The notes under the pieces were generated by a model, which made no database searches, was not told the origin of the DNA, and was given only the letters and a program-made list of their open reading frames with translations. This document shows positions 1 through 64,000 of a DNA stretch of 64,000 bases, one piece after another. The DNA is from a virus (lineage: Duplodnaviria > Heunggongvirae > Uroviricota > Caudoviricetes): the IMG/VR virus record IMGVR_UViG_3300045988_024527, positions 1 to 64,000 of that record. One strand, given 5' to 3'. The translations under genes and the position numbers were made by a program. Numbering within the stretch: the stretch's first letter is position 1; the number at the start of each line of letters is the position of its first letter.

Positions 1-218
1 AGAGAAATGAAGGTGGATTACATCCAACGCAGAAGCCTGTTTCGCTGATGAAAGCACTAATAGAACTAACTACTCAAGAAGGACAGCTAGTGATAGACCC
101 ATTTAGTGGTAGCGGTTCAACTCTTGTGGCAGCAAAAGAGCTTGGCAGAAATTATATAGGCTTCGAGTCTAACCCAGCATATGTAGAAATAAGCAAAAAA
201 AGATTAGAAGATAAATAA
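1..218 (+). CDS. DNA methyltransferase, C-terminal fragment (5' end outside window)
   Basis: Frame ending at TAA 216-218 translates ...[44 protein letters not shown]; the DPFxGSG(S/T)T motif is typical of N6-A/N4-C DNA methyltransferases. Confidence 0.7.
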
Positions 219-224
219 TTACTT

Positions 225-262
225 AAGTGACAGTATATTATTATCTGTCACTTTATTTATTT
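225..262 (+). terminator. rho-independent terminator-like hairpin
   Basis: Stem aagtgacag (225-233) / ctgtcactt (245-253) followed by T-rich tatttattt. Confidence 0.5.
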
Positions 263-284
263 AGTCTATCCTACTGTCTATTTT

Positions 285-464
285 ATGAATTTTTATCAAC
301 GCACTGACAGCCTCATACTTGGTCATCATTAGCATCCTTCAGATAAAGATTTTAACATTGGTCATAGGAAAAGCCTTAAGTTCTCTCAAGAACTAAAAGA
401 TGAACTTGACAAATGTGTTTTGCTATGTTCAAATTGCCATAAGGTAAGACATGCAAAGTATTAG
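285..464 (+). pseudogene. decayed HNH endonuclease remnant
   Basis: Frame 333-464 translates HPSDKDFNIGHRKSLKFSQELKDELDKCVLLCSNCHKVRHAKY (C-terminal HNH-type CxxCH motif) with no start codon; upstream ATG 285 frame hits TAG at 330-332. Confidence 0.45.
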
Positions 465-601
465 TTAGCAGATTACTTAGACGACCTTATCGGGTCTCCG
501 TGTAAGGAGGTGGTCTGTATCTCATGTTTTCCAGAACATGTAAATAATCTGAGAAGGGGCTTTACAGTGTTGAGATAATACGGTAAGCTTCGAATTATAG
601 T

Positions 602-684
602 ATGGGACGATGTTAAGACTCTAAGGCATGAGCAACGGCTTCCAACACCGTTTCAAAGGGGTTCAACTCCTCCGTCCCATGCCA
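602..684 (+). tRNA. tRNA-Trp (anticodon CCA), non-canonical long D-arm
   Basis: 7 bp acceptor atgggac/gtcccat, T-loop ttcaact 662-668, anticodon loop ttccaac with CCA at 642-644, encoded 3' CCA 682-684; 83 nt with about 7 extra nt in the D region. Confidence 0.5.
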
Positions 685-697
685 AAGTCTTATTAGG

Positions 698-785
698 GGT
701 AGGTAGCGGCTAATGGTAGCCAAACTGTCTTGAAAACAGTTGCCACTGTAGAGATACGGTGAGGGTTCGACTCCTTTACTTACCG
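698..785 (+). tRNA. tRNA-Ser (anticodon UGA), class II long variable arm
   Basis: Acceptor ggtaggt/acttacc, anticodon stem actgt/acagt with loop cttgaaa (TGA 731-733), long variable arm, T-loop ttcgact 766-772. Confidence 0.7.
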
Positions 786-1040
786 CCTAATAAGATTTAA
801 TTCCCGCGCTCGTCTAACAAGCTCGGTTTTTACTCGTGTATTGTCGTACACACTGACAAAGCACCTAGTAGGTGTCACGGAGAAGAGATAATATCAAGCT
901 CTCCAAAGGTTCTAGTCACCGGATTAAACAAGACTATGCAAAGACCTTTCTAGGTCTTTTTAGAGGGCTTCTAAGGTTATTACAGCTTGTTGTGGAACCT
1001 TGTTGCTTAGGTTCTTAGAAGTTCTCTAAAAAGGTTTAAT

Positions 1041-1118
1041 GGGAGATTGACGGTAATTGGTAAACCTATCTCGCTTAGAACGAGATGTTTGAGGGTTCGA
1101 ATCCCTTGTCTCCTACCA
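1041..1118 (+). tRNA. tRNA with anticodon UAG (Leu-type anticodon, short variable arm)
   Basis: Anticodon stem tctcg/cgaga with loop cttagaa (TAG 1076-1078), T-arm gaggg-ttcgaat-ccctt, acceptor gggagat/gtctcct with two G-U pairs, CCA 1116-1118. Confidence 0.5.
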
Positions 1119-1125
1119 AGTTAAT

Positions 1126-1201
1126 GCAGGTGTAGCAAAATGGTTATGCGGCTGACTCTTAATCAGTAAGACGATGGGTTCAATTCCCTCCACCTGTACC
1201 A
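1126..1201 (+). tRNA. tRNA-Lys (anticodon CUU)
   Basis: 76 nt; acceptor gcaggtg/cacctgt, anticodon loop ctcttaa (CTT 1158-1160), T-loop ttcaatt, CCA 1199-1201. Confidence 0.65.
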
Positions 1202-1206
1202 AAAAT

Positions 1207-1282
1207 GGGGTCATAGTTTATATGGTTAAAATTCGAGTTTTGCAAACTTGGGAACTGAGTTCAATTCTCAGTGACTCCACCA
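1207..1282 (+). tRNA. tRNA-Ala (anticodon UGC)
   Basis: 76 nt; acceptor ggggtca/tgactcc with G3-U70, anticodon stem cgagt/acttg with loop tttgcaa (TGC 1240-1242), T-arm ctgag-ttcaatt-ctcag, CCA 1280-1282. Confidence 0.8.
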
Positions 1283-1288
1283 ATTAGT

Positions 1289-1363
1289 GCATCCATAGTT
1301 TAAACGGGAAAATTACAGTCTTCCAAACTGAGGTTGAGGGTTCGATTCCCTCTGGATGCTCCA
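1289..1363 (+). tRNA. tRNA-Gly (anticodon UCC)
   Basis: Acceptor gcatcca/tggatgc, anticodon loop cttccaa (TCC 1322-1324), T-arm gaggg-ttcgatt-ccctc, CCA 1361-1363. Confidence 0.8.
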
Positions 1364-1370
1364 AATTAAT

Positions 1371-1447
1371 GCTGCTTTCGTATAATTGGCTATTACACAT
1401 CCCTTGTAAGGATGGAAATGCAGGTTCGAGTCCTGTGAGCAGCACCA
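1371..1447 (+). tRNA. tRNA-Thr (anticodon UGU)
   Basis: Acceptor gctgctt/gagcagc, anticodon stem catcc/ggatg with loop cttgtaa (TGT 1405-1407), T-loop ttcgagt, CCA 1445-1447. Confidence 0.8.
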
Positions 1448-1542
1448 ATTCAGAGGTCAAGTGAAAGACCGCTGGTGTCAACTGAAGACCGTAACAAATT
1501 CCACGGAGTTGAGTTAGCGGCACAACTTCAGACCTCTTTCAC

Positions 1543-1617
1543 ACTCGCTTAGTTTATATGGTAAAGCCCCATCCTTACAAGTTGGTGAAAAAGGTTCAAG
1601 TCCTTTAGTGAGTACCA
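1543..1617 (+). tRNA. tRNA-Val (anticodon UAC)
   Basis: Acceptor actcgct/agtgagt, anticodon loop cttacaa (TAC 1576-1578), T-arm aaagg-ttcaagt-ccttt, CCA 1615-1617. Confidence 0.7.
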
Positions 1618-1618
1618 T

Positions 1619-1696
1619 GTTCCAGTATCCCAATTGGCAGAGGATGCAAGCTCAAACCTTGTACTAGTGACGGTTCGAATCCGTCTTGGAACACCA
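1619..1696 (+). tRNA. tRNA with anticodon CAA (Leu-type anticodon, short variable arm)
   Basis: Acceptor gttccag/ttggaac, anticodon stem gcaag/cttgt with loop ctcaaac (CAA 1653-1655), T-arm gacgg-ttcgaat-ccgtc, CCA 1694-1696; 78 nt, variable region only about 6 nt. Confidence 0.55.
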
Positions 1697-1712
1697 ATTT
1701 TAGGAGAGCACT

Positions 1713-1820
1713 ATGAGTGATAAGTCCATCGCAAAAAAGTTTAGAGCGTCATATCTAAACAGACGTAAAAACAAAGTTTGTGAAAAACTGTATGGTGTTC
1801 TCGTAGGTAAGCAGGATTAG
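1713..1820 (+). CDS. hypothetical small protein (35 aa), MSDKSIAKKFRASYLNRRKNKVCEKLYGVLVGKQD
   Basis: ATG 1713 preceded by aggagag SD; stop TAG 1818-1820 lies inside the start of tRNA-Arg; below ORF-track size cutoff. Confidence 0.25.
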   Translation: MSDKSIAKKFRASYLNRRKNKVCEKLYGVLVGKQD

Positions 1821-1886
1821 TTCAAATGGATAGAGCAACAGTCTACGAAGCTGTTAATAGGGGTTCGAATCCCTTATCCTGCGCCA
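1811..1886 (+). tRNA. tRNA-Arg (anticodon ACG)
   Basis: 76 nt; perfect acceptor gcaggat/atcctgc, D-stem gttc/gagc, anticodon stem acagt/gctgt with loop ctacgaa (ACG 1845-1847), T-loop ttcgaat, CCA 1884-1886. Confidence 0.85.
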
Positions 1887-1904
1887 GATAAGCAAGAGGA
1901 ATTT

Positions 1905-2147
1905 ATGCAAACATTAATCGTCGTTGCACATGAAAACCCCAATAGTATTGAGTTTGTAAGGGTTCCCACTATAGATACCCACATTTTCTTGAAAGTCGGA
2001 TGGGAATGCGACCCAATAAAAGTAGGGAAATTTCTTGGTCATTACTTTGGTGGAAGACAATTTAAAAGTATCAATTTTGAGACAGTGTTACCAGAAAACT
2101 CAGAAACAGATAATAATACTTACCTCCTTACGAGGATTAGACAATGA
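1905..2147 (+). CDS. hypothetical protein (80 aa) embedded in tRNA array
   Basis: ORF track; abuts the next ORF; no recognisable motif. Confidence 0.35.
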   Translation: MQTLIVVAHENPNSIEFVRVPTIDTHIFLKVGWECDPIKVGKFLGHYFGGRQFKSINFETVLPENSETDNNTYLLTRIRQ

Positions 2148-2701
2148 GATACTTAAAATATGCTTCATGGATTTTCCTAGCTTTACTAGAACCATTTGCA
2201 GCAGCCCTAGCAGTCATCTTAGCACCTTTCGTAGTTCCATTCTACAGTGAGAAGAAAGGACATCTACCTTTTGGATTCAGATGGATGGAGACCTACGACA
2301 ACCCGATTGATGGTGATGAAGGTCACGTTAAAAGATGGGCTAAGATTAGAAAGATTGGTAAGCTGGGTGTCTACATGCAGAGAGTTGGATGGCTCTGGAG
2401 AAACAAAGCTTATAACTTCTCTTACCATGTATTAGGAAGAGATGTAAAAGATGTTACTAAGTGGAAAGGTAATATCAACGTAAGTTCTAACCCTGAAGAT
2501 AATCAGACTGGTTATCTCCTAATGTGGAACAGTAATGCTTGGGGATTATTCGCTTTTATCCCATCAATTAAAGTCTTTGGTAAACAGTTTTACTGGAGAA
2601 TTTATATTGGATGGAAACTAAAAAGTGTTGTCCCAGAAGAAAGAGCATTCTCAAGGGAAAGAGTTATGTTGGCATTCTTTATTCATCCACTGAGAAAGTA
2701 A
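2144..2701 (+). CDS. hypothetical membrane-anchored protein (185 aa)
   Basis: ORF track; hydrophobic N-terminus IFLALLEPFAAALAVILAPFVVPF, Trp-rich body; function not recognised. Confidence 0.5.
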   Translation: MRYLKYASWIFLALLEPFAAALAVILAPFVVPFYSEKKGHLPFGFRWMETYDNPIDGDEGHVKRWAKIRKIGKLGVYMQRVGWLWRNKAYNFSYHVLGRDVKDVTKWKGNINVSSNPEDNQTGYLLMWNSNAWGLFAFIPSIKVFGKQFYWRIYIGWKLKSVVPEERAFSRERVMLAFFIHPLRK

Positions 2702-2709
2702 AGATTTAA

Positions 2710-2785
2710 AGGGGATTAGTTTACAAGGTTAAAACCTCGGTCTTTGAAATCGAAGAAGTTGGTTCAATTCCAACATCCCCCGCCA
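2710..2785 (+). tRNA. tRNA-Gln (anticodon UUG)
   Basis: Anticodon stem tcggt/atcga with loop ctttgaa (TTG 2744-2746), T-arm gttgg-ttcaatt-ccaac, acceptor with A1-C72 mismatch, CCA 2783-2785. Confidence 0.7.
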
Positions 2786-2787
2786 AT

Positions 2788-2866
2788 GCTCCATTACTCC
2801 AATTGGCAGAGAGGCCAGACTTAAAATCTGTGTTATGTATCGGTTCGAATCCGATATGGAGTACCA
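2788..2866 (+). tRNA. tRNA with anticodon UAA (Leu-type anticodon, short variable arm)
   Basis: Acceptor gctccat/atggagt, anticodon loop cttaaaa (TAA 2822-2824), T-arm atcgg-ttcgaat-ccgat, CCA 2864-2866; 79 nt, variable region about 7 nt. Confidence 0.5.
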
Positions 2867-2871
2867 ATTTT

Positions 2872-2947
2872 AGCGGTATAGCATAACTGGCAATGCAACA
2901 GTCTCTGAAGCTGTCCTATTAAGGTTCAAATCCTTATGCCGCTGCCA
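2872..2947 (+). tRNA. tRNA-Gln (anticodon CUG)
   Basis: 76 nt; acceptor agcggta/tgccgct, perfect D-stem gcat/atgc, anticodon stem acagt/gctgt with loop ctctgaa (CTG 2905-2907), T-loop ttcaaat, CCA 2945-2947. Confidence 0.75.
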
Positions 2948-2978
2948 CTTCTAAGGGTTCTTACGAGAGTCCTTAAAT

Positions 2979-3054
2979 GTGGCCTTATCATAAATGGTAA
3001 TGACCCATGCTGTGAACATGGTCTATACGGGTTCAAATCCCGTAGGTCACCCCA
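2979..3054 (+). tRNA. tRNA-His (anticodon GUG)
   Basis: 76 nt; acceptor gtggcct/aggtcac, D-stem tcat/atga, perfect anticodon stem ccatg/catgg with loop ctgtgaa (GTG 3012-3014), T-arm acggg-ttcaaat-cccgt, CCA 3052-3054. Confidence 0.8.
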
Positions 3055-3059
3055 ATTTA

Positions 3060-3136
3060 TAGCCCAAGTAGCTTATATGGTTAAAGCGCGTGTCTGAAAA
3101 ACATGAGAAGAGGGTTCAAATCCCACTGGACTACCA
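3060..3136 (+). tRNA. tRNA-Phe (anticodon GAA), imperfect acceptor stem
   Basis: D-stem gctt/aagc, anticodon stem cgtgt/acatg with loop ctgaaaa (GAA 3096-3098), T-loop ttcaaat 3115-3121; best acceptor pairing tagccca/tggacta has one mismatch and irregular spacing. Confidence 0.45.
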
Positions 3137-3152
3137 ATTTCAAAGGTGCTTA

Positions 3153-3887
3153 ATGAAAGAGATGACAGAACAAGGTAAGGAGATTTTTAATCTCTTAAAA
3201 ACCGGTAAAGGGTTTTCTAACCCACTTATTACTGGTGCAGCAGTTCTCGGTGGAACCGTAGCTGCCTCTACATCACTTGTAAGCTCTATTAGCTCTGTAA
3301 CAGACCCTACAATGAAGGAGAAACTTGTTGCTGCTGGACTTACAACAGTCCTTCTAAACAGTTTTACAACAAGCCTGACAAGCACTACAGCAACCACTAA
3401 GACCTTAACAGATTATGGTCAAAAGTCTATTGATGAGTTTTCATCACGTATGCAGGTAGCAAAGGGATACTCCAATGTTATGGGTGCAGCAGGAGAACAA
3501 GTTGGTTGTACACCATTCAGTGGTATTATGGGTGTTGCTACAGAGTATGGTCAAAAAGCTATTGACATGATTAACAGTACACTAGATAGTGTTAATGGTG
3601 TGTTAAGTGACTTACAAGACGCTATTGACAAGGGTCTTGATACTGTTTCTGATTTAGCTAACCAAGCTGTCAGTAAGATTAATGAAGGTATTTCAAAGAT
3701 TACAGCTTATGCAGATGAAGTTGTGCAGATGATTGAAGAAGAAGCTGCCCTTATTGCAGAGTACCTTAAAACGAATATCAATGGGTTCTTAGCAGGTATC
3801 TTACCAGACTGGTTTGATGATGCCTGTAAAACTGGTGTAATTGACACTATTGCAACACCAGAAATGAAGAGCGCATTACAGAAATAA
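3153..3887 (+). CDS. hypothetical protein (244 aa) embedded in tRNA array
   Basis: ORF-track frame 3090-3887; start moved to ATG 3153 (SD-like aaagg upstream) because 3090-3136 overlaps tRNA-Phe; Ser/Thr-rich N-terminus, no recognised domain. Confidence 0.5.
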   Translation: MKEMTEQGKEIFNLLKTGKGFSNPLITGAAVLGGTVAASTSLVSSISSVTDPTMKEKLVAAGLTTVLLNSFTTSLTSTTATTKTLTDYGQKSIDEFSSRMQVAKGYSNVMGAAGEQVGCTPFSGIMGVATEYGQKAIDMINSTLDSVNGVLSDLQDAIDKGLDTVSDLANQAVSKINEGISKITAYADEVVQMIEEEAALIAEYLKTNINGFLAGILPDWFDDACKTGVIDTIATPEMKSALQK

Positions 3888-3888
3888 T

Positions 3889-3981
3889 GGAAGATTAACC
3901 CTAAAAGGTAAGGGAGCAGTTTGCTAAACTGCCAGTAGCTGAGAAATCGGTGTACCAGTTCAAGTCTGGTATCTTCCTCCA
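3889..3981 (+). tRNA. tRNA-Ser (anticodon GCU), class II long variable arm
   Basis: 93 nt; perfect acceptor ggaagat/atcttcc, perfect anticodon stem gcagt/actgc with loop ttgctaa (GCT 3923-3925), about 21 nt variable arm, T-arm accag-ttcaagt-ctggt, CCA 3979-3981. Confidence 0.85.
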
Positions 3982-3985
3982 ATTT

Positions 3986-4061
3986 GAATCCGTGACAGAA
4001 ATGGCTATGTGCCTGTCTGCAAAACAGGTTTATAATGGTTCAAGTCCCTTCGGATTCTCCA
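3986..4061 (+). tRNA. tRNA-Cys (anticodon GCA)
   Basis: 76 nt; perfect acceptor gaatccg/cggattc, perfect anticodon stem cctgt/acagg with loop ctgcaaa (GCA 4019-4021), T-loop ttcaagt, CCA 4059-4061. Confidence 0.8.
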
Positions 4062-4098
4062 AGTTATTTTACTCTCTCTCAATTAAAATAATAATAAT

Positions 4099-4158
4099 GC
4101 CCTGCTATAAGTATTCTTCCTTTCGCTACCGAAGAGTATTTTTAGACAGGGCTTTTTT
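4099..4158 (+). terminator. terminator-like long hairpin ending the tRNA array
   Basis: gccctg (4099-4104) pairs cagggc (4147-4152), followed by tttttt 4153-4158. Confidence 0.45.
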
Positions 4159-4233
4159 ACAGAGTTATACTTTATAGGAAGACTTATACAGTATGTCTCT
4201 GACGTACATTGTGGTTTCTCCTTGACGGTCTCT

Positions 4234-4257
4234 GTGCCGTCTTTTTTAAGGGGAAAC
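4234..4257 (+). terminator. rho-independent terminator
   Basis: Stem gacgg/ccgtc with loop tctctgtg, then tttttt 4252-4257. Confidence 0.55.
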
Positions 4258-4283
4258 AATATTAATTATTTGGAGAAAACATA

Positions 4284-4484
4284 ATGAGCGAGAACGTTTA
4301 TAAAGAACTTTATGAAGCTAACAAGAAGTTAGAGTTTATGCAGAATACTATCATGGCAATTGCAGACAGATTATCTGTAGCAACAGGTATTGATATTAAA
4401 GAAGCATCTATGGATGCACTTCTTGATGCTGTTGATGCAAAGTTCGAAGTTAAGAAAGAAGAGACTGCTACAGACTCTGAATAA
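4284..4484 (+). CDS. hypothetical small protein (66 aa) immediately upstream of terminase large subunit
   Basis: ORF track; ggag SD before ATG; position would suit a small terminase subunit or accessory protein but no motif recognised. Confidence 0.4.
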   Translation: MSENVYKELYEANKKLEFMQNTIMAIADRLSVATGIDIKEASMDALLDAVDAKFEVKKEETATDSE

Positions 4485-4505
4485 TTCTATTTGCGGAGGC
4501 GCTTA

Positions 4506-6107
4506 ATGGACTTAAATGCTGTTAAGCAGAAGCGAGTGGAAGATGTTAGGAAAGTCCTAGCTGGAGAGTTGGGGCTTTCTGATGAAGTAAAAGAAATTAT
4601 TAAATCATTCGGTAAAGACCCCTCTAAATTCCTTCCAACTCAAATTCTGACTTTATTAAGATACACACCAGACCAAGTTCGCCTCATCTTTAAATTGATG
4701 ACTGATAAGAACTATGTAGCCCCTCAGCCGGGTTCTCAAGAGGTCTTTTTAAACACTAATGCTGACTTGGTTCTCTATGGTGGTGCTGCTGGTGCTGGTA
4801 AAACTGCTGCATTGTTAATGGACTCTTTAAGATTTATTGAAGACCCTAACTATAATGCTGTATATTTCCGTCGAAATACAACACAGTTACAAGGTGGTTT
4901 ATGGCCTGCTGCAAAGAAACTATTTGGTAAGTTTGGTGGGATTCCTCACGAGCAGAAAATGACTATCACATTCCCTTCTGGGGCAACTATCAAGTTTACC
5001 TACCTAGAACTTGAAAAGCACGCTGAAGGTCATCAGGGTATTGAATACTCAGCTATTTACTTTGACGAAGGTACACACTTCTCTGCTTCACAGATTTCAT
5101 ACCTACAAACCCGTCTACGTTCTGGTGCTGAAGGTGATTCATACATGAAGATTTCCATGAACCCAGATAGAGACCACTTTATTTATGATTGGGTAGAGCC
5201 ATTCTTAGATGAAGAAGGTTATCCAGACCCTGAAAAGTGTGGTCGTATTCGTTGGTATGTAATGAATGATGGTGTGATGGTTTCTGATTGGGAGAGAGAC
5301 AAGATTCTTGAAATGTTCCCTCTTGAGATTCCTCAAACATACACATTCATCTCTGGTACGATTGATGATAACCCAATCCTTGACTTCTTAGAACCTAAGT
5401 ACCGTGGTAAGTTGGAAAACAACACCCCTGTAAACGTTGCAAGACTTCGTTTCGGTAACTGGAAAGCTCGTGCAGAAGGTTCAAACTATTGGCAAAGACA
5501 ATGGTGTGAGATTGTTGATTCACTCCCAGAAGATGTATTTGATGTTAGAGCATGGGACTTAGCAGCAACTTTACCATCTGAGATTAACCCTAATCCAGAC
5601 TGGACAGCAGGTGTTAAGATGGGTAAATCTAAAAAAGACGGTTGCTATTATATCATTGATGTAGTAAGATTTAGAGATAGACCCTCTGGAGTCGAAACAC
5701 AAATTAATTTGACTGCTGAAAGTGACGGTAAGCGAACTGGTATTTTTATCCCTCAAGACCCAGGCGCTGCTGGTAAATCCTACGCAACATCCCTCATCAG
5801 GAAACTTGCCGAGAAAGGCTATCGTGCAAGAGCCAAACCAACAAATAAAGATAAAGTTACCCGCTTTGCGGGATTTTCTGCTGCTTCTGAAGCTGGACTT
5901 GTAAAAGTCTTGAGAGGTAGTTGGAATGAAGCTTACTTTCAAGAGCTTGAAGGCTTTTGTGGTGATGGCAAAACTAAAGATGACCAAGTGGATGCTACCA
6001 GTGATGCTTTCAACAGTCTTAACGAAGTTAAATTATTCAAGCCACCATCAATGGGTGCTCACACAGACTTAGTGAGAGGAAACCCATATGAGGGGCTTAG
6101 ACGTTGA
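4506..6107 (+). CDS. terL: terminase large subunit
   Basis: Walker A LVLYGGAAGAGKTAALL, acidic nuclease-like C-terminal half, position ahead of portal; start placed at ATG 4506 (ggagg SD) rather than track start 4491. Confidence 0.85.
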   Translation: MDLNAVKQKRVEDVRKVLAGELGLSDEVKEIIKSFGKDPSKFLPTQILTLLRYTPDQVRLIFKLMTDKNYVAPQPGSQEVFLNTNADLVLYGGAAGAGKTAALLMDSLRFIEDPNYNAVYFRRNTTQLQGGLWPAAKKLFGKFGGIPHEQKMTITFPSGATIKFTYLELEKHAEGHQGIEYSAIYFDEGTHFSASQISYLQTRLRSGAEGDSYMKISMNPDRDHFIYDWVEPFLDEEGYPDPEKCGRIRWYVMNDGVMVSDWERDKILEMFPLEIPQTYTFISGTIDDNPILDFLEPKYRGKLENNTPVNVARLRFGNWKARAEGSNYWQRQWCEIVDSLPEDVFDVRAWDLAATLPSEINPNPDWTAGVKMGKSKKDGCYYIIDVVRFRDRPSGVETQINLTAESDGKRTGIFIPQDPGAAGKSYATSLIRKLAEKGYRARAKPTNKDKVTRFAGFSAASEAGLVKVLRGSWNEAYFQELEGFCGDGKTKDDQVDATSDAFNSLNEVKLFKPPSMGAHTDLVRGNPYEGLRR

Positions 6108-6123
6108 TAGCTAGGTGAGAAGA

Positions 6124-7590
6124 ATGGCAGATATTACAGAAACACAAGAAAGCTTACCACCATTTAGAATGGGTGAAGTAGGTTCTTTGGGTCTGAAGGT
6201 TAAGAATGGAAGAATCTATGAAGAACCTCGTCAGGCACTAAGGTTCCCTGAAAGTATTAAAACTTTCCAATTAATGATGCGTGACCCTGCTGTAGCAGCA
6301 TCTGTAAATATTATTAAGATGTTTGTCAGAAAAGTCAACTGGAGATTCGTACCTCCAAAGGGAAAAGAGCAAGACCCTAAAATGCTTGAAAGAGCAGACT
6401 TCTTTAATTCTTTAATGGATGACATGGAGCATGATTGGGCAGATTTTATTAATTCTGTAATGTCATTCTGCACTTATGGGTTCTGTGTTAACGAGAAAGT
6501 TTATAAGAAGCGTCAGGGTAAGAAAGGAAAGTACCAGTCAAAATTTGATGATGGTCTAATTGGATGGGCTAAATTACCAATCAGAAACCAGTCAACGCTT
6601 GATAAGTGGTATTTTGATGAAGACTTTAGAAAAGTTACTGGTGTTAGGCAGAATCTGAGAAATGTTTCACATATTGCTGGAGCAATTAATCTTGGAGAAA
6701 GACCACTAACAAGAAAACTCCCACGAGCTAAATTCATGCTGTTTAAGTATGACGATGAATATGGAAACCCAGAAGGTCGTTCACCACTACTTAATGCCTA
6801 TGTGCCGTGGAAGTATAAAGTTCAGATTGAAGAGTACGAAGCAGTCGGTGTTTCAAGAGACTTGGTAGGTATGCCAAAAATTGGTTTACCACCAGATTAT
6901 CTGGATGAAAATGCAGAACCTGAAAAGAAAGCTTTCGTACAATACTGCAAAACTGTTGTTAACGATATGATTGCTAATGATAGAGCAGGTTTAATCTGGC
7001 CTAGATATATCGACCCAGATACTAAAGAGGATATTTTTGAGTTCTCATTAGTTTCTAGACAGGGTGCTAAAGCATACGATACAGGTTCTATTATTGACAG
7101 ATATTCCAAGCAGATTATGATGGCATTTATGTCAGATGTTCTTGCTATGGGTCAGTCAAAATATGGTTCATTCTCTCTTGCAGATTCTAAGACAAGCTTA
7201 CTAGCAATGTCAGTAGATATTCTACTGAAGCAAATTAAGAACGTAATTAACCGTGATTTAGTTGCACAGACTTATGCTCTTAATATGTGGGACGATGAAG
7301 AACATGTACAAATCACATATGATGATATCGAAACTCCAGACCTTGAAGCAATTGGTTCTTATATCCAGAAGACTGTTGCAGTAGGTGCTTTGGAAGTTGA
7401 CAAAGAGCTATCTAACAAGCTTAGAGAGCATATTGGCCTTCCTCCCGCTGATGAGTCTCAGCCAGTATCTGAAAAGCTTTCTCCAAATAGTCAAAGCCGT
7501 TCAGGAGATGGTTATAAGACCGCTGGAGAAGGTACTGCAAAGACACCTTCAGCGAAAGACCCAAGCACAGCAAATAAGGCAAATAAATAA
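6124..7590 (+). CDS. portal protein
   Basis: About 490 aa ORF directly after terminase, charged C-terminus; call from size and synteny; start at ATG 6124. Confidence 0.65.
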   Translation: MADITETQESLPPFRMGEVGSLGLKVKNGRIYEEPRQALRFPESIKTFQLMMRDPAVAASVNIIKMFVRKVNWRFVPPKGKEQDPKMLERADFFNSLMDDMEHDWADFINSVMSFCTYGFCVNEKVYKKRQGKKGKYQSKFDDGLIGWAKLPIRNQSTLDKWYFDEDFRKVTGVRQNLRNVSHIAGAINLGERPLTRKLPRAKFMLFKYDDEYGNPEGRSPLLNAYVPWKYKVQIEEYEAVGVSRDLVGMPKIGLPPDYLDENAEPEKKAFVQYCKTVVNDMIANDRAGLIWPRYIDPDTKEDIFEFSLVSRQGAKAYDTGSIIDRYSKQIMMAFMSDVLAMGQSKYGSFSLADSKTSLLAMSVDILLKQIKNVINRDLVAQTYALNMWDDEEHVQITYDDIETPDLEAIGSYIQKTVAVGALEVDKELSNKLREHIGLPPADESQPVSEKLSPNSQSRSGDGYKTAGEGTAKTPSAKDPSTANKANK

Positions 7591-8090
7591 TGGCTGAAGT
7601 TATCTCTATTCCAAATGCTACACGAGTGCATTCGTATAGAGGTGTTCTTATCATTACTGACAAATTATCTGTAGAGGCTGGCTCAAGGGTCAGCCTTTCA
7701 GGTTATGTAAGTGATGGTGGAACCTCTGACGTTTTCACTATTTGCAGGTTACTTGATGCTCCAATGAGTGGAAAACCGTTTATTTCAGGGAATTGTAGTG
7801 AAATTGTTAAAATTCCATTTGACAGTTCATGCCTTTTGGGTGTAAAGTTATATAACTGCGAGAATAAACGTATCAATGTTAATAGCATCGAAGCCGCTTT
7901 CATTACCCTCGACACTGCATTTCAATCTCCAATGACAGTTAATAAAGAAACAAACAGACTTGAATACATTTTTTCACAAAATGATTACAAAGTACTTGTC
8001 AAAGGTAAAGTATATGATATGATTGTAAATGTGGTAGATGAATCTGGTAACCATTCAACAGTCCTTAAACAAAAAGTAAGGTTTAATTAA
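7590..8090 (+). CDS. hypothetical head-associated protein (166 aa)
   Basis: ORF track; between portal and prohead protease. Confidence 0.4.
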   Translation: MAEVISIPNATRVHSYRGVLIITDKLSVEAGSRVSLSGYVSDGGTSDVFTICRLLDAPMSGKPFISGNCSEIVKIPFDSSCLLGVKLYNCENKRINVNSIEAAFITLDTAFQSPMTVNKETNRLEYIFSQNDYKVLVKGKVYDMIVNVVDESGNHSTVLKQKVRFN

Positions 8091-8422
8091 TGGGAACATT
8101 AACTATTGATGGTAAGAATAAAATCCTCGCCACGCTAACCCCAACGACTATTATTTTACACAATGTAGACCCAACGGCAGACCCTACAGCAAATAAGGTT
8201 ACTAAGCCAGTGGCTATTTATTTTTCTGAACCGGATAATGGCTTAATTGCCTCAGAAGATACAGTTAATATTACTGTTCCAGCTTCTGCAACGGTCTCAC
8301 ACTATAGCTTGTGGGATGCTAACGATAAATGCGTGGCAACTGGTGCTCTTAGCAAACCTCAATTCTTTGCTGAAGAAGGTATCTATGTTATCTCTTCAGT
8401 CTCTGTAGATTTAAACAAATAG
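8090..8422 (+). CDS. hypothetical protein (110 aa)
   Basis: ORF track; ATGA overlap with upstream gene. Confidence 0.4.
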   Translation: MGTLTIDGKNKILATLTPTTIILHNVDPTADPTANKVTKPVAIYFSEPDNGLIASEDTVNITVPASATVSHYSLWDANDKCVATGALSKPQFFAEEGIYVISSVSVDLNK

Positions 8423-8433
8423 GGTGAGTAAAA

Positions 8434-9780
8434 ATGAGTTCGAATATCTTCAGACTTGCTGATAGATTATTCAACCAACCTTTACTAGCCACTGAATCAT
8501 TAGCTCACTCAGCAGCAACTTATGTGAATAACAGATTGCTGGGTGATGTCCAAGCAGCAGTAAACTTTGATAAACCCAAAGGTGATGCAAGAAGTCTTTT
8601 AAAAGTAAAAGATGACATTGCTATTATCCCTATTATGGGTGGTTTAACTCATCGTATGACATTCATTGATGCAATGTGTACAGGTGGATTAAGCTCTTAT
8701 GAAGGTTTACGTAGAGGCTTTGACGAAGCTTTAGCAGATGAGTCAATCAAGACTATTGTTCTGCATATTGATTCTGGTGGTGGTGAAGCTTCAGGTTGCT
8801 TTGAATTAGCACGTCACATTATGGCTTCAAGAGGCCAAAAGAAAATTATTGCTTATGTAGATGAGTTCGCTTGTTCCGCTGCATACGCTCTTGCATCTTC
8901 TGCTGAAGAAATTATTGCATCACCAGATGCAGATGTTGGTTCTATTGGTGTAATTATGGTTCATCAGGAATTAACTAAGGCATTTGAAAAGAATGGCGTA
9001 ACAATTAACGTCATCAAAGCTGGTGAGTTTAAAGGTATGGGTTCACCATTCCAAGCACTCTCAGAAGAAAGCAAAGAAAGACTTCAAAAGAGAATTAATG
9101 ATACCTACGCAACCTTTACAGGTTTTGTAGCCGAATCTCGTAATCTCTCTGAAGAAGCTGTAAAGAATACTGAGGCGAATGTTTATTCTGCTCAGGAAGC
9201 TCTTGAACTTGGTTTAATTAACTCAATCATGTCTCAAGATGATTTCTTAAATTACTTACAAGGTTCTGAAGAGGCTCCTGTAAGTTTAAACGTTAACAAT
9301 TCAGGTGAAGAAATGACTGAACAAGAAAAGCAAGAACTAGAAGCTTTGCGTCTTCAGGTTGCTCAAATGAAAGCTAAAGAACAGGAAGCTGCTTTGTCAG
9401 ATTTGACTAATAAGATTTCTGCTTCTGCTGAAGCTTTTGGATTTGATGCAAAAGAAGCTGCAACGACTATTTTAGGTGCTGGTCTTGACAACCCTCTGAG
9501 TGTTCTGTTTATGAATGCTATGGAAGGTGCTAACCAGAAACTTAATGAAACTATCGCGTCTCATGCTTCTGCAATGGAAGAAAAAGAATCAGAAATTACC
9601 AAGCTGAAAGAAACTGCTGGTGCTGTTCTTGAACATTCCAACGCTATGGAAGAAGTGGGTAATGACGGCGAAGCTGATTTGGTTGAAGAAGAAAAAGAAC
9701 CAGCTAAGAATGCTTCCGAAGACACCGCTGAACAACGCAAACTGGCTCTCCAGAATGCTCTAAAATCTCTTATCAAATAA
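8434..9780 (+). CDS. prohead protease (S49/ClpP-like) fused to coiled-coil scaffold-like domain
   Basis: N-terminal IAIIPIMGGL...HIDSGGGEASGCFELARHI...CSAAYALASSAEEIIASPDADVGSIGV resembles SppA/ClpP-fold serine peptidases; C-terminal E/A/K-rich coiled coil. Confidence 0.7.
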   Translation: MSSNIFRLADRLFNQPLLATESLAHSAATYVNNRLLGDVQAAVNFDKPKGDARSLLKVKDDIAIIPIMGGLTHRMTFIDAMCTGGLSSYEGLRRGFDEALADESIKTIVLHIDSGGGEASGCFELARHIMASRGQKKIIAYVDEFACSAAYALASSAEEIIASPDADVGSIGVIMVHQELTKAFEKNGVTINVIKAGEFKGMGSPFQALSEESKERLQKRINDTYATFTGFVAESRNLSEEAVKNTEANVYSAQEALELGLINSIMSQDDFLNYLQGSEEAPVSLNVNNSGEEMTEQEKQELEALRLQVAQMKAKEQEAALSDLTNKISASAEAFGFDAKEAATTILGAGLDNPLSVLFMNAMEGANQKLNETIASHASAMEEKESEITKLKETAGAVLEHSNAMEEVGNDGEADLVEEEKEPAKNASEDTAEQRKLALQNALKSLIK

Positions 9781-9791
9781 GGAACACAATA

Positions 9792-10169
9792 ATGGCATAT
9801 CAAGGTTTTACTAAGTTAGGTAAAAGAGAACCTCTGAATGATATCATTCTTTGGGAACAGGTTACCCCAACAGGCCACTCTCGTAAAGAGTACACTCCAC
9901 AGGCATCTACAGAATACCGTGTAGGTGAAGTTCTGAAAGCAGATGGTACTAAGGTTACAGCAGGGCAAGAAGCTCAGGCTGATTCAGTATGTATCGTTAA
10001 CTTTTATGCAGACCTGCAACTGTCTTACCACGGTCAGTTGAAAGTTGTTGGTATTTACCGTGACGCAGAACTGAAAGACATGCTAACTCTTGAATCAAGC
10101 GTCAATGCTGATGAAGTCAAGAAGGCTCTGGCTGCTAAAGGTATTGATTTCGTACCAACTGGCCTGTAA
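9792..10169 (+). CDS. hypothetical head protein (possible decoration protein)
   Basis: 125 aa ORF between protease and major capsid; codon usage matches capsid gene. Confidence 0.4.
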   Translation: MAYQGFTKLGKREPLNDIILWEQVTPTGHSRKEYTPQASTEYRVGEVLKADGTKVTAGQEAQADSVCIVNFYADLQLSYHGQLKVVGIYRDAELKDMLTLESSVNADEVKKALAAKGIDFVPTGL

Positions 10170-10202
10170 TAACAATAATAAGACATTCTGGAGAATTTTA
10201 CA

Positions 10203-11306
10203 ATGTTGACTAATTCTGAAAAAAGCAGATTTTTCCTTGCTGACCTGACTGGTGAAGTCCAGTCTATCCCAAATACTTATGGGTATATTTCCAACTTAGG
10301 TCTGTTCCGTTCAGCACCAATCACCCAAACTACTTTCCTTATGGACTTGACTGATTGGGATGTTAGCTTGCTTGATGCGGTAGACCGTGATAGCCGTAAA
10401 GCAGAGACTAGCGCACCTGAGCGTGTTCGTCAAATCAGCTTCCCAATGATGTACTTCAAAGAAGTTGAAAGCATTACTCCTGATGAGATTCAGGGTGTAC
10501 GTCAGCCAGGCACTGCAAACGAACTGACTACTGAAGCTGTAGTACGTGCTAAGAAGCTGATGAAGATTCGTACCAAGTTCGATATTACTCGTGAGTTCCT
10601 GTTTATGCAAGCTCTGAAGGGTAAAGTTGTTGATGCTCGTGGTACTCTGTACGCTGACCTGTACAAGCAGTTCGACGTTGAGAAGAAGACTGTTTACTTC
10701 GACCTTGCCAACCCTAATGCTGACATCGACGCTTCTATCGAAGAACTGCGTATGCACATGGAAGACGAAGCTAAGACTGGCACTGTAATCAACGGCGAAG
10801 AAATTCACGTAGTTGTTGACCGTGTATTCTTCAGCAAACTGGTTAAGCATCCTAAGATTCGTGACGCTTATCTTGCACAGCAGACTCCGCTGGCTTGGCA
10901 ACAGATTACTGGTTCTCTGAGAACTGGTGGTACTGACGGCGTTCAGGCTCATATGAACACCTTCTACTACGGTGGTGTTAAGTTTGTCCAGTACAACGGT
11001 AAGTTCAAAGACAAGCGTGGTAAGGTTCACACTCTGGTGGGCATTGATGGTGTAGCAGCAACTGTTGGTGTTGGTCATGCCTTCCCTAACGTATCTATGC
11101 TGGGTGAAGCTAACAACATCTTCGAAGTGGCATATGGCCCATGTCCTAAGATGGGTTATGCAAATACACTTGGTCAGGAACTGTACGTATTTGAATACGA
11201 AAAAGACCGTGACGAAGGTATTGACTTCGAAGCTCACTCTTACATGCTGCCATACTGCACTCGTCCTCAGTTGCTGGTAGATGTTCGCGCTGACGCTAGA
11301 GGCTAA
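10203..11306 (+). CDS. major capsid protein
   Basis: 367 aa ORF after protease/scaffold; strongly biased codons (ctg, cgt, ggt, gac) unlike neighbours, consistent with very high expression. Confidence 0.7.
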   Translation: MLTNSEKSRFFLADLTGEVQSIPNTYGYISNLGLFRSAPITQTTFLMDLTDWDVSLLDAVDRDSRKAETSAPERVRQISFPMMYFKEVESITPDEIQGVRQPGTANELTTEAVVRAKKLMKIRTKFDITREFLFMQALKGKVVDARGTLYADLYKQFDVEKKTVYFDLANPNADIDASIEELRMHMEDEAKTGTVINGEEIHVVVDRVFFSKLVKHPKIRDAYLAQQTPLAWQQITGSLRTGGTDGVQAHMNTFYYGGVKFVQYNGKFKDKRGKVHTLVGIDGVAATVGVGHAFPNVSMLGEANNIFEVAYGPCPKMGYANTLGQELYVFEYEKDRDEGIDFEAHSYMLPYCTRPQLLVDVRADARG

Positions 11307-11326
11307 TATTCTTAAGGGGGTTATGA

Positions 11327-11776
11327 ATGTGTTATACAGGCGACCCAGCCAATAACCCTCTTGATAGAGTAAGAATCCTCTGCACAGACACTAATAATGA
11401 TGAAATTCTTATTGAGCAGTCTGTGCTAGAGTGGTTCTATCTAGAATCTGGAAAGGATGAAAAGAAAGCAGCCATCAAAGCTCTTAAATATTTACTCTTT
11501 CAAGTAGCCAAGATGGGAGATGAGAAGGTTGGTGGTGTTTATTTACGTAACTCTTCCAGATTCAAATCTCTGAAAGCTGTTTATGATGACCTTGTTAAAA
11601 GCTCTGTTTCAGGACTACCCTATGCAGGTGGTATTAATCAGTGTGATATTGACATGCGTCGTCAGAATCCTTGCTCTGTCAAGAAATACACAGAATATGG
11701 TGATGCTGCCAGATACGAAGGCAGGGATTACTGCAACCGTGTTAATGGCGTATTTATTATCGAGCGAGATGAATAA
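11327..11776 (+). CDS. hypothetical head-tail joining protein
   Basis: ORF track; synteny only. Confidence 0.35.
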   Translation: MCYTGDPANNPLDRVRILCTDTNNDEILIEQSVLEWFYLESGKDEKKAAIKALKYLLFQVAKMGDEKVGGVYLRNSSRFKSLKAVYDDLVKSSVSGLPYAGGINQCDIDMRRQNPCSVKKYTEYGDAARYEGRDYCNRVNGVFIIERDE

Positions 11777-12258
11777 TGGTTAAAAGGGTTATTCACCCCG
11801 CTAGAGCAAAATTAGTCGGGGCTATGAAGAACTTGCAAACGGCTAATGCTCAAGTTGGGTATTTTCAAGAACAAGGTCAACATAGCTCTGGTTTTTCTTA
11901 TCCTGCTTTAATGTATTTACAAGAAGTTATTGGAGTCCCTTCAGCTTCTGGTAAAGTATATCGTAGGTTGTTTGAAATCACTATGATGCTAAACAAACAG
12001 ACCTTGTTAGAGCAGACTAAGAAGAATCTATATAAGCAACTTAGCAGTCTCAACACAGACCCTTCAAATACCTTAGAAGCATTTGCAAAGAATGCTCAGA
12101 AGGCAATTAAAAGGGGCTTTGGTAATTCTGCTATCCTCCCTCCTAACGCACCTTCCACAGTCAAGAAAAAAGGCTTTAACGCACCTCTTGTTGAGACAGG
12201 TGACTTAAGAGACAACCTTGCTTATAAAATTTCTACTAAGAAGGGTATTAAGAAATGA
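11776..12258 (+). CDS. hypothetical head-tail joining / neck protein
   Basis: ORF track; synteny only. Confidence 0.35.
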   Translation: MVKRVIHPARAKLVGAMKNLQTANAQVGYFQEQGQHSSGFSYPALMYLQEVIGVPSASGKVYRRLFEITMMLNKQTLLEQTKKNLYKQLSSLNTDPSNTLEAFAKNAQKAIKRGFGNSAILPPNAPSTVKKKGFNAPLVETGDLRDNLAYKISTKKGIKK

Positions 12259-12656
12259 GACTCTTAAACAGACACAGCTTTGTAGTAAAGCGTAAAGTCT
12301 CTGAAGACGGTTATTATAACGATGATGGTGATTGGGTAGCTTCACAAGATATTGTAGAGGTTAACTGTAAAGGTAATATCCAGCCATATATCAAAGGTTC
12401 TGTAAAGAATGGTACACAGATTGCTTTACCGGAAGGTATCAGGCTTACCGATACAAGAATCCTGTATACTACATATAAACTTAGAACTTCAGATGATGTA
12501 GAGTGGAATGAGTCTGATATTGTTATGATTGATGGTCATGAGTATGAAGTATTTATGACTATGGATTGGTCACAACAATTAGCCCATACGTCCCATTATG
12601 AATATATCATTATTAGAAGGGATAAAATGAATGCAGTTAGAAACAGCAGAACTTGA
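12255..12656 (+). CDS. hypothetical neck / tail completion protein
   Basis: ORF track; overlapping start-stop coupling. Confidence 0.35.
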   Translation: MRLLNRHSFVVKRKVSEDGYYNDDGDWVASQDIVEVNCKGNIQPYIKGSVKNGTQIALPEGIRLTDTRILYTTYKLRTSDDVEWNESDIVMIDGHEYEVFMTMDWSQQLAHTSHYEYIIIRRDKMNAVRNSRT

Positions 12657-13230
12657 AAAAGGTCTAGTTAGAACCTTAGTGGATGTTATTGGTCACAGAC
12701 TAGCTCGTGATAAAAATAATAGACCCAATGTAATTAGAGCTTACCCTTCTGATAACTCAAATGACAAAGGTTTAAAACCTGACCAGCCATTTATTACCGT
12801 ATATTGTCAAGATGCTGCAACACCTTATGGTTGGGTTCTTGATAAGTTTGTTGAGGATGATGTAGTTTGCTACAGAATTGCTTTCCAGATTCCTGTATTA
12901 ATTACGGTGAATGGTAAAGGTGCTCACAGTATTATGCTTGAGCTTAAACAACGATTAGAGATGAGTTCAGTCAGAGATTTAATCCTTGAAGAAACAGGGG
13001 CTACAGTACTAGACACTGGAGCAATCCCAAATGATTACACTTATCTCAATACAGATTTCGAAAATTCTGCACCTCTTGTTGTAACTCTTGTAAAAAACTC
13101 AGTCCTGAAAGATGAACGTGGAAGTATTATTGAGCGTGTCATTGTTGATGGTGAGTTGGTTTATGAAGAAGGACAAGAGCCACCAGAATATACTATCCAT
13201 CTAGATGTAGACTCCAAAGGGGTAAAATAA
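12631..13230 (+). CDS. hypothetical tail terminator-like protein
   Basis: ORF track; immediately upstream of putative sheath gene. Confidence 0.35.
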   Translation: MQLETAELEKGLVRTLVDVIGHRLARDKNNRPNVIRAYPSDNSNDKGLKPDQPFITVYCQDAATPYGWVLDKFVEDDVVCYRIAFQIPVLITVNGKGAHSIMLELKQRLEMSSVRDLILEETGATVLDTGAIPNDYTYLNTDFENSAPLVVTLVKNSVLKDERGSIIERVIVDGELVYEEGQEPPEYTIHLDVDSKGVK

Positions 13231-14583
13231 ATGTGGAATCCAATTGTTAATGTAGATATTACATTGAACACCGCAGGAACTACAAGAGAAGGTTTTGGTT
13301 TGCCACTATTCTTAGCTTCAACAGATAACTTTGAAGAAAGAGTCCGTGGCTACACTTCCTTAACTGAAGTTGCTGAAGATTTCGATGAGAGGTCTGCTGC
13401 ATATAAGGCTGCTAAACAACTTTGGAGTCAGACTCCTAAAGTAACTCAGCTTTATATTGGTAGACGCACTATGCAGTACACTGTATCAATTCCTGATGCC
13501 GTTACCGAAAGTACAGACTACTCAATTACTGTCGCTGTTGGTGGTGGAATCTCTCAGCCATACCAGTACACAGCAAAAAGCTCAGATACTGCTGAGAAAG
13601 TTTTGAAACAGTTTAAAACACAGATTGAAGCTGACCCAACAATCAAAGATAAGGTTTCTGTGAACGTAACTGGTAGTGATGCTTCTGCCACAATGATTAT
13701 TACCAAAGCTGGTGATAATGACTTTGTGAAAGTAACAACCACAGCAAAGACTGTATATATTGCAAGTACAACTGCTGACACAGCATCGACTGCTCTGGCA
13801 GCTATTGAAGCTTATTCAACTGACTGGTATTTCATTGCAGCAGAAGACAGAACTCAACAGTTTGTCTTAGCAATGGCTTCTGAGATTCAAGCTCGTAAGA
13901 AGATTTTCTTTACAGCTAACTCTGATGTAACAGCCCTACAAGGCACAGAATTAGCTAGTGCAAATGATGTTCCAGCACAGCTTGCTAAGAATAAGTACAC
14001 TCGTACAGTTTGTTTGTGGCATCACACAGCAGCAGAAGACTATCCAGAAATGGCATACATTGCTTATGGTGCTCCATATGATGCAGGTTCGATTGCTTGG
14101 GGTAATGCACAGCTAACTGGTGTAGCTGCTTCTCTACAGCCAGCTAATAAGAGACCTCTGACAAGCATTCAGAAGTCAGCTTTAGATGCACGTCACTGTA
14201 ACTTTATTGACCTTGATGGTGGTGTTCCAGTGGTTCGTAGAGGGATTACTTCTGGTGGGGAATGGATTGATATCATCCGTGGTGTTGACTGGTTAGAATC
14301 AGACCTGAAAACTTCTCTGAGAGACTTGCTAATTAATCAGAAGGGTGGTAAGATTACTTATGATGATACTGGTATTACCCGTATTCGTCAAGTCATTGAA
14401 ACCTCTCTGCAAAGAGCAGTCAACAGAAACTTCCTGTCATCTTACACAGTTAATGTTCCTAAAGCCTCTCAAGTTGCTTTAGCAGACAAGAAAGCACGTA
14501 TCCTGAAAGATGTTACCTTCGCAGGTGTCTTAGCAGGGGCTATCTTGGATGTTGACTTGAAAGGTACAGTGGCTTACGAATAA
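13231..14583 (+). CDS. putative tail sheath protein
   Basis: 450 aa ORF followed by a 148 aa tube-like ORF, chaperone pair and tape measure; size and order typical of contractile tails. Confidence 0.55.
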   Translation: MWNPIVNVDITLNTAGTTREGFGLPLFLASTDNFEERVRGYTSLTEVAEDFDERSAAYKAAKQLWSQTPKVTQLYIGRRTMQYTVSIPDAVTESTDYSITVAVGGGISQPYQYTAKSSDTAEKVLKQFKTQIEADPTIKDKVSVNVTGSDASATMIITKAGDNDFVKVTTTAKTVYIASTTADTASTALAAIEAYSTDWYFIAAEDRTQQFVLAMASEIQARKKIFFTANSDVTALQGTELASANDVPAQLAKNKYTRTVCLWHHTAAEDYPEMAYIAYGAPYDAGSIAWGNAQLTGVAASLQPANKRPLTSIQKSALDARHCNFIDLDGGVPVVRRGITSGGEWIDIIRGVDWLESDLKTSLRDLLINQKGGKITYDDTGITRIRQVIETSLQRAVNRNFLSSYTVNVPKASQVALADKKARILKDVTFAGVLAGAILDVDLKGTVAYE

Positions 14584-14598
14584 TAGAGGTAAATTGGA

Positions 14599-15045
14599 AT
14601 GGCTATGTATCAGCAATATTCCCCTAAAGACGTTGTATGTAGCTGGAACGGCATTGCTATTGAAGGCTTTGCTCCAGACTCATTCTTGCGTCTACAGAGA
14701 ACATCACCACTTGTGACACCAGTTGTTGGGGCAGGTGGTCAGGTTGCTCTGACAAGAAATGCAGACAAGACAGGTACTATTGAGATTGAGTTAATGCAGA
14801 CTTCTCTCTCTAACCAGATGCTTTCTGCAATTCAAGCTAAACAAGACAATATGGAACTTGAAGAAGATATCTCTTCTAACTTCGTAATCTACGACCCATC
14901 AGGCTCTGTTCTGGCAACTGGTATTAACGCTTGGTTGCAGGAGTTACCACAGATTGAACTTGGTCGTGACCAGAACTCTAAAACTTGGATTTTTGGTTGT
15001 GAGAAGTTAGACTACACTTCTACAATTCCAGCGTCAAGTGTTTAA
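14599..15045 (+). CDS. putative tail tube protein
   Basis: 148 aa ORF after sheath, followed by a strong terminator. Confidence 0.5.
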   Translation: MAMYQQYSPKDVVCSWNGIAIEGFAPDSFLRLQRTSPLVTPVVGAGGQVALTRNADKTGTIEIELMQTSLSNQMLSAIQAKQDNMELEEDISSNFVIYDPSGSVLATGINAWLQELPQIELGRDQNSKTWIFGCEKLDYTSTIPASSV

Positions 15046-15057
15046 TAAATCCTATAA

Positions 15058-15089
15058 GGGGGAGACTTTAAAAGGTCTTCCCCTTTTTT
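15058..15089 (+). terminator. rho-independent terminator after tail tube gene
   Basis: 9 bp stem ggggggagac/gtcttcccc (one G-U), loop tttaaaag, tttttt 15084-15089. Confidence 0.65.
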
Positions 15090-15118
15090 GTTTCTTTTAA
15101 AAGTATTAAGGAATCACA

Positions 15119-15517
15119 ATGAAAACAGAATCTAGAGTAATTAATGGTAAGAAAGTAAATATCGTTCTGCTTGGGGCAAGAGATGGTATTAAGATGTCTA
15201 TGAAGTTGGGTAAAATTGTTGTTCCAACCTTTGCACAGATGCTATCAAGTCTGACTGACAAGGGTAAGAAGGAAGCTCCAATGGTTCCATTTAAAGAGCT
15301 TGTTGAAGCTTGTTTTGACAGAATTGAAGAAATTAACCTTGAAGAAATGGCTACCCTGTTATTTCAAGGAGCAACTGTTGATGACTTCCCACTTAATATT
15401 GATACATACTTCCAAGCAAACTATGGTGAATTTATTGATTACTTAGCATTTGCGCTGGAGGCAAACTTCGGAAGTTTTTTCGAAGCAAGCATTTTCAAAA
15501 GCCTAACTTCTCAGTAA
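15119..15517 (+). CDS. tail assembly chaperone (G-like)
   Basis: 132 aa ORF between tube and tape measure; contains slippery heptamer T_TTT_TTC at 15475-15481. Confidence 0.55.
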   Translation: MKTESRVINGKKVNIVLLGARDGIKMSMKLGKIVVPTFAQMLSSLTDKGKKEAPMVPFKELVEACFDRIEEINLEEMATLLFQGATVDDFPLNIDTYFQANYGEFIDYLAFALEANFGSFFEASIFKSLTSQ

Positions 15518-15758
15518 ACATGGGTAATACTCTACAGACACCACTAACTGATGCTGCTGTAGAGGCAACCTATGAAGAAGCAGACGAGATGAAATTTGTG
15601 CTTGCTATTTATGGTATGGAAGGGTGTAAAGAAACACTTGACCAACTCTTTGCTATGACATTCTCTGATTTATTATCATTGAGACAATTTCTTGAGATTC
15701 AGAGGTCGTATAAAGAGGAAATTGCTTACAACGAACTTAGAAGAGCAGGAAAAATGTA

Positions 15759-15759
<1 letters not shown>
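15439..15759 (+). CDS. -1 frame extension of tail assembly chaperone (GT-like frameshift product; listed ORF 15520-15759)
   Basis: The -1 frame is open from 15439 to the stop at 15757-15759, which overlaps the tape measure ATG; a shift at 15475-15481 would fuse the two frames. Confidence 0.45.
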
Positions 15760-23790
<8,031 letters not shown>

Positions 23791-23792
23791 TA

Positions 23793-24959
23793 ATGGCAGT
23801 AGGTGAAATTCAAATTAGTGCCTTGCCTCAAGCAGCCTTACCAATTGACCTTAGTGATATCTTCCATCTTAAGCAGGGTATTGAGGATAAGAGATGCACT
23901 CTTGAGCAATTACTTGCTCCACACTCAAGCCTAAGAAATAACCCTCATGGTGTTACTAAAACACAAATTGGTTTAGATAATGTTATTAATGCTCTTCAGT
24001 TAGTTGCTGCAAATAACTTATCAGATATTGTTAATGTAGCTGAGGCAAGAGCAAATCTACAGATTATGTCTTCAGAAGAGGTTAATAACCTTGTTCAACA
24101 GCATATTAATGATAAGAGTAACCCACACAATACAACTAAGGCACAGGTTGGTTTAAGTAATGTTCAGAACTGGACAACATCTAACCTTTATAATGAGGAT
24201 GCAGATAAGTACGCTACAGCAAGAGCAGTAAATAACTTGTACAAGGCTGTTCAGGCTTCCTATCCAGTAGGTACTATCCATCTTTCCATGAACTCTGCAA
24301 ACCCTTCTACATATTTAATTTGTGGAGGTACTTGGGAGTTAGTTTCAAGAGGAAGAGCACTTGTAGGTTATGATAGTGATTCTAGGCCAGTTGGTAGTAA
24401 CTTTGGCTCAAGTAGTGTTAGCTTATCTAGTAACAACCTACCATCACATAGCCATTCAATCTACCTAACTGGTGGTGGACATACTCATGGTGCTGCTATT
24501 ACTATCGATGGCTTTGATTACGGCAATAAGAGCACAAACAGTTTCGATTATGGTACTAAAGCCACTAACACTACTGGTGCTCACACCCACTCAGTGAGCG
24601 GTTCAACAAATACCACAGGTAATCACACACATACTGTAGGTGGTCGTTACGGAGGTGACTCTATCGGTGGTAAACTACGTGTTCAGGTATCTGGTACAGA
24701 ACAGGTTTCCAGTGTAGCTGGTGACCACTCACACACTATTAGCGGTTCAACAAATACCACAGGCAATCACCAACACACTGTTGCAATTGGTGCTCACACG
24801 CATACTGTTGCAATTGGTGCTCATACCCATAAAGGCACAGTAACTTTGCAGTCATCTGAGCATACTCACTCAGGTACTACAGGTACTACAGGTGCTGGTC
24901 AAGCATTCAGCGTTGAACAACCATCCTTTGTGGTTTATGTATGGCAAAGAACCGCTTAA
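23793..24959 (+). CDS. tail fibre protein with C-terminal His-x-His repeat domain
   Basis: C-terminal about 180 aa contain repeated HxH motifs (SHSHS, GHTHG, AHTHS, NHTHT, DHSHT, AHTHT); C-terminal domain paralogous to that of 25011-27533. Confidence 0.65.
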   Translation: MAVGEIQISALPQAALPIDLSDIFHLKQGIEDKRCTLEQLLAPHSSLRNNPHGVTKTQIGLDNVINALQLVAANNLSDIVNVAEARANLQIMSSEEVNNLVQQHINDKSNPHNTTKAQVGLSNVQNWTTSNLYNEDADKYATARAVNNLYKAVQASYPVGTIHLSMNSANPSTYLICGGTWELVSRGRALVGYDSDSRPVGSNFGSSSVSLSSNNLPSHSHSIYLTGGGHTHGAAITIDGFDYGNKSTNSFDYGTKATNTTGAHTHSVSGSTNTTGNHTHTVGGRYGGDSIGGKLRVQVSGTEQVSSVAGDHSHTISGSTNTTGNHQHTVAIGAHTHTVAIGAHTHKGTVTLQSSEHTHSGTTGTTGAGQAFSVEQPSFVVYVWQRTA

Positions 24960-25010
24960 AAATTCTTTTACAGGGGGGCTGTACAGCCCTCTTTCTAGAG
25001 GACAAAAATA

Positions 25011-27533
25011 ATGGCAGATTACAAGTTGAGTGAATTAAACTCAATCGATACAATCCGTTCAGATGACCTTCTTCATGTCAGGGTTAAAAAGAGACCTGAA
25101 ATGCTGGGTGATGAAGACCGTCGAATGACCTATCAAGATTTCTTAGCATCTTTTAAGCTTGAAAGATTTGTTCAGATTGCTGGTAGTACTATGACTGGTG
25201 ACTTAGGGATTGTTAAGTTACTTTATGGTGGTAAGGCAGTCTTTGACCCTACAGGCTCTTCTGAGATTACTATGGGGGATGTTTTAAAGACTTTTAAAAT
25301 TAACGCAAACGGACTTAGATTAACTATTGCAGATGCTTCAAGGTCGGCAACTGTTTATCATACCCTGAATAAACCAAGTCCTAATGAGCTTGGGATGAGA
25401 ACTAATGAAGAGAATGATGCAAGATATGCAAGGCTTGCTGTTACAAACACATTCTCTGGGACTCAGAACATTCAAGGTGATGTTAACTTACTTCGCCTTA
25501 GAAACCAAAATGCAAATAATGCACAATATATTGAAGGTGTAGACCTAGATGGTTCAGCTAGATGGTTGGTTGGTATTAGTAAAAATGGCTCTGATGCAGT
25601 TCAGTTGTACAATAACAAATATGACTCAGCTTTGACTATTGCAAGTAATATCTCTGTTAATAAGTCTTTAGCAATCACTGGTCAAGTTCAGCCTTCTGAC
25701 TTCTCTAACTTAGATGCTAGATACTTTACTCAGACAGCATCTAATCAGAGATTTGCACAGTTAGCTGCTAATAATGCTTTTAGCGGTGAAAATACATTCG
25801 GTAAACCTATTTCCGTAAAAGCTAATGAAGCTGCTATCATGTTACAGAATAAAGATGTAGGCGAGGAGTTATTCATCCTAGCAAAAGATAGCGAGTACAA
25901 TAATTTATGGTTTATTGGTAAAGGTGATACAAGCTCTGATATCACATTTTACGATTACAAGGGTAATACCTCTATTACCTTAAACTCGTCTGGCGTAGCA
26001 TTAAATAAGAATGTAAGAATCGCTGGTCAAGTACAACCTTCTGACTGGACTAACATTGACTCTAGATACATTCCGGCAGGGACTTTGAGTAATCTTGCTA
26101 AGATTGACACCAAAAATACCTTCACACAAGGTCAGGTTATTATGGTTGATGGTGAAGGTCTTAAATTACAAGGGGTGACTGATAGTGGTGGACTATTCTT
26201 ACAAGGTTATGACTCATTAAATAACAAAAAATGGTTTATGGGACATAACGGATTTGGAAACTTCACTATCCGTGAAATGGCATTAGGAACCGAACTCTCC
26301 CTAAGAGCAAATAATATTCAGTTTAACAAAAGCATCACAATTACTGGTCAAGTTCAACCTTCTGATTGGACTAACATTGATGGGAGATACTATAACAAAT
26401 CATCTGCTGATAATAGATACCTTAGAGTAAGAAGTACTGGATTCAATACTGGTGGTGCTGGTAAATGGGCTAAGATTGCTACTGTCAGTATGCCACAGGG
26501 TACATCAACAGCAGTGATTGAACTGTTTGGAGGGTCTGGATTTAACTTTGGTGTAATTAACCAAGCCTGTAAAACAGAAATTGTTCTTAGGACAGGAAAT
26601 GGTAACCCAAAAGGTTTAAATGTTGTTGCATGGAAAAACTCACCGAATGGTGTTGTAGACCAAATTGGGTATGTTAACACCTCTGGTGATAACTATGACA
26701 TTTATTGCGTAGTTGGTAGCTATCAAAACGCTACGACAGCTAGGGTTCAGTCATCATCTAATGCAGCAGTAGAACTGTTTGAGACTCCAGAGACCTCTGA
26801 CAACGCTCCATCTGGCTATGTTGATGGGACAATTGCTCACTATTATACGAGTATTTTGAAGCCAACCCCTTCAGATATTGGTGCATACACTAAAGCTGAA
26901 ACTGACCAGAAGATTGCACAGGCAATTAGTGACTCTACAGACCTTAATAAAATCTATCCAGTAGGTATTGTAACGTGGTTTAACAGTAATGTTGACCCTA
27001 ATACTGCACTCCCTGGTCTAACTTGGACGTACCTGAACAATGGTGTTGGCAGGACTATCAGAATCGCAGCAGCAAACGGTTCAGATGTTGCTACAACTGG
27101 CGGTTCAGATTCTGTAACGCTATCTGTTGGTAACTTACCTTCACATACCCACAGTTTCTCAGCTACAACGTCAAGCTTTGACTATGGTACGAAGACATCT
27201 AACAGCACTGGTGCTCATACCCACGCAGTGAGTGGCTCTACTAACCACACTGGTGCTCACCAGCATAGTGTAGGTGGTCGTTACGGTGGTGACTCTATCG
27301 GTGGTAGACAGCGTGTTCAGGTAGAAGGGACAAACCAGATTTCAAGTGTTGCTGGTGACCACTCCCACACACTATCAGGTACTGCTGCATCTGCTGGTGC
27401 TCATGCTCACACAGTAGGTATTGGTGCTCATACCCACACAGTATCTGGTAACACTGGTGGTACAGGTTCTGGTTCAGCATTTAGTGTTACTAACCAGTTC
27501 TACAAGTTAATGGCTTGGGTAAGAACTGCTTAA
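25011..27533 (+). CDS. long tail fibre protein (internal tandem repeats, C-terminal His-x-His domain)
   Basis: 840 aa; three repeats of I(T/A)GQVQPSD(F/W)(S/T)N(L/I)D.RY starting near 25675, 26021, 26341; C-terminus GNLPSHTHS...AHTHAVSGSTNHTGAHQHSVGGRYGGDSIGG... Confidence 0.7.
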   Translation: MADYKLSELNSIDTIRSDDLLHVRVKKRPEMLGDEDRRMTYQDFLASFKLERFVQIAGSTMTGDLGIVKLLYGGKAVFDPTGSSEITMGDVLKTFKINANGLRLTIADASRSATVYHTLNKPSPNELGMRTNEENDARYARLAVTNTFSGTQNIQGDVNLLRLRNQNANNAQYIEGVDLDGSARWLVGISKNGSDAVQLYNNKYDSALTIASNISVNKSLAITGQVQPSDFSNLDARYFTQTASNQRFAQLAANNAFSGENTFGKPISVKANEAAIMLQNKDVGEELFILAKDSEYNNLWFIGKGDTSSDITFYDYKGNTSITLNSSGVALNKNVRIAGQVQPSDWTNIDSRYIPAGTLSNLAKIDTKNTFTQGQVIMVDGEGLKLQGVTDSGGLFLQGYDSLNNKKWFMGHNGFGNFTIREMALGTELSLRANNIQFNKSITITGQVQPSDWTNIDGRYYNKSSADNRYLRVRSTGFNTGGAGKWAKIATVSMPQGTSTAVIELFGGSGFNFGVINQACKTEIVLRTGNGNPKGLNVVAWKNSPNGVVDQIGYVNTSGDNYDIYCVVGSYQNATTARVQSSSNAAVELFETPETSDNAPSGYVDGTIAHYYTSILKPTPSDIGAYTKAETDQKIAQAISDSTDLNKIYPVGIVTWFNSNVDPNTALPGLTWTYLNNGVGRTIRIAAANGSDVATTGGSDSVTLSVGNLPSHTHSFSATTSSFDYGTKTSNSTGAHTHAVSGSTNHTGAHQHSVGGRYGGDSIGGRQRVQVEGTNQISSVAGDHSHTLSGTAASAGAHAHTVGIGAHTHTVSGNTGGTGSGSAFSVTNQFYKLMAWVRTA

Positions 27534-27540
27534 TCCCTTG

Positions 27541-27595
27541 TTGACTGATTGTTAAGATGGTGTTAATATTCTTTATGGGTATTCTCACCATCTTG
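27541..27595 (+). promoter_or_regulatory. sigma70-like promoter with embedded inverted repeat
   Basis: TTGACT 27541-27546, 17 bp spacer, TAATAT 27564-27569; 9 bp inverted repeat aagatggtg (27555-27563) / caccatctt (27587-27595) brackets the -10 and start region. Confidence 0.45.
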
Positions 27596-27612
27596 GCTGA
27601 TGAGGTGATTAA

Positions 27613-27810
27613 ATGCCTACAATCCTAGCAATTCTTCTAAAAAATCTAGGTAGCTTCTTCTGGAAACTCGTTTTATCCCTTCTAAGTGAATACATGATTG
27701 AGAAAGTGTTCTTTAGGCTTGCAAGATATCTTGCGAGTAAGACAGACACACCTATTGATGATGAGTTCGTAGATAACTTAGAAAAAGCTTTTAAGGGGGA
27801 GAATAAATGA
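27613..27810 (+). CDS. small membrane protein (possible holin-like)
   Basis: 65 aa, hydrophobic N-terminus ILAILLKNLGSFFWKLVLSLL, charged C-terminus; downstream of tail fibres. Confidence 0.3.
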   Translation: MPTILAILLKNLGSFFWKLVLSLLSEYMIEKVFFRLARYLASKTDTPIDDEFVDNLEKAFKGENK

Positions 27811-28178
27811 AGTGGCTAGAGGAAGCTTTTAAAAATAATATTGGTGCAATTGTAGTTGGTATTTTTAGTGTTATTGGTATGTATACCACCATGCAAGTCT
27901 CGGATGGTAAGCAAGAAGTGTCTATCACAACAAAGTTACAGCAGTTAGATAATTATTCCAAAAGTAATTATTCAGCTATTCGTGATTTACAGTCTGATAT
28001 GAGGCTGCTTCAGCTAGGGATGGAGAACCAGAAAGTTCAGTTAGAGAATGTTAAGGGTGAGAACGCAAAACTTACCAAAACTCTTGATAAATTCTCTGAC
28101 AGCGTGAACAATTTGGCTCAATCAGTATCAGCCTTGCAAGCTATTACTGAAAAGAACACAAAGAATACTGAAAAGTAA
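27807..28178 (+). CDS. membrane-anchored coiled-coil protein
   Basis: 123 aa; TM segment IGAIVVGIFSVIGMYTT followed by coiled coil; ATGA-coupled to upstream ORF. Confidence 0.3.
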   Translation: MKWLEEAFKNNIGAIVVGIFSVIGMYTTMQVSDGKQEVSITTKLQQLDNYSKSNYSAIRDLQSDMRLLQLGMENQKVQLENVKGENAKLTKTLDKFSDSVNNLAQSVSALQAITEKNTKNTEK

Positions 28179-28184
28179 GATTTA

Positions 28185-28206
28185 AGGCTCCTTTTTACGG
28201 GAGCCT
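28185..28206. terminator. bidirectional terminator between convergent gene blocks
   Basis: Stem aggctcc/ggagcct with T-run after on + strand and A-rich loop for - strand. Confidence 0.6.
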
Positions 28207-28213
28207 TTTTGTT

Positions 28214-29113
28214 TTATTTACCTACTGACAGAGGTGCTTCAATCTTTCCTGCATGTTGGTAGTTATTAATTCCACCAATAAAGTCACTTGCAGTGAGATG
28301 TTTTAAGTCACTTAAAGTGTTAAGTGGGATACCAATCTCAAAAGTAGGTGCATGGAACTCTTCATTGTTCATCAGTTCATAAACCTGCTTCATGTGGTTC
28401 TGATAAATCTGAGTATCTCCAAAGACACCTATCAAGTATCGTGGAGTGTATCCAGTCATCTTACAAAGAACTTCCAGAATAAAACCATAAGATGCAATGT
28501 TAAACGGAAGTCCTAAAAAGGTGTCTACAGAACGCTGATACCATTGCAAATCTACTTCACCTTCGTTGGTGATATAAATCTGAAACAGAACATGACAAGG
28601 TGCTAAAGCCATCGAGTTTGCTGCAATATCTGCTGCATTCCAAGCATTAACAAGCATGTAACGGTCTGTAATATCACCCTTCATCTTCGTTACTAAGGTC
28701 TCTAGCTGGTCTACAACACAACCATTATGACCTTCAAAGTTTCTCCACTGAACCCCGTAGATTCTCCCACCTGCATCCTCTAACCAGTCTTGCTCAGAAG
28801 AATAGTTAGAGCTTAACCAGCGTTTAAAGTCATCTGACCAGATAGTCCAGCGTTCTCCATCATTTTCACCCCAAGTACGGTAACGGAGTTCGCCAAGTTT
28901 ATTCTCACCATTCAGGAACCATAAAGCTTCCCCAATAACTTGCCGTGTAAACACCTGTTTAGATGTTAAGAGCGGGAAACCAGTTCGCATATCAAAACGA
29001 AACTTAGGTGGAGCAAATGTAGAGATAACATCTCCAGTTCGTGTAGTACGCAGTTCACCGACTGATAAAACATAGTTCAGGATATTTTTATAACTTGAAT
29101 CTGCTTGTGACAT
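28214..29113 (-). CDS. thyA: thymidylate synthase
   Basis: LAPCHVLFQIYITNEGEVDLQWYQRSVDTFLGLPFNIASYGFIL matches ThyA active-site region. Confidence 0.85.
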   Translation of the reverse strand: MSQADSSYKNILNYVLSVGELRTTRTGDVISTFAPPKFRFDMRTGFPLLTSKQVFTRQVIGEALWFLNGENKLGELRYRTWGENDGERWTIWSDDFKRWLSSNYSSEQDWLEDAGGRIYGVQWRNFEGHNGCVVDQLETLVTKMKGDITDRYMLVNAWNAADIAANSMALAPCHVLFQIYITNEGEVDLQWYQRSVDTFLGLPFNIASYGFILEVLCKMTGYTPRYLIGVFGDTQIYQNHMKQVYELMNNEEFHAPTFEIGIPLNTLSDLKHLTASDFIGGINNYQHAGKIEAPLSVGK

Positions 29114-29114
29114 A

Positions 29115-29660
29115 TCAAAAGTGTCCTTTTACTTGTGGAACATAAATCTCAAAGGTTGCTTTACCATCATCTGAGGGTCTTGACTGCACCTTTGCAAATA
29201 CACGGCTATCATACAGTTTATCGAAGAAGTTTTCAAAAGGTAAATACACAGTGGCCTCTTCAGTAACCTTATGGAAAACTGTATGGAAAACTACACCAGC
29301 ATACGGCAAAGCATCGACAAGAACACCTGCACCACCAATTACAAAGACATCTTCATCAATAGAGCTATCAAGATACTTCAAAAATGCTCCAAATGACTCT
29401 TTACTGGCTTTAGCATACATTACATCATCTTTGCCAAAGTCTATGCCTAAGTATGGTACAGAGTTTGTTAAGACGAGGTTTGTACGTTCTGGTAAAGGTT
29501 TACTACCCAGAGTCTTAAAAGTTTCATTACCCATCACTACTAAGTTGCCTTTAGTAAGTCTCTTAAACTCTTGCATATCCTGTTTATGTCGAGGCCACGG
29601 CATACCAGTCGGTGTACCAAATTCACCGTTTTCACCACTTGCAAATATTAGTTTAATCAT
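29115..29660 (-). CDS. dihydrofolate reductase
   Basis: MIKLIFASGENGEFGTPTGMPWPRHKQDMQEFKRLTKGNLVVMGNETF is a typical DHFR N-terminus; adjacent to thyA. Confidence 0.8.
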   Translation of the reverse strand: MIKLIFASGENGEFGTPTGMPWPRHKQDMQEFKRLTKGNLVVMGNETFKTLGSKPLPERTNLVLTNSVPYLGIDFGKDDVMYAKASKESFGAFLKYLDSSIDEDVFVIGGAGVLVDALPYAGVVFHTVFHKVTEEATVYLPFENFFDKLYDSRVFAKVQSRPSDDGKATFEIYVPQVKGHF

Positions 29661-29917
29661 TTTGTAAACCCTTTCTTAATGAACCAGTTAATGACACTCT
29701 TCACAACTTTACTACGATGGTAGATAAAATGTGGAGATGGTTGGTATGAACCATAAGCCCAGAAAGCAATGATTTCATTACACCCTGTGCATCGGGTACT
29801 TTCTTCAGCAATATGACCGTTGACTATTTCACTTACCTCACCTTGTAAGTCTGTACACCCACAATGTGGACAACGGATAGGTGTTCCATCAGACTCATAG
29901 CAGTGTTCAATTTTCAT
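29657..29917 (-). CDS. hypothetical zinc-ribbon protein
   Basis: CPHCGC ... CTGC cysteine pairs. Confidence 0.4.
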   Translation of the reverse strand: MKIEHCYESDGTPIRCPHCGCTDLQGEVSEIVNGHIAEESTRCTGCNEIIAFWAYGSYQPSPHFIYHRSKVVKSVINWFIKKGFTK

Positions 29918-30433
29918 CTATTTAACCTCAAAAACTGGCTCAAGAACCAATATAAAGTCTACACAGTCATCTTCTTCATCCAGAATACCATCAAAGTTCT
30001 TAGGAACGAAGTCGAAGAGGCTCATAACAAAACAGTCAGAAGTGACCCTGATAGTTCCTCCCATATTCTCTACAGTCAACACTGTACGACTTTCTTTCAC
30101 CTCCCTCAGAAGATTACCCACAAAGTCATCTAAGAAGTACTTCATCAATGACTTAAAACCTTTAGGGTAATCTGTACCAGAGTATGTTTCAATCTGAGGT
30201 ACAAGCTTAACATTTATACTAGTCTTTGTTAAGAACGTTTTAGAGAACATACTATCAGGTAGCTTACAAACAGTCTTTCCAGTACCTTCATGTTCAATCT
30301 CAACAAAACCAGCTTCGTCGCCACATGTAACTATTTTAAAAGATGCTTCATTCTCATACTGTGAAGTCATAAACTTTTTAAGCATCTCTTTAAGGAAATC
30401 TGCATGAGCATCTTGTAAGTAGATATCAATCAT
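29918..30433 (-). CDS. hypothetical protein (171 aa)
   Basis: ORF track. Confidence 0.4.
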   Translation of the reverse strand: MIDIYLQDAHADFLKEMLKKFMTSQYENEASFKIVTCGDEAGFVEIEHEGTGKTVCKLPDSMFSKTFLTKTSINVKLVPQIETYSGTDYPKGFKSLMKYFLDDFVGNLLREVKESRTVLTVENMGGTIRVTSDCFVMSLFDFVPKNFDGILDEEDDCVDFILVLEPVFEVK

Positions 30434-30446
30434 AGTTAATCACCTA

Positions 30447-30806
30447 TTATGGGAACAAGCACTTAATGTCATCGTTTTTGAAAACAAAACTTGTGTAGTT
30501 GTGACCATCAACATCCAACCAAACAGCCTGAACATCCACACCATCAAGATTCTGGTAAAGCTCTTTGATGAAGTGGTCTTTCACACTCTGACTACTGGTT
30601 GTTTCCAGTTTAATGTTCGAGATTGCTGAACCTACAGCCATGTAGCCCATGACACGTTTCTTCTCAGTATGCTTAATCTTACCATCTTTGTAAGCCATAA
30701 TGAGATTGGAAAGAATCTTTACACCATAATACTTTTCAAGGTGAGTAGGTACACCATAAAAACCTAATGCGAAGTTTTCAGAGTGGATAATGTTTTCACG
30801 TTTCAT
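30447..30806 (-). CDS. hypothetical protein (119 aa)
   Basis: ORF track. Confidence 0.4.
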   Translation of the reverse strand: MKRENIIHSENFALGFYGVPTHLEKYYGVKILSNLIMAYKDGKIKHTEKKRVMGYMAVGSAISNIKLETTSSQSVKDHFIKELYQNLDGVDVQAVWLDVDGHNYTSFVFKNDDIKCLFP

Positions 30807-30807
30807 A

Positions 30808-31137
30808 TTAATCTGCCAACCTTAAATTAAAATTAACACCAAATTTTTCACATACTTCCAACATATACTCAAGGGAAACATTCCCAGTGAGGTGGATTAT
30901 GTTGGATACACGAGCCTGAGAGATACCACAAATTTTAGCAACTTGCTCTTGAGAAAGACCTCTGGATTTAATCTCTCTCTTAAAACGATGTGCAACGAAG
31001 TCTCTCATTTCGTCTACATCCATTGGACAAATATAACTCTCCATTTCAGCCTCTCTGTCAGCCTCCCAATCATCTTGTGGGGCATAAGGGTCAAAAACCT
31101 CATTCATCTTTCTTCTTCCGTTTGCGTGAAGTGTCAA
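30808..31137 (-). CDS. XRE-family helix-turn-helix protein
   Basis: C-terminal GLSQEQVAKICGISQARVSNIIHLTGNVSLEYMLEVCEKFG is a Cro/C1-type HTH; acidic N-terminal extension. Confidence 0.6.
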   Translation of the reverse strand: MTLHANGRRKMNEVFDPYAPQDDWEADREAEMESYICPMDVDEMRDFVAHRFKREIKSRGLSQEQVAKICGISQARVSNIIHLTGNVSLEYMLEVCEKFGVNFNLRLAD

Positions 31138-31312
31138 TCAATGAATCTATGTTTGTAGCCCTAACCTTTTCACGTTCATCATTAAGATAATCATCAAGAG
31201 CCTTTTCAATCTGTGAATCATCTTGACAGATGACTGTAAAGACTGTAAAGCCGTCTGTATCATCAATTATCTTACCATAACCGCTTCTGGGATGTAACTT
31301 TTTAAGAGCCAT
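31100..31312 (-). CDS. hypothetical small basic protein overlapping the HTH gene
   Basis: 70 aa ORF whose 3' end overlaps the start of the HTH gene. Confidence 0.35.
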   Translation of the reverse strand: MALKKLHPRSGYGKIIDDTDGFTVFTVICQDDSQIEKALDDYLNDEREKVRATNIDSLIDTSRKRKKKDE

Positions 31313-31313
31313 A

Positions 31314-31697
31314 TCAAATACCTGTGCAGCTTCTGTTTTCTAAGAAATACTCAACACCATACATAGCTTTTTGCATCAAATCTTCTTTAAACTGGATACG
31401 GTGGTTGAGCATCGCCTGTACATCAATATCGTCATGGTGTTTCTCTTTAATGTTTGCAGATTGCAGGAAATACTCTGCAAGAACACGATACTGATAGTCA
31501 GTTACCTTATCAGTCATCTCTGTCAAAGATTCTTCAGAGATTGGTTTAAGTAACTCGCCTTTAGATAGCGCAACACCTTTTACAATCTGGCAAGTATCTT
31601 CTGGAACACCTGATAAGTCCACATTTGGGAGTTCTGTTGCATTGACTGGTAAATTCATTGCCATAACCATTGCAGCAGCTAATAAAATCTTTTTCAT
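31314..31697 (-). CDS. secreted/periplasmic protein with signal peptide
   Basis: N-terminus MKKILLAAAMVMAMNLPVNA is a typical Sec signal peptide; mature part unrecognised. Confidence 0.5.
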   Translation of the reverse strand: MKKILLAAAMVMAMNLPVNATELPNVDLSGVPEDTCQIVKGVALSKGELLKPISEESLTEMTDKVTDYQYRVLAEYFLQSANIKEKHHDDIDVQAMLNHRIQFKEDLMQKAMYGVEYFLENRSCTGI

Positions 31698-31744
31698 AAT
31701 GACCTCAAAGTTATATTAAATCTTGTATTACGTTGAGTATAAAA

Positions 31745-31787
31745 ATAAGCTATAACACCTGACTTGTCAACAGATTTTATAGCTTAT
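31745..31787 (-). promoter_or_regulatory. candidate promoter inside 11 bp perfect inverted repeat
   Basis: ataagctataa (31745-31755) and ttatagcttat (31777-31787) flank a 21 bp spacer carrying TTGACA on the - strand; weak TATTTT 17 bp downstream; upstream of gene 31314-31697. Confidence 0.4.
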
Positions 31788-31794
31788 TTGGCAG

Positions 31795-32057
31795 ATTTTT
31801 TATAAGGCTACTGCCATCCTTCCATACCAAGCCCTGCCGAACCGAACCATGCTTTGCCATACCGGACAATACCTGACTAGACATCACTTAAAAATCCTCT
31901 TAGAAGACTCTTAAGTGATGTAATCGAATTTTTATGTAGTTTCGATTAACTACCCATACCAAGCCTAACCTGACCGCACCAAACTTTACAACACCACACC
32001 ATACCTGACCATAACAAACCTCATTAAAAGACCCTGTTTAAAGACCTTTTAAAAAGG
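31795..32057 (-). repeat. modular intergenic repeat block A (CA-rich segments plus hairpins H1, H3, H2)
   Basis: Shares H1 (31882-31920), H3 (31922-31953) and H2 (32021-32057) with block B at 33221-33460, modules in different order. Confidence 0.6.
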
Positions 32058-32073
32058 AGCCTCCGAAGAGGCT
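32046..32073 (-). terminator. rho-independent terminator (- strand)
   Basis: Stem agcctc/gaggct with loop cgaa; on the - strand followed by ccttttt. Confidence 0.5.
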
Positions 32074-32084
32074 ACCTAGTCAAC

Positions 32085-32525
32085 TTAGAAAGGTTTTCTA
32101 CGTTGCTTGTTAATGTTAGCTTTCATAGCAGCTAAATGGTTTTGCTGTTCAATCAGTCGTGAACGTTCTTGATGACTAAGTGCCATAGTGTTCACATTCT
32201 CAATTGCTTGAGTGGCTTGTTTTAAAGCACGACCAATCTTACCAGACATTTTACGTTTTGCAATAGTTGCTTGATGTTTAGGTTCAACCACACGATAACC
32301 AACACCCATTGAAGCAACCAGATAAATCTTCTCTTCTTTAAGAAGTTTCTCAATAAACTTCTCAAGTCGGTTTAGACGTGTAAGTGCATAAGCCTTCATT
32401 TCATCTTCGTACTTAACAATGTCACCTTGATAAGTTGGCTTCACAATACCTAAGAAGGTGTCCATCTCAGAATGTGATACAGTGTCACCGTAACTAAACT
32501 TTGCTGCTAATGCTTTTGTATTCAT
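32085..32525 (-). CDS. hypothetical protein (146 aa), repeat-flanked cassette gene 2
   Basis: ORF track; basic C-terminus; no recognised motif. Confidence 0.5.
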   Translation of the reverse strand: MNTKALAAKFSYGDTVSHSEMDTFLGIVKPTYQGDIVKYEDEMKAYALTRLNRLEKFIEKLLKEEKIYLVASMGVGYRVVEPKHQATIAKRKMSGKIGRALKQATQAIENVNTMALSHQERSRLIEQQNHLAAMKANINKQRRKPF

Positions 32526-32527
32526 AA

Positions 32528-33133
<606 letters not shown>

Positions 33134-33220
33134 TTAGTTGATTGTTAAGTTGTTTGTAAAGAACCCTCAACAGAAGACTCTTTAGAAACTTGGTAGATTT
33201 TTAATGTGGCTACTACCATC

Positions 33221-33460
33221 CACCCATACCAGACCTAACTACACCTCACCCCACCTGACCCATACCTCGCATTACCATACCAAACCAGACCCCACCTCAT
33301 TAAAAGACCCTCTTAAAGACCTTTTAAAAAGGTAAGTCTCATTTTAATGTAGCTGAGACTAACTACCCACACCAAACCATAGCATACATCGCATTACCGG
33401 ACAGAACCATACTTTACCAGACATCACTTAAAAACCCTCTTAGAAGACTCTTAAGTGATG
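33221..33460 (-). repeat. modular intergenic repeat block B (CA-rich segments plus hairpins H2, H3, H1)
   Basis: H2 33298-33332, H3 33335-33366, H1 33422-33460; a further hairpin ggtgagta/tactcacc at 33463-33504. Confidence 0.6.
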
Positions 33461-33525
33461 CTGGTGAGTACCCGTTGGTTTATGCTGCTCAGTATACTCA
33501 CCAAATTTTCTATGTCAACAACTTT

Positions 33526-34662
33526 TTATTCGTAATCCCTAATAACTAGTCCAACAGGAAACTGTAAAGAACCCTTACGAGTCATCTTCTGGAACTGAAC
33601 AGTTAGAGGTTTCCCGATAAACTCTTCAGGATGTTCAGCAAGATACTGTTTCTTCTCATGAGTGGTCTTCCATGAGACATCTACAAAGACGTTAGGAAGA
33701 GTCTCTACAACGAACTTGCCATGACCACGTTTATCGGTCTTTACACCAGTAACTTTAAACTCTTCAGTGTGCATCTTCTTATGCTTAATCAAGAAGTATG
33801 AACGGTGACCACACTCGTAGAAAGATTCTTCAGAGATTGAGCGGTACATTGCACCTTCAAACTTAGCTTCAACCCACTTATCATGGGCTTCATCAAATTC
33901 TTCCCAAGAATTTACACGGATAGTCTGTACAGGAACCACTCGACAGGTATCCCCAAGCTCAACAATAGGTGAACTATCAATAACTTCACGACGCTCAGGC
34001 CAAGATTTTGAATTGTCACAGATATCATACCAGTAGAATTTAAGAAGGTGACGGTCTGGATTGTCAGCATTCTTAATCATAGATACAATATCTTCTAAGT
34101 CCCAACCATGAGCATAAATCTCGCCATCAAAGTCTTCAACTTGCGGGTGTAATTTAAGCAACAAAAGCAAATCTGGGATTAGTTCTGCTGGAACGTTGTA
34201 AACAGTATTCTCACGAGAATAAGCCGTAAAACTAACTGAATCAACATCTCTTGAAATTCTACAACGTACACCATCCAGTTTTGGTTGAGCATCAGCAGGA
34301 AATATCAAATACTTTGCATGACTAACCTTTGCAGCATCATGAGCAAGCTGTACACCTACCTTCTCAGTATTCTGTGCAGACTCTTTTGTGTAAGCATAAC
34401 CTTTACGGTCAACTTGCTTTTTATACTTAGCAGCAACTTCAAAGAGAGCTTGCTGTTCAGCATTACGCTCATTCTTTTTACCGATGTTTTTAGGTTCTGC
34501 TGTATACTCTTCAAACATCATCTTGCCATTTTCTTTACCGTAGGTTGTAATAACTTTGTTACCTATAGCACCACATGACCAGATGTTGAAGGAACCGTCT
34601 TTATTTTGTTTGTACAGTGTTGTCATTTTTAACCTCTGAGTGATACCAAGTATTGCAAGCAT
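33526..34662 (-). CDS. ATP-dependent DNA ligase
   Basis: Adenylation motif I AQPKLDGVRCRI (KxDG); 378 aa. Confidence 0.8.
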   Translation of the reverse strand: MLAILGITQRLKMTTLYKQNKDGSFNIWSCGAIGNKVITTYGKENGKMMFEEYTAEPKNIGKKNERNAEQQALFEVAAKYKKQVDRKGYAYTKESAQNTEKVGVQLAHDAAKVSHAKYLIFPADAQPKLDGVRCRISRDVDSVSFTAYSRENTVYNVPAELIPDLLLLLKLHPQVEDFDGEIYAHGWDLEDIVSMIKNADNPDRHLLKFYWYDICDNSKSWPERREVIDSSPIVELGDTCRVVPVQTIRVNSWEEFDEAHDKWVEAKFEGAMYRSISEESFYECGHRSYFLIKHKKMHTEEFKVTGVKTDKRGHGKFVVETLPNVFVDVSWKTTHEKKQYLAEHPEEFIGKPLTVQFQKMTRKGSLQFPVGLVIRDYE

Positions 34663-34819
34663 TACATGCGTAAAGCTCTAAGTCATTTTTATCTGGTTTG
34701 TGGAAACAGTTTGACCCACAACGACACCGGAATAACTTACCATCAACACGAAGAATGAATGTTTCAAGCTCACCATCTTCTGTAAGAACTGCGTTCTTAA
34801 ATTTATCTTCTACAGTCAT
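34601..34819 (-). CDS. hypothetical zinc-ribbon protein
   Basis: CRCGSNCFHK...CNACNTWYH. Confidence 0.4.
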   Translation of the reverse strand: MTVEDKFKNAVLTEDGELETFILRVDGKLFRCRCGSNCFHKPDKNDLELYACNACNTWYHSEVKNDNTVQTK

Positions 34820-35022
34820 TTTCTCTTACCACCAATCTCTACGTCAATAACTTGAACATCGCCAGCAACATCAAACTTATGAATGATGCTTTCAACAGTG
34901 TAAGTCCAACCATCAATACGAACCAACTCACCTTCTCGTGGGACGATTGGGTTACGTTGGGCTACCGTTGTAGTGGAGTGAACAGTATCATAACAGTAGA
35001 TGTAGTTTACTAGAACTTGCAT
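34816..35022 (-). CDS. hypothetical protein (68 aa)
   Basis: ORF track. Confidence 0.35.
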   Translation of the reverse strand: MQVLVNYIYCYDTVHSTTTVAQRNPIVPREGELVRIDGWTYTVESIIHKFDVAGDVQVIDVEIGGKRK

Positions 35023-35031
35023 ATCTTCACC

Positions 35032-35286
35032 TTAAAAGAATAAGTCAGATGCTTTTGGGTTGGTTAAACTAATGCAGTTTTGAAGCATAGCTTCATTGTA
35101 TCCCTCTTGGCAAACTGCGTAGAGTTTATCGAAAGTTTCTTTTGATACTGGGGAGGCTGATAACTCTTGGCATACACTAAGATACCATTCGTAATCTAAG
35201 CCTCTGCTCCAAGCGTCAGCGATTAGTACTGTAGCTTTGTCTTTGCTTCTGATAACTTCATCAGACTTTTCAATTTTACTGTTCAC
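35032..35286 (-). CDS. hypothetical protein (84 aa)
   Basis: ORF track. Confidence 0.35.
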   Translation of the reverse strand: MNSKIEKSDEVIRSKDKATVLIADAWSRGLDYEWYLSVCQELSASPVSKETFDKLYAVCQEGYNEAMLQNCISLTNPKASDLFF

Positions 35287-35448
35287 GATGCTCTACCTCT
35301 CTGTACGTTCGTCGATAGTCTATAATAAGTTGTGCTAATTCGTTGCTTTTAACATTCGAACGTAGCAGTTGCCAATCAAAACCTTTACCGACTCTTCCAT
35401 ATAAACTAAATAATTTTACTTTGCGTTTCATTTTGGTATCCCCAATAC

Positions 35449-35676
35449 TCAGAGGTCAATGCTAATACGTTCACCCTTAAGGACTCCAGTACGGTCTCTT
35501 GCAATCTTACCGTCAACAATAAGGATGTGTGCAGACCTTAAAGAGTCACCATTAAAAGTTTTTACGAACTTACTAGGCATCACTACAATGGACATCTCCT
35601 GAATCAACTCTGGAGTATAGCAATTGTCGTGAAGTTGCTGAATAACGTCTGCAAGTGTCATTTTTGATGTCTCCAA
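35449..35676 (-). CDS. hypothetical protein (75 aa)
   Basis: ORF track. Confidence 0.35.
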   Translation of the reverse strand: METSKMTLADVIQQLHDNCYTPELIQEMSIVVMPSKFVKTFNGDSLRSAHILIVDGKIARDRTGVLKGERISIDL

Positions 35677-35867
35677 TACTCAATGTCAATAAGTTCTTGT
35701 GCAATGCTTTTTAGATTACCTTTCAAGAAAACCTTCTCAGAACCTGAAAGAGATGAATTGTCAATTAACCTGCTCATCCTCTCAAACAACTTCTGTTTAC
35801 GGTTCTTGATAGTTTCCTTTGAAGCACCTTTCATCATCGCTGCATGGGTTCTTCCACGGTGGCTCAT
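35658..35867 (-). CDS. hypothetical basic protein (69 aa)
   Basis: ORF track. Confidence 0.35.
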   Translation of the reverse strand: MSHRGRTHAAMMKGASKETIKNRKQKLFERMSRLIDNSSLSGSEKVFLKGNLKSIAQELIDIEYWRHQK

Positions 35868-35918
35868 AAGCCCTCCTATACAAGATATAGTATAAGGTAC
35901 TCTTCCCTGAGCACCTTG

Positions 35919-36452
35919 TCAACTTAGTTTTGCAAACTCTCCGTGGAGTTTAATAGCAGCTTCACAGTAAGCTTTATAGGCTTCTTCAGGTGTGTCATGG
36001 TGACCTAAAAACATCTTCTTACCTTTATAACTTATCTGTGCGACCCACTTACCGGACTTCTTCTTAAGACTTACACCCTTGTACCCAGATTTATTGGTGA
36101 CTGGTTTACCTTTATTCCAAGCACTTTGAAAATCATCTGCTTCCCTTAAGTTTACAATCCTGTTGTCAAGCGAGTCTCCGTTGATATGGTCAATGATACC
36201 TTTTGGCATCTTGCCATACACGTAAAGCCATGCGAGTCTGTGTGCTTTATGTGCTTTCTTGTCAAAATAGATACTAATCTGTTTATGACCACTTGAATCA
36301 GTCTGGATATTACCTGCCACCTTTCCTGCATAATTACTGTTAAAAACACTAACAGCTCTTGATTTACCTTCTCTACGAAGCCAAGTAAAGACCCCTGTTT
36401 CGGGGTCATAGTGCAGCAGCTCCTTTAAACGTTTTTGTAAAATTAAATCCAT
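35919..36452 (-). CDS. HNH homing endonuclease with AP2-like DNA-binding domain
   Basis: LHYDPETGVFTW ... HRLAWLYVYGKMPKGIIDHINGDSLDNRIVNLR ... SGYKGVSLKKKSGKWVAQISYKGKKMFLGHHDTPEEA; paralogue of 46036-46539 and 59579-60070. Confidence 0.75.
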   Translation of the reverse strand: MDLILQKRLKELLHYDPETGVFTWLRREGKSRAVSVFNSNYAGKVAGNIQTDSSGHKQISIYFDKKAHKAHRLAWLYVYGKMPKGIIDHINGDSLDNRIVNLREADDFQSAWNKGKPVTNKSGYKGVSLKKKSGKWVAQISYKGKKMFLGHHDTPEEAYKAYCEAAIKLHGEFAKLS

Positions 36453-36455
36453 TAA

Positions 36456-39185
36456 TCAATGTACCTCATACCAGCTCTTACCAACCTTTGCTGTACCAGT
36501 TACAAGTGTTTCTTTCCTCAAACCTAAGTTTTTTGAAGCTTGTCCATACATCCAGTCAGCAATTGCTTTCATATCCTGTGTCATACCCTCTGGACATTCC
36601 CAACTATTTTCATCGTGATATGCCAGAAGTAACCTTGCTCCGATAGCTGGTTTTCGAGCATTCAGTTTTGTCAGGCCATCTTCACAGGCTTTTCTTGCTG
36701 CTAGGTTGATGGCCTCATTCTGAATCTGTGCTTCCGAACTCATCAGGAGGTAGTTCAGTAGTTTATGTGGAGATTTGCACCATATCCATGCTCCAGCGAC
36801 CCTGATATAACCACCTTTAGCAATTGAAGAATTCTTCCCAAAAACCTCTTCCAGAGCCTTTTTAGACGCCTTAAAATCGGCTTCTAAGCTATCAAGTAAC
36901 TTCTTAATCTTTGGCAGACGCATATAGTAAGTTTGTTTAGTCAATGCACCTTCTTCCGTAGATGATGCCTTGATAGTTTTTGCAAACTTCTCGTCTCCGG
37001 CTCCAAATAACAGGGCGTAGATGCCATTTTTGCTCTTCTTACGGCCTTTTGTAATCTCGTGAAGAAGTTCCTCATCCTGTGTCTCCCTACAACGAACAAT
37101 ATCTTCTTCCTTGTTCAGACCAAAGTAAATACTGTTCAGTGTATGCGCATCAGTCCCTGTGTAGACTTCATAGAGGTCGTTCTCAGCATCATAACGAAGA
37201 TACTTGTCAGTTTCTGGATTAAGATACTTATTGAGATGCTTGCAATAGTATCTGCCATCCTCTTGCTTAGTGAACTCTACCGACTCTTTACCCTCAGTTA
37301 CTGCTTTAGTGAAGTCTTCATCACCCATAAAGTTACAAAGAAGAACTAGCTGTGCAGAGTTCTGGTCAACTGAAACAATGTTAGTCCCTTCCTCACAAAT
37401 CCAAACCTCCCTCATAGGTGCTCCATAGACAGCAGCACCAGACGGTACGTTTACAATACCATATTGTGTCATACGTCCAGTTGAAGTACCAAACACCATT
37501 GCACCAGCACTAAGGCGACCATCTGGACGAATCTGGTTCAACCAACCTTTTTCATCATCCTTTGAGTTCTCAATAGTTCTGCGTCTGTGCATCAAAGTAT
37601 AGTACTTAGCAATCTTCTGTCCAAGCTCACCTTCAATCGTATCATAAGATGATTCAGTAAGTTTTGGTGAAGTACGGATTAAGCAAGGTTCAAGCAAATC
37701 TGTGTACTTCTTCACAGACCAGTTATGCTCAATGTACTGTACACCTTCATGTTCAACATAACTCAAACCACACCGCTCGACCATTTCCTGCCACTTAGGA
37801 TGCTTTGTAATCATCTTTTTATTGTCTTTGAAACGACAAACTTTGACAGGGCGACCATCTGAGTCTTTCTTGTAGTTCCAGTCATCTGGAATCCAACCAA
37901 CTGATTTCAAGTAGTCTTTAACAACTGCTACCTGAGTCATACGAGAAACTTCAAACTCAATTGGTGTATATGGTGCATCAATCAAACCTGTGTAGCGACT
38001 TGACTCAAGTTCAAAGTGGTTAACAACATGGCTGTTATAGTACTTCACAGTTTTGACTGTTTTTACTGGCTTCCAGTCTTTGCATTTCTTACCAATCTTT
38101 GCATTCAACTCATTGCAAATTGCACGAGCATCCTTCATTGCTACAAAGCCTTCCTTGTACTCTTCACCAGTTACAGAGTTGGTTGGTGTATAGCAATTTC
38201 TCTTTTCAATGTTAAAAATCTTTGTAGTTGGCTTACCAAATGGTTTGATTTCGTATGTCTGCATCTCGCCATTACGTACCTGCTGACGATACTTTGTCTT
38301 AGGGTACTTGGTAATTCTTTTCAGTCCATCTGCATGACCAAATGTTTCAACATACTCATTCCAAGCTTTTGCAAACTCTTCTCCAGTGACTTTACCTTTG
38401 GTCTTAATAGTTGGAGGAAGATGTGGTTCAACCTCTGAAGCAAGCTCATTAGTCAATTTGTCAAGTTCCTTCACATGGAACTCCATAAGCTCTTTATCAG
38501 CTTTCCAGCCATTGATAGCTTGTTGACTCATCCAGAAAGATGTTTCTTTAGCTCGCATATAGGTTTCATAAGTATCTATGCCACACTTCTTAAGCTTGAG
38601 ATACTCATTATCAAGTGCCCGTTTAGCTTTGGCGTTAATACGGATGTCTTCTACAACACGAGTGAAGATTTCTGCATTCCATACACCCCAATGCTCAATC
38701 TCTGGTTTACGAACACCAACACGAGCACCCCATGCAGCCAAACCATGAGCACCTTTATAACCCTTCGGAGTTGGTCTATCCATCCACTGAACACGAGACT
38801 GGATAAGAGAATCCTGAAAGAAATTACTCCACGGTTTACACTTTGGATTATCAAAGTTCCATAAATCAGGTGCAATGTGATTGAAAACCCACCAGTCATA
38901 ACCGAGGCCGTTATGGATACAAAGTCGTTTTGCCTTTAACGCAAACTCAACACCTTCACGTAAACTACCCTTAATGTACTTGGTATACTTGTGACCGAGG
39001 ATAGGCTCATCTGTAAAGACCCATACAGGTGGCTCTTCATCGTCAGATTTATAGTCTGCGAAAGCCATTACGTGCACTTTAGTGAACTCAAGGAGTAAAC
39101 CATCAGTTTCTGTATCACCAACTAAATGTAAGTTTTTAAAATCTACGTTTTCCATTTTTACTCCCTCTAAAATCATTAACCTCAT
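36456..39185 (-). CDS. DNA polymerase (family A-like, with 3'-5' exonuclease domain)
   Basis: 909 aa; N-terminal LVGDTETDGL (Exo I DxE), C-terminal LLAYHDENSWECPEG (motif C-like HDE). Confidence 0.75.
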   Translation of the reverse strand: MRLMILEGVKMENVDFKNLHLVGDTETDGLLLEFTKVHVMAFADYKSDDEEPPVWVFTDEPILGHKYTKYIKGSLREGVEFALKAKRLCIHNGLGYDWWVFNHIAPDLWNFDNPKCKPWSNFFQDSLIQSRVQWMDRPTPKGYKGAHGLAAWGARVGVRKPEIEHWGVWNAEIFTRVVEDIRINAKAKRALDNEYLKLKKCGIDTYETYMRAKETSFWMSQQAINGWKADKELMEFHVKELDKLTNELASEVEPHLPPTIKTKGKVTGEEFAKAWNEYVETFGHADGLKRITKYPKTKYRQQVRNGEMQTYEIKPFGKPTTKIFNIEKRNCYTPTNSVTGEEYKEGFVAMKDARAICNELNAKIGKKCKDWKPVKTVKTVKYYNSHVVNHFELESSRYTGLIDAPYTPIEFEVSRMTQVAVVKDYLKSVGWIPDDWNYKKDSDGRPVKVCRFKDNKKMITKHPKWQEMVERCGLSYVEHEGVQYIEHNWSVKKYTDLLEPCLIRTSPKLTESSYDTIEGELGQKIAKYYTLMHRRRTIENSKDDEKGWLNQIRPDGRLSAGAMVFGTSTGRMTQYGIVNVPSGAAVYGAPMREVWICEEGTNIVSVDQNSAQLVLLCNFMGDEDFTKAVTEGKESVEFTKQEDGRYYCKHLNKYLNPETDKYLRYDAENDLYEVYTGTDAHTLNSIYFGLNKEEDIVRCRETQDEELLHEITKGRKKSKNGIYALLFGAGDEKFAKTIKASSTEEGALTKQTYYMRLPKIKKLLDSLEADFKASKKALEEVFGKNSSIAKGGYIRVAGAWIWCKSPHKLLNYLLMSSEAQIQNEAINLAARKACEDGLTKLNARKPAIGARLLLAYHDENSWECPEGMTQDMKAIADWMYGQASKNLGLRKETLVTGTAKVGKSWYEVH

Positions 39186-39200
39186 ACATTACTGCAAAAA

Positions 39201-39412
39201 ATTATAAAAAGCAAGTTGACAATGCACTTGACAAGGTGTTAATCTTTGCGAAGTGGGTTTTTACTTAAAAGGTTACTTAACAGTTTAACTATACAGATAC
39301 TTTAAAACTCTTAAAAGATTATTTAATAGCTTTTAAAAAGCTTTAAAGTATAACGTATAGAATACGTTAAGATAAAAGATTAAAACTTAATAGTTACTTA
39401 AAAGAGGCTTAC
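39201..39412. promoter_or_regulatory. AT-rich divergent control region between - and + gene blocks
   Basis: Duplicated TTGACA (39216-39221, 39228-39233), TATAAT on - strand (39201-39206), palindromes agctttt.aaaagct near 39328-39342 and taacgta/tacgtta (39351-39370); hexamer spacings are not canonical. Confidence 0.3.
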
Positions 39413-39835
39413 ATGCAGAAAATGTTTGTTCACCCAGACATAGCTGACTTTGTTAGAGCTTTGCAGAAGTTGGAAGAACTTGACATTGCTGCTCAACGGG
39501 AATATGCTCACCATCACAGGAGGATGGTTGATATACAACATGAAATAGAGTTGTCTGAAAACTATGAAGATGACTTAAAATGCTCTGTATTTGAGCATAT
39601 GAAAGATGTTGCTACAGCGAGACGCAAAGCTAAAGACACAGTTGCTTTACTAGATTCTCTTAAAAAGAGGTTGCAAAGTGGTACAGACCTGTGTAATCTA
39701 GCGTCACTGATTAACGATGTTGAAACTTCTTGGGATAGGCACTATTATCCACGTTCTGAAAAGACACTTGACTTTTCTTCATCCGAAAACTTAAAATGTT
39801 CTAGAAAGAAACTTAACCAACTGAGAGAGAAATAA
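39413..39835 (+). CDS. hypothetical protein (140 aa)
   Basis: ORF track. Confidence 0.45.
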   Translation: MQKMFVHPDIADFVRALQKLEELDIAAQREYAHHHRRMVDIQHEIELSENYEDDLKCSVFEHMKDVATARRKAKDTVALLDSLKKRLQSGTDLCNLASLINDVETSWDRHYYPRSEKTLDFSSSENLKCSRKKLNQLREK

Positions 39836-39836
39836 T

Positions 39837-40637
39837 ATGAATATCGATGTAGAAAAGATGCTTGAAGAGAAAGGTGTTGATGAAGCATTCTTAATCAATG
39901 CCGTAGAAAGCATGGCTATGATTCTTCGTGGGAACAACTACACAGAACAGTTTATGCCTGCAAGCTACAACTTGCCTGAAGACAAGTCTGATAACGGTGC
40001 TTTTGCAGAACAGGTTAATATGATGTTGACAGACACTACACTTGCTCTGGCATCTATTGCGGTTGGTGTTGATGCACTTGCTGAGTTCATTTTTTATGAA
40101 ATGCAAAAGAATGACTATATCAGGATGTCAGACGAAGATAAGGAACTGTTGCTGACTAAGGACGCTGATTTCATTATTGATACGCTTATCTCATCAACGA
40201 GTGCTGTAATGGCTGCTCTTGAGAAGCGAATGGAAGAGAAGTTGTCACGATATGAAAAACTTGATTGGGGTGTAGAAGAACTAAGCCCACGAATCAAAGA
40301 GATTATACAGCAAACTAAAGATTCTTTGGAAGAAGCTGTTGAAAATGACTCTGTAGCTGATATAGAACCACTTCAGGTGAAAGTTGCACTGATGATTCCA
40401 GCTATCTCTACGATGATGAATATCGTTGCACTAATCCAGCTTTCACAGATGATGGGTGTGAGTATGGAGTTCATTGAGGAAATGACTGGTGGTGTTAGTA
40501 TGCAAGCAATCAATGATGTTTTGGTGAACATTGGTGCTTCAATCATTGAAGAGAAACTACGCATTAACTTCGGTGATGATTTTGTGAAGCAAATCTCAGC
40601 TATGGCTGAAAAAGAGTATGCTGACCAACTGCACTAA
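39837..40637 (+). CDS. hypothetical acidic protein (266 aa)
   Basis: ORF track; coupled to upstream ORF. Confidence 0.45.
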   Translation: MNIDVEKMLEEKGVDEAFLINAVESMAMILRGNNYTEQFMPASYNLPEDKSDNGAFAEQVNMMLTDTTLALASIAVGVDALAEFIFYEMQKNDYIRMSDEDKELLLTKDADFIIDTLISSTSAVMAALEKRMEEKLSRYEKLDWGVEELSPRIKEIIQQTKDSLEEAVENDSVADIEPLQVKVALMIPAISTMMNIVALIQLSQMMGVSMEFIEEMTGGVSMQAINDVLVNIGASIIEEKLRINFGDDFVKQISAMAEKEYADQLH

Positions 40638-40654
40638 GTCTTTATAAATCTTAC

Positions 40655-40680
40655 AAGCCTCCTTAGTTGGGGGCTTTTTA
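40655..40680 (+). terminator. rho-independent terminator
   Basis: Stem aagcctcc/gggggctt, loop ttagtt, T-run. Confidence 0.55.
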
Positions 40681-40698
40681 GTAATTAATGGAGATAAA

Positions 40699-41442
40699 AT
40701 GAGTAATATTATAGCATTTACTGGAAAGGCGCGTTCTGGAAAAGACACCTCATGTTCTATTGTGAAGAACATCTTAGAGGATGAGCACGGCTACAATGTT
40801 GCAGTAATGGCCTTTGCAGACAACCTTAAACTATCTGCATCAAAGATATTTGACCTAACTTGGAATGACCTGTATGGTGAAACTAAAGAGACTCCGCAAG
40901 TATTTGACTTATCATATCATGAACTGATGTTTAAAGTTACGGAAGCTATGGAGTTCACCTTCAGGGATGAACGTTACCATATGGACTTCAAGCTTATGTC
41001 AGAGTTAACCGGACGATTAATCATGGAGCTTAAGAAGGTTGCTAAACCGACTCTATTGACACGTCTGGGGTTTAGCAAGAAGTATAAATTCTCATCAAGA
41101 CAAATTCAACAGATTTGGGGTACTGAAGTTATCCGTAAAGTTATGGGTGACAAATTCTGGGCTAAAGACCTTGAAAAAAGAATGGTTAGATTCCATGAAA
41201 TGTGCTCACTTAGAAATCAATATGGTTTTGTCTTAATCAGTGATTTAAGATTTGACTCTGAAGCTGAATGGCTGAGTAGATTTGCACACCAAACTATTGA
41301 AGTAAAAAGAGACAATGTGGACAAAGTTTCATCACATGTTTCAGAAAATGGGATTTCTACAAAATATGAGCGTGACATTATTCATAATAATGGTACTCTT
41401 GCAGACCTTGAGAACAAGCTAAGAGCCATCATTAAAGTTTAA
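40699..41442 (+). CDS. deoxynucleoside monophosphate kinase-like protein
   Basis: N-terminal P-loop IIAFTGKARSGKDTSCSIV resembles T4 gp1-type dNMP kinases. Confidence 0.6.
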   Translation: MSNIIAFTGKARSGKDTSCSIVKNILEDEHGYNVAVMAFADNLKLSASKIFDLTWNDLYGETKETPQVFDLSYHELMFKVTEAMEFTFRDERYHMDFKLMSELTGRLIMELKKVAKPTLLTRLGFSKKYKFSSRQIQQIWGTEVIRKVMGDKFWAKDLEKRMVRFHEMCSLRNQYGFVLISDLRFDSEAEWLSRFAHQTIEVKRDNVDKVSSHVSENGISTKYERDIIHNNGTLADLENKLRAIIKV

Positions 41443-41450
41443 AAGAGAGA

Positions 41451-41651
41451 ATGAAGATGAGAGTAAAAGACAATTTTAAAGTTATTGACCACCGTTTAGT
41501 GGAACTCTCATCTCTTTCCAATGAGGTAATGATTGAACGTCTTAAGAGAGTTGAATCACGAAGGAAAGAGATTGCAGATGAAATTCATGAACTGGACAAG
41601 ATTGAAAATGGATTGAAGGCAGAACTACAACGAAGAGGTGCTAATGTCTAA
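41451..41651 (+). CDS. hypothetical coiled-coil protein (66 aa)
   Basis: ORF track. Confidence 0.35.
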   Translation: MKMRVKDNFKVIDHRLVELSSLSNEVMIERLKRVESRRKEIADEIHELDKIENGLKAELQRRGANV

Positions 41652-43629
41652 AGGTCGTAAATTGAAAGAGGCTGGTCAGTTTATTGGTCATTGTGCATGT
41701 CCACGTTGTGGTTCATCAGATGCTGGTTCAATCTATCATCATGACGATGATTCTTATTCGATGACTTGCTTTAGCTGTAACAAAGGTTTCCCAGAGTGGG
41801 ATTTTGATAAAGGACAAATCGTGAGCACTTATTATACTGGTTCAGATAATAAAAACCGTACTTTCCGTGGAATGGATTTAGAAGATGTCAAAGAAAACCT
41901 TGAAGCAATGGACTTGAAAGACAGGAAAATTCCTGCAAAAGTCCTTGAACGTTTAGGTATCAAGGTTGACATTGACAGTGACGGTGAAATTGACGCACAT
42001 TTCTACCCAACTTACAAACGCAATGAAGATGGCAAGCTAGAACATGTTGGCTACCGTGTTCGTCACCGTTACCCAGAAGACCATCCAAAAGAACACCTAC
42101 GAGGTAAGCTAAAAGACTTCTCAGGTGGTGTTGGAGACATTAAAGGTGAACTGGCAATGTTCGGTTCATGGATTGCTCCAGAAGGTGGTAACCGTCTATT
42201 CATCTGGGAAGGTGAGATGGAATGTGCGACAGCAATCTATATGACTTCTCTTGCGATTAAAGATAAGTCTCGTCGTAAGAATTACTGTCACGTATCTGTT
42301 CCATCAGGTGCAAACATTAAGTCTATCAAAGACAACTATCAGTACATCACATCATTTGATGAGATTTACTTGTGCTTTGATAACGATGAAGCAGGTGCTA
42401 AAGCTACCAAAGAGGCTGCTGGTATCCTCCCTATTGAGAAGGTTCGTTTATTCCAGTATCCAGAAGGTGTAAAAGACCTTAACGAATGGTGGACAAAGTT
42501 CTATAAAGAGAAAGATACAGTTCTGGAAGGATTTAAGCAGCGTATCTACAATGCACCTCGTTACTGTCCTGCTGGTATCAAGAACTTCGCAGATGGTTTT
42601 GAGGCAATGAAGAATCGTGGTCAGATTCCATTGATACCTTTCCCAGAATCTTTCGGAGATTTGAACAGGCTGACTTATGGCGGTTACGGTTTAGGTGAGA
42701 TTACAACTCTGGCAGCACCATCTTCAGTGGGTAAATCAGCATACACTCGTGAAATGATTTACACAGCTTGGAAAGATACCGATTACAATATTGGTGTAAT
42801 TCCTGTAGAAGATACTTATGAAGAGTTGATGGAGATGCTCTGTGCAATCCACCTGAGCAAGCAGATTTCTGAGATTCCTTATGACGAACGTGATTGGGAT
42901 GAATTGAAGGAAGCACACGCAGAACTGTCTAAAGGTCGTCGTATCCACATCGTAGACCATCAAGGGGCAATTGACCAAGATAACTTGCTGGAATTTGTTG
43001 ACTATCTTGTTAACAGCTTGGACTGTAAGATTATTATTCTTGACCCTATTACGTTGGCTCTGTCACGTTCAGATACTGATGAAGAGGAAGTTTTATCTGA
43101 GCTATTGCGTCGTTGTAAACGCTACCAGTATGCACAAGTGAACGTCTGTCACGTTCGTAAGAGTGCAGGTGGTCAGAAGGCTAACTCTGAAGGTGGGGAT
43201 ATCTCTGAAGAGGATATTAAAGGCTCTGGTGCGTATTTCCAGATTTCTATGAACAACATTCTGTTAATGCGTAACAAGGTTGACCCAGACCCTGTTAAGA
43301 AAAACTTGACAAAAATCAAGTTAACTAAATGTCGTCGTCACGGTAAGTCAACGGGTATTGCTGGTCATACTTGGTACAATCCAGATACAGGACGCCTCAT
43401 CAAAGCATCTGGTTGTGGGGTAGACATTGATGGTGCAGCAGAAAATATTCGCCAACAGTTTGGTATTGGTGAAGCTGAAGACCATTACGATGACTCTTTG
43501 CCACATTATGAGGATGAAGTGTTTGACCGTGAGACTGGTGAAGTCTATACTGAAGAGCAGCGTCAAAGCTCAACGATTCCACCTGTATTAAGTGAGGATG
43601 CAGATGACTGCCCATTCGAAACTGAGTGA
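41638..43629 (+). CDS. bifunctional DNA primase / DnaB-like helicase
   Basis: N-terminal zinc ribbon CPRCGSSD...CFSCNKGF, TOPRIM-like LCFDNDEAGAKATKEAAG, helicase Walker A LAAPSSVGKSAYT. Confidence 0.75.
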   Translation: MLMSKGRKLKEAGQFIGHCACPRCGSSDAGSIYHHDDDSYSMTCFSCNKGFPEWDFDKGQIVSTYYTGSDNKNRTFRGMDLEDVKENLEAMDLKDRKIPAKVLERLGIKVDIDSDGEIDAHFYPTYKRNEDGKLEHVGYRVRHRYPEDHPKEHLRGKLKDFSGGVGDIKGELAMFGSWIAPEGGNRLFIWEGEMECATAIYMTSLAIKDKSRRKNYCHVSVPSGANIKSIKDNYQYITSFDEIYLCFDNDEAGAKATKEAAGILPIEKVRLFQYPEGVKDLNEWWTKFYKEKDTVLEGFKQRIYNAPRYCPAGIKNFADGFEAMKNRGQIPLIPFPESFGDLNRLTYGGYGLGEITTLAAPSSVGKSAYTREMIYTAWKDTDYNIGVIPVEDTYEELMEMLCAIHLSKQISEIPYDERDWDELKEAHAELSKGRRIHIVDHQGAIDQDNLLEFVDYLVNSLDCKIIILDPITLALSRSDTDEEEVLSELLRRCKRYQYAQVNVCHVRKSAGGQKANSEGGDISEEDIKGSGAYFQISMNNILLMRNKVDPDPVKKNLTKIKLTKCRRHGKSTGIAGHTWYNPDTGRLIKASGCGVDIDGAAENIRQQFGIGEAEDHYDDSLPHYEDEVFDRETGEVYTEEQRQSSTIPPVLSEDADDCPFETE

Positions 43630-43885
43630 TAGTTATAAAAGAGAGGGGTTCACACCCTTCTTTGAAGAAAAAAGTTTAAATAAATTTCAGGAAGAGTGTT
43701 TGACAAAGATTGATAGGTTCTATAGAATGCTCCTCATGAAATGCGATGGGGAAGTTGAGGTAAAAGAAGATTTCCACCAGAGTATGATTACAGTCATCAT
43801 TGCGCTGCCTCAGCATAATATTAGTTGGCTGTTTATAATTAAAGAAAATGTGTTTGAATATCAAGTATATCGGAGAATATCATGA
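43604..43885 (+). CDS. hypothetical protein
   Basis: ORF-track frame 43592-43885; start uncertain, overlaps primase-helicase 3' end. Confidence 0.3.
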   Translation: MTAHSKLSDSYKREGFTPFFEEKSLNKFQEECLTKIDRFYRMLLMKCDGEVEVKEDFHQSMITVIIALPQHNISWLFIIKENVFEYQVYRRIS

Positions 43886-44031
43886 AACACTCTAAAGCAT
43901 TTGAAAAAGTTTTTGGGGATTCCTTAAAAGCCACTGCTGGAAAACCAGCAAAATACTATGAAGAAAAACGTGTAAGAACTGGAAAAACTGCACGTAAAGC
44001 AGCTTCTAAAGATAAGCACAACTTCCAGTAA
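43882..44031 (+). CDS. hypothetical small basic protein (49 aa)
   Basis: ATG 43882, stop 44029-44031; MKHSKAFEKVFGDSLKATAGKPAKYYEEKRVRTGKTARKAASKDKHNFQ; below ORF-track cutoff. Confidence 0.3.
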   Translation: MKHSKAFEKVFGDSLKATAGKPAKYYEEKRVRTGKTARKAASKDKHNFQ

Positions 44032-44038
44032 TTAGTAT

Positions 44039-44067
44039 TTGACAATAGAGTATCAACAAACTAGAAT
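44039..44067 (+). promoter_or_regulatory. sigma70-type promoter
   Basis: TTGACA 44039-44044, 17 bp spacer, TAGAAT 44062-44067; about 35 nt upstream of gene 44104. Confidence 0.55.
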
Positions 44068-44103
44068 TGGTACTCTTCATAAATTGAGATAGAGGTTTAA
44101 ATA

Positions 44104-44961
44104 ATGTCTAAAGTTGTTAAAATGAAAGCTCCGGTAGAGAAGTACAATGGTACTGAACGTCAAACTCTGCGTTACCTTCTGAAAGATGTATGGTTTTATT
44201 ACCTGAACACTTCACCACGTCCGGGGAAAGGTAAATCCATTGACAAGAAATTCCCAGGAAAAGACTGTAACTACAGCGTATCAATTCTGGCAGAAGACGG
44301 TAACAAACTGTTTAAAGAGTTTACTAAGTCTAAGAAAAATCCAGAAGGCTGGGATAAAGTCACTACTGAAGCAGTTGATGCAGACGACTTCGAAGAGAAG
44401 TTTGGTTGTAAACCACCTTTTGAAGCAGACACTTACTACATCTTGAAAGTAAGTCGTGCAGCAGCTTATAAAGATGGTGCTGTATGGACAGCTAAACAGT
44501 CATTCCCTGTTATGCTTATTGAAGAAGTAAATGGTAAGCGTGTAGCTGTTAAGCAGCCGATGAAGAAAATCAAAGCTCAAGCATCTGATAAACATGAAGA
44601 TGATAAGAACTATGATGTAATTCATCCAGATATTGCAGTTGGCAACGGTTCTTTTGGTAGTGTGATTCTTTCTACTCACTTCTACACTTTTGAGAACAAT
44701 GTTCTGACAAAACCTATTCAGGAACAGTTTATCATTGATACTCTTGTACCTTACACTGGTGGTAACGGTGCTAACGGTGAACCTGAACTGGATGAAGATG
44801 AACTGGCTATGCTTGGTCTTGATGGTGTTGAAGATAACGGTGAAATCACTGAAGAAGACGCAACAGACCACAAACCTTCGAATAATTCTGATGATGGTGA
44901 CGATGAAGACTTGCCAGACCCAGATGACGAAGAAGATGAAGACTTCGATACAGAAGACTAA
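44104..44961 (+). CDS. putative single-stranded DNA-binding protein (acidic C-terminal tail)
   Basis: 285 aa with C-terminus DDGDDEDLPDPDDEEDEDFDTED as in phage SSBs; in replication cluster; not verified. Confidence 0.4.
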   Translation: MSKVVKMKAPVEKYNGTERQTLRYLLKDVWFYYLNTSPRPGKGKSIDKKFPGKDCNYSVSILAEDGNKLFKEFTKSKKNPEGWDKVTTEAVDADDFEEKFGCKPPFEADTYYILKVSRAAAYKDGAVWTAKQSFPVMLIEEVNGKRVAVKQPMKKIKAQASDKHEDDKNYDVIHPDIAVGNGSFGSVILSTHFYTFENNVLTKPIQEQFIIDTLVPYTGGNGANGEPELDEDELAMLGLDGVEDNGEITEEDATDHKPSNNSDDGDDEDLPDPDDEEDEDFDTED

Positions 44962-44980
44962 TCTCTAAAAGTTACTTTAA

Positions 44981-45007
44981 AGCCCTGTACTTAGTATGGG
45001 GCTTTTT
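44981..45007 (+). terminator. rho-independent terminator
   Basis: Stem agccc/gggct with T-run 45003-45007. Confidence 0.5.
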
Positions 45008-45023
45008 CATATGGAGAGCCATA

Positions 45024-46070
45024 ATGGAGAAGTACACATTAACAAAACTTCCCGATTCAGTTACACATGTCTTTATTGACTCTGACAGTATTGCCTATAA
45101 AGGTGCTTGTGTAGTTGAGAAAGCAAAATATAAATACGTCAATAAACTCACAGCAGAAGAATCTGAGCCATTTGATAATGCGAAAGATGCTGCAAGATGG
45201 TTAGCAGACCAGAGAATCCTTGTGGAAGAGCTTGGCCTGACATTTGATGAAGATGAATGGGAAAGACAGACTTGGAAAGAAGCGAAGAGTGAAAAAGAAG
45301 CTATCATGGCTACTCAACAGGTGCTTCAGGAATGGCTTAAGGTTGTTGGTAAAGAGAGAACTTGGGTAGGTTACTTAACAGAGAAAGGTGTGCATAAACA
45401 CAAAGACATTAAAGGTCTTGAGCACCAATATCAAGGTAACCGCAAAGATGCTGTCACACCAACACACTTAGTTGCTTGTCGTGAGTATCTTCTGTCAAGA
45501 CCAGAGTTCAAATTAATTCTTGATGGATTTGAAGCTGACTCTATCGTTATTGCTAAAGCTGAAAAGATGGGAAAAAAGGCTGCCTTAATGAGTATTGATA
45601 AAGACCTTCGCCAAGCTGAAGGGACTTACTGTATTGATATGACCTATGAAAAGTCGCCTTTGATTTTCATTGCTGATAACAATGTTGGTGAAATTTGGGA
45701 TTGTCCAATAAAATCGACACCAAAAGCTAAGAAGACAGTTGGGGTAGGTTTTAAATTTCTTTGTTACCAAGCTGTGGCTGGTGATAATGCGGATAATTAT
45801 TTTGGTTTAAAGGGTGTTGGTAAGGTTACTATAATGAAAGCCCTTGAAGGTAAAACCACCTACAAAGAGTGTCTTGATGCAATTTATGAACTTTATGCTA
45901 AGAAAGAGTCATACACTTATGTCTCGTGGGATGGTCAAACAATTACCAGAACACCTTTAGAGTTAATGCAGCAACACTTTTTCTTAGCTTATCAGGAAAG
46001 AAACAAGAAAGATGATTTCACTTTTGATAAGTATGGATGGACACCAAATGTTAACCCAACAAACTCTTAA
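45024..46070 (+). CDS. 5'-3' exonuclease / flap endonuclease (RNase H-like)
   Basis: Acidic motifs DSDSIAYKG, DGFEADSIV, DKDLRQ and H3TH-like AVAGDNADNYFGLKGVGKVT. Confidence 0.7.
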   Translation: MEKYTLTKLPDSVTHVFIDSDSIAYKGACVVEKAKYKYVNKLTAEESEPFDNAKDAARWLADQRILVEELGLTFDEDEWERQTWKEAKSEKEAIMATQQVLQEWLKVVGKERTWVGYLTEKGVHKHKDIKGLEHQYQGNRKDAVTPTHLVACREYLLSRPEFKLILDGFEADSIVIAKAEKMGKKAALMSIDKDLRQAEGTYCIDMTYEKSPLIFIADNNVGEIWDCPIKSTPKAKKTVGVGFKFLCYQAVAGDNADNYFGLKGVGKVTIMKALEGKTTYKECLDAIYELYAKKESYTYVSWDGQTITRTPLELMQQHFFLAYQERNKKDDFTFDKYGWTPNVNPTNS

Positions 46071-46539
46071 AGAATACCTACACTATGACCCCGAAACAGG
46101 GGTCTTTACTTGGATTAAGAAGTCTGCTAGACACACAAAAATTGGCTCTGTTGCAGGTACAAACTTAAGAGGGTACACCAGAATTTATTTGTTTGGTAAG
46201 GGTTATTATGCACATACTCTAGCTGTTCTGTATATGGATGGATACCTACCTGAGTGTGTTGACCATAAAAATCATGTAACACTAGACAATCGATGGGTAA
46301 ACCTTAGGGCATGTACATTATCAGAGAACCAATGCAATAGGTTGCTCAATAAGAACAATAAATCAGGTGTTAAAGGTGTGTACTACAAAAAACAGTATGG
46401 TAAGTGGTCTACACAGATAACTTTTAAGAAGAAAGTTTACTTCTTCGGAAACTATGACACTATTGATGAAGCAGCAGAGGTTGTAAATAGGGAACGCCAA
46501 CGTTTACACAAAGAGTTTGCTAATAAAGGTGATGAATGA
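46036..46539 (+). CDS. HNH homing endonuclease with AP2-like domain
   Basis: LKEYLHYDPETGVFTW ... HTLAVLYMDGYLPECVDHKNHVTLDNRWVNLR ... SGVKGVYYKKQYGKWSTQITFKKKVYFFG; start uncertain (track 46012). Confidence 0.7.
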   Translation, partial: DGHQMLTQQTLKEYLHYDPETGVFTWIKKSARHTKIGSVAGTNLRGYTRIYLFGKGYYAHTLAVLYMDGYLPECVDHKNHVTLDNRWVNLRACTLSENQCNRLLNKNNKSGVKGVYYKKQYGKWSTQITFKKKVYFFGNYDTIDEAAEVVNRERQRLHKEFANKGDE

Positions 46540-47036
46540 GAAAAATAAAAGGTTTTGGCAATTGCCCTGAATATGGACATTGGGTTTCACTATGTGGTGA
46601 AGTTGACCCAGCAAAGCACTTTGGTTTTGTCTACCTAGTGTACTGCAAAAAGACTGGACAGTACTACTTGGGTAAAAAACAGCTTAATAGTGTGACCAAA
46701 AGAAAAGTTGCTGGTAAGACTCGGAAGAAGGTAGTCACTAAGGAAAGTGATTGGATGACTTACGAGACTTCTTCTGAGTATATCAAAAAAGATATTGAAA
46801 GCTTTGGAAAAGAATCTTTTGACTTTTATATTATTCAAACCTACTACACAAAAGGTGGCCTAGTTTATGGTGAAGCAAACCTTCAACATAAGTTCGATGT
46901 AATGACAAAAAGGATTGACTCGAAGCTCAGACTCTTCTACAATGCCAATATTGCAGCAATTAAGTTTATTACTAAAGAAACTTATGAAGATGCTGAAAAA
47001 AGAATCCATAAGGTAATGAAAGCAAATTGTGCTTGA
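46536..47036 (+). CDS. GIY-YIG-like endonuclease
   Basis: GFVYLVYCKKTGQYYLGKKQ resembles the GIY-(10-11)-YIG motif; directly downstream of HNH gene. Confidence 0.5.
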   Translation: MRKIKGFGNCPEYGHWVSLCGEVDPAKHFGFVYLVYCKKTGQYYLGKKQLNSVTKRKVAGKTRKKVVTKESDWMTYETSSEYIKKDIESFGKESFDFYIIQTYYTKGGLVYGEANLQHKFDVMTKRIDSKLRLFYNANIAAIKFITKETYEDAEKRIHKVMKANCA

Positions 47037-47042
47037 TAACTA

Positions 47043-47306
47043 TTGAGAGAGAATAAAATGTTTAACAAAAGTAAAGCTGTGAGCCATGTAGCAAAAGTTG
47101 ACAGCAAGATTGAAGAACTTGAGCGCATTCTTGCAAATGCTAAAGAGTCAATAATTAAAGAAGTTGAAGCTGTTGAATCTCAAATGCAGCACCTAATGCT
47201 TAAACGCCAAGAGCTACGTGAGCATCTAGAATATATTGAAACACGAGAGCTAAAAGTTAACAGATATTTTAAGGAGTCCGAATGTTTAACTCAAGAGAAT
47301 CAGTAA
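47043..47306 (+). CDS. hypothetical coiled-coil protein (87 aa)
   Basis: ORF track. Confidence 0.35.
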   Translation: MRENKMFNKSKAVSHVAKVDSKIEELERILANAKESIIKEVEAVESQMQHLMLKRQELREHLEYIETRELKVNRYFKESECLTQENQ

Positions 47307-48037
47307 AAAACTGGAACCTTCGTTGTGGAAACACTCAAAAACAACCTTACAGTAATGAGTATTGGGAATCTTTAAAATCTCAATCTCTGTGTATGCTTGA
47401 AGAAGCAAAAGAGCTTGTAAAAGCAATTGAAGAGAAAGACCCCATTGAGACACTGGATGCTCAGGCAGATTTGCAATATGTTCTTGACGGTTTGATTTAC
47501 CTGTCACAGCATGACCATAACGGTGCTATGAAAGCTGTTTGCCATAATAATGACCTGAAGTACACAGATAACTATGAAGAAGCTTTAAAACGTCTTGCAG
47601 ACATTGAAAAGCGTACTGGTCAAGAGTGTATTATCAGAATGTCAGTAGTTGATGGTAAAGAGTGGTATGCAATTGTTCGTGCAGCAGATGGGAAGATTAT
47701 GAAGCAATCGAATCTCCCTAAAGTACAGCTTGGTGAATACATTGTAGAACTTGAAAGCCAAGAACTTTTTGTGGTAGTATCTGAGACATGCGTTATCTGC
47801 AAAGGTCTTGTAGGTAGCTTAAAGGATTTGGGTGTAGATGGTTTTGTAGAAGTTAATCCAATTACCTCTAAAGCAGATAAAGACTTCTGTAAAGAGAATG
47901 GACTATGGATTGCAGATATTGTCTACTATGATGGTGAGCAGTTCCATGTAACCTCATACCCGAAACTGAATTATGATGCTAATAACCTGAAGTGCTGGTT
48001 AAAAGGGGTTGGTTATAATGGATTCACAGAACATTAA
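47282..48037 (+). CDS. MazG-like NTP pyrophosphohydrolase domain fused to unknown C-terminal domain
   Basis: N-terminal LEEAKELVKAIEEKDPIETLDAQADLQYVLDGLIY fits the all-alpha EExxE...D pattern; about 150 aa C-terminal region unrecognised. Confidence 0.4.
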   Translation: MFNSRESVKNWNLRCGNTQKQPYSNEYWESLKSQSLCMLEEAKELVKAIEEKDPIETLDAQADLQYVLDGLIYLSQHDHNGAMKAVCHNNDLKYTDNYEEALKRLADIEKRTGQECIIRMSVVDGKEWYAIVRAADGKIMKQSNLPKVQLGEYIVELESQELFVVVSETCVICKGLVGSLKDLGVDGFVEVNPITSKADKDFCKENGLWIADIVYYDGEQFHVTSYPKLNYDANNLKCWLKGVGYNGFTEH

Positions 48038-48341
48038 TAAAGAGGGTGTGGCTCAGAAGAGCCACTTCTCAAACTACAATATTTCTATGACGGTGTTTAT
48101 GAATGACCCGTTACTTGAAAAGTATGGTGAGACTCCAGATACACTTCTGGACAATGAACAAGTTTTAAAAGCAGTCCTGTACAAATACGGGATTGATATT
48201 GAGAAAGAATATTCTTTTGAAATCTGCCAACACAGAAATACTTTCGGTAAAGTCGTGATGGCTCCCCTCTTTATGGGTGTAGAAAGAACTGACGATGGTT
48301 GGTGGTATCTAAAAAGAAACTTGGAGAAATACCGTGTCTAA
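48009..48341 (+). CDS. hypothetical protein (110 aa)
   Basis: ORF track. Confidence 0.4.
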   Translation: MVIMDSQNINKEGVAQKSHFSNYNISMTVFMNDPLLEKYGETPDTLLDNEQVLKAVLYKYGIDIEKEYSFEICQHRNTFGKVVMAPLFMGVERTDDGWWYLKRNLEKYRV

Positions 48342-48672
48342 AGCAAAAAAGCTATCTTATGATGACATTATCTCAGGTGCTAAATTAGGTGTTGATAGTA
48401 TCGGACAAGATGTTAAGCACGGAGACACAGTTATGTACTGTGATGACCAAAGAGGGAGAAGTGCAATCTTGTTTGGAAGAATTGTTTGCAAGATGCGAGG
48501 CAATTACGTTGTTGCAGACATGGATGTGAATGTTACACAAAAACTTGAAACACTTATGGATGATAATACATCATCATGGTTCTCCCTGAATTGTATGCAC
48601 ACTTCTTCAGTCACAAAAGTAAGTGATAAGTTTTACGATATGTGGCAGAATGAGCAAATTTTCAAGATTTAA
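48334..48672 (+). CDS. hypothetical protein (112 aa)
   Basis: ORF track. Confidence 0.4.
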   Translation: MSKAKKLSYDDIISGAKLGVDSIGQDVKHGDTVMYCDDQRGRSAILFGRIVCKMRGNYVVADMDVNVTQKLETLMDDNTSSWFSLNCMHTSSVTKVSDKFYDMWQNEQIFKI

Positions 48673-48678
48673 ACTAGG

Positions 48679-48700
48679 GAGCCTCTTCGGAGGCTCTTTT
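48679..48700 (+). terminator. rho-independent terminator
   Basis: gagcctc-ttcg-gaggctc followed by tttt. Confidence 0.6.
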
Positions 48701-48718
48701 CATCTGTAGGATTCAAAA

Positions 48719-50953
48719 ATGATTAAGACAATTAAAAAATCAAATGGTACAGTAGTAAACTTTGACCCAGAAAGACTGAATAAGTGGGCATCATGGGCAG
48801 ATAAGCGTGGAATTATCTGGTCAGAAGTCACTATGGAAGCTATGAAACGTGTCTATGAGGGTTGCACTACAAAAGAGATGCACCAAGCCATGATTGATGT
48901 TTGTGTTGATAAACAAACTCAAGAGTACTCAGATATGGCTGGGCGGCTACTTCTGGGGATTATCTACAAAGAAGCCTTTGGAGGCTTTACTAAGGTTCCT
49001 ACGCTGGTTACCTTCGTTAAAAACATGGAGAGAGCAGGACTTTGGGAGAAGATGGATTATTCACAGGAAGAGCTTGAATACCTGCAAGGTTACATCGTAC
49101 ACTCAAAAGATATCTCTTACGGTTATGCAGTCTTGAAACAGTTCAGAGACAAGTATGGTATCCGTGATATTAAAACGGGAAGACTGTTTGAGTCACCACA
49201 ATTTATGTTTATGGGTATGGCTATGAAAGCCTTTGAGAAGCAACCAAAGCACCGTAGACTGCAAGATGTTATCAAGCTGTACACTTACCTATCTGACCTG
49301 AAGATTAACGCTCCTACACCTTATTTAAACGGTTTAAGAGCAACTAAATCAGGCTATGCGTCATGCTGTTTGATTAAGGCAAATGACACTGCCGAATCTC
49401 TCGGTATTGCTGCAAAGGTTGCTTATGATATGACCACAAAGCAAGCTGGTATTGGTATGCTGATGGAGACACGTACTATTGGTGATGGTATCCGTCAAAA
49501 TACGATTGAGCACATGGGTAAGCTACCTTATTACAAGCTTGTACGTTCATCTGTAGAGGCAAACAAACAGAAGAGTCGTGGTGGTTCAGCTAATAACTTC
49601 TACACTGCTCTAGACCCGCAGATTGAAGATTTACTGCGTTTGAAGCACCCTACAACGGTTCCTTCTAAACGTATTAATGAGATGGACTACTCATTCGGCA
49701 CAAACGATTATTTCTGGCAGTGTGTTCAGTATGATACAGATTGGTTGCTATTCTCTTACAAAGATGCACCAAAACTCTATGACATGTTCTACACAGCATC
49801 TGCTGATGAGTTTGCTATGGCAGTTGGTCACGCAGTACATTCAGGAGTTAAGCACAGACGAGTCAAGGCTCGTGAAATTGCTAAGCTGTTTATTCAACAG
49901 CGTTATGCTACAGGTCGTGTGTATCCATTCTTCACTAACAATGCAAACACACATACACCATTTAAAGAACCATTGAAGATGTCAAATCTTTGTATGGAAA
50001 TTGTGTTGCCAGTGTATGGTTTTGAGAAAGAGACAGACCTTTACAGAGATGATGCTGTGAAAGAGGATGGTGAGGTGGCTCTTTGCTTCCTAGCTAGTTT
50101 GGTTGCAGGGAGAATTTCAGAAGATGAATACGCTGACGTTGCTTATTATGCTCTTGCAATGGTTGACTCCGTTATTGACCTTATGGATTATCCGTATCCG
50201 TCGATGCGTAACCATGTTCAGAAGCGTCGTTCTGTTGGGATTGGCCTTACAAATGTGGCTCATTACCTTGCGAAGAACTACGTGAACTACTCTTCACGAG
50301 CAGGTAAAACGAAACTTCATGAACTTGCAGAGATGCACTCTTACTATCTGCATGAAGCCTCTCTGAGACTTGCTAAAGAGCGTGGCGTTCCAGAGTACAT
50401 GAAGTTCACTAAGTATCCTGAAGGCTGGGTTCCTCCAAAGACAGCTAACAAGAAGATTGATGAAAAGCATGATGCAAAACTACGATATGATTGGGATGAC
50501 TTAGCACAACGTATCAAAGAAAATGGTGGAATCCGAAACTCTGTATTAGAAGCTTACATGCCTAATGAGAGTTCTTCACTAGCAACTAATACGACAAATG
50601 GCTTGTACCCAATTCGTGACTTTATTTTAACTAAAAAATCTGCAACTGGTAACGTACTGTTTATTGTTCCAGATTATGAAGAGTTGAAGTATGTCTATGA
50701 GATTGCTTGGGATATTGACACCTTTGATATGATTGATTGTTATGCAATTGTTCAAAAGTTCACTGGTCAAGCTATCTCTTCAGACTTCTATGTTGACTAT
50801 GCAAAGTCTAAGAAGGTATCATTGGCTCAAGCTTTGAAGTACATGATTTATGCCAACTTGGTAGGTATGAAAACCATGTACTACCTTAACAGTCGCATTG
50901 GTGTAGGTAAATCTGCACTGCAAGATGCTTATTGCGAGGGTTGTGGTGTTTAG
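48719..50953 (+). CDS. nrdA: ribonucleotide reductase class I large subunit
   Basis: 744 aa; N-terminal ATP-cone-like KKSNGTVVNFDPERLNKW; active-site region PFKEPLKMSNLCMEIVLP; C-terminal CEGCGV. Confidence 0.85.
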   Translation: MIKTIKKSNGTVVNFDPERLNKWASWADKRGIIWSEVTMEAMKRVYEGCTTKEMHQAMIDVCVDKQTQEYSDMAGRLLLGIIYKEAFGGFTKVPTLVTFVKNMERAGLWEKMDYSQEELEYLQGYIVHSKDISYGYAVLKQFRDKYGIRDIKTGRLFESPQFMFMGMAMKAFEKQPKHRRLQDVIKLYTYLSDLKINAPTPYLNGLRATKSGYASCCLIKANDTAESLGIAAKVAYDMTTKQAGIGMLMETRTIGDGIRQNTIEHMGKLPYYKLVRSSVEANKQKSRGGSANNFYTALDPQIEDLLRLKHPTTVPSKRINEMDYSFGTNDYFWQCVQYDTDWLLFSYKDAPKLYDMFYTASADEFAMAVGHAVHSGVKHRRVKAREIAKLFIQQRYATGRVYPFFTNNANTHTPFKEPLKMSNLCMEIVLPVYGFEKETDLYRDDAVKEDGEVALCFLASLVAGRISEDEYADVAYYALAMVDSVIDLMDYPYPSMRNHVQKRRSVGIGLTNVAHYLAKNYVNYSSRAGKTKLHELAEMHSYYLHEASLRLAKERGVPEYMKFTKYPEGWVPPKTANKKIDEKHDAKLRYDWDDLAQRIKENGGIRNSVLEAYMPNESSSLATNTTNGLYPIRDFILTKKSATGNVLFIVPDYEELKYVYEIAWDIDTFDMIDCYAIVQKFTGQAISSDFYVDYAKSKKVSLAQALKYMIYANLVGMKTMYYLNSRIGVGKSALQDAYCEGCGV

Positions 50954-51008
50954 TTTTAACAACTATGAGGGTCGTAAAAGACCCTCTAAAAATAACTTTG
51001 GAGAGACC

Positions 51009-51266
51009 ATGAAAGATTTAATAGAAAAACATGAGCGACCTATATACTTGCTCCACAAGCCTCGGAAAACGATGTACTATGTGAGTAGCACAGACATGAT
51101 GATAAAACAAAATGATGACTCATGGGTTGCTGGTATCTCTTACATCTCTATAGCAGATGGTAAAATCTACGCAAGACCTTATGAGATGTTTAACAAAGAG
51201 AATTGGGAAGTTTTAGACAGAAAACAAGCCTTAGAAATGATAAAGAAAGGAGAAATCACGCTATGA
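51009..51266 (+). CDS. hypothetical protein between nrdA and nrdB
   Basis: ORF-track frame 50925-51266; start moved to ATG 51009 with ggagag SD; stop overlaps nrdB ATG. Confidence 0.35.
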   Translation: MKDLIEKHERPIYLLHKPRKTMYYVSSTDMMIKQNDDSWVAGISYISIADGKIYARPYEMFNKENWEVLDRKQALEMIKKGEITL

Positions 51267-52336
51267 TTAACCAGCACCCAATCTTTTTAGGTGGTGAGAG
51301 AAAAACTTTTGACTCACTTAATAAGCACTACCCAAAAATCTTCGAACTTTATAAACAACAAAAAGCACAAGACTGGTCAGAAGATGAGTTCCCTTTTGAA
51401 CAATCACGTCTTGATTTTGAGAGTGTCCCAGCATCAATGTCAGGGGTAATGCTTGAGATTCTTAAGTGGCAGTGGGAAGCAGATACTCAAGTCGCTAAAA
51501 GTTTAGCGTTTGCCTTTGCACCATTCATCTCCGATGACATCTATGCGACTGCAATTATGAAGCAGTCTGAGATTGAAAACCTACATGCTCTTACTTACTC
51601 AGAGATTGTAAGGCAATGTATTAAAAACCCTGAAACAATCTTAGATGAGATTAACCAGAATGTTGCTGTACAAGACCGATTAAAAACTGTGAATCGTGTT
51701 CTTGAAGAATTACTGGATGAAGGTATAAACTATCGTCTGAGTTATGTGCGTGACTCACTTCTGGACAAAGACCCTTTACACTTCCATAAAGTGATTCTAA
51801 AAGGTCTATTTGCAGTGACTGCACTTGAAGGTATTTCTTTTATGGCATCTTTTGCATGTACTTTTGCACTTGATGCTCAAGATAAATTTCAAGGTATTGC
51901 TCAAGCTGTACAGAAAATTATGCTTGACGAAATCCTTCACACTAAAATTGATATTGAAGTTTTAAAAGAAACTTTAAGAGATGATGAGTGGCAAAAAGCT
52001 TTCCAACAAATTCTTCCAGAGATTAAAGTAATCTTAGATGAAGTAGTTGAAAGTGAAGAGAAATGGTCGTATTATATCTTCTCCGAAGGACGTGCTGTAG
52101 TTGGGTTAAATACAAAGCTTCTTCATGAGTGGGTTTACTATAATGCTGCCCCACTGTATGATATGTTTGGCATTCCCAGAGATTTTGTAGCTCCTAAAGA
52201 ACCACCTTTGAAGTATATGATTAAGAAGATGGAAATTGATAAAGAGCAGAATGCTAATCAGGAGCAACAGAACGGTGCGTATTTATTGAATACTGTTGTA
52301 GATGATTTGAATAGTGGATTTTTAGAGGTTCCTTAA
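51263..52336 (+). CDS. nrdB: ribonucleotide reductase class I small subunit
   Basis: Start at ATG 51263 (aaggag SD); ferritin-like helices with E/H ligands (SEIVRQC, MLDEILH); follows nrdA. Confidence 0.75.
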   Translation: MINQHPIFLGGERKTFDSLNKHYPKIFELYKQQKAQDWSEDEFPFEQSRLDFESVPASMSGVMLEILKWQWEADTQVAKSLAFAFAPFISDDIYATAIMKQSEIENLHALTYSEIVRQCIKNPETILDEINQNVAVQDRLKTVNRVLEELLDEGINYRLSYVRDSLLDKDPLHFHKVILKGLFAVTALEGISFMASFACTFALDAQDKFQGIAQAVQKIMLDEILHTKIDIEVLKETLRDDEWQKAFQQILPEIKVILDEVVESEEKWSYYIFSEGRAVVGLNTKLLHEWVYYNAAPLYDMFGIPRDFVAPKEPPLKYMIKKMEIDKEQNANQEQQNGAYLLNTVVDDLNSGFLEVP

Positions 52337-52578
52337 TGACTTATGTAATTTACTCCAAAACTGGATGCCCTCAGTGTGAGACTGCAAAGAATTTTGCGAA
52401 AGCTCGTGGTATTGACCATGTTGTGAGAATGTTAGGGCAGGATTATGAACTGCCAGACCTGATGGATATTGCACAGATGCCAGTTCGTCAGATGCCATTC
52501 ATCATGAAAACTGACGGTCAAAACCTAAAACCTGTTGGAACGCTACAGAATTTTATGGCAGAGGTGAATAATGCTTAA
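52336..52578 (+). CDS. nrdH: glutaredoxin-like protein (NrdH-type)
   Basis: 80 aa, N-terminal YVIYSKTGCPQCETAKNF (CxxC redox motif), coupled to nrdB. Confidence 0.6.
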   Translation: MTYVIYSKTGCPQCETAKNFAKARGIDHVVRMLGQDYELPDLMDIAQMPVRQMPFIMKTDGQNLKPVGTLQNFMAEVNNA

Positions 52579-52777
52579 ACGCATTTTGGAAGGTTTTGTT
52601 GTTGATGCACCAGTGATTGTGATTGGTATGTTGATTGTTAACCTATTTACTGACTTTGAACAAGGTTCATTGTTTGGAGCCATGTTACTATGGGTTATCT
52701 TCGAAATATTAGAGATACAGCTAGGCATCAATGAAAAACTAAGAAAACTCGTTTCAAAGTTTTCTAAAAAGATTTAA
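52571..52777 (+). CDS. hypothetical small membrane protein
   Basis: 68 aa, hydrophobic. Confidence 0.3.
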   Translation: MLKRILEGFVVDAPVIVIGMLIVNLFTDFEQGSLFGAMLLWVIFEILEIQLGINEKLRKLVSKFSKKI

Positions 52778-52784
52778 AATGAAA

Positions 52785-52806
52785 GGGTCTCTTCGGAGAC
52801 CTTTTT
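52785..52806 (+). terminator. rho-independent terminator
   Basis: gggtctc-ttcg-gagaccc (one G-U) followed by ttttt. Confidence 0.6.
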
Positions 52807-52825
52807 AGCATGTAAAGGGGCAATA

Positions 52826-54022
52826 ATGAACAAAGTACAGATTATTAAAAAGAATGGCTCACTTGAAGAACCTGATATCAAAAAAGTTTTAGCAGCAGTA
52901 ACTAAGTCAGCTAACAGAGTTGGATATAAAGAACTCCCACCAGATGTTACCCAAGCTCTTGAGTCAGCATTTATGAGGATTCTGGTAAAGTCCACTAAGC
53001 AGAATAATTTACTCATCTCAGTCAATGATATCCACAGCATTGTTGAGGGTGCTTTGGCAGAAGTCAATCACGAGATTTATGAGTCTTACTCAACATATAG
53101 AAATTACCGGAAAGAGGTTGCTCAAAATTGGGATGAGCTTTACCAAAAGACTAGAGACACGCTCTTCTTAGGTGACCGTGAAAACGCTAACTTTGACAGC
53201 AGTTTAATTTCTACAAAAGGTTCAATTATTCGTGGTTATCTGACTAAAGAAATCTTTAAACAGTACCATTTAACACCAGAGGAACTTGAAGCCATTGAAA
53301 AAGGGTTTATCTATATCCATGATTTAAGAGACCTAATTTTTGGTGGTATCAACTGTTGCCTGTTTGACATTGGTAAAGTACTGAAAGGTGGCTTTGAAAT
53401 GTCTGGCATCGAATACTGTGAACCGAAGTCTGTGCTGTCAGCCTTACAGGTTATTGGTGATGTAGTTCTTTCAGCAACTGCACAGCAATTTGGTGGCTTT
53501 ACTTTAGCAGAGATTGATAAGGTACTTGTACCGTATGCTAAGAAGTCTCTACGCTATCATGCTGAGAAAGCAGCATCTTACGGTATTCCTAAAGAACATT
53601 ACCACAATTATGTCATGGAGCAGCTACAGATTGAACTGACTCAAGGTTTCCAGTCACTTGAAATGAAACTAAACACTGTACCTTGTAGTCGTGGGGATTT
53701 TGCATTTACAACTTTGACATTTGGGTTACTTGACTCAGATATGTCTAATGAAGATAATCGACTGCAATACATGATTGCAAGTACTCTCCTAGATGTTCGT
53801 ATGAATGGACAAGGTAAGAGCAAGAAGCCTGTTGTATTCCCTAAACTGGTTTATATTTATGACCAGAAGAGACACGATGAGAATATCTGTCAAGGACACC
53901 TGTACAGTAAAGCCATTGAGTGTTGCTCTAAAGCGATGTATCCAGATTTCTTAAGTGTATCTGGTCATGGTGCTGTAGCAGAGGCTTTTGAGCGTTCTGG
54001 TAAGGTTATTTCACCGATGGGT
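52826..54022 (+). CDS. nrdD: anaerobic ribonucleotide reductase, exon 1
   Basis: 399 codons ending ...ERSGKVISPMG; reading frame hits stop 3 nt into the proposed intron. Confidence 0.8.
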
Positions 54023-54764
54023 TAACAGGCTCTATAGCTCATCTAAAACGTGCCTAAACAGGGAAACTCTACAGATGTAGACAATCCTGTGCTAAATGAT
54101 GTACGATGTAAGAAACTATACAACATAGGAGTCTTACATGCCAAACTATCACGTCACTGAAGATGGAAAAGTCTTTAGGGAAAATGGTGTAGAACTTACG
54201 CAGTGGAAATCCAACACTGGGTATATGAAAGTGAGGTTTTACGGTAAGAAGAATCGTGACATGTATGTCCACAGGTTAGTTGCTGAGAAATATGTACCTA
54301 ACCCGAATAATCTTCCAATTGTAAAACATAAGGACGATAACAAACTAAATAACCACGCATCTAACTTAGAATGGGGTACTCATTCTGAGAATGCTAAAGA
54401 GGGTTATGAGAACGGATGTTACAAGTTCCACAAGCGTTCATATGCCGTGAAAGCCACACACAAAGTGACAAAGGAAGTTATTGTTGCTAAGTCAATACGA
54501 GAGTTATCCAATATACTTGGACACAATCGCAAGACCATCTCTTCAATATTGAAGGGTGTAAAAGAGCATAATAACTTCGAATATGAGTTTGAATACATCT
54601 AAATGCCGAACGACTAACCGTGATGAATGTAGCGGTGTAGGGTCAAGCGACTCGAAATGGTACGCTACTTAGAAATAAGTAGAAGATATAGTCTGGACTT
54701 ACTGGCGACAGTAAGCAGCTTGAATAAAGCGGGGTAAGCTTAGCGAACTTACCTGAACAACAAG
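54023..54764 (+). other. group I self-splicing intron interrupting nrdD
   Basis: Exon 1 ends in U (54022) and intron ends in G (54764); exon tail gatgggu can pair intron gcucauc (54037-54043) with U-G at the splice site; joining gives ...SPMG|CRAFLSPYLNDNGEEFYVGRANIG...; intron carries an HNH ORF. Confidence 0.65.
54138..54602 (+). CDS. intron-encoded HNH homing endonuclease
   Basis: VHRLVAEKYVPNPNNLPIVKHKDDNKLNNHASNLEWGTHSENAK is an HNH_3-type motif; located inside the nrdD intron. Confidence 0.8.
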   Translation: MPNYHVTEDGKVFRENGVELTQWKSNTGYMKVRFYGKKNRDMYVHRLVAEKYVPNPNNLPIVKHKDDNKLNNHASNLEWGTHSENAKEGYENGCYKFHKRSYAVKATHKVTKEVIVAKSIRELSNILGHNRKTISSILKGVKEHNNFEYEFEYI

Positions 54765-55712
54765 TGTAGAGCGTTTTTATCACCATATCTTAACGATAAT
54801 GGGGAAGAGTTCTATGTAGGTCGTGCTAACATTGGTGCTGTGTCTTTGAACTTACCAATGATTTACCAGTATTCTAAAGAGAATGGTTTAGATTTCTGGA
54901 AAGAGCTTGATAAGTACCTAGAGATGATTCGTAGTTTCCACAAGAAACGCTATGAAATGATTGCCAATATGCCAGCAAGTTCTAACCCTCTTGCATTTAC
55001 ACAAGGTGGTCTGTACAAAGGAACTAAGAAGCCTACTGACAAGGTTGGTTGGGATATTGTGAAGTCCTTCACAGCTTCTTTTGGGGTTACTGCGCTTGAT
55101 GAGCTATCTGTTCTTGCTGAAGGTAAACGACTTCATGAAGTTGGAAGCTATAGTTTTGCATATGATGTTCTGGCATACATCAATATGAAAACTGAAGAGT
55201 TTAAGAACGAAGATGGCTTCTTGTATGCGGTATATGGCACTCCAGCAGAATCACTTTGTGGAACTCAGTTAAAACAGTTCAGAGATATGTTTGGCGTTAT
55301 TAAAGGTGTCTCTGACAAGGAATACTTTACAAACAGTTTCCATATGAATGTTGCAGCAGACATCTCACCATTTGAGAAGCAGGACTTAGAAGAGCCATTC
55401 TTCCATATCTGTAGAGGTGGTAGAATCCAGTATGTAAGGGTAGCTAACCCAGAAAACTTACCAGCACTTAAAAGTTGTATTACAAGAGGGATGTTGAAGG
55501 GTTTTTATCAGGGACTTAACTTTGACTTAGCAATCTGTGAACATTGTGGTAACAGACCAAAAGCTGATGTTGAAGAATGTGAGGTTTGTCATTCACATGA
55601 TATCTCTGTGATTAACAGGGTGTGCGGATACTTATCATTCACAAAAATTAAAGGCCAGTCTCGAATGAATGACGCTAAGATGGCAGAAATTAAGGATAGG
55701 ATTTCTATGTAA
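54765..55712 (+). CDS. nrdD: anaerobic ribonucleotide reductase, exon 2
   Basis: In-frame continuation with C-terminal cysteine cluster CEHCGNRPKADVEECEVCHSHD and glycyl-radical motif RVCGYLSF. Confidence 0.8.
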   Translation, partial: CRAFLSPYLNDNGEEFYVGRANIGAVSLNLPMIYQYSKENGLDFWKELDKYLEMIRSFHKKRYEMIANMPASSNPLAFTQGGLYKGTKKPTDKVGWDIVKSFTASFGVTALDELSVLAEGKRLHEVGSYSFAYDVLAYINMKTEEFKNEDGFLYAVYGTPAESLCGTQLKQFRDMFGVIKGVSDKEYFTNSFHMNVAADISPFEKQDLEEPFFHICRGGRIQYVRVANPENLPALKSCITRGMLKGFYQGLNFDLAICEHCGNRPKADVEECEVCHSHDISVINRVCGYLSFTKIKGQSRMNDAKMAEIKDRISM

Positions 55713-55721
55713 AACTTGACA

Positions 55722-55760
55722 AGGTGATGTGGGTCTTGATAGGCTTACATCACCTTTTTA
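55722..55760 (+). terminator. rho-independent terminator
   Basis: 9 bp stem aggtgatgt/acatcacct followed by ttttt. Confidence 0.6.
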
Positions 55761-55865
55761 TTGGATGTTATATATGGCAGAGAGTATTATTGGGTTGTTC
55801 ATAGGTTCTGTCTTACTAGGGTTCTTTTTAGGACTCTCTTATTGTGAGTTGAGAGGCAAGTTAAA

Positions 55866-56066
55866 ATGTTTAAGATATCAAAAACGATGATATACATACT
55901 CCGCACTCTAACCTTCTTCTTTGGGGTTAGTGTTATGGTATGGGGTTTTTCAGACCCACAATGGAGTTTCTCATATCATGGTCAGATGGACTTATGGTCA
56001 TGCTTCAAACCATTTTTAGGGTTAGCTATAGCATTCAGTGCATTACCAACTAAGGTGAAATTATGA
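55866..56066 (+). CDS. hypothetical small membrane protein
   Basis: 66 aa, two hydrophobic segments. Confidence 0.35.
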   Translation: MFKISKTMIYILRTLTFFFGVSVMVWGFSDPQWSFSYHGQMDLWSCFKPFLGLAIAFSALPTKVKL

Positions 56067-56458
56067 TTAAGTTGAGCCAAAAACAGTTAGAGTGGATTAA
56101 GGATTACACCTCAGAGTGTGGCTCTTGTGAAAAGAATCACGTAAGGTACTCAACATTCCACACGGTCTTCACATTGTACATCAGCGACAACGTTCTAAGT
56201 GATTCTGTAGAAGATGGTGTAACATTACCGAATGAGCTACTTGATAAATTAGCTGTAGTCACTGGAACTTGGTCTGAAGAAGACGGTCATGAACTATCTA
56301 ACGATGTTGTCTTCTACAGTCTTGAAAACATTATGAATCCAGAGTACATTATGCTAATGACTTGTGCACAAGACTGTGTGCCATTACAAAACTTCATTAA
56401 AGAGCACTGTGAAGAGTTTATTACTAAACAGGTTCCCTGTCAGGTGGTGTTTGAATGA
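56063..56458 (+). CDS. hypothetical protein (131 aa)
   Basis: ORF track. Confidence 0.4.
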   Translation: MIKLSQKQLEWIKDYTSECGSCEKNHVRYSTFHTVFTLYISDNVLSDSVEDGVTLPNELLDKLAVVTGTWSEEDGHELSNDVVFYSLENIMNPEYIMLMTCAQDCVPLQNFIKEHCEEFITKQVPCQVVFE

Positions 56459-56517
56459 GTAAAACAATTCGAAGAAAAGGTTTAAAGAGCGTTTATATGT
56501 ATTGGTGAGGTAACTAG

Positions 56518-57003
56518 ATGAATTACATGGAGATTAGACCATTTGACACAGCTAATGGTGAAGGGGTTCGTGTAAGCCTCTTCGTAGCTGGCTGTAAACA
56601 TCACTGTGAAGGCTGCTTTAACAGGGAGTCTTGGAAGTTTAATGCTGGTAAAGAGTTTACTTATGCAAACCTCTACGGCATCATTAAGTTAATGGATGAT
56701 AAGGCCATTAGTGGGTTGTCAATACTTGGTGGAGAGCCTCTGGATGACAGAAACATTCAAGAGGTCACCAACATATGCAAACGTATTAAAACTGTTTACC
56801 CAGAAAAATCTATATGGCTTTGGACAGGTTTTCAGTTACACGAAAAAATCCACCTAGATGTGATGAAATATGTTGACGTGGTGATTGATGGTAAGTATGA
56901 TTCTTCTAAACCAACGAACAAACCATATCGTGGTTCAGACAACCAAAACTTGTGGAGAAAAGAATATGGGTGGCAAGGCGACTGTCAGTGGAGAGCAGAG
57001 TAG
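56518..57003 (+). CDS. nrdG: anaerobic ribonucleotide reductase activating protein (radical SAM)
   Basis: CKHHCEGCFN (CxxxCxxC radical-SAM cluster motif); 161 aa; near nrdD. Confidence 0.8.
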   Translation: MNYMEIRPFDTANGEGVRVSLFVAGCKHHCEGCFNRESWKFNAGKEFTYANLYGIIKLMDDKAISGLSILGGEPLDDRNIQEVTNICKRIKTVYPEKSIWLWTGFQLHEKIHLDVMKYVDVVIDGKYDSSKPTNKPYRGSDNQNLWRKEYGWQGDCQWRAE

Positions 57004-57049
57004 CTACTCCGGTAAGTGGACTTATAATATTAACTCACTTGATGAGTGG

Positions 57050-57244
57050 ATGGTAAAGACCCATGAGAAGTTTGGGAAAAGTGGGTTAGTAGCTCTAGCA
57101 GAGGTTGTTAAACGTGTTACTTTCCACGTTGATTCAGAAAGCGCATTTAATGATGGACAGACATTTTTCACTGACGTAGCATACGGAGATGTTCAAGTTG
57201 GTATTGAAAAAGAAGAACTAGACCAGTTCTGTATTAAACTTTAA
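57050..57244 (+). CDS. hypothetical protein
   Basis: ORF-track frame 56885-57244 trimmed to an internal ATG to avoid overlap with nrdG; start uncertain. Confidence 0.25.
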   Translation: MVKTHEKFGKSGLVALAEVVKRVTFHVDSESAFNDGQTFFTDVAYGDVQVGIEKEELDQFCIKL

Positions 57245-57259
57245 TGAGAGAGACTAAAA

Positions 57260-57517
57260 ATGGGAATTTTAGGTAATATGAAAGCTGGCTTCTTGAAGCC
57301 ACTGGCAAAAGCAGCAGCAATCATTGCTATGACTGGAAAGCAGGTTGGTGTCGATGCTTCAGCAGTTGCACAAGTTCTTGCAAGCCAAATTGAACAGCAG
57401 CCTTACATCTACGTAGGACGTGGAAAAGGTGGTAAAAAACAAGCACATCGACCAACTGGTGCAGCAGCAATTAAACGTGCAGCTAAGAAAGCTCGTAACC
57501 GTAAACGCAACAAGTAA
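57260..57517 (+). CDS. hypothetical protein with basic C-terminal tail
   Basis: 85 aa; C-terminus AAIKRAAKKARNRKRNK. Confidence 0.35.
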   Translation: MGILGNMKAGFLKPLAKAAAIIAMTGKQVGVDASAVAQVLASQIEQQPYIYVGRGKGGKKQAHRPTGAAAIKRAAKKARNRKRNK

Positions 57518-57528
57518 GGATAACCAAA

Positions 57529-57840
57529 ATGGAAAAGATTTATAACACTCGTAAAATTCAGATTTCTATTCTGTGTCAGTTTATGGCTGATAAGCACAAT
57601 TCACATTATTGTGGCACAGGTTTCCTTACTCTTGGCGGCGGTTACATTAGCTTCAAAGAGGCTGTAAAGATGTACAATGAGCACCCTGAAGATGATAAAG
57701 AGCTGAAGCAGCTTAAACTTTCTTATGATAAGAAACGTAAGAAAATAATCTGCTTGAACAACCTTATCAAGCCAACTGAAAAGGTCTATGATGCAATTGG
57801 TGAAGAAGGTTTCTTCAAAGTATTGAAATTAGTTCAGTAA
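57529..57840 (+). CDS. hypothetical protein (103 aa)
   Basis: ORF track. Confidence 0.35.
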   Translation: MEKIYNTRKIQISILCQFMADKHNSHYCGTGFLTLGGGYISFKEAVKMYNEHPEDDKELKQLKLSYDKKRKKIICLNNLIKPTEKVYDAIGEEGFFKVLKLVQ

Positions 57841-57853
57841 GAGTCTATGATTA

Positions 57854-57877
57854 GGGAACTGTAAAGGTTCCCTTTTT
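57854..57877 (+). terminator. rho-independent terminator
   Basis: gggaac-tgtaaag-gttccc followed by ttttt. Confidence 0.6.
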
Positions 57878-57891
57878 ATTTTGGAGATAAT

Positions 57892-58407
57892 ATGTACCTG
57901 TCAAACCTGAAACGTTCGGCTGCAATGTCAGTGTTAAGGCTCAGCTTTGAGGAACGTCAAGAGTTCATTGACTCCCACCAATATGACCCTTCCAACTCCA
58001 ATCACATGATTCTCTGGAATCGTGAGAGTACTCGTGAAAGAGCACTATTCCGCTATTACCCACATTACACCATAGATAACCTGTATGAATGTTTTGTTGT
58101 GAAGAACACCATTACAGTACTCAATAAGCTTTGCAGATACACAGGTAACCAGTCCTTCACATTAGGCCACCACAAGCCTGTTACAAAAGGTGGTGAACAT
58201 CACTGTGCAAACTGGTTTATCCAGACTAAAGCTGATAATCAGAAGCAAGGAGATAGACTTTTAAGCACCTCTAAGATGACCTATGAAGAGCAAGAGAAAT
58301 ATATCAAAAACAATATGCCAGATGTGCTTGACAACAGCTATACAGATTTGGCAATATCTCTCCTGTTGAAGTTCGAGACAGTTTATAGGGCAACTTACAA
58401 TGGCTAA
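57892..58407 (+). CDS. putative HNH-type nuclease
   Basis: LGHHKPVTKGGEHHCANWFIQTKADNQKQG resembles an HNH core (H-H...GG...N...N). Confidence 0.35.
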   Translation: MYLSNLKRSAAMSVLRLSFEERQEFIDSHQYDPSNSNHMILWNRESTRERALFRYYPHYTIDNLYECFVVKNTITVLNKLCRYTGNQSFTLGHHKPVTKGGEHHCANWFIQTKADNQKQGDRLLSTSKMTYEEQEKYIKNNMPDVLDNSYTDLAISLLLKFETVYRATYNG

Positions 58408-58678
58408 AGCAGATTGGGAAATAAAAGACCTAATAAGTGATGCTGGAAATGGTTGTGAGATGTATATGATTCGTGGCCATATACCAGACCCATTAGCTCT
58501 TGAGATGATTGACCGTCACACAAACGGATTCTACAAAGAACTAGGTGAACCAAATGTTGAACGCACTTGGACAAAACCAGTACCAGATAGCACAGGCAAC
58601 TGTTCAGTAATCTATCACATTGTGAATCCACAAAAATGCAAAACAGCTATGGCTGTGACATTCGTAACTTTTGATTGA
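58400..58678 (+). CDS. hypothetical protein (92 aa)
   Basis: ORF track. Confidence 0.35.
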   Translation: MAKADWEIKDLISDAGNGCEMYMIRGHIPDPLALEMIDRHTNGFYKELGEPNVERTWTKPVPDSTGNCSVIYHIVNPQKCKTAMAVTFVTFD

Positions 58679-59570
58679 GAGTAAAACTATGAAAACATCT
58701 ATCCGTGTTATAATTCATTCACCGACAAAAGGGTCTCATGAAGAAGAGTTTAACCTCATCCAGTTCCCTTCTGGTGAGATTGGTGGACACTTTTCACAAG
58801 AGCTTGTTGACTTTACTGCTCACGCAGCATCATCCATCAACAATGTGATTATGATTGTAAAAGGTTATGATAAAGACACATTGTTTGCTGTGGCACTTGC
58901 TAAAGAAGCAATTGATGATTTAGTTCCTCATGAATATGCCTTAAAGACTGTCATTTTTTACTACTTACCAAATGCACGATATGACCGTCACATGTTTAAA
59001 GGTGATGCAGCAGCTTTGAAGGTTTTTGCTAAACAGGTTAATGCAATGGGGTTTGGTGCAGTCTGTGCAGTTGACCCTCACAGTTATGTACCAGACAACC
59101 TATTTAACTGCTTCCAAAGCATTCCTCAAAAGGAAGTCGCAGTTCACTATGCGAATGACCCTCTGGTTGATTACTTAGTAGCCCCAGATGCAGGTGCTTC
59201 TAAGAAGATTGCAGAGACTGCTAAAGAGGTGGATAAACCATACATCACAATGTCTAAAGTACGTAACCTTAAGACTGGTGAAATTACTGGTATGCGAATC
59301 CTTGATGATGTTGATTTGACCGATAAAACTGTTATGATTCTCGACGATATCTGTGATGGTGGTCGAACATTCATAGAAGCAGCTAAACATCTTCGTGAAG
59401 CAGGTGCAAAACGTGTGGAACTCTATGTAACACATGGTATCTTCTCTAAAGGTGTTGAAAACCTTCTTGACAATGGTATTGACCACATTTACACTACAAA
59501 CTCTTTAGGGGAAGCTAAAGACCGTGGCTTAACACATTATGGTCAAGTTACTGTAGCAAACCTTGATTAG
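58671..59570 (+). CDS. ribose-phosphate pyrophosphokinase (PRPP synthetase)-like protein; candidate ADPR-pyrophosphate synthetase
   Basis: PRTase-fold signature DKTVMILDDICDGGRTFIEAAKHL and overall Prs-like layout (about 300 aa). Confidence 0.65.
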   Translation: MIESKTMKTSIRVIIHSPTKGSHEEEFNLIQFPSGEIGGHFSQELVDFTAHAASSINNVIMIVKGYDKDTLFAVALAKEAIDDLVPHEYALKTVIFYYLPNARYDRHMFKGDAAALKVFAKQVNAMGFGAVCAVDPHSYVPDNLFNCFQSIPQKEVAVHYANDPLVDYLVAPDAGASKKIAETAKEVDKPYITMSKVRNLKTGEITGMRILDDVDLTDKTVMILDDICDGGRTFIEAAKHLREAGAKRVELYVTHGIFSKGVENLLDNGIDHIYTTNSLGEAKDRGLTHYGQVTVANLD

Positions 59571-59578
59571 GTATTAAA

Positions 59579-60070
59579 ATGGATAAGGGTTACTTCGAAA
59601 AATACCTAATATACGAACCGGAGACAGGTTTACTAATTTGGAAAGTAACCCTTTGCAATACCGCTATTGCTGGTAATGTTGCTGGCACAAGGTCTAAGAA
59701 GGGTTATATCCAAGTCCAGATAAATAAGAAGAGGTACTATGCACATAATATTGCATGGATTATGTCTGGAGGTGAGATACCAAGTGGATATGAGATAGAC
59801 CACATAGACCTTGATAAATCTAATAATAAGTTGGAGAATTTAAGACTTAGCACAAAATCACAAAATCAGAGGAATAGGGGTATATACAAGAATAATAAAA
59901 CTGGTGTGAAGGGTGTAAGTTTTTGTAAACAAACAGGTCTTTACAAAGCAAGAGTCATGCTTTACCATAAAGAATACTTTTGTGGAAGATTTAAAACGGT
60001 AGAAGAAGCAAAAGAAGCTGTAATTAAAAAGCGAATAGAACTTCATGGTGAGTTTGCAAGACATAACTAA
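59579..60070 (+). CDS. HNH homing endonuclease with AP2-like domain
   Basis: YLIYEPETGLLIW ... HNIAWIMSGGEIPSGYEIDHIDLDKSNNKLENLR ... TGVKGVSFCKQTGLYKARVMLYHKEYFCGRF; third copy of this family. Confidence 0.75.
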   Translation: MDKGYFEKYLIYEPETGLLIWKVTLCNTAIAGNVAGTRSKKGYIQVQINKKRYYAHNIAWIMSGGEIPSGYEIDHIDLDKSNNKLENLRLSTKSQNQRNRGIYKNNKTGVKGVSFCKQTGLYKARVMLYHKEYFCGRFKTVEEAKEAVIKKRIELHGEFARHN

Positions 60071-60088
60071 GAGAGAGAGAGATAAAAT

Positions 60089-61870
60089 ATGAGTAAGTCA
60101 CTTTACGCAGTACCAGCAGGTCTTAATGCAGATGCTTACAAGGCATCACATATATATCAGTATCCAGATGCTACGCAATATCTTATGTTGAACCTGACAC
60201 CACGTAGTGACAAATGGTTTAACAGCCCCTTAGCAATTGATGGTGTAGTTGCTTTTGGTATTCAACGTTTTGTTAAAGATTACTTGATAGACCACTGGAA
60301 CGCCACTTTCTTTGAACGTGACAAAAAAGAAGCCATTGACGAAATCTTAGAAGTCATGAATGGTGTTCTGGGTAAAGATGCTATCGGTCGAGAGCATTGG
60401 GAAGCACTTCACGACTTAGGTTATCTACCAGTTGAAGTATACGCTGTAGAAGAAGGCACAGTCGTCCCTATGCGTGTCCCAATGATTGTCTTCCAGAACA
60501 CTGTTTCAGGTTTCCATTGGGTAGCAGGTTATCTGGAAGATGCTTTCTCTGCTGAGATTTGGAAGGCTTGCACTATTGCAACTATTGCATTGCATTACAA
60601 ACGTATCTGTAAGAAGTGGGCTGACCTTACTTGTGACAACGACTTGCATTTACCTTATCAGTGCCATGACTTTGCTATGCGTGGTATGTCCGGCTTTACT
60701 GATGACGCATTTAACGCTGTAGGCCACTTAACCAGCTTTAAAGGGACTGATAGCTTCCCTGCTGTATATACAGCTAAACGAATCTATGGACAGTCCTACC
60801 CAATCTCTGATATTGGTAGCTCTGTACCAGCCACTGAGCACTCTGTAATGTGTGCAAACATTGCTTGGGAAGGTGGTAATGAGTTGATTGAAGAAGAAAG
60901 ACGCTTTAAAGGTGAGTTACAAACCTTCCGTCGTTTCTTAACAGAAACTTATCCAACTGGTATTGCAAGTGTTGTTTCAGATACTTATAACTTCTGGAGA
61001 ACTGTGTCAGAAATCTTACCAGCACTCCGTAAAGAAATTATGGAACGTGATGGCAAACTGGTAATTCGCCCTGACTCTGGAGACCCTGTACATATTGTCA
61101 CAGGTTATAAAGCAATCCACTTAGAGTGTGCTAAGAAGGCTTATTACGAGCACCTAAGCAAGCTAGAGGCAAGTGACACAATGTTGAATGCTATTCTGAA
61201 CATGAAGCTTGAAAACATCAACTATGGTATTGCTGGATGGCTACTGTCAGAAGGCTACGAAATGGTTGTTGACAGAGAAGACTTTGAAGTTGCTGATACA
61301 GTGCTGTTGAAAAATGCTTATATGGTTGGTTCTGCAAACGTTGTAACACGTCCTGTAGCGGAGATTGATGGAGCTATCAAGACACTGTATAACATCTTTG
61401 GGGGAACTATTAACTCTAAAGGGTTTAAGGTACTGGATGAGCATATCGGCCTTATCTATGGTGACTCTATCACGCTGGAACGTGCAAACGAAATCCTGAA
61501 GCGTCTGTATGAAATGGGTTTTGCAAGCTCTAACGTAGTGTTTGGCGTAGGCTCTTACACTTACCAGTACATGACTCGTGACACCTTTGCATTTGCTGTC
61601 AAAGCAACTCTTGCAAGCATTGGTGGTAAAGAGATTATGCTTGCAAAAGACCCTAAAACAGATAGTGGTGTTAAGAAATCTGCCTTTGGTGGTGTAGCAC
61701 CTATGTGGGATGGTGACAAGCTGAAAGCTATAGATGGCTATGGATTCCAGAGTTTTGCAGATGTACTTGACCACCCAGCTTGTGCCTTACGTTTAGTCTT
61801 TAGTGACTCTGAGCAGTTCGGTTACACAACTCTTGGGGATATTCGAAATAATATTGACAAGCAGCTTTAA
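60089..61870 (+). CDS. nicotinamide phosphoribosyltransferase (NAMPT)-like protein
   Basis: 593 aa; type II PRTase-like regions (HDFAMRGMSG, SVPATEHSVM, GLIYGDSIT); paired with Prs-like gene. Confidence 0.7.
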   Translation: MSKSLYAVPAGLNADAYKASHIYQYPDATQYLMLNLTPRSDKWFNSPLAIDGVVAFGIQRFVKDYLIDHWNATFFERDKKEAIDEILEVMNGVLGKDAIGREHWEALHDLGYLPVEVYAVEEGTVVPMRVPMIVFQNTVSGFHWVAGYLEDAFSAEIWKACTIATIALHYKRICKKWADLTCDNDLHLPYQCHDFAMRGMSGFTDDAFNAVGHLTSFKGTDSFPAVYTAKRIYGQSYPISDIGSSVPATEHSVMCANIAWEGGNELIEEERRFKGELQTFRRFLTETYPTGIASVVSDTYNFWRTVSEILPALRKEIMERDGKLVIRPDSGDPVHIVTGYKAIHLECAKKAYYEHLSKLEASDTMLNAILNMKLENINYGIAGWLLSEGYEMVVDREDFEVADTVLLKNAYMVGSANVVTRPVAEIDGAIKTLYNIFGGTINSKGFKVLDEHIGLIYGDSITLERANEILKRLYEMGFASSNVVFGVGSYTYQYMTRDTFAFAVKATLASIGGKEIMLAKDPKTDSGVKKSAFGGVAPMWDGDKLKAIDGYGFQSFADVLDHPACALRLVFSDSEQFGYTTLGDIRNNIDKQL

Positions 61871-61884
61871 AAGTATATGATAAG

Positions 61885-61907
61885 AGGCTCCTACAGGAGC
61901 CTTTTTA
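61885..61907 (+). terminator. rho-independent terminator
   Basis: aggctcc-taca-ggagcct followed by ttttt. Confidence 0.6.
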
Positions 61908-61923
61908 ATTTCTGGAGAAAACT

Positions 61924-62259
61924 ATGAAAATCAAAGAGATGAACATCAACATTGTCTTAGAAGAACGTTGGGAGAACATCAAGAAGCCTGAAGATGGTCA
62001 TAAGTTCCTTAACAAAATCTTGGTAGCAGCTAAAGAAGAACTGACTGGCAAGGTCGCAGCAGCAATCACAATAAAGGTCTGTGTAAAAGGTCTTCCGCAA
62101 CATCACCAATTTGCACTTGACGAGTTTAAAGAAAGCTTCTACAATCCAAACAAACAGATGCTTGAAAGTAACTTTGCAGTGTCTACAAGTATCGTCCATG
62201 ACAGAAGCTTTATCCTTTACAAAAATATGAGAGGTGAGTCATGCAAGCATATTGGATAG
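61924..62259 (+). CDS. hypothetical protein (111 aa)
   Basis: ORF track. Confidence 0.4.
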   Translation: MKIKEMNINIVLEERWENIKKPEDGHKFLNKILVAAKEELTGKVAAAITIKVCVKGLPQHHQFALDEFKESFYNPNKQMLESNFAVSTSIVHDRSFILYKNMRGESCKHIG

Positions 62260-62417
62260 AAATTTTACTGTCACTTGGTAGTGTAGCAATACTTGTTTGC
62301 CTTCTTTGTAAGTACTATGCAGAGCACAAAAAATGTGACTTCTGTAATGGGGAAGGTTATACAAGAGCAGGTTGTTGCCCTATGTGTGGTGGTTCTGGTA
62401 AAATGTTTAATAAGTAA
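62241..62417 (+). CDS. small membrane-anchored Cys-rich protein (58 aa)
   Basis: ATG 62241; TM segment IEILLSLGSVAILVCLL then CDFCNGEGYTRAGCCPMCGGSGK (DnaJ-like CxxCxGxG repeats); below ORF-track cutoff. Confidence 0.3.
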   Translation: MQAYWIEILLSLGSVAILVCLLCKYYAEHKKCDFCNGEGYTRAGCCPMCGGSGKMFNK

Positions 62418-62444
62418 TTTAACAGTAAACTAAGAGGAAAGTAT

Positions 62445-64000
62445 TATGCGCATGGTAAATGACCACGCAGAAGTGATTAAGAGTTCAACTTCTTTGGAGA
62501 CATCTCAAGCACAGATTACAATGACACCTGAAATGTTCAGCCTTTTGAGTTCTGGTGTATACACGTTTAAAGAAAGGGCAGTGATTCGTGAACTGTCATG
62601 TAATGCAGTAGATGCTCAGAAAGAAGCTGGAAAAGAGAACATCCCGTTCCATGTGCATTTACCTACTCGATTTGAGCCTTACTTTGAAGTCCGTGACTTT
62701 GGAACTGGTTTAACCCACGACAAAGTAATGAGTTTGTATCTGAACTACGGGGCTTCTACGAAGAATGACTCTAATGATTACATTGGTGCAATGGGTATCG
62801 GCTCAAAATCCCCATTTGCAATTGCTCAGTCCTTCACAGTGTCTAGCTATGTTGATGGTGTTGTTAATAAGTACTCAGTTTACCTTGAGAATGGTATCCC
62901 TCAAGTAACTAAGCTTACTACTAACCAAACAAATGAACCTAATGGTTTAGCGGTACGTGTGGCAGTTGCTGACCACCGTATTTCAAAGTTCTTTGAAGAG
63001 GCTGGTCACGTATACTCATACTTTGCTGTAAAACCAGAAAGTAATATTGTATATGATGACGTATTAGCAGACATGAATGTCATTGCTCGTGAAGAAGGTG
63101 TTTATGACGCTATGATTCATAAGCAAAGCTGGCGTTCTAGTGGTAACAGGACAGAGTTTAATGTGGTGATGGGTAATATTGCCTATCCAGTTAATATGGA
63201 AGCATTACTTGGTGATGATTTCTTCAAAGTCTTGCCAGAGTTTTTCCGTAGGAGCGTAGACCTTGTAAACATCTACATGCCTATTGGTTCAGTGGCTATT
63301 GCAGCTTCTCGTGAAGCATTGCAGATGAATGACACGACAAAAAATGTTATCATTGAGGCTACTAAAAAGATAACTGAAGCCATTACAAAGGATGTTATCA
63401 AGAAAGTTAACAGCCAACCTACACTCATGGATGCTGCACAGGCTTATGCTGAGTTACGTTTGAACTCACGAGAGATGTTTAATGTTGTGTGTCCAAAGCT
63501 AGAGTGGGGAGGCGTTAAGCTTGATTCTCTGGAAGAAGAATTGTTAAACATTCGTCGTGGAATTATCTACGCAGAAGACGGCTCAGTCATCTATGAACGT
63601 GACGGCAAAGGTAATATTAAGGTTGATAGGAACGGAAACAACATCCCTAAAGTAGATTATCTTTATAACCCAGTTGCTTATGTCAAGTTCAACTCTTTAG
63701 AGAGTAAGATTCGTGCAACAGCACTTTCCTACACTCAAGAGGCAAGTATGTTCAATATCTTTGGTGCAATGCGTAAAAGCCAAATTGAACAGTTTTTGTT
63801 CGTGATTAATGACCGTCGCAATAAAAACGGTACTGAGAAGACTGTAGGACGCAATCAAATCTTGCGTGGTGCATGTCGAGACTACGCTAACGAGTCAGGT
63901 CTGTTCCACAGATACAATGGTATTGTGTTTGTATTCTCGACTGAAAAAGAGTTAGATGATTTAATCAATCTACACAAACTTGATAAAAGCTTGTTAAAGA
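62445..64000 (+). CDS. rIIA: rIIA-like protein with GHKL-type ATPase motifs (3' end outside window)
   Basis: Open frame from ATG 62445 (aagagga SD) to the window end, absent from ORF track; EVRDFGTGLTHDKV and GAMGIGSKS resemble HATPase_c boxes. Confidence 0.45.

Follow-up and report, generated by a model that had tools for sequence, protein, structure and literature searches.

The crystal structure of the receptor-binding tip of phage T4 gp37 (PDB 2XGF) was reportedly determined by Bartual et al. in 2010. The metal ions of its needle are Fe(II), and receptor choice in T4 is determined by the region homologous to the head loops discussed below. In the T-even phages, recombination at conserved 'His-box' motifs is said to swap the specificity of the gp37/gp38 adhesins (Tetart, Desplats and Krisch 1998). 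With regard to Felixounavirus, the homology of both fibre proteins to T4 gp37 was noted earlier (PMC3185647, PMC4690856), and a cryo-EM study of Bas63 (2025) described a short and a long fibre, both ending in a gp37-like tip composed of collar, needle and head (PMC12609058). Two gp37-like tips in the genus have thus already been described by papers of 2010 and 2015 and by the 2025 study. Since this two-tip biology is published, finding it in another phage changes nothing by itself; what goes beyond these three papers, as a modest and testable addition, is that the head is a swappable cassette, common to both fibres here and exchanged in relatives.

The window, a stretch of 64,000 nucleotides, derives from a Felixounavirus, that is, a Felix O1-like Salmonella phage (myovirus). 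An ORF check of the window confirmed the exact limits of the two fibre genes, namely, ORF1 (23793-24959, 388 aa, short fibre) and ORF2 (25011-27533, 840 aa, long fibre), which lie on the plus strand, as do all features located below. They are preceded by an ORF for a 100-aa long-fibre platform protein (23488-23790), the attachment point of the long fibre on the baseplate, which belongs to phrog_4141 and matches chain S of 9NDY, the Bas63 'LTF platform protein (gp025)', over residues 1-100 of 100 (phmmer against the PDB, E 1e-64). The gene order (baseplate protein, 100-aa platform, short fibre, long fibre, two small ORFs, and a thymidylate synthase on the opposite strand) matches the annotations of Felix O1 (ORF75-77), BPS17L1 and Mushroom. 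No gp38-like gene adjoins the fibre genes, and the two ORFs downstream of ORF2 fall into PHROGs of unknown function. Gene order, lengths and families are as in the described Felixounavirus fibre pairs (Felix O1 gp76/gp77, VpaE1 gp74/gp75, Bas63 gp26/gp27), but the phage is a distinct isolate, the DNA of the locus being at best 87-94% identical to that of the 266 phage records, 141 of them Escherichia, that match over the whole fibre locus. What has been published on such pairs, two gp37-like tips carrying His-x-His motifs, applies directly to the window. Both fibre genes were present at all 37 related loci examined. A hairpin with a 9-bp stem and a GTAC loop can be read from the sequence between ORF1 and ORF2 (24972-24993); the terminator scan made no call at this position, and it was not retained as a terminator.

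ORF1 is the equivalent of Felix O1 gp76 and Bas63 gp26. It shows a full-length match to the tail fibre family phrog_2097 (E 7.5e-140), shares position and length with Felix O1 ORF76, and is preceded by an AGGAG ribosome-binding site 8 nt 5' of its ATG. Compared with orthologues, its pN/pS is 0.09-0.13. The collar domain (residues 157-216, 24261-24440) scores 66.6 bits against Pfam Gp10_C (PF21939), above the gathering threshold of 27, and is thus a member of that family. Needle and head were delimited on the basis of the His-x-His motifs and of the alignment to 2XGF. The outward needle strand (24441-24638) carries four His-x-His motifs (H219/221, H230/232, H264/266 and H278/280), and is followed by the distal head loop GGRYGGDSIGGKLRVQVSGTEQVSSVA (residues 283-309, 24639-24719), the predicted ligand-binding end, which aligns to the T4 gp37 segment ending in ...NTNAA, between His-x-His motifs 3 and 4. 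The return strand (24720-24956) contains five further motifs and finishes with the C-terminal strand ...VWQRTA, in which R387 is invariant and W385 nearly so among 76 homologues.

ORF2, the equivalent of Felix O1 gp77 and Bas63 gp27, matches phrog_4277 over its full length (E 0) and Pfam gp37_trimer three times (E 2.6e-58). A GAGGA ribosome-binding site lies upstream of its ATG, shaft repeats are found at 25659, 26004 and 26325, and its pN/pS of 0.33-0.40 is above that of the short fibre. The collar (residues 649-709, 26955-27137) was delimited by its BLASTP alignment to the ORF1 collar; with 21.6 bits against Gp10_C, under the cut-off of 27, it is assigned solely via this homology. Then come the outward needle strand (27138-27272) with three His-x-His motifs, the distal head loop GGRYGGDSIGGRQRVQVEGTNQISSVA (residues 755-781, 27273-27353), and the return strand (27354-27530) with three more motifs and the C-terminal strand ...AWVRTA.

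The sequence-only reading had proposed that the C-termini of both genes are homologous in DNA and protein, and this is borne out. By BLASTP, ORF1 residues 157-339 and ORF2 residues 649-811 are 52% identical (E 2e-48), and a local alignment extended to the C-termini covers 187 aligned codons with 60% amino-acid and 63% nucleotide identity. A repeat search showed that 24540-24736 and 27174-27370 form a direct repeat of 197 nt, free of gaps and 80% identical, and nucleotide identity is highest, at 91%, over GGRYGGDSIGG. All the motifs quoted in that reading, GGRYGGDSIGG(K/R)(L/Q)RVQV, SSVAGDHSHT and (A/N)H(T/Q)H(T/S)V, occur in the sequence. Its estimate of the extent, about 180 residues in ORF1 (from 24420) and about 140 in ORF2, was too short: homology begins at the YPVG motif of the collar, at ORF1 residue 157 (nt 24261) and ORF2 residue 649 (nt 26955), and spans 232 and 192 residues, respectively. 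Relative to ORF2, ORF1 contains two insertions, of 21 and 20 residues, each contributing His-x-His motifs.

The suggested link to the T4 long-tail-fibre tip became firmer, as both fibres show direct sequence homology to it. In phmmer searches of the PDB, ORF1 residues 146-359 matched 2XGF (gp37 785-1026) over chain residues 18-227 (E 1.8e-25), and ORF2 residues 700-819 matched chain residues 94-218 (E 1.4e-18); no Bas63 fibre-tip chain was matched, the platform protein being the sole Bas63 match. The His-x-His motifs of both proteins are in register with 2XGF, each of the seven in T4 having a partner among the nine of ORF1, and conservation of eight His columns reaches 90% or more across 76 diverse homologues. 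Collar, His-x-His needle and distal head follow in the same order as in T4, and the C-terminal strand is predicted likewise to return to the collar. The differences from T4 lie in the motif count (seven in T4 gp37; nine in ORF1, where each strand has one additional motif at its collar-proximal end; six in ORF2), in the head loop sequences, both unrelated to that of T4, and in the setting, since the T4 tip forms part of the distal half of a fibre built from four proteins, whereas those of the window are on two separate single-gene fibres. This homology supports the view that both fibres end in T4 gp37-type receptor-binding tips.

Pfam matches at the tips and fibres comprise Gp10_C, the phage fibre repeat and gp37_trimer. 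The ORF1 collar resembles the C-terminal domain of T4 gp10, gp11 and gp12 (PF21939/PF07484), its best structural neighbours, but these T4 proteins are without the long metal-lined needle, and the ORF2 collar falls below the Pfam cut-off. The fold searches point weakly to T4 gp10, gp37, gp11 and gp12 and do not contradict a tip-like fold. For the needle, the monomer modelled by AF2 is of only moderate confidence (pLDDT 52-76), and Foldseek did not retrieve 2XGF, its best E being 0.04, to gp10. The hairpin-needle geometry is therefore drawn from sequence homology and from the Bas63 maps in the literature rather than from a model of this protein.

Taken together, the data make it very probable that two adjacent late genes of the phage encode a short and a long fibre with T4 gp37-type tips and Felix O1-type heads, directed most likely at one and the same, or a closely similar, sugar epitope in the LPS core of Salmonella. 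Both fibres are presumably homotrimeric. Each combines a separate N-terminal region, for baseplate binding and shaft, with a common type of C-terminal module, in which a gp10/gp12-like collar precedes the needle. Each chain would run outward along the needle, form the small distal head and return to the collar, and the His-x-His motifs, contributed by all three chains, would point inward and might coordinate a row of metal ions, up to nine sites in the short fibre and six in the long one by motif count. The head loop is the part expected to contact the ligand. As for the division of labour, we infer that the long fibre may serve for first contact, and the short one for firm attachment and triggering. 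Salmonella mutants that resist Felixounaviruses are affected in the LPS-core genes rfaK and rfaB (PMC6669636), and the BASEL paper describes the precise Felix O1 receptor as still elusive (PMC8594841).

The head loop is a swappable cassette, and its Salmonella-associated type (GGRYGGDSIGG...) is present on both fibres of the window. Across the genus, the loop is swapped wholesale while the flanking His-x-His strands are conserved. The GGRY-type head was found in 77 phage records, in 71 of which the organism name begins with Salmonella, and in one with Escherichia. Within the window, 22 of the 27 head residues are identical between the fibres. Nucleotide divergence between ORF1 and ORF2 is 0.17 in the head, versus 0.26 and 0.43 in the flanks, and the corresponding pS is 0.32 versus 0.61 and 0.84; at synonymous sites, no other part of the tip has diverged as little as the head. 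In UAB_Phi87, BPS17L1, Seyj1-1 and Felix O1, the heads of the two fibres are 95-99% identical at the DNA level. This homogenisation in relatives suggests one shared ligand, not two, and it is somewhat more probable than not that in Salmonella-infecting Felixounaviruses ectopic recombination (gene conversion) repeatedly homogenises the heads and keeps both fibres on one LPS-core ligand. The conserved His-x-His-encoding repeats could be the anchors for such recombination; with both fibre sets held on the same ligand, the two receptor-binding proteins would evolve in concert. As in the T-even 'His-box' system, a receptor-binding segment that varies is bordered by conserved GxHxH-encoding stretches and exchanged as a cassette; in Felixounavirus, however, the exchange is seen between two paralogous fibre genes of one genome as well as between phages. 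We did not find homogenisation between paralogous fibre genes stated in the publications consulted.

As in phages with two distinct receptor-binding proteins, the two tips might bind two different receptors, with dual specificity or a wider host range as the outcome, a reading to which we give a limited but real chance. In most Felixounaviruses, for example L001, L004, L017 and L020, the short- and long-fibre heads are unrelated in sequence, and some Salmonella relatives such as BPS17W1 carry the GGRY-type head on the short fibre only, so the shared head is not obligatory. The needles are also of unequal length (nine versus six His-x-His motifs), and of the 27 head residues in the window, five are not shared between the fibres, among them the variable one that follows GG(K/R), so fine specificity could differ. 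Against two receptors stand the common head type of the window, its low synonymous divergence, and the near-identity of the heads in Felix O1 and the three other phages named above. Since the head type is common to both tips, we prefer the reading that the fibres are aimed at one ligand or at very similar ones. The earlier proposal of two receptor-binding proteins holds in one respect, as it fits the short and long fibres of Bas63 (PMC12609058), while the shared head argues against two specificities.

It is considerably less probable that the likeness of the heads reflects folding or structural constraint, specificity residing elsewhere, e.g., in the long-fibre beta-helix repeats or other baseplate proteins. 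The beta-helix repeats of the Bas63 long fibre are unexpectedly variable, and the authors raised a possible role in host recognition (PMC12609058). The higher pN/pS of the long fibre compared with the short one would also fit. However, a structural constraint would not be expected to let the head be replaced wholesale beside conserved His-x-His strands. The GGRY head is, moreover, almost confined to records named as Salmonella phages, and the homologous region of T4 sets receptor choice.

That one gene is a decaying duplicate, or that the repeat is the template/variable-region pair of a diversity-generating retroelement, is extremely improbable, having nothing beyond a diverged repeat in its favour. 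The 207 mismatches between ORF1 and ORF2 include all twelve substitution types and are spread over all base pairs instead of being confined to the adenines of one copy (73 fall on an A of ORF1 and 54 on an A of ORF2, i.e., 26-35%), in line with the view of the sequence-only reading that substitutions are not adenine-specific, and a retroelement target is rejected. That reading had also named a non-expressed remnant as grounds for doubt; neither gene has decayed, for both are of full length when compared with 37 relatives, preceded by Shine-Dalgarno sequences and under purifying selection (pN/pS 0.09-0.40), which rules out a pseudogene. Both fibre proteins have, moreover, been detected in the virions of relatives (PMC12609058, PMC3185647, PMC4690856).

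In annotating the window, one can confidently call the two genes short and long tail fibre, with a gp37-type tip on each that is predicted to be metal-stabilised. The head loops (24639-24719 and 27273-27353) are where host-range determinants, or sites for engineering, should be looked for. That one head cassette is shared, and in relatives exchanged, bears on why nearly all Salmonella are lysed by Felix O1-type phages, and on whether host resistance needs the loss of a single ligand. With regard to fibre size, ORF2 belongs to the 840-aa long-fibre class together with BPS17L1 and Mushroom, the Felix O1 class being of 782 aa, and the His-x-His counts of the short and long fibres are 9/6 in this phage compared with 7/6 reported for Bas63.

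The locus matches 266 phage records in a megablast search (best at 87–94% identity), all of them myoviruses of the Felix O1-like group (Felixounavirus), Salmonella phages BPS17L1 and Mushroom among them. The gene order is that of Felix O1 ORF74-80: the genes for a baseplate protein and for a 100-aa product come first, then the two fibre genes, a pair of small ORFs and, on the opposite strand, thymidylate synthase. The 100-aa product (23488-23790) corresponds to the long-fibre platform protein (match to Bas63 PDB 9NDY chain S, E 1e-64), while ORF1 (23793-24959, + strand, 388 aa) and ORF2 (25011-27533, + strand, 840 aa) fall in tail-fibre families, phrog_2097 for the former (E 7.5e-140) and phrog_4277 for the latter (E 0). 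Gene order, platform match and PHROG families identify ORF1 as the short fibre (Felix O1 gp76, Bas63 gp26) and ORF2 as the long fibre (Felix O1 gp77, Bas63 gp27). The two genes are adjacent and co-oriented, preceded by AGGAG and GAGGA Shine-Dalgarno motifs, and their coordinates are exactly those of the sequence-only reading. The 51-nt gap between them contains a hairpin (24972-24993; 9-bp stem, GTAC loop) that might tune how strongly the two fibres are expressed relative to each other; no clean T-run follows this stem, and a terminator scan gave no call for it.

The C-terminal homology proposed for the two genes is borne out at both DNA and protein levels. Residues 157-339 of ORF1 share 52% identity with residues 649-811 of ORF2 (BLASTP, E 2e-48); extended to the C-termini, the alignment covers 187 codons with 60% amino-acid and 63% nucleotide identity, and includes a 197-nt ungapped direct repeat (24540-24736 versus 27174-27370, 80% identical). 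All motifs quoted in the sequence-only reading are present, but the shared domain had been drawn too short (about 180 and 140 residues): it starts at a YPVG motif (nt 24261 and nt 26955) and spans 232 and 192 residues, with two insertions in ORF1 relative to ORF2. Diversification by a diversity-generating retroelement, already discounted in that reading, is rejected because the mismatches cover all twelve substitution types without confinement to adenines, which account for only 26–35% of them. Within ORF1, a 64-nt direct repeat, 81% identical, links the outward (24574-24637) and return (24718-24781) needle strands and encodes GxHxHxxSGSTNTTGNHxHTV, which indicates growth of the short-fibre needle through a putative internal duplication.

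With regard to the suggested likeness to the T4 long-tail-fibre tip, both C-termini match the sequence of 2XGF, the crystal structure of the T4 gp37 receptor-binding tip (ORF1 146-359, E 1.8e-25; ORF2 700-819, E 1.4e-18). Pfam searches placed a Gp10_C collar at ORF1 154-269 (66.6 bits versus a cut-off of 27), a weaker match in ORF2 that stays below the cut-off (21.6 bits), and a 14-residue phage fibre repeat on the His-x-His units; the shaft of ORF2 holds three gp37_trimer modules. Aligned with 2XGF, ORF1 pairs seven of its nine His-x-His motifs with the seven of T4 gp37; the two extra ones, PSHSHS and SEHTHS, are collar-proximal, the outward and the return strand having one each. ORF2 carries three motifs on each strand. 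Eight of the His columns of these tips are at least 90% conserved among 76 diverse homologues. The equivalent of the T4 head, running from the last outward to the first return motif, is GGRYGGDSIGGKLRVQVSGTEQVSSVA in ORF1 and GGRYGGDSIGGRQRVQVEGTNQISSVA in ORF2. Structure prediction, which the sequence-only reading had suggested as a check, gave for the ORF1 tip an AF2 monomer with a confident collar (pLDDT 85-93) and a moderate needle (52-76); Foldseek returned weak matches to it, T4-type gp10 C-terminal domains on top, and 2XGF was not among them. As a monomer cannot capture an intertwined trimer, the model appears consistent with a tip-like fold rather than decisive, and the case rests on sequence homology and on the published cryo-EM of Bas63 homologues.

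Whichard et al. (2010, PMC3185647) noted that the C-termini of Felix O1 gp76 and gp77 both resemble T4 gp37, and Simoliunas et al. (2015, PMC4690856) reported the same for VpaE1 gp74 and gp75. In the 2025 cryo-EM study of Bas63, the short (430 Å) and long (630 Å) fibres each end in a gp37-like collar, a six-stranded His-x-His needle with seven and six motifs, and a small head, both tips being compared with 2XGF (PMC12609058). The observation is therefore right and its interpretation supported, but it is not new: the gp37-type tip pair is an ordinary, previously described trait of Felixounavirus fibres.

The possibility that one gene is a non-expressed remnant is rejected. Both genes occur in all 37 loci examined (28/28 from IMG/VR, 9/9 from GenBank), with lengths of 375–402 aa (short fibre) and 777–871 aa (long fibre, split in two records), and pN/pS against orthologues is 0.09–0.13 and 0.33–0.40, respectively. 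Both proteins have been reported in virions of Felix O1 (gp76 at low coverage; PMC3185647) and VpaE1 (PMC4690856), and seen in the Bas63 maps (PMC12609058). The split records are L019 (541 + 259 aa) and L027 (Si3; 453 + 311 aa), and reflect either a sequencing frameshift or a true disruption of the long fibre in still-infectious phages.

Across the genus, the head loop is swapped like a cassette between conserved His-x-His strands, and in most genomes the short-fibre and long-fibre heads are unrelated. The GGRY-type head, found in the window at 24639-24719 (ORF1) and 27273-27353 (ORF2), occurs in 77 phage records, mostly in two copies; single copies sit on the short fibre, as in BPS17W1. The organism name starts with Salmonella in 71 of these 77 records and with Escherichia in one, whereas 141 of the 266 whole-locus matches are Escherichia phages. 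Among otherwise near-identical Salmonella-type heads, the residue after GG[KR] is hypervariable (L, Q, P or H; codons 24675-24677 and 27309-27311), the pairs being KL and RQ in the window, KH and KH in Felix O1, and KP and KH in Si3, and it is a candidate fine-specificity residue. In two IMG/VR Felixounavirus loci (L003, L016), the long-fibre head EAWNGTG(A/R)GG(S/D)KMSSYAV(A/S)YR(A/T)GGSNTNAA is almost the same as the T4 gp37 head, implying a putative cassette exchange with T4-like phages; these fibres are probably of the VpaE1 type, for which 54% identity to gp37 has been reported.

Nucleotide distances were compared in 13 genomes carrying the GGRY-type head on both fibres. For the return strand, the short-versus-long distance is 0.36–0.45 in every genome, and the nearest neighbour never lies in the other fibre class (0/27). 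For the head, the within-genome distance is 0.01–0.21 (UAB_Phi87 0.01, BPS17L1 0.02, Seyj1-1 0.02, Felix O1 0.05, window 0.17), the nearest neighbour is in the other class in 7/27, and the short and long heads of one genome lie nearer to each other than randomly paired ones do (permutation P = 0.0024). Synonymous divergence in the window is 0.32 in the head versus 0.61 and 0.84 in the needle strands on either side of it (Fisher P = 0.001), and 0.46–0.70 in three further tip blocks. On these simple distance statistics from 13 genomes, the pattern is suggestive of ectopic recombination that has repeatedly exchanged the head between the short- and long-fibre genes, and of two receptor-binding heads that may evolve in concert. 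The proposal of two receptor-binding proteins agrees with the Bas63 cryo-EM study, but the shared, apparently recombining head argues that both fibres address one ligand type rather than a pair. In Salmonella resistant to Felixounavirus, mutations lie in rfaK and rfaB, genes of the LPS core (PMC6669636), and we infer an LPS-core ligand, tentatively so since the precise receptor of Felix O1 continues to be termed elusive (PMC8594841).

Downstream of the long-fibre gene, a promoter-like site (27541-27569; TTGACT, 17 nt, TAATAT, with an upstream TG) precedes the two small ORFs (65 and 123 aa, 27613-28178), both in PHROGs of unknown function, the 123-aa one being labelled 'holin' in some relatives; a strong terminator-like hairpin follows (28184-28207). 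Histidines number 24 and 17 in the two fibre proteins, most of them located in the tips, and a cluster of 16 tRNA genes (698-4061, + strand) includes tRNA-His(GTG). The central baseplate spike protein (20117-20740, 207 aa) also has a C-terminal His-x-His (residues 188 and 190), placed as in the iron-binding puncturing tip described for Bas63, from which a third His-x-His metal site of the virion, unrelated to the fibre tips, is predicted.

What the first reader, a model, noticed from the sequence alone, without database searches (positions are those of the whole stretch)
27541..27595. Promoter with a palindrome spanning the -10 region upstream of small membrane-protein genes
TTGACT-17 bp-TAATAT (27541-27569) is bracketed by the 9 bp inverted repeat aagatggtg/caccatctt (27555-27595), an operator-like layout that would let a dimeric regulator block the -10 and start site. 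It precedes two small membrane-protein genes after the tail fibres, where lysis timing is usually controlled.
Basis: seen in the sequence. Interest (0 to 1): 0.45.

Follow-up and report, generated by a model that had tools for sequence, protein, structure and literature searches.

The report
Promoter fused to an RNA hairpin
In this Felix O1-type phage, the gap between the tail-fibre gene and two small membrane-protein genes holds a conserved host-type promoter overlapped by a strong RNA hairpin; this resembles the promoter/stem-loop cassettes known from T4-like phages more than a repressor binding site, and it is a modest rather than surprising find.

Summary
The window is a Felix O1-like phage (Felixounavirus). 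TTGACT (27541-46), a 17-bp spacer and TAATAT (27564-69) are present, with a TG extended -10 at 27561-62.

The -35 and both arms are close to invariant across four lineages in three genera, while the 5' spacer, the loop and the flanks vary. The right-arm block 27578-98 is the longest invariant run in a 1.3-kb alignment.

The palindrome is the core of a larger plus-strand RNA hairpin (27551-97, 19 pairs including 5 G.U). It folds at -23.7 kcal/mol, against -12.8 for the opposite strand and -8.4 as DNA. One base pair changes in a compensatory way.

Several other promoter-like sites in the same genome are also fused to hairpins. More distant relatives carry plain terminators at this position.

Best reading: a PeSL-like promoter/stem-loop cassette. 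Host RNA polymerase would start in the loop, so only read-through tail-fibre transcripts carry the hairpin, which would act as an attenuator, stabiliser or processing signal. This function is inferred, not shown.

The operator idea is not excluded but is less well supported. The link to lysis timing rests only on unverified "holin" annotations.

The parts
25011..27533 (+). Tail-fibre gene (Felix O1 ORF77 homologue). Its stop codon at 27531-27533 is the left boundary of the element.
   Evidence: ORF list; annotation of homologues.
27541..27546 (+). -35 hexamer TTGACT of the predicted promoter, here called P78.
   Evidence: Conserved in all relatives except two IMG/VR contigs that have TTAACT, while the bases on both sides vary.
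27561..27569 (+). Extended -10, TGtTAATAT (TG at 27561-62, hexamer at 27564-69). It lies in the lower-stem end, internal loop and upper stem of the hairpin.
   Evidence: The same GGTGTTAAT context occurs at the promoter-like site at 39216. BPROM predicted the site in UAB_Phi87.
27554..27562 (+). Left arm of the perfect 9-bp inverted repeat (AAGATGGTG), inside the promoter spacer.
   Evidence: Positions 27554-27566 form a 13-nt invariant run.
27586..27594 (+). Right arm of the perfect 9-bp inverted repeat (CACCATCTT), at about +10 to +18 of the predicted transcript.
27551..27597 (+). Full plus-strand RNA hairpin. The 12-bp lower stem pairs 27551-62 with 27586-97. A 2x2 internal loop (UU/CU) follows. 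The 7-bp upper stem pairs 27565-71 with 27577-83. The loop is 5 nt (27572-76). The predicted start site at about 27575-27577 lies in the loop or at the first 3'-strand base.
   Evidence: Fold of -23.7 kcal/mol, z = -8.2. The opposite strand folds at -12.8 and the DNA form at -8.4. 98% of cells are paired, with one CG<->UA compensatory pair and one UG->CG change. The start site is inferred from the usual -10 to +1 distance.
27578..27598 (+). Invariant block GGTATTCTCACCATCTTGGCT. It is the 3' strand of the hairpin and also the first ~20 nt of the predicted P78 transcript. It is also complementary to the Shine-Dalgarno sequence (UCACC/GGUGA) and to the start-codon region (GGUAUU/AAUGCC).
   Evidence: Longest invariant run in the 1.3-kb alignment of 32 distinct sequences. 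Alternative pairing predicted in all genera. Occurs once per genome in IMG/VR.
27602..27608 (+). Shine-Dalgarno sequence GAGGTGA of the 65-aa gene.
   Evidence: Sequence; ribosome-binding sites annotated in Michonne.
27613..27810 (+). 65-aa protein (Felix O1 ORF78 homologue; phrog_402, function unknown) with a borderline N-terminal hydrophobic segment.
   Evidence: Homologues lie next to tail-fibre genes in unrelated phages.
27807..28178 (+). 123-aa protein (Felix O1 ORF79 homologue; phrog_4038) with an N-terminal transmembrane segment and a coiled-coil. It is often labelled 'holin' without experimental support.
28184..28207 (.). Bidirectional intrinsic terminator that closes the two-gene cassette (Felix O1 t79/t80).
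   Evidence: Table 2 of Whichard 2010.

Best explanation
The element is a composite promoter/stem-loop cassette of the kind called PeSL (promoter-early stem-loop) in T4-like phages.

One component is a host sigma-70 promoter of the extended -10 type (TTGACT, 14 nt, TGt, TAATAT). It would drive the two small genes independently of the upstream late tail-fibre operon.

The other component is a 47-nt plus-strand RNA hairpin. Its 5' strand lies in the promoter spacer and -10, and its 3' strand is the first ~20 nt of the promoter's own transcript.

Because initiation would fall in the hairpin loop (about 27575-27577), promoter-initiated RNA lacks the 5' strand and cannot form the hairpin. Only RNA reading through from the tail-fibre gene carries the complete hairpin. 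In that RNA the hairpin would act as an attenuator, a 3'-end stabiliser or a processing signal, separating the tail-fibre message from the small-gene cassette. An RNase III-type substrate is possible given its length of about 21 base-pair levels and its internal loop.

What is shown: the sequence motifs, their conservation pattern, the strand asymmetry of the fold, one compensatory pair, and the recurrence of the architecture in this genome.

What is inferred: promoter activity, the start site, and what the hairpin does to the RNA. The absence of a U-tract makes classical intrinsic termination unlikely.
For: 1. The motif and its position are as described.

2. The conservation pattern fits this reading across Felixounavirus, Mooglevirus, Suspvirus and a fourth lineage (L033). 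The -35 and both hairpin strands are invariant or nearly so. The 5' spacer, the loop (5-6 nt, variable in length), the stop-codon flank and the segment after the hairpin all vary.

3. The invariant blocks match the RNA hairpin strands (27551-71 and 27577-97), not just the 9-bp DNA palindrome.

4. All five non-Watson-Crick pairs in the stems are G.U on the plus strand. The plus-strand RNA folds at -23.7 kcal/mol, the minus strand at -12.8 and the DNA form at -8.4.

5. Pair 27570/27577 is C-G in Felixounavirus and U-A in the other lineages (7 sequences each), with C.A intermediates. Position 27553 changes U.G to C-G.

6. At the homologous position, Kolesnikvirus phiEa21-4, a Hafnia phage and Moazamivirus-type phages carry ordinary terminator hairpins. 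phiEa21-4 also has TTGACA-N14-TGc-TACCTT directly after the stop codon.

7. The architecture recurs in the same genome:
   - 55716: TTGACA plus a terminator hairpin, conserved in Felix O1 and Michonne, including the loop sequence TGATAGGCT.
   - 35922(-), 32083(-) and 33518(-): further promoter-like sites fused to hairpins.
   - 31770(-): an inverted repeat around the -35.

8. Intergenic TTGAC[AT] sites are followed by a hairpin of -15 kcal/mol or stronger in 35% of cases, against 6.8% for random intergenic positions (Mann-Whitney p = 9e-5).

9. PeSLs are described as running from the upstream stop codon through a sigma-70 promoter and a stem-loop to the Shine-Dalgarno sequence and ATG. The stem-loop lies between the -35 and -10 or overlaps the -10, its stems contain G-T pairs, and both promoter and terminator/attenuator activities were measured (PMC2839356; PMC4122927).

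10. Felix O1 RT-PCR put ORF79 in the 5-min class and ORF78 in the 25-min class, against 60 min for ORF76 and ORF77 (PMC3185647).
Against: - There are no transcript data, so neither promoter activity nor the start site is shown.
- The RT-PCR timing is unreliable. The same table places the major capsid gene in the 5-min class.
- The hairpin has no U-tract (it is followed by GGCUGAUGAGG), so it is not a canonical terminator. The Michonne annotators, who marked terminators throughout that genome, marked none here.
- Covariation is thin. 13 of 19 pairs never vary, and only one pair is compensatory, probably from one or two events.
- Sequence-level invariance of both arms is also what a protein-binding site would show.
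- Unlike T4-type PeSLs, this sequence is not a repeated family. It occurs once per genome.
- The region upstream of the -35 is not AT-rich.
- The divergence boundary in the tail-fibre gene lies 200-300 nt upstream of the ATG, not at the element.
Confidence: 0.5

Rival explanations
1. DNA operator. A phage-encoded or host regulator binds the inverted repeat AAGATGGTG / CACCATCTT as a dimer or a dimer of dimers. This occludes the -10 and the start site and shuts P78 off or on at a given time.
For: - The 9-bp repeat is perfect and brackets the -10 and start site.
- Both arms are invariant at the sequence level rather than covarying.
- A second promoter, at 33518(-), has an inverted repeat (TGGTGAGTA/TACTCACCA) in the same layout around its -10 and start site, and it shares a TGGTGAG core with the right arm of this element.
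- The phage encodes an XRE/HTH_3 protein.
Against: - The half-site centres are 32 bp apart. The TGGTG cores are 28 bp apart here and 37 bp apart at 33518, so the spacing is not conserved.
- I found no other copy of the arms at any promoter in the window, and the right-arm block occurs once per genome in IMG/VR.
- Conservation extends to non-palindromic bases (GGTATT, GGCT) that pair only as G.U in plus-strand RNA.
- A compensatory change occurs in the upper stem, which a DNA-binding model does not require.
- The XRE gene's own operon promoter carries a different 13-bp palindrome (31743-55 / 31777-89), a more natural target for that protein.
- The comparison of XRE between relatives is uninformative.
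Confidence: 0.15
2. Transcript-origin-dependent translational switch. The invariant right-arm block acts as an anti-Shine-Dalgarno and anti-AUG sequence. In P78-initiated RNA it would pair with the ribosome-binding site (UCACC/GGUGA) and the start codon region (GGUAUU/AAUGCC) of the 65-aa gene. In read-through RNA the left arm would capture it instead. Translation of the cassette would then depend on which promoter made the RNA. This could coexist with the best explanation.
For: - The same alternative fold is predicted in seven sequences from the four lineages. AUG accessibility is about 0.01 and Shine-Dalgarno accessibility 0.21-0.27 in the P78 RNA.
- Variation between GGUGA and AAUGCC is confined to the 3-nt internal loop.
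- The apical mini-stem is rebuilt differently in different lineages: CAUC/GAUG in Felixounavirus and UCUUG/CAAGA in Mooglevirus.
- It would explain why the right-arm block is the most conserved stretch.
Against: - The fold of the P78 5' UTR is not significantly better than shuffles (z = -1.2 to -1.5).
- Accessibility of this translation start is only the 11th lowest of 81 ORFs in the window.
- In read-through RNA the Shine-Dalgarno sequence is also predicted to be mostly paired (0.01-0.42), here with the flank next to the stop codon, so the predicted switch is not clean.
- The Shine-Dalgarno sequence and the ATG are conserved for translation in any case.
Confidence: 0.15
3. Chance palindrome next to a promoter-like match, conserved only because the relatives are closely related. 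Under this view there is no function beyond, at most, a promoter.
For: - About ten 9-bp inverted repeats and about five promoter-like sites of this quality are expected by chance in the window.
- Most relatives are 95-99% identical here.
- Against the well-conserved immediate neighbourhood, the invariant run is only P = 0.037.
Against: - The arms stay invariant in lineages that are only 80-85% identical in the flanking genes, while the loop, spacer and flanks change.
- Fold z = -8.2, and the fourth most stable local fold in 64 kb on either strand.
- The G.U pattern is specific to the plus strand.
- One pair is compensatory.
- The same architecture recurs in the genome.
Confidence: 0.05

Closest known systems
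PeSL (promoter-early stem-loop) composite promoter-terminator cassettes of T4-like phages RB49/phi1, PST/T4 and nt-1/KVP40 (Arbiol et al. 2010, PMC2839356; Comeau et al. 2014, PMC4122927)
   Same: [quoted passage not shown]
- A near-consensus sigma-70 promoter with a 17-bp spacer.
- A stem-loop placed within the promoter. Published subclasses include stem-loops between the -35 and -10 and stem-loops overlapping the -10.
- G-T (G.U) pairs in the stems on the sense strand.
- A proposed role of stopping or attenuating upstream transcription while restarting it for a small gene of unknown function.
   Different: - The host phage is an Ounavirinae member, not a T4-like phage.
- The sequence is single-copy, not a repeated family.
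- There is no AT-rich tract upstream of the -35.
- The stem is long (19 pairs), not of the poly-G/poly-C type, and lacks a U-tract.
- It spans the -10 and the start site, so the promoter's own RNA contains only the 3' strand.
- There is no sign of recombination breakpoints at the element.
- Promoter and terminator activities are untested here.
RNase III processing hairpins between genes of phage T7 (for example R1.1) and the lambda sib retroregulator (recalled from my own knowledge, not tested)
   Same: - An intercistronic hairpin of about two helical turns interrupted by an internal loop and with no U-tract.
- As with sib, the complete structure exists only in transcripts that begin upstream and read through, not in transcripts from the nearer promoter.
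   Different: - There is no sequence relationship.
- The internal loop here is a small symmetric 2x2.
- There are no cleavage data.
- RNase III determinants cannot be scored with the available tools.
Classical phage operators overlapping promoters (lambda OR/OL, P22, 434; XRE/Cro-type repressors)
   Same: An inverted repeat overlaps the -10 and start site of a sigma-70 promoter, in a phage that encodes an HTH_3 protein.
   Different: - The half-site centres are 32 bp apart, rather than about one helical turn.
- There are no multiple operator copies.
- Conservation extends to non-symmetric bases.
- The strand-asymmetric G.U pattern points to RNA.
The BPROM-predicted promoter of Salmonella phage UAB_Phi87 at position 62,577 (Bardina et al. 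2016, PMC4837284, Table S1)
   Same: It is the homologous site with identical hexamers (TTGACT / TGTTAATAT), so the promoter prediction itself is already in the literature.
   Different: It is only a computational listing. The inverted repeat or hairpin is not mentioned, and nothing was tested.

Membership tests
PeSL composite promoter/stem-loop cassette | Occupies the intergenic space from the stop codon of the upstream gene to the Shine-Dalgarno sequence and ATG of the downstream gene. | tested here: met
   Stop at 27531-33, -35 at 27541, hairpin at 27551-97, Shine-Dalgarno at 27602-08, ATG at 27613. Layout as in the Fig. 2 legend of PMC2839356.
PeSL composite promoter/stem-loop cassette | A sigma-70-like early promoter (-35 and -10 separated by about 17 bp). 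| tested here: met
   TTGACT-17-TAATAT with an extended -10 TG. The match is by sequence only; activity is not tested.
PeSL composite promoter/stem-loop cassette | A stable stem-loop at a defined position relative to the promoter (between the boxes, overlapping the -35 or -10, upstream, or just before the start site). | tested here: met
   The hairpin 27551-97 starts in the spacer, contains the -10 and ends at about +21. Fold -23.7 kcal/mol, z = -8.2.
PeSL composite promoter/stem-loop cassette | A repeated, sequence-conserved motif present many times per genome, concentrated in variable regions. | tested here: inconclusive
   This exact sequence is single-copy. However, the genome holds several other promoter-plus-hairpin composites, some sharing TTGACAAGGTG or GGTGTTAAT, and there is a statistical association between -35-like hexamers and hairpins.
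PeSL composite promoter/stem-loop cassette | An AT-rich tract upstream of the -35. | tested here: not met
   The upstream sequence is GCTTAATCCCTTG.
PeSL composite promoter/stem-loop cassette | The stem-loop terminates or attenuates transcription coming from upstream, and the promoter is active in vivo. | not testable with these tools
   No U-tract follows the stem. Reporter or transcript mapping is needed.
PeSL composite promoter/stem-loop cassette | Association with indels or gene shuffling between close relatives. | tested here: not met
   The identity profile shows the divergence boundary 200-300 nt upstream of the ATG, inside the tail-fibre gene, not at the element.
Repressor operator (dimeric HTH type) | Inverted half-sites spaced so that a dimer contacts adjacent major grooves (about 10-11 bp centre to centre, or a multiple with cooperative dimers). 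| tested here: inconclusive
   The centres are 32 bp apart (27558 and 27590). This is about three turns, so the sites are on the same face, but it is far wider than classical dimer operators (the comparison rests on my own knowledge).
Repressor operator (dimeric HTH type) | Specific binding by a cognate regulator, usually with further operator copies at co-regulated or autoregulated promoters. | tested here: not met
   I found no further copy of the arms at any promoter in the 64 kb, and the right-arm block occurs once per genome in IMG/VR contigs. The XRE operon promoter has an unrelated palindrome. Binding itself cannot be tested here.
Intrinsic (Rho-independent) terminator | A G+C-rich hairpin followed directly by a U-tract. 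| tested here: not met
   The hairpin is followed by GGCTGATGAGG and was not reported by the terminator scan.
Any curated RNA family (Rfam 15) | A match to a covariance model. | tested here: not met
   Only chance-level hits over 27545-27600 (E = 4.6-9.6, far below the gathering scores).

The most novel reading that the evidence does not exclude
The invariant 21-nt block (27578-27598) is the hub of a three-way RNA switch. It could pair with the promoter-spacer strand, which exists only in late read-through RNA. It could pair with the Shine-Dalgarno and AUG region of the first small gene, in RNA started at the embedded promoter. And the completed hairpin could serve as a processing site. The same DNA would then set both the transcription source and the translatability of a putative holin or membrane-protein cassette. 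More broadly, Felix O1-type phages, whose temporal control is unexplained, would use promoter-in-hairpin cassettes as their general means of insulating transcription units.
Probability: 0.15. Interest if true: 0.55.

Novelty: new member of a known kind. Interest (0 to 1): 0.3.

Why it matters
Felix O1 is a classic Salmonella typing and biocontrol phage. Its temporal transcription programme is still unexplained: it has no phage RNA polymerase and no known polymerase modifiers, and Whichard et al. 2010 state that it is not known how its terminators are bypassed or its timing set.

A conserved promoter embedded in a hairpin, together with several similar composites in the same genome, suggests a simple rule. 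Hairpins would end or mark the upstream message, and a host-type promoter inside the hairpin would restart transcription, with its own RNA escaping the structure.

If this is confirmed, it would extend the PeSL concept beyond T4-like phages. It would also identify an independently transcribed two-gene membrane-protein cassette next to the tail fibres, with possible roles in lysis, superinfection exclusion or something else. It would give phage engineers a compact insulator/promoter part. This is a useful annotation-level advance, not a surprise.

Tried and rejected
- **Rfam scan** of 27300-28300 at permissive E-values: nothing meaningful.
- **blastn of the intergenic region against 5,426 E. 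coli genomes:** no match, so it is not a host-derived element.
- **Search for a regulon:** I looked for the arms and the right-arm block elsewhere in the window with up to 3 mismatches, and for the right-arm block in IMG/VR. There were no promoter-associated copies, and the block occurs once per genome.
- **TGGTG...CACCA pairs genome-wide:** these are common in coding DNA, and the core spacing differs between the two promoter-associated cases (28 and 37 bp), so a shared operator is not supported.
- **Literature search for transcript maps of Felix O1-like phages:** none found. Only RT-PCR timing and BPROM lists exist.
- **gp79 as a T4-type holin:** no similarity to holin t of ECD7. There was no PDB, Pfam or NCBIfam assignment, and only a marginal PHROG hit to an Rz-like spanin.
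- **Translational sequestration as the main explanation:** the accessibility rank is unexceptional (11th of 81) and the fold z-score is not significant.
- **PeSL-type recombination at the element:** the identity profiles place the breakpoint inside the tail-fibre gene.
- **Cruciform or DNA-level structure:** only -8.4 kcal/mol as DNA.
- **XRE protein divergence as a test of the operator model:** uninformative, because the recognition helix is conserved along with the palindrome.
- **Search for more divergent carriers of the hairpin, for covariation:** the next relatives (Kolesnikvirus, a Hafnia phage, Moazamivirus-type phages, Krischvirus) have different intergenic sequences, so the covariation depth could not be improved.

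Full report
**Identity of the window**

The region around the finding matches about 280 phage records at 80-99% identity. Almost all are Felix O1-like myoviruses of Escherichia, Salmonella, Shigella and Citrobacter.

The finding lies in the 79-bp gap between two features. Upstream is the second tail-fibre gene (25011-27533, Felix O1 ORF77). Downstream is a two-gene cassette: 27613-27810 (65 aa, ORF78) and 27807-28178 (123 aa, ORF79). The cassette is closed by a bidirectional terminator at 28184-28207. Thymidylate synthase and dihydrofolate reductase follow on the opposite strand.

**Check of the observation**

The sequence reads TTGACT (27541-46), 17 bp, TAATAT (27564-69). A TG at 27561-62 makes it an extended -10 promoter.

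The perfect 9-bp inverted repeat is at 27554-62 and 27586-94. It extends to imperfect 15-nt arms.

Taken alone, neither motif is beyond chance:
- 9-bp inverted repeats with short loops gave 24 k-mer hits, against 11 +/- 3.9 in simulations.
- Promoter-like sites of this quality number 11, against 4.7 +/- 2.2 expected.

The case for a real element rests on its position, its conservation and its fold.

**Conservation**

I compared the gap in Felix O1, in Mooglevirus (Michonne, Sf13, HP1, KMM4, Henu11), in Suspvirus (EcSzw-2, mistaenkt), in 29 IMG/VR contigs and in a fourth lineage, L033.

Invariant or nearly so:
- the -35 hexamer;
- AAGATGGTGTTAATAT;
- GGTATTCTCACCATCTTGGCT.

Variable:
- the bases beside the stop codon;
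- the first 7 nt of the spacer;
- the loop, which changes in both length and sequence;
- the stretch between the hairpin and the Shine-Dalgarno sequence.

In a 1.3-kb alignment of 32 distinct sequences, the block 27578-98 is the longest invariant run and 27554-66 is the third longest. Shuffling gives P = 0.037 against the conserved neighbourhood and 1.5e-4 against the whole alignment.

A few natural variants touch the promoter: TTAACT in two contigs and TAACAT in one.

**DNA site or RNA structure**

As plus-strand RNA the palindrome is the core of a 47-nt hairpin (27551-97):
- a 12-bp lower stem;
- a 2x2 internal loop;
- a 7-bp upper stem;
- a 5-nt loop.

It folds at -23.7 kcal/mol with z = -8.2. 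This is the fourth most stable 55-nt window on either strand of the 64 kb.

The five extra pairs are all G.U. The opposite strand therefore folds at only -12.8, and the DNA form at only -8.4.

The edges of the invariant blocks coincide with the hairpin strands, not with the 9-bp palindrome.

Counting pairs on 17 distinct sequences gives 98% paired cells. 13 of 19 pairs never vary. One pair is compensatory: C-G in Felixounavirus, U-A in the other lineages, with C.A intermediates. One wobble pair strengthens to C-G. The covariation is therefore consistent with the structure but thin.

There is no Rfam family match and no E. coli genome match.

**Comparison with more distant relatives**

The 65-aa protein (phrog_402) has homologues next to tail-fibre genes in many phages. 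The sequence in front of the gene differs by lineage:
- **phiEa21-4 (Kolesnikvirus):** TTGACA-N14-TGc-TACCTT follows the stop codon, and then a true terminator.
- **A Hafnia phage and Moazamivirus-type phages:** a terminator only.
- **Krischvirus ECD7:** the homologue lies between tail-fibre gene 37 and holin gene t.

A stem-loop at the end of the structural gene is thus the common theme. In the Felix O1 group it lacks a U-tract and is fused to a promoter.

**Recurrence within the genome**

Other promoter-like sites in the window are also fused to hairpins:
- **55716:** TTGACA, then AAGGTGATGT...ACATCACCTT and a T-run. It is conserved in Felix O1 and Michonne, including the loop TGATAGGCT, which reads as an extended -10.
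- **35922(-):** TTGACAAGGTGCTC...GAGTACCTT.
- **32083(-):** TTGACT plus a terminator.
- **33518(-):** an inverted repeat around the -10 and start site.
- **31770(-):** a 13-bp inverted repeat around the -35.

Intergenic TTGAC[AT] hexamers are followed by a hairpin of -15 kcal/mol or stronger in 35% of cases, against 6.8% for random intergenic positions (p = 9e-5). The gene calls behind this test were crude.

The -10 context GGTGTTAAT of the finding recurs at the promoter-like site at 39216 in the divergent early region.

**Closest known system**

This architecture matches the PeSL cassettes of T4-like phages. Those are described as running from a stop codon through a sigma-70 promoter and a stem-loop to the Shine-Dalgarno sequence and ATG. 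The stem-loop lies between the boxes or overlaps the -10, and the stems contain G-T pairs. Promoter activity and terminator/attenuator activity were both measured (PMC2839356; PMC4122927).

The differences here are:
- the sequence is single-copy;
- there is no AT-rich upstream tract;
- there is no U-tract;
- there is no recombination breakpoint at the element;
- the phage belongs to a different subfamily.

The promoter itself was already listed by BPROM for UAB_Phi87. I found no description of the hairpin.

**Mechanism proposed**

Host RNA polymerase would start at about 27575-27577, in the loop. The start site is inferred from the usual -10 to +1 distance. P78 RNA would then carry only the 3' strand of the hairpin.

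Late read-through RNA from the tail-fibre gene would carry the whole hairpin. There the hairpin could attenuate transcription, protect the 3' end or be processed.

Felix O1 RT-PCR places ORF79 in the 5-min class and ORF78 in the 25-min class, earlier than ORF76 and ORF77 at 60 min. That table is noisy, however, because it also puts the capsid gene in the 5-min class.

**Side hypothesis: a translational switch**

The invariant block may also pair with the Shine-Dalgarno sequence and the AUG in P78 RNA. This fold is predicted in all lineages. It is not statistically exceptional.

**The operator model**

This model remains possible, because both arms are invariant at the sequence level. It has no positive support:
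- the half-site spacing of 32 bp is atypical;
- I found no other operator copies at promoters in the window;
- the asymmetric conserved bases are unexplained by it;
- the XRE comparison was uninformative.

**The downstream genes**

Each protein has one N-terminal hydrophobic segment. Neither has a curated family.

Database records disagree on which of the two is the 'holin'. The 123-aa protein is unrelated to the T4-type holin. Whichard et al. list gp79 only as one of five holin candidates.

The link to lysis timing is therefore unproven.

**Verdict**

This is a real, conserved regulatory element. It is best read as a promoter embedded in an RNA hairpin. It is a new member of a known kind, of modest interest, and needs transcript mapping to settle its function.

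Noticed in passing
window 33411-33465 (-) and 31871-31925 (-): Two paralogous long hairpins (CATCACTTAAGAGTCTTCTAAGAGGRTTTTTAAGTGATG) fold at -27.0 and -25.6 kcal/mol. They are the two most stable local folds in the whole window. Both sit in untranslated stretches of the minus-strand early region and are followed by GGT-rich repeats (ggtatgg, ggtcaggt and similar). The first lies just downstream of the promoter at 33518. Their function is unknown.
   Followed up: partly
window 31743-31755 / 31777-31789 (promoter on the minus strand, -35 at 31770-31765): A perfect 13-bp inverted repeat (AAATAAGCTATAA / TTATAGCTTATTT) brackets the -35 TTGACA of the promoter-like site upstream of the operon that contains the XRE-type gene (30808-31137). 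It is a better candidate for that regulator's own operator than the palindrome in the finding. Alternatively it is another promoter-in-hairpin composite, since a T-run follows it.
   Followed up: no
window 55716-55765 (+): TTGACA follows the upstream stop codon, then a 16-bp terminator hairpin (AAGGTGATGTGGGTCT / AGGCTTACATCACCTT plus TTTTTATT). The loop TGATAGGCT reads as an extended -10. The element is conserved in Felix O1 and Michonne, with changes that preserve pairing. It lies upstream of a small hydrophobic ORF. It is a second promoter/terminator composite.
   Followed up: partly
window 33518-33462 (-): The promoter-like site TTGACA-16-TATACT has an inverted repeat (TGGTGAGTA / TACTCACCA) in the same layout as the finding: one arm at the -10 and the other at about +20. 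It is present in Felix O1 but absent from Michonne, where the region is replaced.
   Followed up: partly
window 39228, 55716 (+) and 35922 (-); also 32083 (-): A recurring 11-mer, TTGACAAGGTG (TTGACTAGGTA at 32083), appears at promoter-like sites. Two of them are preceded by CTAAG. This suggests a phage-specific extended promoter motif or duplicated regulatory cassettes.
   Followed up: no
L013 (Krischvirus ECD7) 1489-1728; L011, L012, L010, L009: Homologues of the 65-aa protein (phrog_402) sit next to tail-fibre or virion genes in unrelated phage groups. In ECD7 the homologue lies between gp37 and holin t, in the place that gp38 holds in T4 (gp38's position is from my own knowledge). The family may be linked to tail fibres rather than to lysis.
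   Followed up: partly
window 27534-27543 with 27602-27611; L002 1095-1104 with the region of its Shine-Dalgarno sequence: The bases right after the tail-fibre stop codon (UAAUCCCUU in Felixounavirus, UAAUUACCUU in Mooglevirus) are complementary to the Shine-Dalgarno region of the next gene (GAGGUGAUUA and AAGGUGAUUA). In read-through RNA this extends the hairpin at its base. The pairing is much weaker in Suspvirus.
   Followed up: partly
window 52826-55712: The nrdD-like region appears as several separate ORFs (52826-54025, 54138-54602, 54840-55712), whereas Felix O1 has one 2.1-kb gene. This may reflect an intron or homing-endonuclease insertion, or frame disruptions.
   Followed up: no

Follow-up and report, generated by a model that had tools for sequence, protein, structure and literature searches.

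The two neighboring genes followed up here, encoding a 70-aa protein and a helix-turn-helix (HTH) protein of the XRE family, are probably best explained as the second and third genes of a conserved middle operon of a Felix O1-type phage, in which a transcriptional regulator and a clade-restricted accessory protein lie side by side without forming an addiction module. They are located on the minus strand of a 64,000-nt stretch of a Caudoviricetes genome (IMG/VR record IMGVR_UViG_3300045988_024527, positions 1 to 64,000), which we refer to as the window. The initial annotation had described them either as a toxin–antitoxin-like pair with a HigB/HigA layout or as an early transcriptional regulator with a coupled partner. 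The coordinates of all features are given in Table 1.

Table 1. Features of the transcription unit that contains the pair, ordered from the upstream hairpin to the end of the unit.
Feature	Position	Strand	Remarks
Terminator-like hairpin upstream of the promoter	32058-32073
19-nt inverted repeat around the -35 hexamer, hairpin or candidate operator	31743..31789	-	Arms 89% complementary
Sigma-70-like promoter: TTGACA (31770-31765), 17-nt spacer, TATTTT (31747-31742)	31742..31770	-	10/12 consensus positions
5'-UTR motif AATACAAGATTTAATATA (WATAC-N8-DTATA), candidate operator or RNA element	31712..31729	-	Between -10 and ribosome-binding site
First gene of the unit, 127-aa protein, PHROG 4332	31314..31697	-	Stop 1 nt from the 70-aa start
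70-aa protein gene, PHROG 4473	31100..31312	-	ORF with ATG; 259 phage records; purifying selection
10-codon extension from TTG, probably untranslated	31108..31137	-	TTG not conserved; without SD-like sequence
8-nt gene overlap ATGAATGA	31100..31107	-	HTH start codon within the last codons and stop of the 70-aa gene
99-aa XRE/Cro-C1 HTH regulator gene	30808..31107	-	HTH_3 and HTH_37 above cut-offs; PHROG 1373; conserved ATG
Fourth gene of the unit, 119-aa protein, PHROG 4116	30447..30806	-	Start 1 nt after the HTH stop
171-aa and 86-aa proteins (function unknown), dihydrofolate reductase, thymidylate synthase	28214..30433	-	Remainder of the unit
Hairpin after the thymidylate synthase gene	28184-28207	Reported on +	Corresponds to Felix O1 terminator t80

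A 2.2-kb stretch around the pair shares 94–97% identity with many Felixounavirus genomes, with Escherichia phage vB_EcoM-VpaE1 as the best match (96% identity over 100% of the query). Judged by this nucleotide identity, the window is the genome of a Felixounavirus, i.e., a Felix O1-type virulent myovirus. Both genes are annotated in VpaE1 and in Felix O1, where ORF87 and ORF84 flank them on the strand ending in frd and td. The 70-aa gene corresponds to Felix O1 ORF86 (Felix01p158, “hypothetical protein”) and to agp036 of phage SUSP1, the HTH gene to ORF85 (Felix01p155, “transcriptional regulator”) and to agp035. Genes, order, and neighbors are the same as in the window, with no biological difference, and many Felixounavirus records encode proteins that are 100% identical. 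Using tblastn, 263 phage records were matched by the 70-aa protein (259 of them over most of the query) and 261 by the HTH protein; these belong to Felixounavirus, Mooglevirus, and Suspvirus phages of Escherichia, Salmonella, Shigella, and Citrobacter. The pair is already known, being catalogued in more than 250 phage genomes and represented by PHROG families, and comprises ordinary core-accessory genes, namely those of a small XRE regulator and of a 70-aa orphan protein in a long middle operon. We found no functional study of ORF85 or ORF86 in the literature, the relevant sources being the Felix O1 genome paper and the SUSP1 knockdown screen.

The transcription unit extends from the promoter at 31770 over eight genes, which encode, in this order, the 127-aa protein, the 70-aa protein, the HTH protein, the 119-aa, 171-aa, and 86-aa proteins, dihydrofolate reductase (DHFR), and thymidylate synthase; the pair thus occupies positions two and three. 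A hairpin homologous to the one that follows the thymidylate synthase gene is terminator t80 in Felix O1 (PMC3185647, Table 2), and no other terminator-like site was found on the minus strand between the hairpin upstream of the promoter and td. The HTH protein is the sole regulator found in the operon. The 127-aa protein has two cysteines that are conserved in six of six homologs compared, and its N-terminal sequence MKKILLAAAMVMAMNLPVNA resembles a signal peptide, from which we infer that it carries one. The junctions on either side of the pair (127-aa/70-aa and HTH/119-aa) have spacers of 1 nt, which makes tight coupling a general feature of the operon and nothing special to the two genes. 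From the 127-aa gene to td, Mooglevirus, Suspvirus, and metagenomic relatives have the same gene order, and protein searches detected neither gene outside this syntenic clade. Regarding expression, RT-PCR in Felix O1 placed the peak of ORFs 83, 84, 87, and 88 at 25 min and that of ORF81 at 10 min, in a table that does not list ORFs 85 and 86 (PMC3185647, Table 3). With the flanking ORFs 83, 84, and 87 peaking at 25 min, the timing of the pair looks middle and not early, as had been proposed.

The HTH gene is commonly annotated with a TTG start at 31137, giving a product of 109 aa, and this start is probably wrong. In related phages, the TTG is replaced by TCG (Mooglevirus Sf13) or by the in-frame stop codon TAG (3HA14 and Sf14), and no SD-like sequence was seen 5' of it. 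Every relative compared retains the ATG at 31107, together with the purine-rich stretch that precedes it. Because the TTG is unconserved and the ATG conserved, we take the ATG as the true start, with a probable product of 99 aa. This is the length found in Mooglevirus and Suspvirus records and in metagenomic gene calls, while the relative L006 encodes 97 aa. The 10-codon extension is annotated in many Felixounavirus records. Of the 109-aa ORF initially reported at 30808-31137 on the minus strand, the C-terminal Cro/C1-type HTH therefore stands, and the TTG start does not. Likewise, the overlap with the 70-aa gene is real, but given the ATG at 31107 it measures 8 nt instead of 38 nt. It is identical in all relatives compared except L006, whose two genes are 1 nt apart. 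A programmed frameshift fusing both ORFs was considered and rejected, as the HTH gene lies in the +1 frame, the -1 frame meets a TGA at once, and L006 lacks the overlap.

The identity of the HTH protein as an XRE-family DNA-binding regulator is well supported by its family assignment and its predicted fold. Pfam HTH_3 (PF01381) matched residues 43-93 of the 99-aa form (E 4.9e-10; 39.7 bits at a cut-off of 23), HTH_37 (PF13744) scored 28.2 bits at a cut-off of 27, and the protein matched phrog_1373 at E 1.2e-25. In the AlphaFold2 (AF2) model, helices were assigned to residues 31-48, 53-60, 64-72, and 79-89, block-mean pLDDT was 86-91 across residues 31-90, and the HTH domain corresponds to residues 36-99 with a five-helix fold. 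The top matches of a fold search against the PDB were XRE proteins (probability 1.00, E only 0.006-0.07) of a generic kind, including NE_1354 (2a6c), HipB, C-proteins, HigA2, SinR, and DdrO. With the XRE repressors NE_1354, HipB, the C-proteins that control restriction–modification systems, and the N-terminal domain of SinR, the protein shares the five-helix fold at query-normalized TM-scores of 0.5-0.6, in alignments that span the HTH domain only. Across 13 homologs with identities down to 60%, the recognition-helix segment ISQ-x-x-VSNI is invariant except for A/S65 and R/Q66. In contrast to the small XRE repressors, the protein is encoded by a virulent phage and carries a conserved acidic N-terminal extension of 35 residues. 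Residues 1-35 are very acidic (net charge -10.5) and strongly conserved, with F5, D6, P7, Y8, A9, P10, D12, E15, E21, and M22 being invariant, and belong to the low-confidence part of the monomer model (low-confidence blocks of both proteins had a block-mean pLDDT of 53-66). A search of PDB sequences with the extension returned no match apart from a designed repeat protein. In its conserved and disordered-looking character, the extension could most simply be read as a protein-binding module.

The 70-aa ORF had been called correctly on the minus strand with its ATG: it is present in the ORF list, and conservation and dN/dS values well below 1 mark it, like the HTH gene, as a real gene. Pairwise dN/dS was about 0.1-0.3 for the whole ORF and 0.03-0.1 over the final 22 codons; synonymous changes were numerous, and by this pattern the ORF is a coding gene under purifying selection. 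Its product matched phrog_4473 over the full length (E 2.3e-45; function class unknown). The earlier description as a small basic protein does not hold, since the pI is 5.79 and the protein is negatively charged overall (net -1.4); residues 1-48 form an acidic part (pI 4.5), and only residues 49-70 are basic (pI 10.2, charge +3.8). These basic residues form a strongly conserved C-terminal helix, VRATNIDSLIDTSRKRKKKDE, while the N-terminal half evolves fast, and metagenomes contain in-frame indel variants of a 9-nt tandem repeat encoding FTVFTV. Relatives from metagenomes whose HTH proteins are down to 60% identical retain an ORF of 63-67 aa directly 5' of the HTH gene.

We also considered whether the conservation of the basic tail could come from the element that overlaps it. 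The last seven codons, KR(R/K)KKDE, coincide with the SD-like stretch and the start codon of the HTH gene, and even their synonymous positions have changed little. Within VRATN(I/L)DSLIDTS, codons vary freely at synonymous positions; this freedom in the 15 codons upstream of the last seven places the constraint there on the protein. The overlapping element can thus account for at most the last seven codons and was rejected as the general cause. In L006, where the genes do not overlap, the basic tail of the 70-aa homolog is truncated.

Searches of Pfam, PADLOC, NCBIfam, PDB sequences, and PHROGs with the 70-aa protein returned only its own PHROG; the best Pfam entry, DUF406 (E 0.017), remained below its cut-off. 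Among 5.8 billion proteins, a word-indexed search retrieved 11 matches, all of them close relatives with at least 57% identity, and a profile search of 1.84 billion representative proteins recovered one family member and no homolog outside the phage clade. The same profile search produced a weak match to a 2,646-aa protein (E 4.6e-4, 11 stretches), which is probably spurious. AF2 predicted a beta-hairpin (residues 13-27) and a long helix (residues 32-69) at low confidence (pLDDT 59), and Foldseek found no structural neighbor of this low-confidence model in the PDB (best E 5.9). Its conservation and distribution mark the 70-aa protein as a true accessory protein that is confined to the Felix O1-type phage clade.

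The promoter that had been proposed at 31745-31787 indeed matches a sigma-70-like site (31742-31770); it does not lie directly 5' of the pair, though, but precedes the 127-aa ORF at 31314-31697. The promoter is conserved in VpaE1, Felix O1, L012, and L006. The inverted repeat around its -35 hexamer folds as RNA with -17.8 kcal/mol (z -5.0), and its two exact 12-mer arms occur nowhere else in the window. In L006, pairing is preserved by one double change and two G-U pairs. Since the register of the stem differs by 1 nt from phage to phage, repeats were detected and folded for each sequence individually, and alignment-based covariation counts were not used. Mooglevirus, Suspvirus, and their relatives have the homologous operon behind a different promoter, GTTGTTGACA...TATACT, which contains a perfect inverted repeat of 8-13 bp whose arms lie in the promoter spacer and immediately ahead of the SD sequence, respectively. 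The arms of these repeats differ entirely from phage to phage, and their complementarity is kept. In the window itself, the promoter at 33518, located before other genes, shows the same arrangement as the GTTGTTGACA-type promoters, and the promoter at 35922 has a conserved hairpin in its spacer.

Candidate operators of the HTH protein are this inverted repeat and the 5'-UTR motif. We do not think that the repeat is the operator, because its arms vary from genus to genus, in contrast to the nearly invariant recognition helix, and because similar arrangements exist at the promoters 33518 and 35922. From their sequences, the promoter repeats look like promoter-embedded stem-loops, as described under the name PeSLs for T4-type phages, in which sigma-70-like promoters lie inside conserved stem-loops at the borders of variable modules (PMC2839356, PMC4122927). 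This is a resemblance only: the phages here are Ounavirinae, sequences and geometry differ, and the likeness concerns the operon promoter and not the two ORFs. The UTR motif WATAC-N8-DTATA is the only non-coding block, besides the hexamers and the SD sequence, that is conserved across both promoter types. It occurs exactly in the 5'-UTR of the 127-aa gene homolog at 9 of 13 related loci, and a second copy in the window (35877-35894), a near-perfect palindrome, lies downstream of the promoter at 35922. Three distinct sites were found at about 0.8 expected, which is suggestive only. The motif is able to form a small A-U hairpin, and an Rfam scan of 28000-34000 revealed nothing near any gathering score. 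We consider it a weak operator candidate, which could equally be an RNA element.

Taken as genes two and three of the operon, the pair would be transcribed by host RNA polymerase from the promoter at 31770 in the middle phase of infection by a virulent Felix O1-type myovirus. The 99-aa XRE protein may act as a repressor in dimeric form and thereby tune transcription of the phage, its own operon probably among the targets, and the conserved basic C-terminal helix would be the functional end of the 70-aa protein. The overlap would reflect tight packing and translational coupling, as at the operon junctions inspected, and not a dedicated two-gene addiction module. Neither gene appears to be needed for growth on a laboratory host, judging from the genome-wide CRISPRi-ART knockdown of SUSP1 in E. 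coli DH10B. There, agp035 (HTH) scored 0.37 (PMC11879866, supplements 8 and 16), agp036 (70-aa homolog) -0.74, and agp037 (127-aa homolog) -0.76 (PMC11879866), and all three were classed as “Not Fit”, which means without a fitness defect, on a single host and with a false-negative rate that the authors concede (PMC11879866). The repressor role, the DNA target, and any link between both proteins are inferred. Further observations stand against this explanation: the promoter repeat resembles the hairpins of other promoters more than a specific operator, and the oppositely charged, low-confidence conserved segments of the two proteins hint at a direct interaction that independent neighbors do not explain. 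Of the proposed regulator with a coupled partner, family and fold bear out the regulator; the 70-aa protein is a possible partner, and the coupling is generic to the operon.

A partnership of this kind, in which the basic helix of the 70-aa protein would dock on the acidic N-terminus of the HTH protein and act as a co-repressor or anti-repressor that times the operon, is possible though doubtful. By analogy, its architecture might be MqsA-like, with a partner-binding N-terminus and a C-terminal XRE domain, but without toxicity, an equally tentative proposal. The most constrained segments of the two proteins, which contain most of the invariant columns, have opposite charges (+3.8 in residues 49-70 of the 70-aa protein vs. 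-10.5 in residues 1-35 of the HTH protein), and both are of low confidence in the monomer models, as expected for segments that fold on binding. Furthermore, coupling by the overlap is conserved in all lineages but one, and both genes occur in essentially the same phage records. This co-occurrence is uninformative, however, because synteny in the clade extends to the whole operon, and neither gene was found elsewhere for an independent comparison. In the L008/L009/L012 lineage, the HTH protein has changed strongly (dN 0.33 vs. Sf14) and the small protein barely (dN 0.08). Finally, the last seven codons of the basic tail double as the ribosome-binding site and start codon of the HTH gene, so its conservation may partly act at the nucleotide level.

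An anti-defense or host-takeover operon is a decidedly unlikely alternative. The 127-aa and 70-aa proteins would then be the effectors, and the HTH protein an Aca-like autorepressor that shuts off a strong promoter after the first minutes. In its layout, the unit shares with acr-aca operons, as described in the literature (e.g., PMC9410906, PMC9765179), a short HTH gene directly downstream of small orphan ORFs and a near-consensus promoter that overlaps an inverted repeat. The small protein is clade-restricted with a fast-evolving N-terminal half, and both genes of the pair are dispensable on the laboratory strain, as is usual for accessory anti-defense genes. Unlike in acr-aca operons, five more genes follow the HTH gene, and the unit runs on into the housekeeping genes of nucleotide metabolism for DHFR and thymidylate synthase. 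Moreover, the inverted repeat has the character of a structural hairpin, of a type shared by several promoters of these phages: similar hairpins lie at promoters of other genes (33518 and 35922), and the compensated changes of its arms between genera, set against the nearly invariant recognition helix, argue for a structure rather than an operator. No Aca protein was present among the top 50 fold matches of the HTH protein.

The weakest reading, and a very improbable one, is a type II toxin–antitoxin system like HigB/HigA or MqsR/MqsA, in which a toxin gene would precede that of the HTH antitoxin, since family searches, predicted fold, HigA score, lack of autonomy, and absence from E. coli genomes and from plasmids all speak against it. 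What the pair shares with higBA and mqsRA is the gene order with a small upstream ORF overlapping a downstream XRE-HTH gene and, with MqsA in particular, a C-terminal HTH together with an N-terminal part that could bind a partner. The HTH protein gave weak, sub-threshold matches to the antitoxin models HipB, PezA, and HigA; antidote_HigA (TIGR02607) scored 20.4 bits at a cut-off of 47.7, and the other antitoxin models were also far below theirs. Its fold is similar to HipB and HigA2, but this likeness is common to all XRE domains. As the initial annotation had noted, the upstream protein has no recognizable RelE-like residues: searches of Pfam, PADLOC, NCBIfam, and the PDB yielded neither a RelE/ParE signal nor one for any other toxin family. 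The structure prediction that had been suggested as a check gave no RelE-like fold in the low-confidence model and no structural match. Homologs of the 70-aa protein were confined to the phage clade in the search of representative proteins, and all were located on Ounavirinae-type contigs. Blastn with the 505-nt pair found nothing in 5,426 complete E. coli genomes, and neither did tblastn with the 70-aa protein in 72,556 plasmids. In contrast to a stand-alone cassette, the pair has no promoter of its own and lies inside the eight-gene operon of a virulent phage.

As it stands, the finding matters little, with both genes catalogued, assigned to PHROG families, and dispensable in the knockdown of a related phage; novelty is low, and the corrected start codon and the observation on promoter hairpins are useful by-products. 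It remains unlikely that the pair forms a two-protein switch, in which binding of the basic helix to the acidic extension would modulate DNA binding and time middle transcription, or that it consists of an anti-defense effector under Aca-like control. The practical value lies in the corrected start of a gene that is annotated 10 codons too long in many Felixounavirus records and in the clear rejection of the toxin–antitoxin idea. According to the Felix O1 genome paper, the regulation of temporal transcription in this phage is not understood (PMC3185647), and the HTH regulator may serve as a pointer to the temporal program of these therapeutically used phages.

In the gene for the HTH regulator (Felix O1 ORF85), two start sites have been annotated in related phages. 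Felix O1 and VpaE1 carry a 330-nt version (109 aa, TTG start), as apparently do many further Felixounavirus records, and the Mooglevirus and Suspvirus records carry a 300-nt version (99 aa, ATG start). Comparative evidence favours the 99-aa ATG form; window positions 31108–31137 are the extra stretch of the 330-nt form. Identical copies (100%) of the 70-aa Felixounavirus gene were found in MG065668.1 (Campylobacter phage A126) and GU169904.1 (Staphylococcus phage SA1). Both records, one titled after a Campylobacter host and the other after a Staphylococcus host, are likely to be chimeras or contaminated. Within this gene, a 9-nt tandem duplication (TTTACAGTC x2, 31232–31249, minus strand) encodes FTVFTV inside a predicted beta-hairpin. 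The metagenomic protein variants P0005–P0007 and P0009 have three TTTACAGTC copies or an adjoining duplication, and in one of them an in-frame deletion removes 12 aa; the tandem repeat is a slippage-prone yet tolerated spot.

The first gene of the operon (31314–31697, minus strand) encodes a 127-aa protein of PHROG 4332, whose N-terminus resembles a typical Sec-type signal peptide and whose cysteines at positions 36 and 124 are shared by each of the six homologues compared. This phage protein, from a family without an assigned function, probably resides in the periplasm. By CRISPRi-ART knockdown in the Suspvirus SUSP1, its homologue agp037 was classed as 'Not Fit', and agp038, the homologue of the 146-aa gene (see table), as 'Semi-Fit' (PMC11879866). 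Felix O1 lacks the 146-aa and 200-aa genes at the corresponding position, where a ligase gene lies directly 5' of ORF87. In the window, two copies of a composite module (31780–31925 and 33190–33465) stand on either side of 32085–33130, each comprising a 20-nt inverted repeat (CATCACTTAAGAGTCTTCT/AGAGGnTTTTTAAGTGATG), variable GGT-rich tracts, and GGTATGG..GGATGG.AGTAGCC..A.AAAAATCT.CCAA. The two genes look like a cassette inserted via recombination between repeated regulatory modules.

Putative cassette genes and promoter stem-loops in the window
Feature	Position	Strand
200-aa gene	32528-33130	
146-aa gene	32085-32525	
Promoter stem-loop	31743-31789	-
Promoter stem-loop	33455-33525	-
Promoter stem-loop	35895-35925	-

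The motif WATAC-N8-DTATA(GGA) is common to 31712–31729 and 35877–35894, each just 3' of a different promoter, and is kept at both sites in other genera (e.g., the related loci L002, L006, and L007). The motif may bind a protein, or it may fold as a small A-U hairpin within the 5'-UTR. Stem-loops enclose sigma-70-like promoters of Felix O1-type phages, both in the window and in the related loci L002–L012 upstream of the 127-aa gene homologues. In Mooglevirus, Suspvirus, and their relatives, these are perfect inverted repeats of 8–13 bp, with one arm in the promoter spacer and the other in the stretch just 5' of the SD; the arm sequences differ wholly from phage to phage, with complementarity kept (z −3.4 to −5.7). 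No earlier report of promoter stem-loops in Ounavirinae was found in the literature searched. Those of the window phage and of Mooglevirus, Suspvirus, and relatives resemble the promoter-early stem-loops (PeSL) of T4-type phages (PMC2839356, PMC4122927).

Follow-up and report, generated by a model that had tools for sequence, protein, structure and literature searches.

An inverted repeat overlapping a predicted promoter marks the 3' boundary of a VIPR guide array in a Felix O1-like phage

[quoted passage not shown] According to the parts of the two preprints considered here, the Vipr protein and its vrRNA guides silence competing phages transcriptionally, the vrRNAs consist of 9-16 YNNGG repeats and end in an invariant 3' pseudoknot tail, and the accessory gene vap1 is predicted to encode a DNA-binding protein; the same parts contain no mention of native promoters, terminators, flanking hairpins or the repeat studied in this work (10.64898/2026.04.26.720920, 10.64898/2026.04.26.720927). 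The locus presented here lies in a Felix O1-like phage. The Felix O1 paper states that the transcriptional regulation of the phage is unknown, and our literature search turned up neither start-site nor transcriptome maps for Felix O1-like phages. Some known arrangements are relevant for comparison. In CRISPR arrays, structured repeats flank the guides within a multi-guide transcript. Dyad-symmetric repressor operators lie over sigma-70 promoters, as with the lambdoid Cro/CI sites, and long-spaced inverted repeats are known from the phi29 p4 sites. Synthetic promoters regulated by cruciforms have also been reported.

The window analysed in this study, that is, the whole 64-kb stretch of DNA, comes from a Felix O1-like phage of the genus Felixounavirus (subfamily Ounavirinae), and the region discussed below shares 92-96% identity with coliphages and Salmonella phages of the Felix O1 type. 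The minus strand carries every gene around the repeat (31743-31789), and the order of transcription is DNA ligase, a gene for a 195-200-aa protein, a gene for a 146-aa protein, the repeat and a 127-aa gene (31314..31697), followed by a 70-aa ORF (31312-31100), an XRE-type HTH regulator (31107-30808; Pfam HTH_3, E 6e-10) and, farther downstream, the genes for DHFR and thymidylate synthase (ThyA). The 127-aa gene is the first of the operon behind the predicted promoter P2, and the N-terminus of its product, MKKILLAAAMVMAMNLPVNA, is signal-peptide-like when judged by eye only. In a PDB sequence search, the 195-200-aa protein matched entry 36pp_D, "SUSP1 Vipr protein", over residues 6-200 (E 9.9e-129). 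Given this identity, together with GGY/NN tracts and tails that match the published vrRNAs, the "repeat block A" at whose edge the original prediction had placed the repeat corresponds to a downstream vrRNA array, and the location at its edge was confirmed. Judged from its sequence, the locus is a type-II VIPR system with vipr, vap1 and four vrRNAs.

All elements of this cassette are read from the minus strand. Its entry is a predicted promoter, P1 (33491..33518; TTGACA-N16-TATACT, 11/12 matches), which has its own 9-bp inverted repeat (33503-33495 / 33470-33462) across the -10 and the start site. The upstream vrRNA block (33220..33461) comprises the hairpin HP-a(B) (33461-33421), tract B1 (33421-33367) with a type-I tail doubling as terminator (33368-33326), the hairpin E2 (33332-33295) and tract B2 (33294-33220) with a type-II pseudoknot tail (33223-33191), and the hairpin E3 (33152..33189) lies 2 nt after this tail. 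The vipr gene (32528..33115) encodes 195 aa; the mechanically called ORF, which starts with GTG, reaches to 33130. The 146-aa gene (32085..32525) was assigned as the vap1 candidate by its position directly downstream of vipr, as in SUSP1 and SUSP2; its single-sequence model (pLDDT 68) consists of three helices, a beta-hairpin and two long helices, a winged-helix-like arrangement for which the Foldseek matches were weak (E > 0.2). After vap1 come an intrinsic terminator (32073-32058) and the hairpin E4 (32057-32019), which flanks vrRNA A1 (31920..32018; tract 32018-31954 and type-I tail 31955-31920). Between A1 and A2 lies the hairpin HP-a(A) (31881..31921; 19 bp with 3 G.U pairs), which is one of the two perfect 11-nt inverted repeats in the window and is labelled 'terminator' in ASO1B. 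Tract A2 (31818..31881) contains about 12 YNNGG repeats whose NN positions are hypervariable among relatives, and it is closed by the type-II pseudoknot tail AAGGATGGCAGTAGCCTTATAAAAAATCTGCCA (31789..31821).

The four tracts have 11-15 units each, and their NN positions vary strongly among relatives while the scaffolds are invariant. When relatives were aligned, the same held just upstream of the repeat, where a 5-nt periodic GGY NN tract was hypervariable even among near-identical phages and the promoter region was invariant. The two type-II tails (31789-31821 and 33191-33223) differ by compensatory changes, TGGCAG/CTGCCA versus TGGTAG/CTACCA and AAGG/CCTT versus GTGG/CCAC. The repeat starts exactly where the array ends: base 31789 is both the last base of the A2 pseudoknot stem and the first base of the repeat, with a gap of 0 nt. 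Scored by the published 1-nt-skip rule, the vrRNAs of the window matched P2 and the rest of the window at best no better than expected from shuffled sequences. No match to the tail plus repeat was found in complete E. coli genomes, which were searched for possible satellite vrRNA loci, and the four loci of distant Vipr homologues (40-50% identity) had unrelated tails and flanks and were uninformative for the repeat.

The closest described system is the type-II VIPR locus of Escherichia phage SUSP1, the phage of the published experiments, which agrees with the window in its two genes, in the GGY/NN pentamers of its tracts, in its pseudoknot tails and in the elements that flank the vrRNAs. SUSP1 also has the 47-nt repeat and P2 without a single base difference, directly after its fourth and last vrRNA; its vrRNAs are distributed as 1 + 3, those of the window as 2 + 2. 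By analogy with CRISPR arrays, six sense-strand hairpins, the repeat included, would flank the four vrRNAs of the window. Unlike CRISPR repeats, however, these hairpins are not identical, no dedicated processing nuclease is known for VIPR, and their cleavage is hypothetical.

The original prediction described an 11-bp perfect inverted repeat around a -35 hexamer. Both 11-mers, ATAAGCTATAA (31745-31755) and TTATAGCTTAT (31777-31787), are indeed present, and the 21 nt between them include TTGACA in minus-strand orientation (31770-31765). The repeat is nevertheless larger than described, its perfect arms being 13 nt long (AAATAAGCTATAA, 31743-31755, and TTATAGCTTATTT, 31777-31789). Read as a minus-strand hairpin (31743..31789), it has AAATAAGCTATAA as 5' arm (31789-31777) and TTATAGCTTATTT as 3' arm (31755-31743), and after one mismatch an inner stem, ATCTG/CAGGT, adds 5 more pairs, one of them G.U. 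This leaves an unpaired loop of 9 nt, TTGACAAGT, which holds the -35 TTGACA. Counted with the inward complementarity, the arms are 19 nt long, match at 89% and lie 9 nt apart; the 18-pair stem is composed of 13 perfect Watson-Crick arm pairs and the inner pairs, with 1 G.U, 4/18 G-C and 1 internal mismatch. In first-order Markov simulations of the window, a repeat with 13-nt arms was expected 0.06 times per 64 kb, and one with 11-nt arms and a spacer of at most 40 nt 0.84 times, so the 11-nt repeat by itself is statistically unremarkable. The sense-strand RNA was predicted to fold with -17.8 kcal/mol (z = -4.4), and none of 200 dinucleotide shuffles of the 60-nt segment was as stable; the antisense RNA reached -14.1 kcal/mol, and with DNA parameters the fold had -11 kcal/mol (z -3.5). 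The 13-mer arm motif had no other copy within 1 mismatch in the 64-kb window, the nearest others having 2 mismatches, and the 11-mer arm had 3 other matches with 1 mismatch against 2.3 expected by chance. No Rfam family matched across 31500-33700.

The promoter proposed for the gene at 31314-31697 holds as a prediction. A promoter scan of the minus strand returned TTGACA-N17-TATTTT (31770-31742, 10/12 matches), hereafter P2, with a perfect -35 in the hairpin loop (31765..31770), a 17-nt spacer, an acceptable -10 (TATTTT, 31742..31747) and the ATG of the gene 45 nt downstream. The final 5 nt of the 3' arm lie within the -10, which also overlaps the T-run at 31745-31741. Across the region, promoter-like sites did not exceed shuffled expectation (6 found versus 8.1 expected). 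The site, its -35 included, already carries a promoter annotation in the ASO1B record, as it does in those of ASO1A and AYO145A, where the repeat itself is unannotated. Directly after TATTTT, and 23 nt from the -35, lies TATACT (31736..31741), which is homologous to the P1-type -10 of relatives that have no cassette; the start site of P2 is predicted from the -10 position to lie near 31735, just downstream of TATACT. Since TATACT and the leader of P2 have their homologues in the -10 and the leader of the promoter found without the cassette, P2 is a hybrid, in which a cassette-borne -35, spacer and TATTTT were joined to a resident TATACT and leader. A plus-strand promoter using the symmetric TATAAC was also considered and was rejected, as it lies only 12 nt from the nearest -35-like hexamer.

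At least 231 phage records, drawn from three genera and including the model phage SUSP1, contain the segment, and in these the repeat sits precisely at the 3' end of the array. The cassette is missing from other phages within these genera, and even within the same species (Michonne, Sf15, ESh19, ESh22 and EP1), and in them the ligase is followed by a P1-type promoter, AAAGTTGTTGACA-N16-TATACT, directly before the homologue of the 127-aa gene. Between the window and members of Mooglevirus (Moogle, Silverhawkium, Sf17, KPS64 and Sf18) and Suspvirus (SUSP1 and SUSP2), the block from the ligase stop to TATACT is about 90-92% identical, compared with about 86-89% for the ligase, about 72-75% for the HTH region and only about 34% for the 127-aa protein. 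Between the end of the last tract and TATACT, all three genera share 95 nt with 100% identity; they diverge immediately behind TATACT, where transcription would be expected to begin. Each end of the cassette is bordered by a partial promoter duplicate, TGTTGACA...TATACT. On these sequence comparisons, the repeat is inherited with the VIPR cassette in Felixounavirus, Mooglevirus and Suspvirus and not with the HTH operon. Outside the tracts, none of the non-coding sequence of the cassette varies much from genus to genus, and since the whole non-coding scaffold is so highly conserved, the invariance of the repeat is not special.

Covariation was sought in 22 IMG/VR loci, in about 25 GenBank loci selected as the least identical ones, and in 8 genuine matches from metagenomes, where the scan with an 18-mer anchor had returned mostly unrelated chance matches. 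The arms were invariant in all related sequences inspected except DE7, which has one A>G. Among about 45 related sequences, the stem variants were an inner-stem A>G in at least 7, the arm A>G of DE7 and one U>C. Two of these three, the A>G changes, preserve a G.U pair in the sense RNA only, whereas the variant L015 makes an A.C mismatch in the stem. The remaining variants lie in the loop, in the T-run (3, 5 or 6 T) or in TATACT. No covariation was seen inside the repeat, whose arms vary too little to decide the question.

At the RNA level, the repeat belongs to a series. All six elements between or beside the vrRNAs were predicted to fold as sense-strand hairpins, with energies from -11.6 to -23.3 kcal/mol: besides the repeat, these are HP-a(B) (-21.6 kcal/mol, z -5.3), E2 (-14.6, z -3.3), E3 (-13.6, z -2.7), E4 (-11.6, z -2.0) and HP-a(A) (-23.3, z -6.5). 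The five sisters are related in sequence, have 3-5 G.U pairs each and are 5-11 kcal/mol weaker as antisense RNA, which indicates that they form as RNA, in the minus-strand transcript. Both E3 and the repeat follow a type-II tail, at distances of 2 nt and 0 nt, respectively, and both have the apex 8-mer TCTGTTGA at nearly equal offsets, on arms that are unrelated. A common slot and apex with unrelated arms indicates that the hairpin structure was kept while the stem sequence was replaced. A similar pattern is found at the P1-type promoters of the group, which carry promoter-spanning repeats with wholly different arms in different phages (TGGTGAGTA/TACTCACCA, CCTGACGGG/CCCGTCAGG, CCGGTAG/CTACCGG and TAGTGGG/CCCACTA); this divergence argues for base pairing over sequence-specific recognition by a protein.

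Like an intrinsic (Rho-independent) terminator, the repeat is predicted to fold into a stable stem-loop, which lies directly after the last vrRNA and is followed by the U-tract UUAUUUUUAU, and the core hairpin counted apart from its A/U tracts has -10.5 kcal/mol, compared with -12.7 and -12.1 for the two clear terminators of the cassette. A canonical terminator, however, has a G+C-rich stem and a loop of 3-8 nt, and the repeat has 4/18 G-C pairs, a 9-nt loop and one mismatch. It was called as a terminator neither by our scan nor by the annotators of ASO1B, who used TransTermHP and WebGeSTer. Moreover, vrRNA1 of SUSP1 matures without the repeat, which is therefore not required for the formation of a vrRNA 3' end.

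The explanation that we favour, tentatively and at somewhat less than an even chance, is that the repeat is the terminal RNA hairpin of the vrRNA array, acting as terminator, processing site or insulator, and doubles as an exit promoter. Minus-strand transcripts that read through the downstream array would fold the repeat into the 18-pair hairpin, starting from the last pseudoknot base, with a U-rich tract after it. The hairpin would occupy a slot equivalent to those of the five other sense-strand hairpins that flank vrRNAs, and it may end or process the array transcripts, as a weak intrinsic terminator, a nuclease site or both, and so insulate the array from the next operon. The same DNA would be shaped into the sigma-70 promoter P2, with the -35 in the loop, the 5' arm as A/T-rich upstream region, and the 3' arm and T-run supplying the -10. 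Transcripts from P2 would begin near 31735, downstream of the hairpin, and would escape it. P2 might in this way restore expression of the operon for the 127-aa protein, the HTH regulator, DHFR and ThyA, which the cassette would have separated from its ancestral promoter.

The original prediction saw the repeat as the control site of a repressor or activator. In its general form, this would be an operator: a dimeric protein, whether Vap1, the XRE-type HTH protein of the downstream operon or another phage or host factor, would bind the 13-bp arms and block RNA polymerase, which is possible though in our opinion rather unlikely. The dyad is a perfect 13-bp Watson-Crick one, with the single arm substitution of DE7 among the related sequences inspected, and it brackets the -35 and overlaps the -10, a position over the core promoter that is typical for repressors. 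With 13 Watson-Crick arm pairs and one G.U, against 3-5 in the sisters, the repeat also resembles a DNA palindrome more than an RNA-only structure. On either side lies a gene for a predicted DNA-binding protein (the HTH_3 protein and Vap1), a single genomic site would suit a dedicated regulator, and Vap1 and the repeat always co-occur, although trivially so, both being parts of the cassette. As with the Cro/CI- and p4-type sites, the dyad lies over the core promoter, and an XRE-family HTH gene belongs to the operon that P2 would drive. Unlike at those sites, however, the 13-bp half-sites are 34 bp apart from centre to centre and enclose a self-complementary spacer, which an operator does not need, and neither arm is palindromic, which would be unusual for an HTH or winged-helix dimer. 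No second operator accompanies the repeat, as extra copies of the arm motif were absent from the window and from the loci of cassette-less relatives, and the perfect -35 makes an activator unnecessary. Concerning the phage HTH protein in particular, its recognition helix ISQxRVSNI is identical in Michonne, ESh22, Sf15 and ESh19, which have the protein and lack the repeat, and autoregulation by it would need a site common to both promoter types, which the repeat is not; control through this protein is thus unsupported. For Vap1, beside the weak fold matches, an autoregulator would be expected to bind upstream of vipr-vap1 and not downstream. Sites for LexA (CTG-N9-CAG here, not N10), CRP and a good IHF site were also considered and fitted poorly by eye. 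Given the context at the end of an array, a role at the RNA level is at least as likely as an operator. A narrower proposal, that the repeat is a specific DNA site of Vap1 through which the cassette controls the downstream early/middle operon (secreted protein, XRE regulator, DHFR and thymidylate synthase), seems to us distinctly improbable; if it were true, a Vap protein would for the first time have a defined DNA target. As a milder alternative to it, the repeat and its five sister hairpins are candidate processing signals for the pre-vrRNA of type-II VIPR arrays.

It is also conceivable that the promoter is all that matters and that the dyad is functionless, either as a by-product of A/T-rich promoter elements (the UP-like region and the -10/T-run) or as a leftover from recombination between the cassette end and the resident TATACT and leader, conserved together with the scaffold. 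The near invariance of all non-coding cassette parts outside the tracts, the partial promoter duplicates at both ends and the ordinary statistics of an 11-nt repeat are consistent with this. We nevertheless judge it unlikely, because a perfect repeat of 13 nt is expected only 0.06 times per window and is extended here by the inner 5 pairs, 0/200 dinucleotide shuffles fold as well, the dyad is centred exactly on the -35, and the slot and apex are common with E3. A switch depending on supercoiling would be a further use of the dyad: its extrusion as a cruciform in negatively supercoiled DNA would put the -35 into a single-stranded loop and turn P2 off. The perfect, A/T-rich arms and the stability of the fold with DNA parameters (-11 kcal/mol, z -3.5) would be favourable to such a structure. 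Yet a central region of 21 nt (or 9 nt) disfavours extrusion, nothing in the data specifically requires a switch, and to our knowledge phage sigma-70 promoters offer no natural cruciform precedent; we therefore consider it very improbable. The remaining probability belongs to combinations of these readings and to possibilities not listed here, and a terminal hairpin with an exit promoter is compatible with an operator at the same site.

As gene regulation in its own right, the repeat is fairly ordinary. The VIPR system and the promoter annotation were known already, and the repeat is an undescribed and fairly conventional piece of the regulatory wiring of the locus. If the repeat does combine an exit promoter with a hairpin for termination or processing, a portable cassette of two genes and four guides could sit in an operon without silencing the genes behind it, and the six flanking hairpins would become candidate maturation signals for vrRNAs. 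Natural boundaries or insulators of this kind could be useful parts for the engineering of VIPR arrays. Overlaps of terminators and promoters in compact phages provide a parallel, as there also a hairpin with a U-tract ends one unit and the next promoter follows within a few dozen bases; unlike these, the repeat has an A/U-rich stem, with the -35 in its loop and the -10 in its 3' arm and U-tract. The window contains a further promoter/terminator junction, with a promoter at 61854 and a GC-rich terminator hairpin immediately after it.

The window contains, at 31789-33518 on the minus strand, a complete type-II VIPR (Viral Interference Programmable Repeat) locus, with vipr (33115-32528), a candidate vap1 (32525-32085) and four tracts of guide RNAs (vrRNAs; 33421-33367, 33294-33220, 32018-31954 and 31881-31818), all on this strand. 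In the GenBank records of relatives, the proteins of the locus carry no label beyond hypothetical, and its tracts are entered under 'DR_4' or 'repeat_region'. The register of vrRNA tract B2 (33220-33294, minus) shifts by one base past the seventh unit (TATGG GTCAG...); either an irregular unit is present or the effective repeat count is below the 15 parsed. Moreover, every vrRNA of the locus is bordered by members of a set of five related hairpins, predicted to fold in the sense-strand RNA at 33421-33461, 33295-33332, 33152-33189, 32019-32057 and 31881-31921 (minus). These predicted folds comprise 12-21 bp with 3-5 G.U pairs apiece, are much weaker in antisense, and are candidate signals for processing or for termination; the portion of the VIPR preprint text available to us makes no mention of them. 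Distant metagenomic Vipr homologues (L033-L036, 45-49% identity) have array layouts unlike that of the window, with at least five tracts separated by nothing but GGTATTCAGTTGG in L035, and tails followed by two GC-rich hairpins in L036, in agreement with the VIPR diversity reported in the preprint.

Presence of the VIPR cassette varies even inside one species, as revealed by comparison of window 31736-33527 with related phage loci L025, L026, L027, L047 and L048. Within Mooglevirus Sf17, the cassette is found in Sf17, KPS64 and Sf18, and Sf15 is without it. The cassette edges are partial promoter duplicates, with TGTTGACA ... TATACT at each end. Given this patchy presence and these duplicates at both ends, the sequences suggest that the cassette was gained or lost by recombination inside the promoter. 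Three GenBank records (MG065668 and MG065664, 'Campylobacter phage A126/A132'; GU169904, 'Staphylococcus phage SA1') contain the present Felixounavirus segment at 97-98% identity and are probably mixed or misassigned assemblies.

Promoters of the type found at the cassette entry (P1; AAAGTTGTTGACA-N16-TATACT) bear a 7-9 bp inverted repeat (window 33462-33503; L025 ~1878-1928; L026 ~1876-1925; L027 ~1878-1930), with one arm in the spacer or at the -10 and its partner roughly 20 nt within the transcribed sequence. Across four phage lineages the arms have completely different sequences, indicating covariation, so that a hairpin could form only in single-stranded DNA or in read-through RNA.

In cassette-bearing and cassette-less phages alike, the 127-aa gene has kept a short A/T-rich dyad in its leader (ATATAcaa..ttATATAGG-like; window 31709-31730, L025 1897-1918, L028 ~2593-2616); in Michonne the dyad is perfect (CCTATATA/TATATAGG). 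This dyad could form a 5' stabilising hairpin. As an operator for the conserved XRE HTH regulator, it is also a better candidate than the 13-bp repeat around promoter P2.

Elsewhere in the window, the -10 of promoter TTGACA-N17-TAGAAT (44039-44110, plus) is spanned by a 6-bp repeat (AGAGTA/TACTCT), and the GAGTA...GGTACTC words seen here recur in the repeat at P1. At 61854-61915 (plus), no more than 4 nt separate a near-consensus promoter (TTGACA-N16-TATGAT) from the GC-rich terminator hairpin downstream of it (AGGCTCC TACA GGAGCCT TTTTT). This is a further promoter/terminator overlap; here, transcripts from this promoter would begin within the hairpin.
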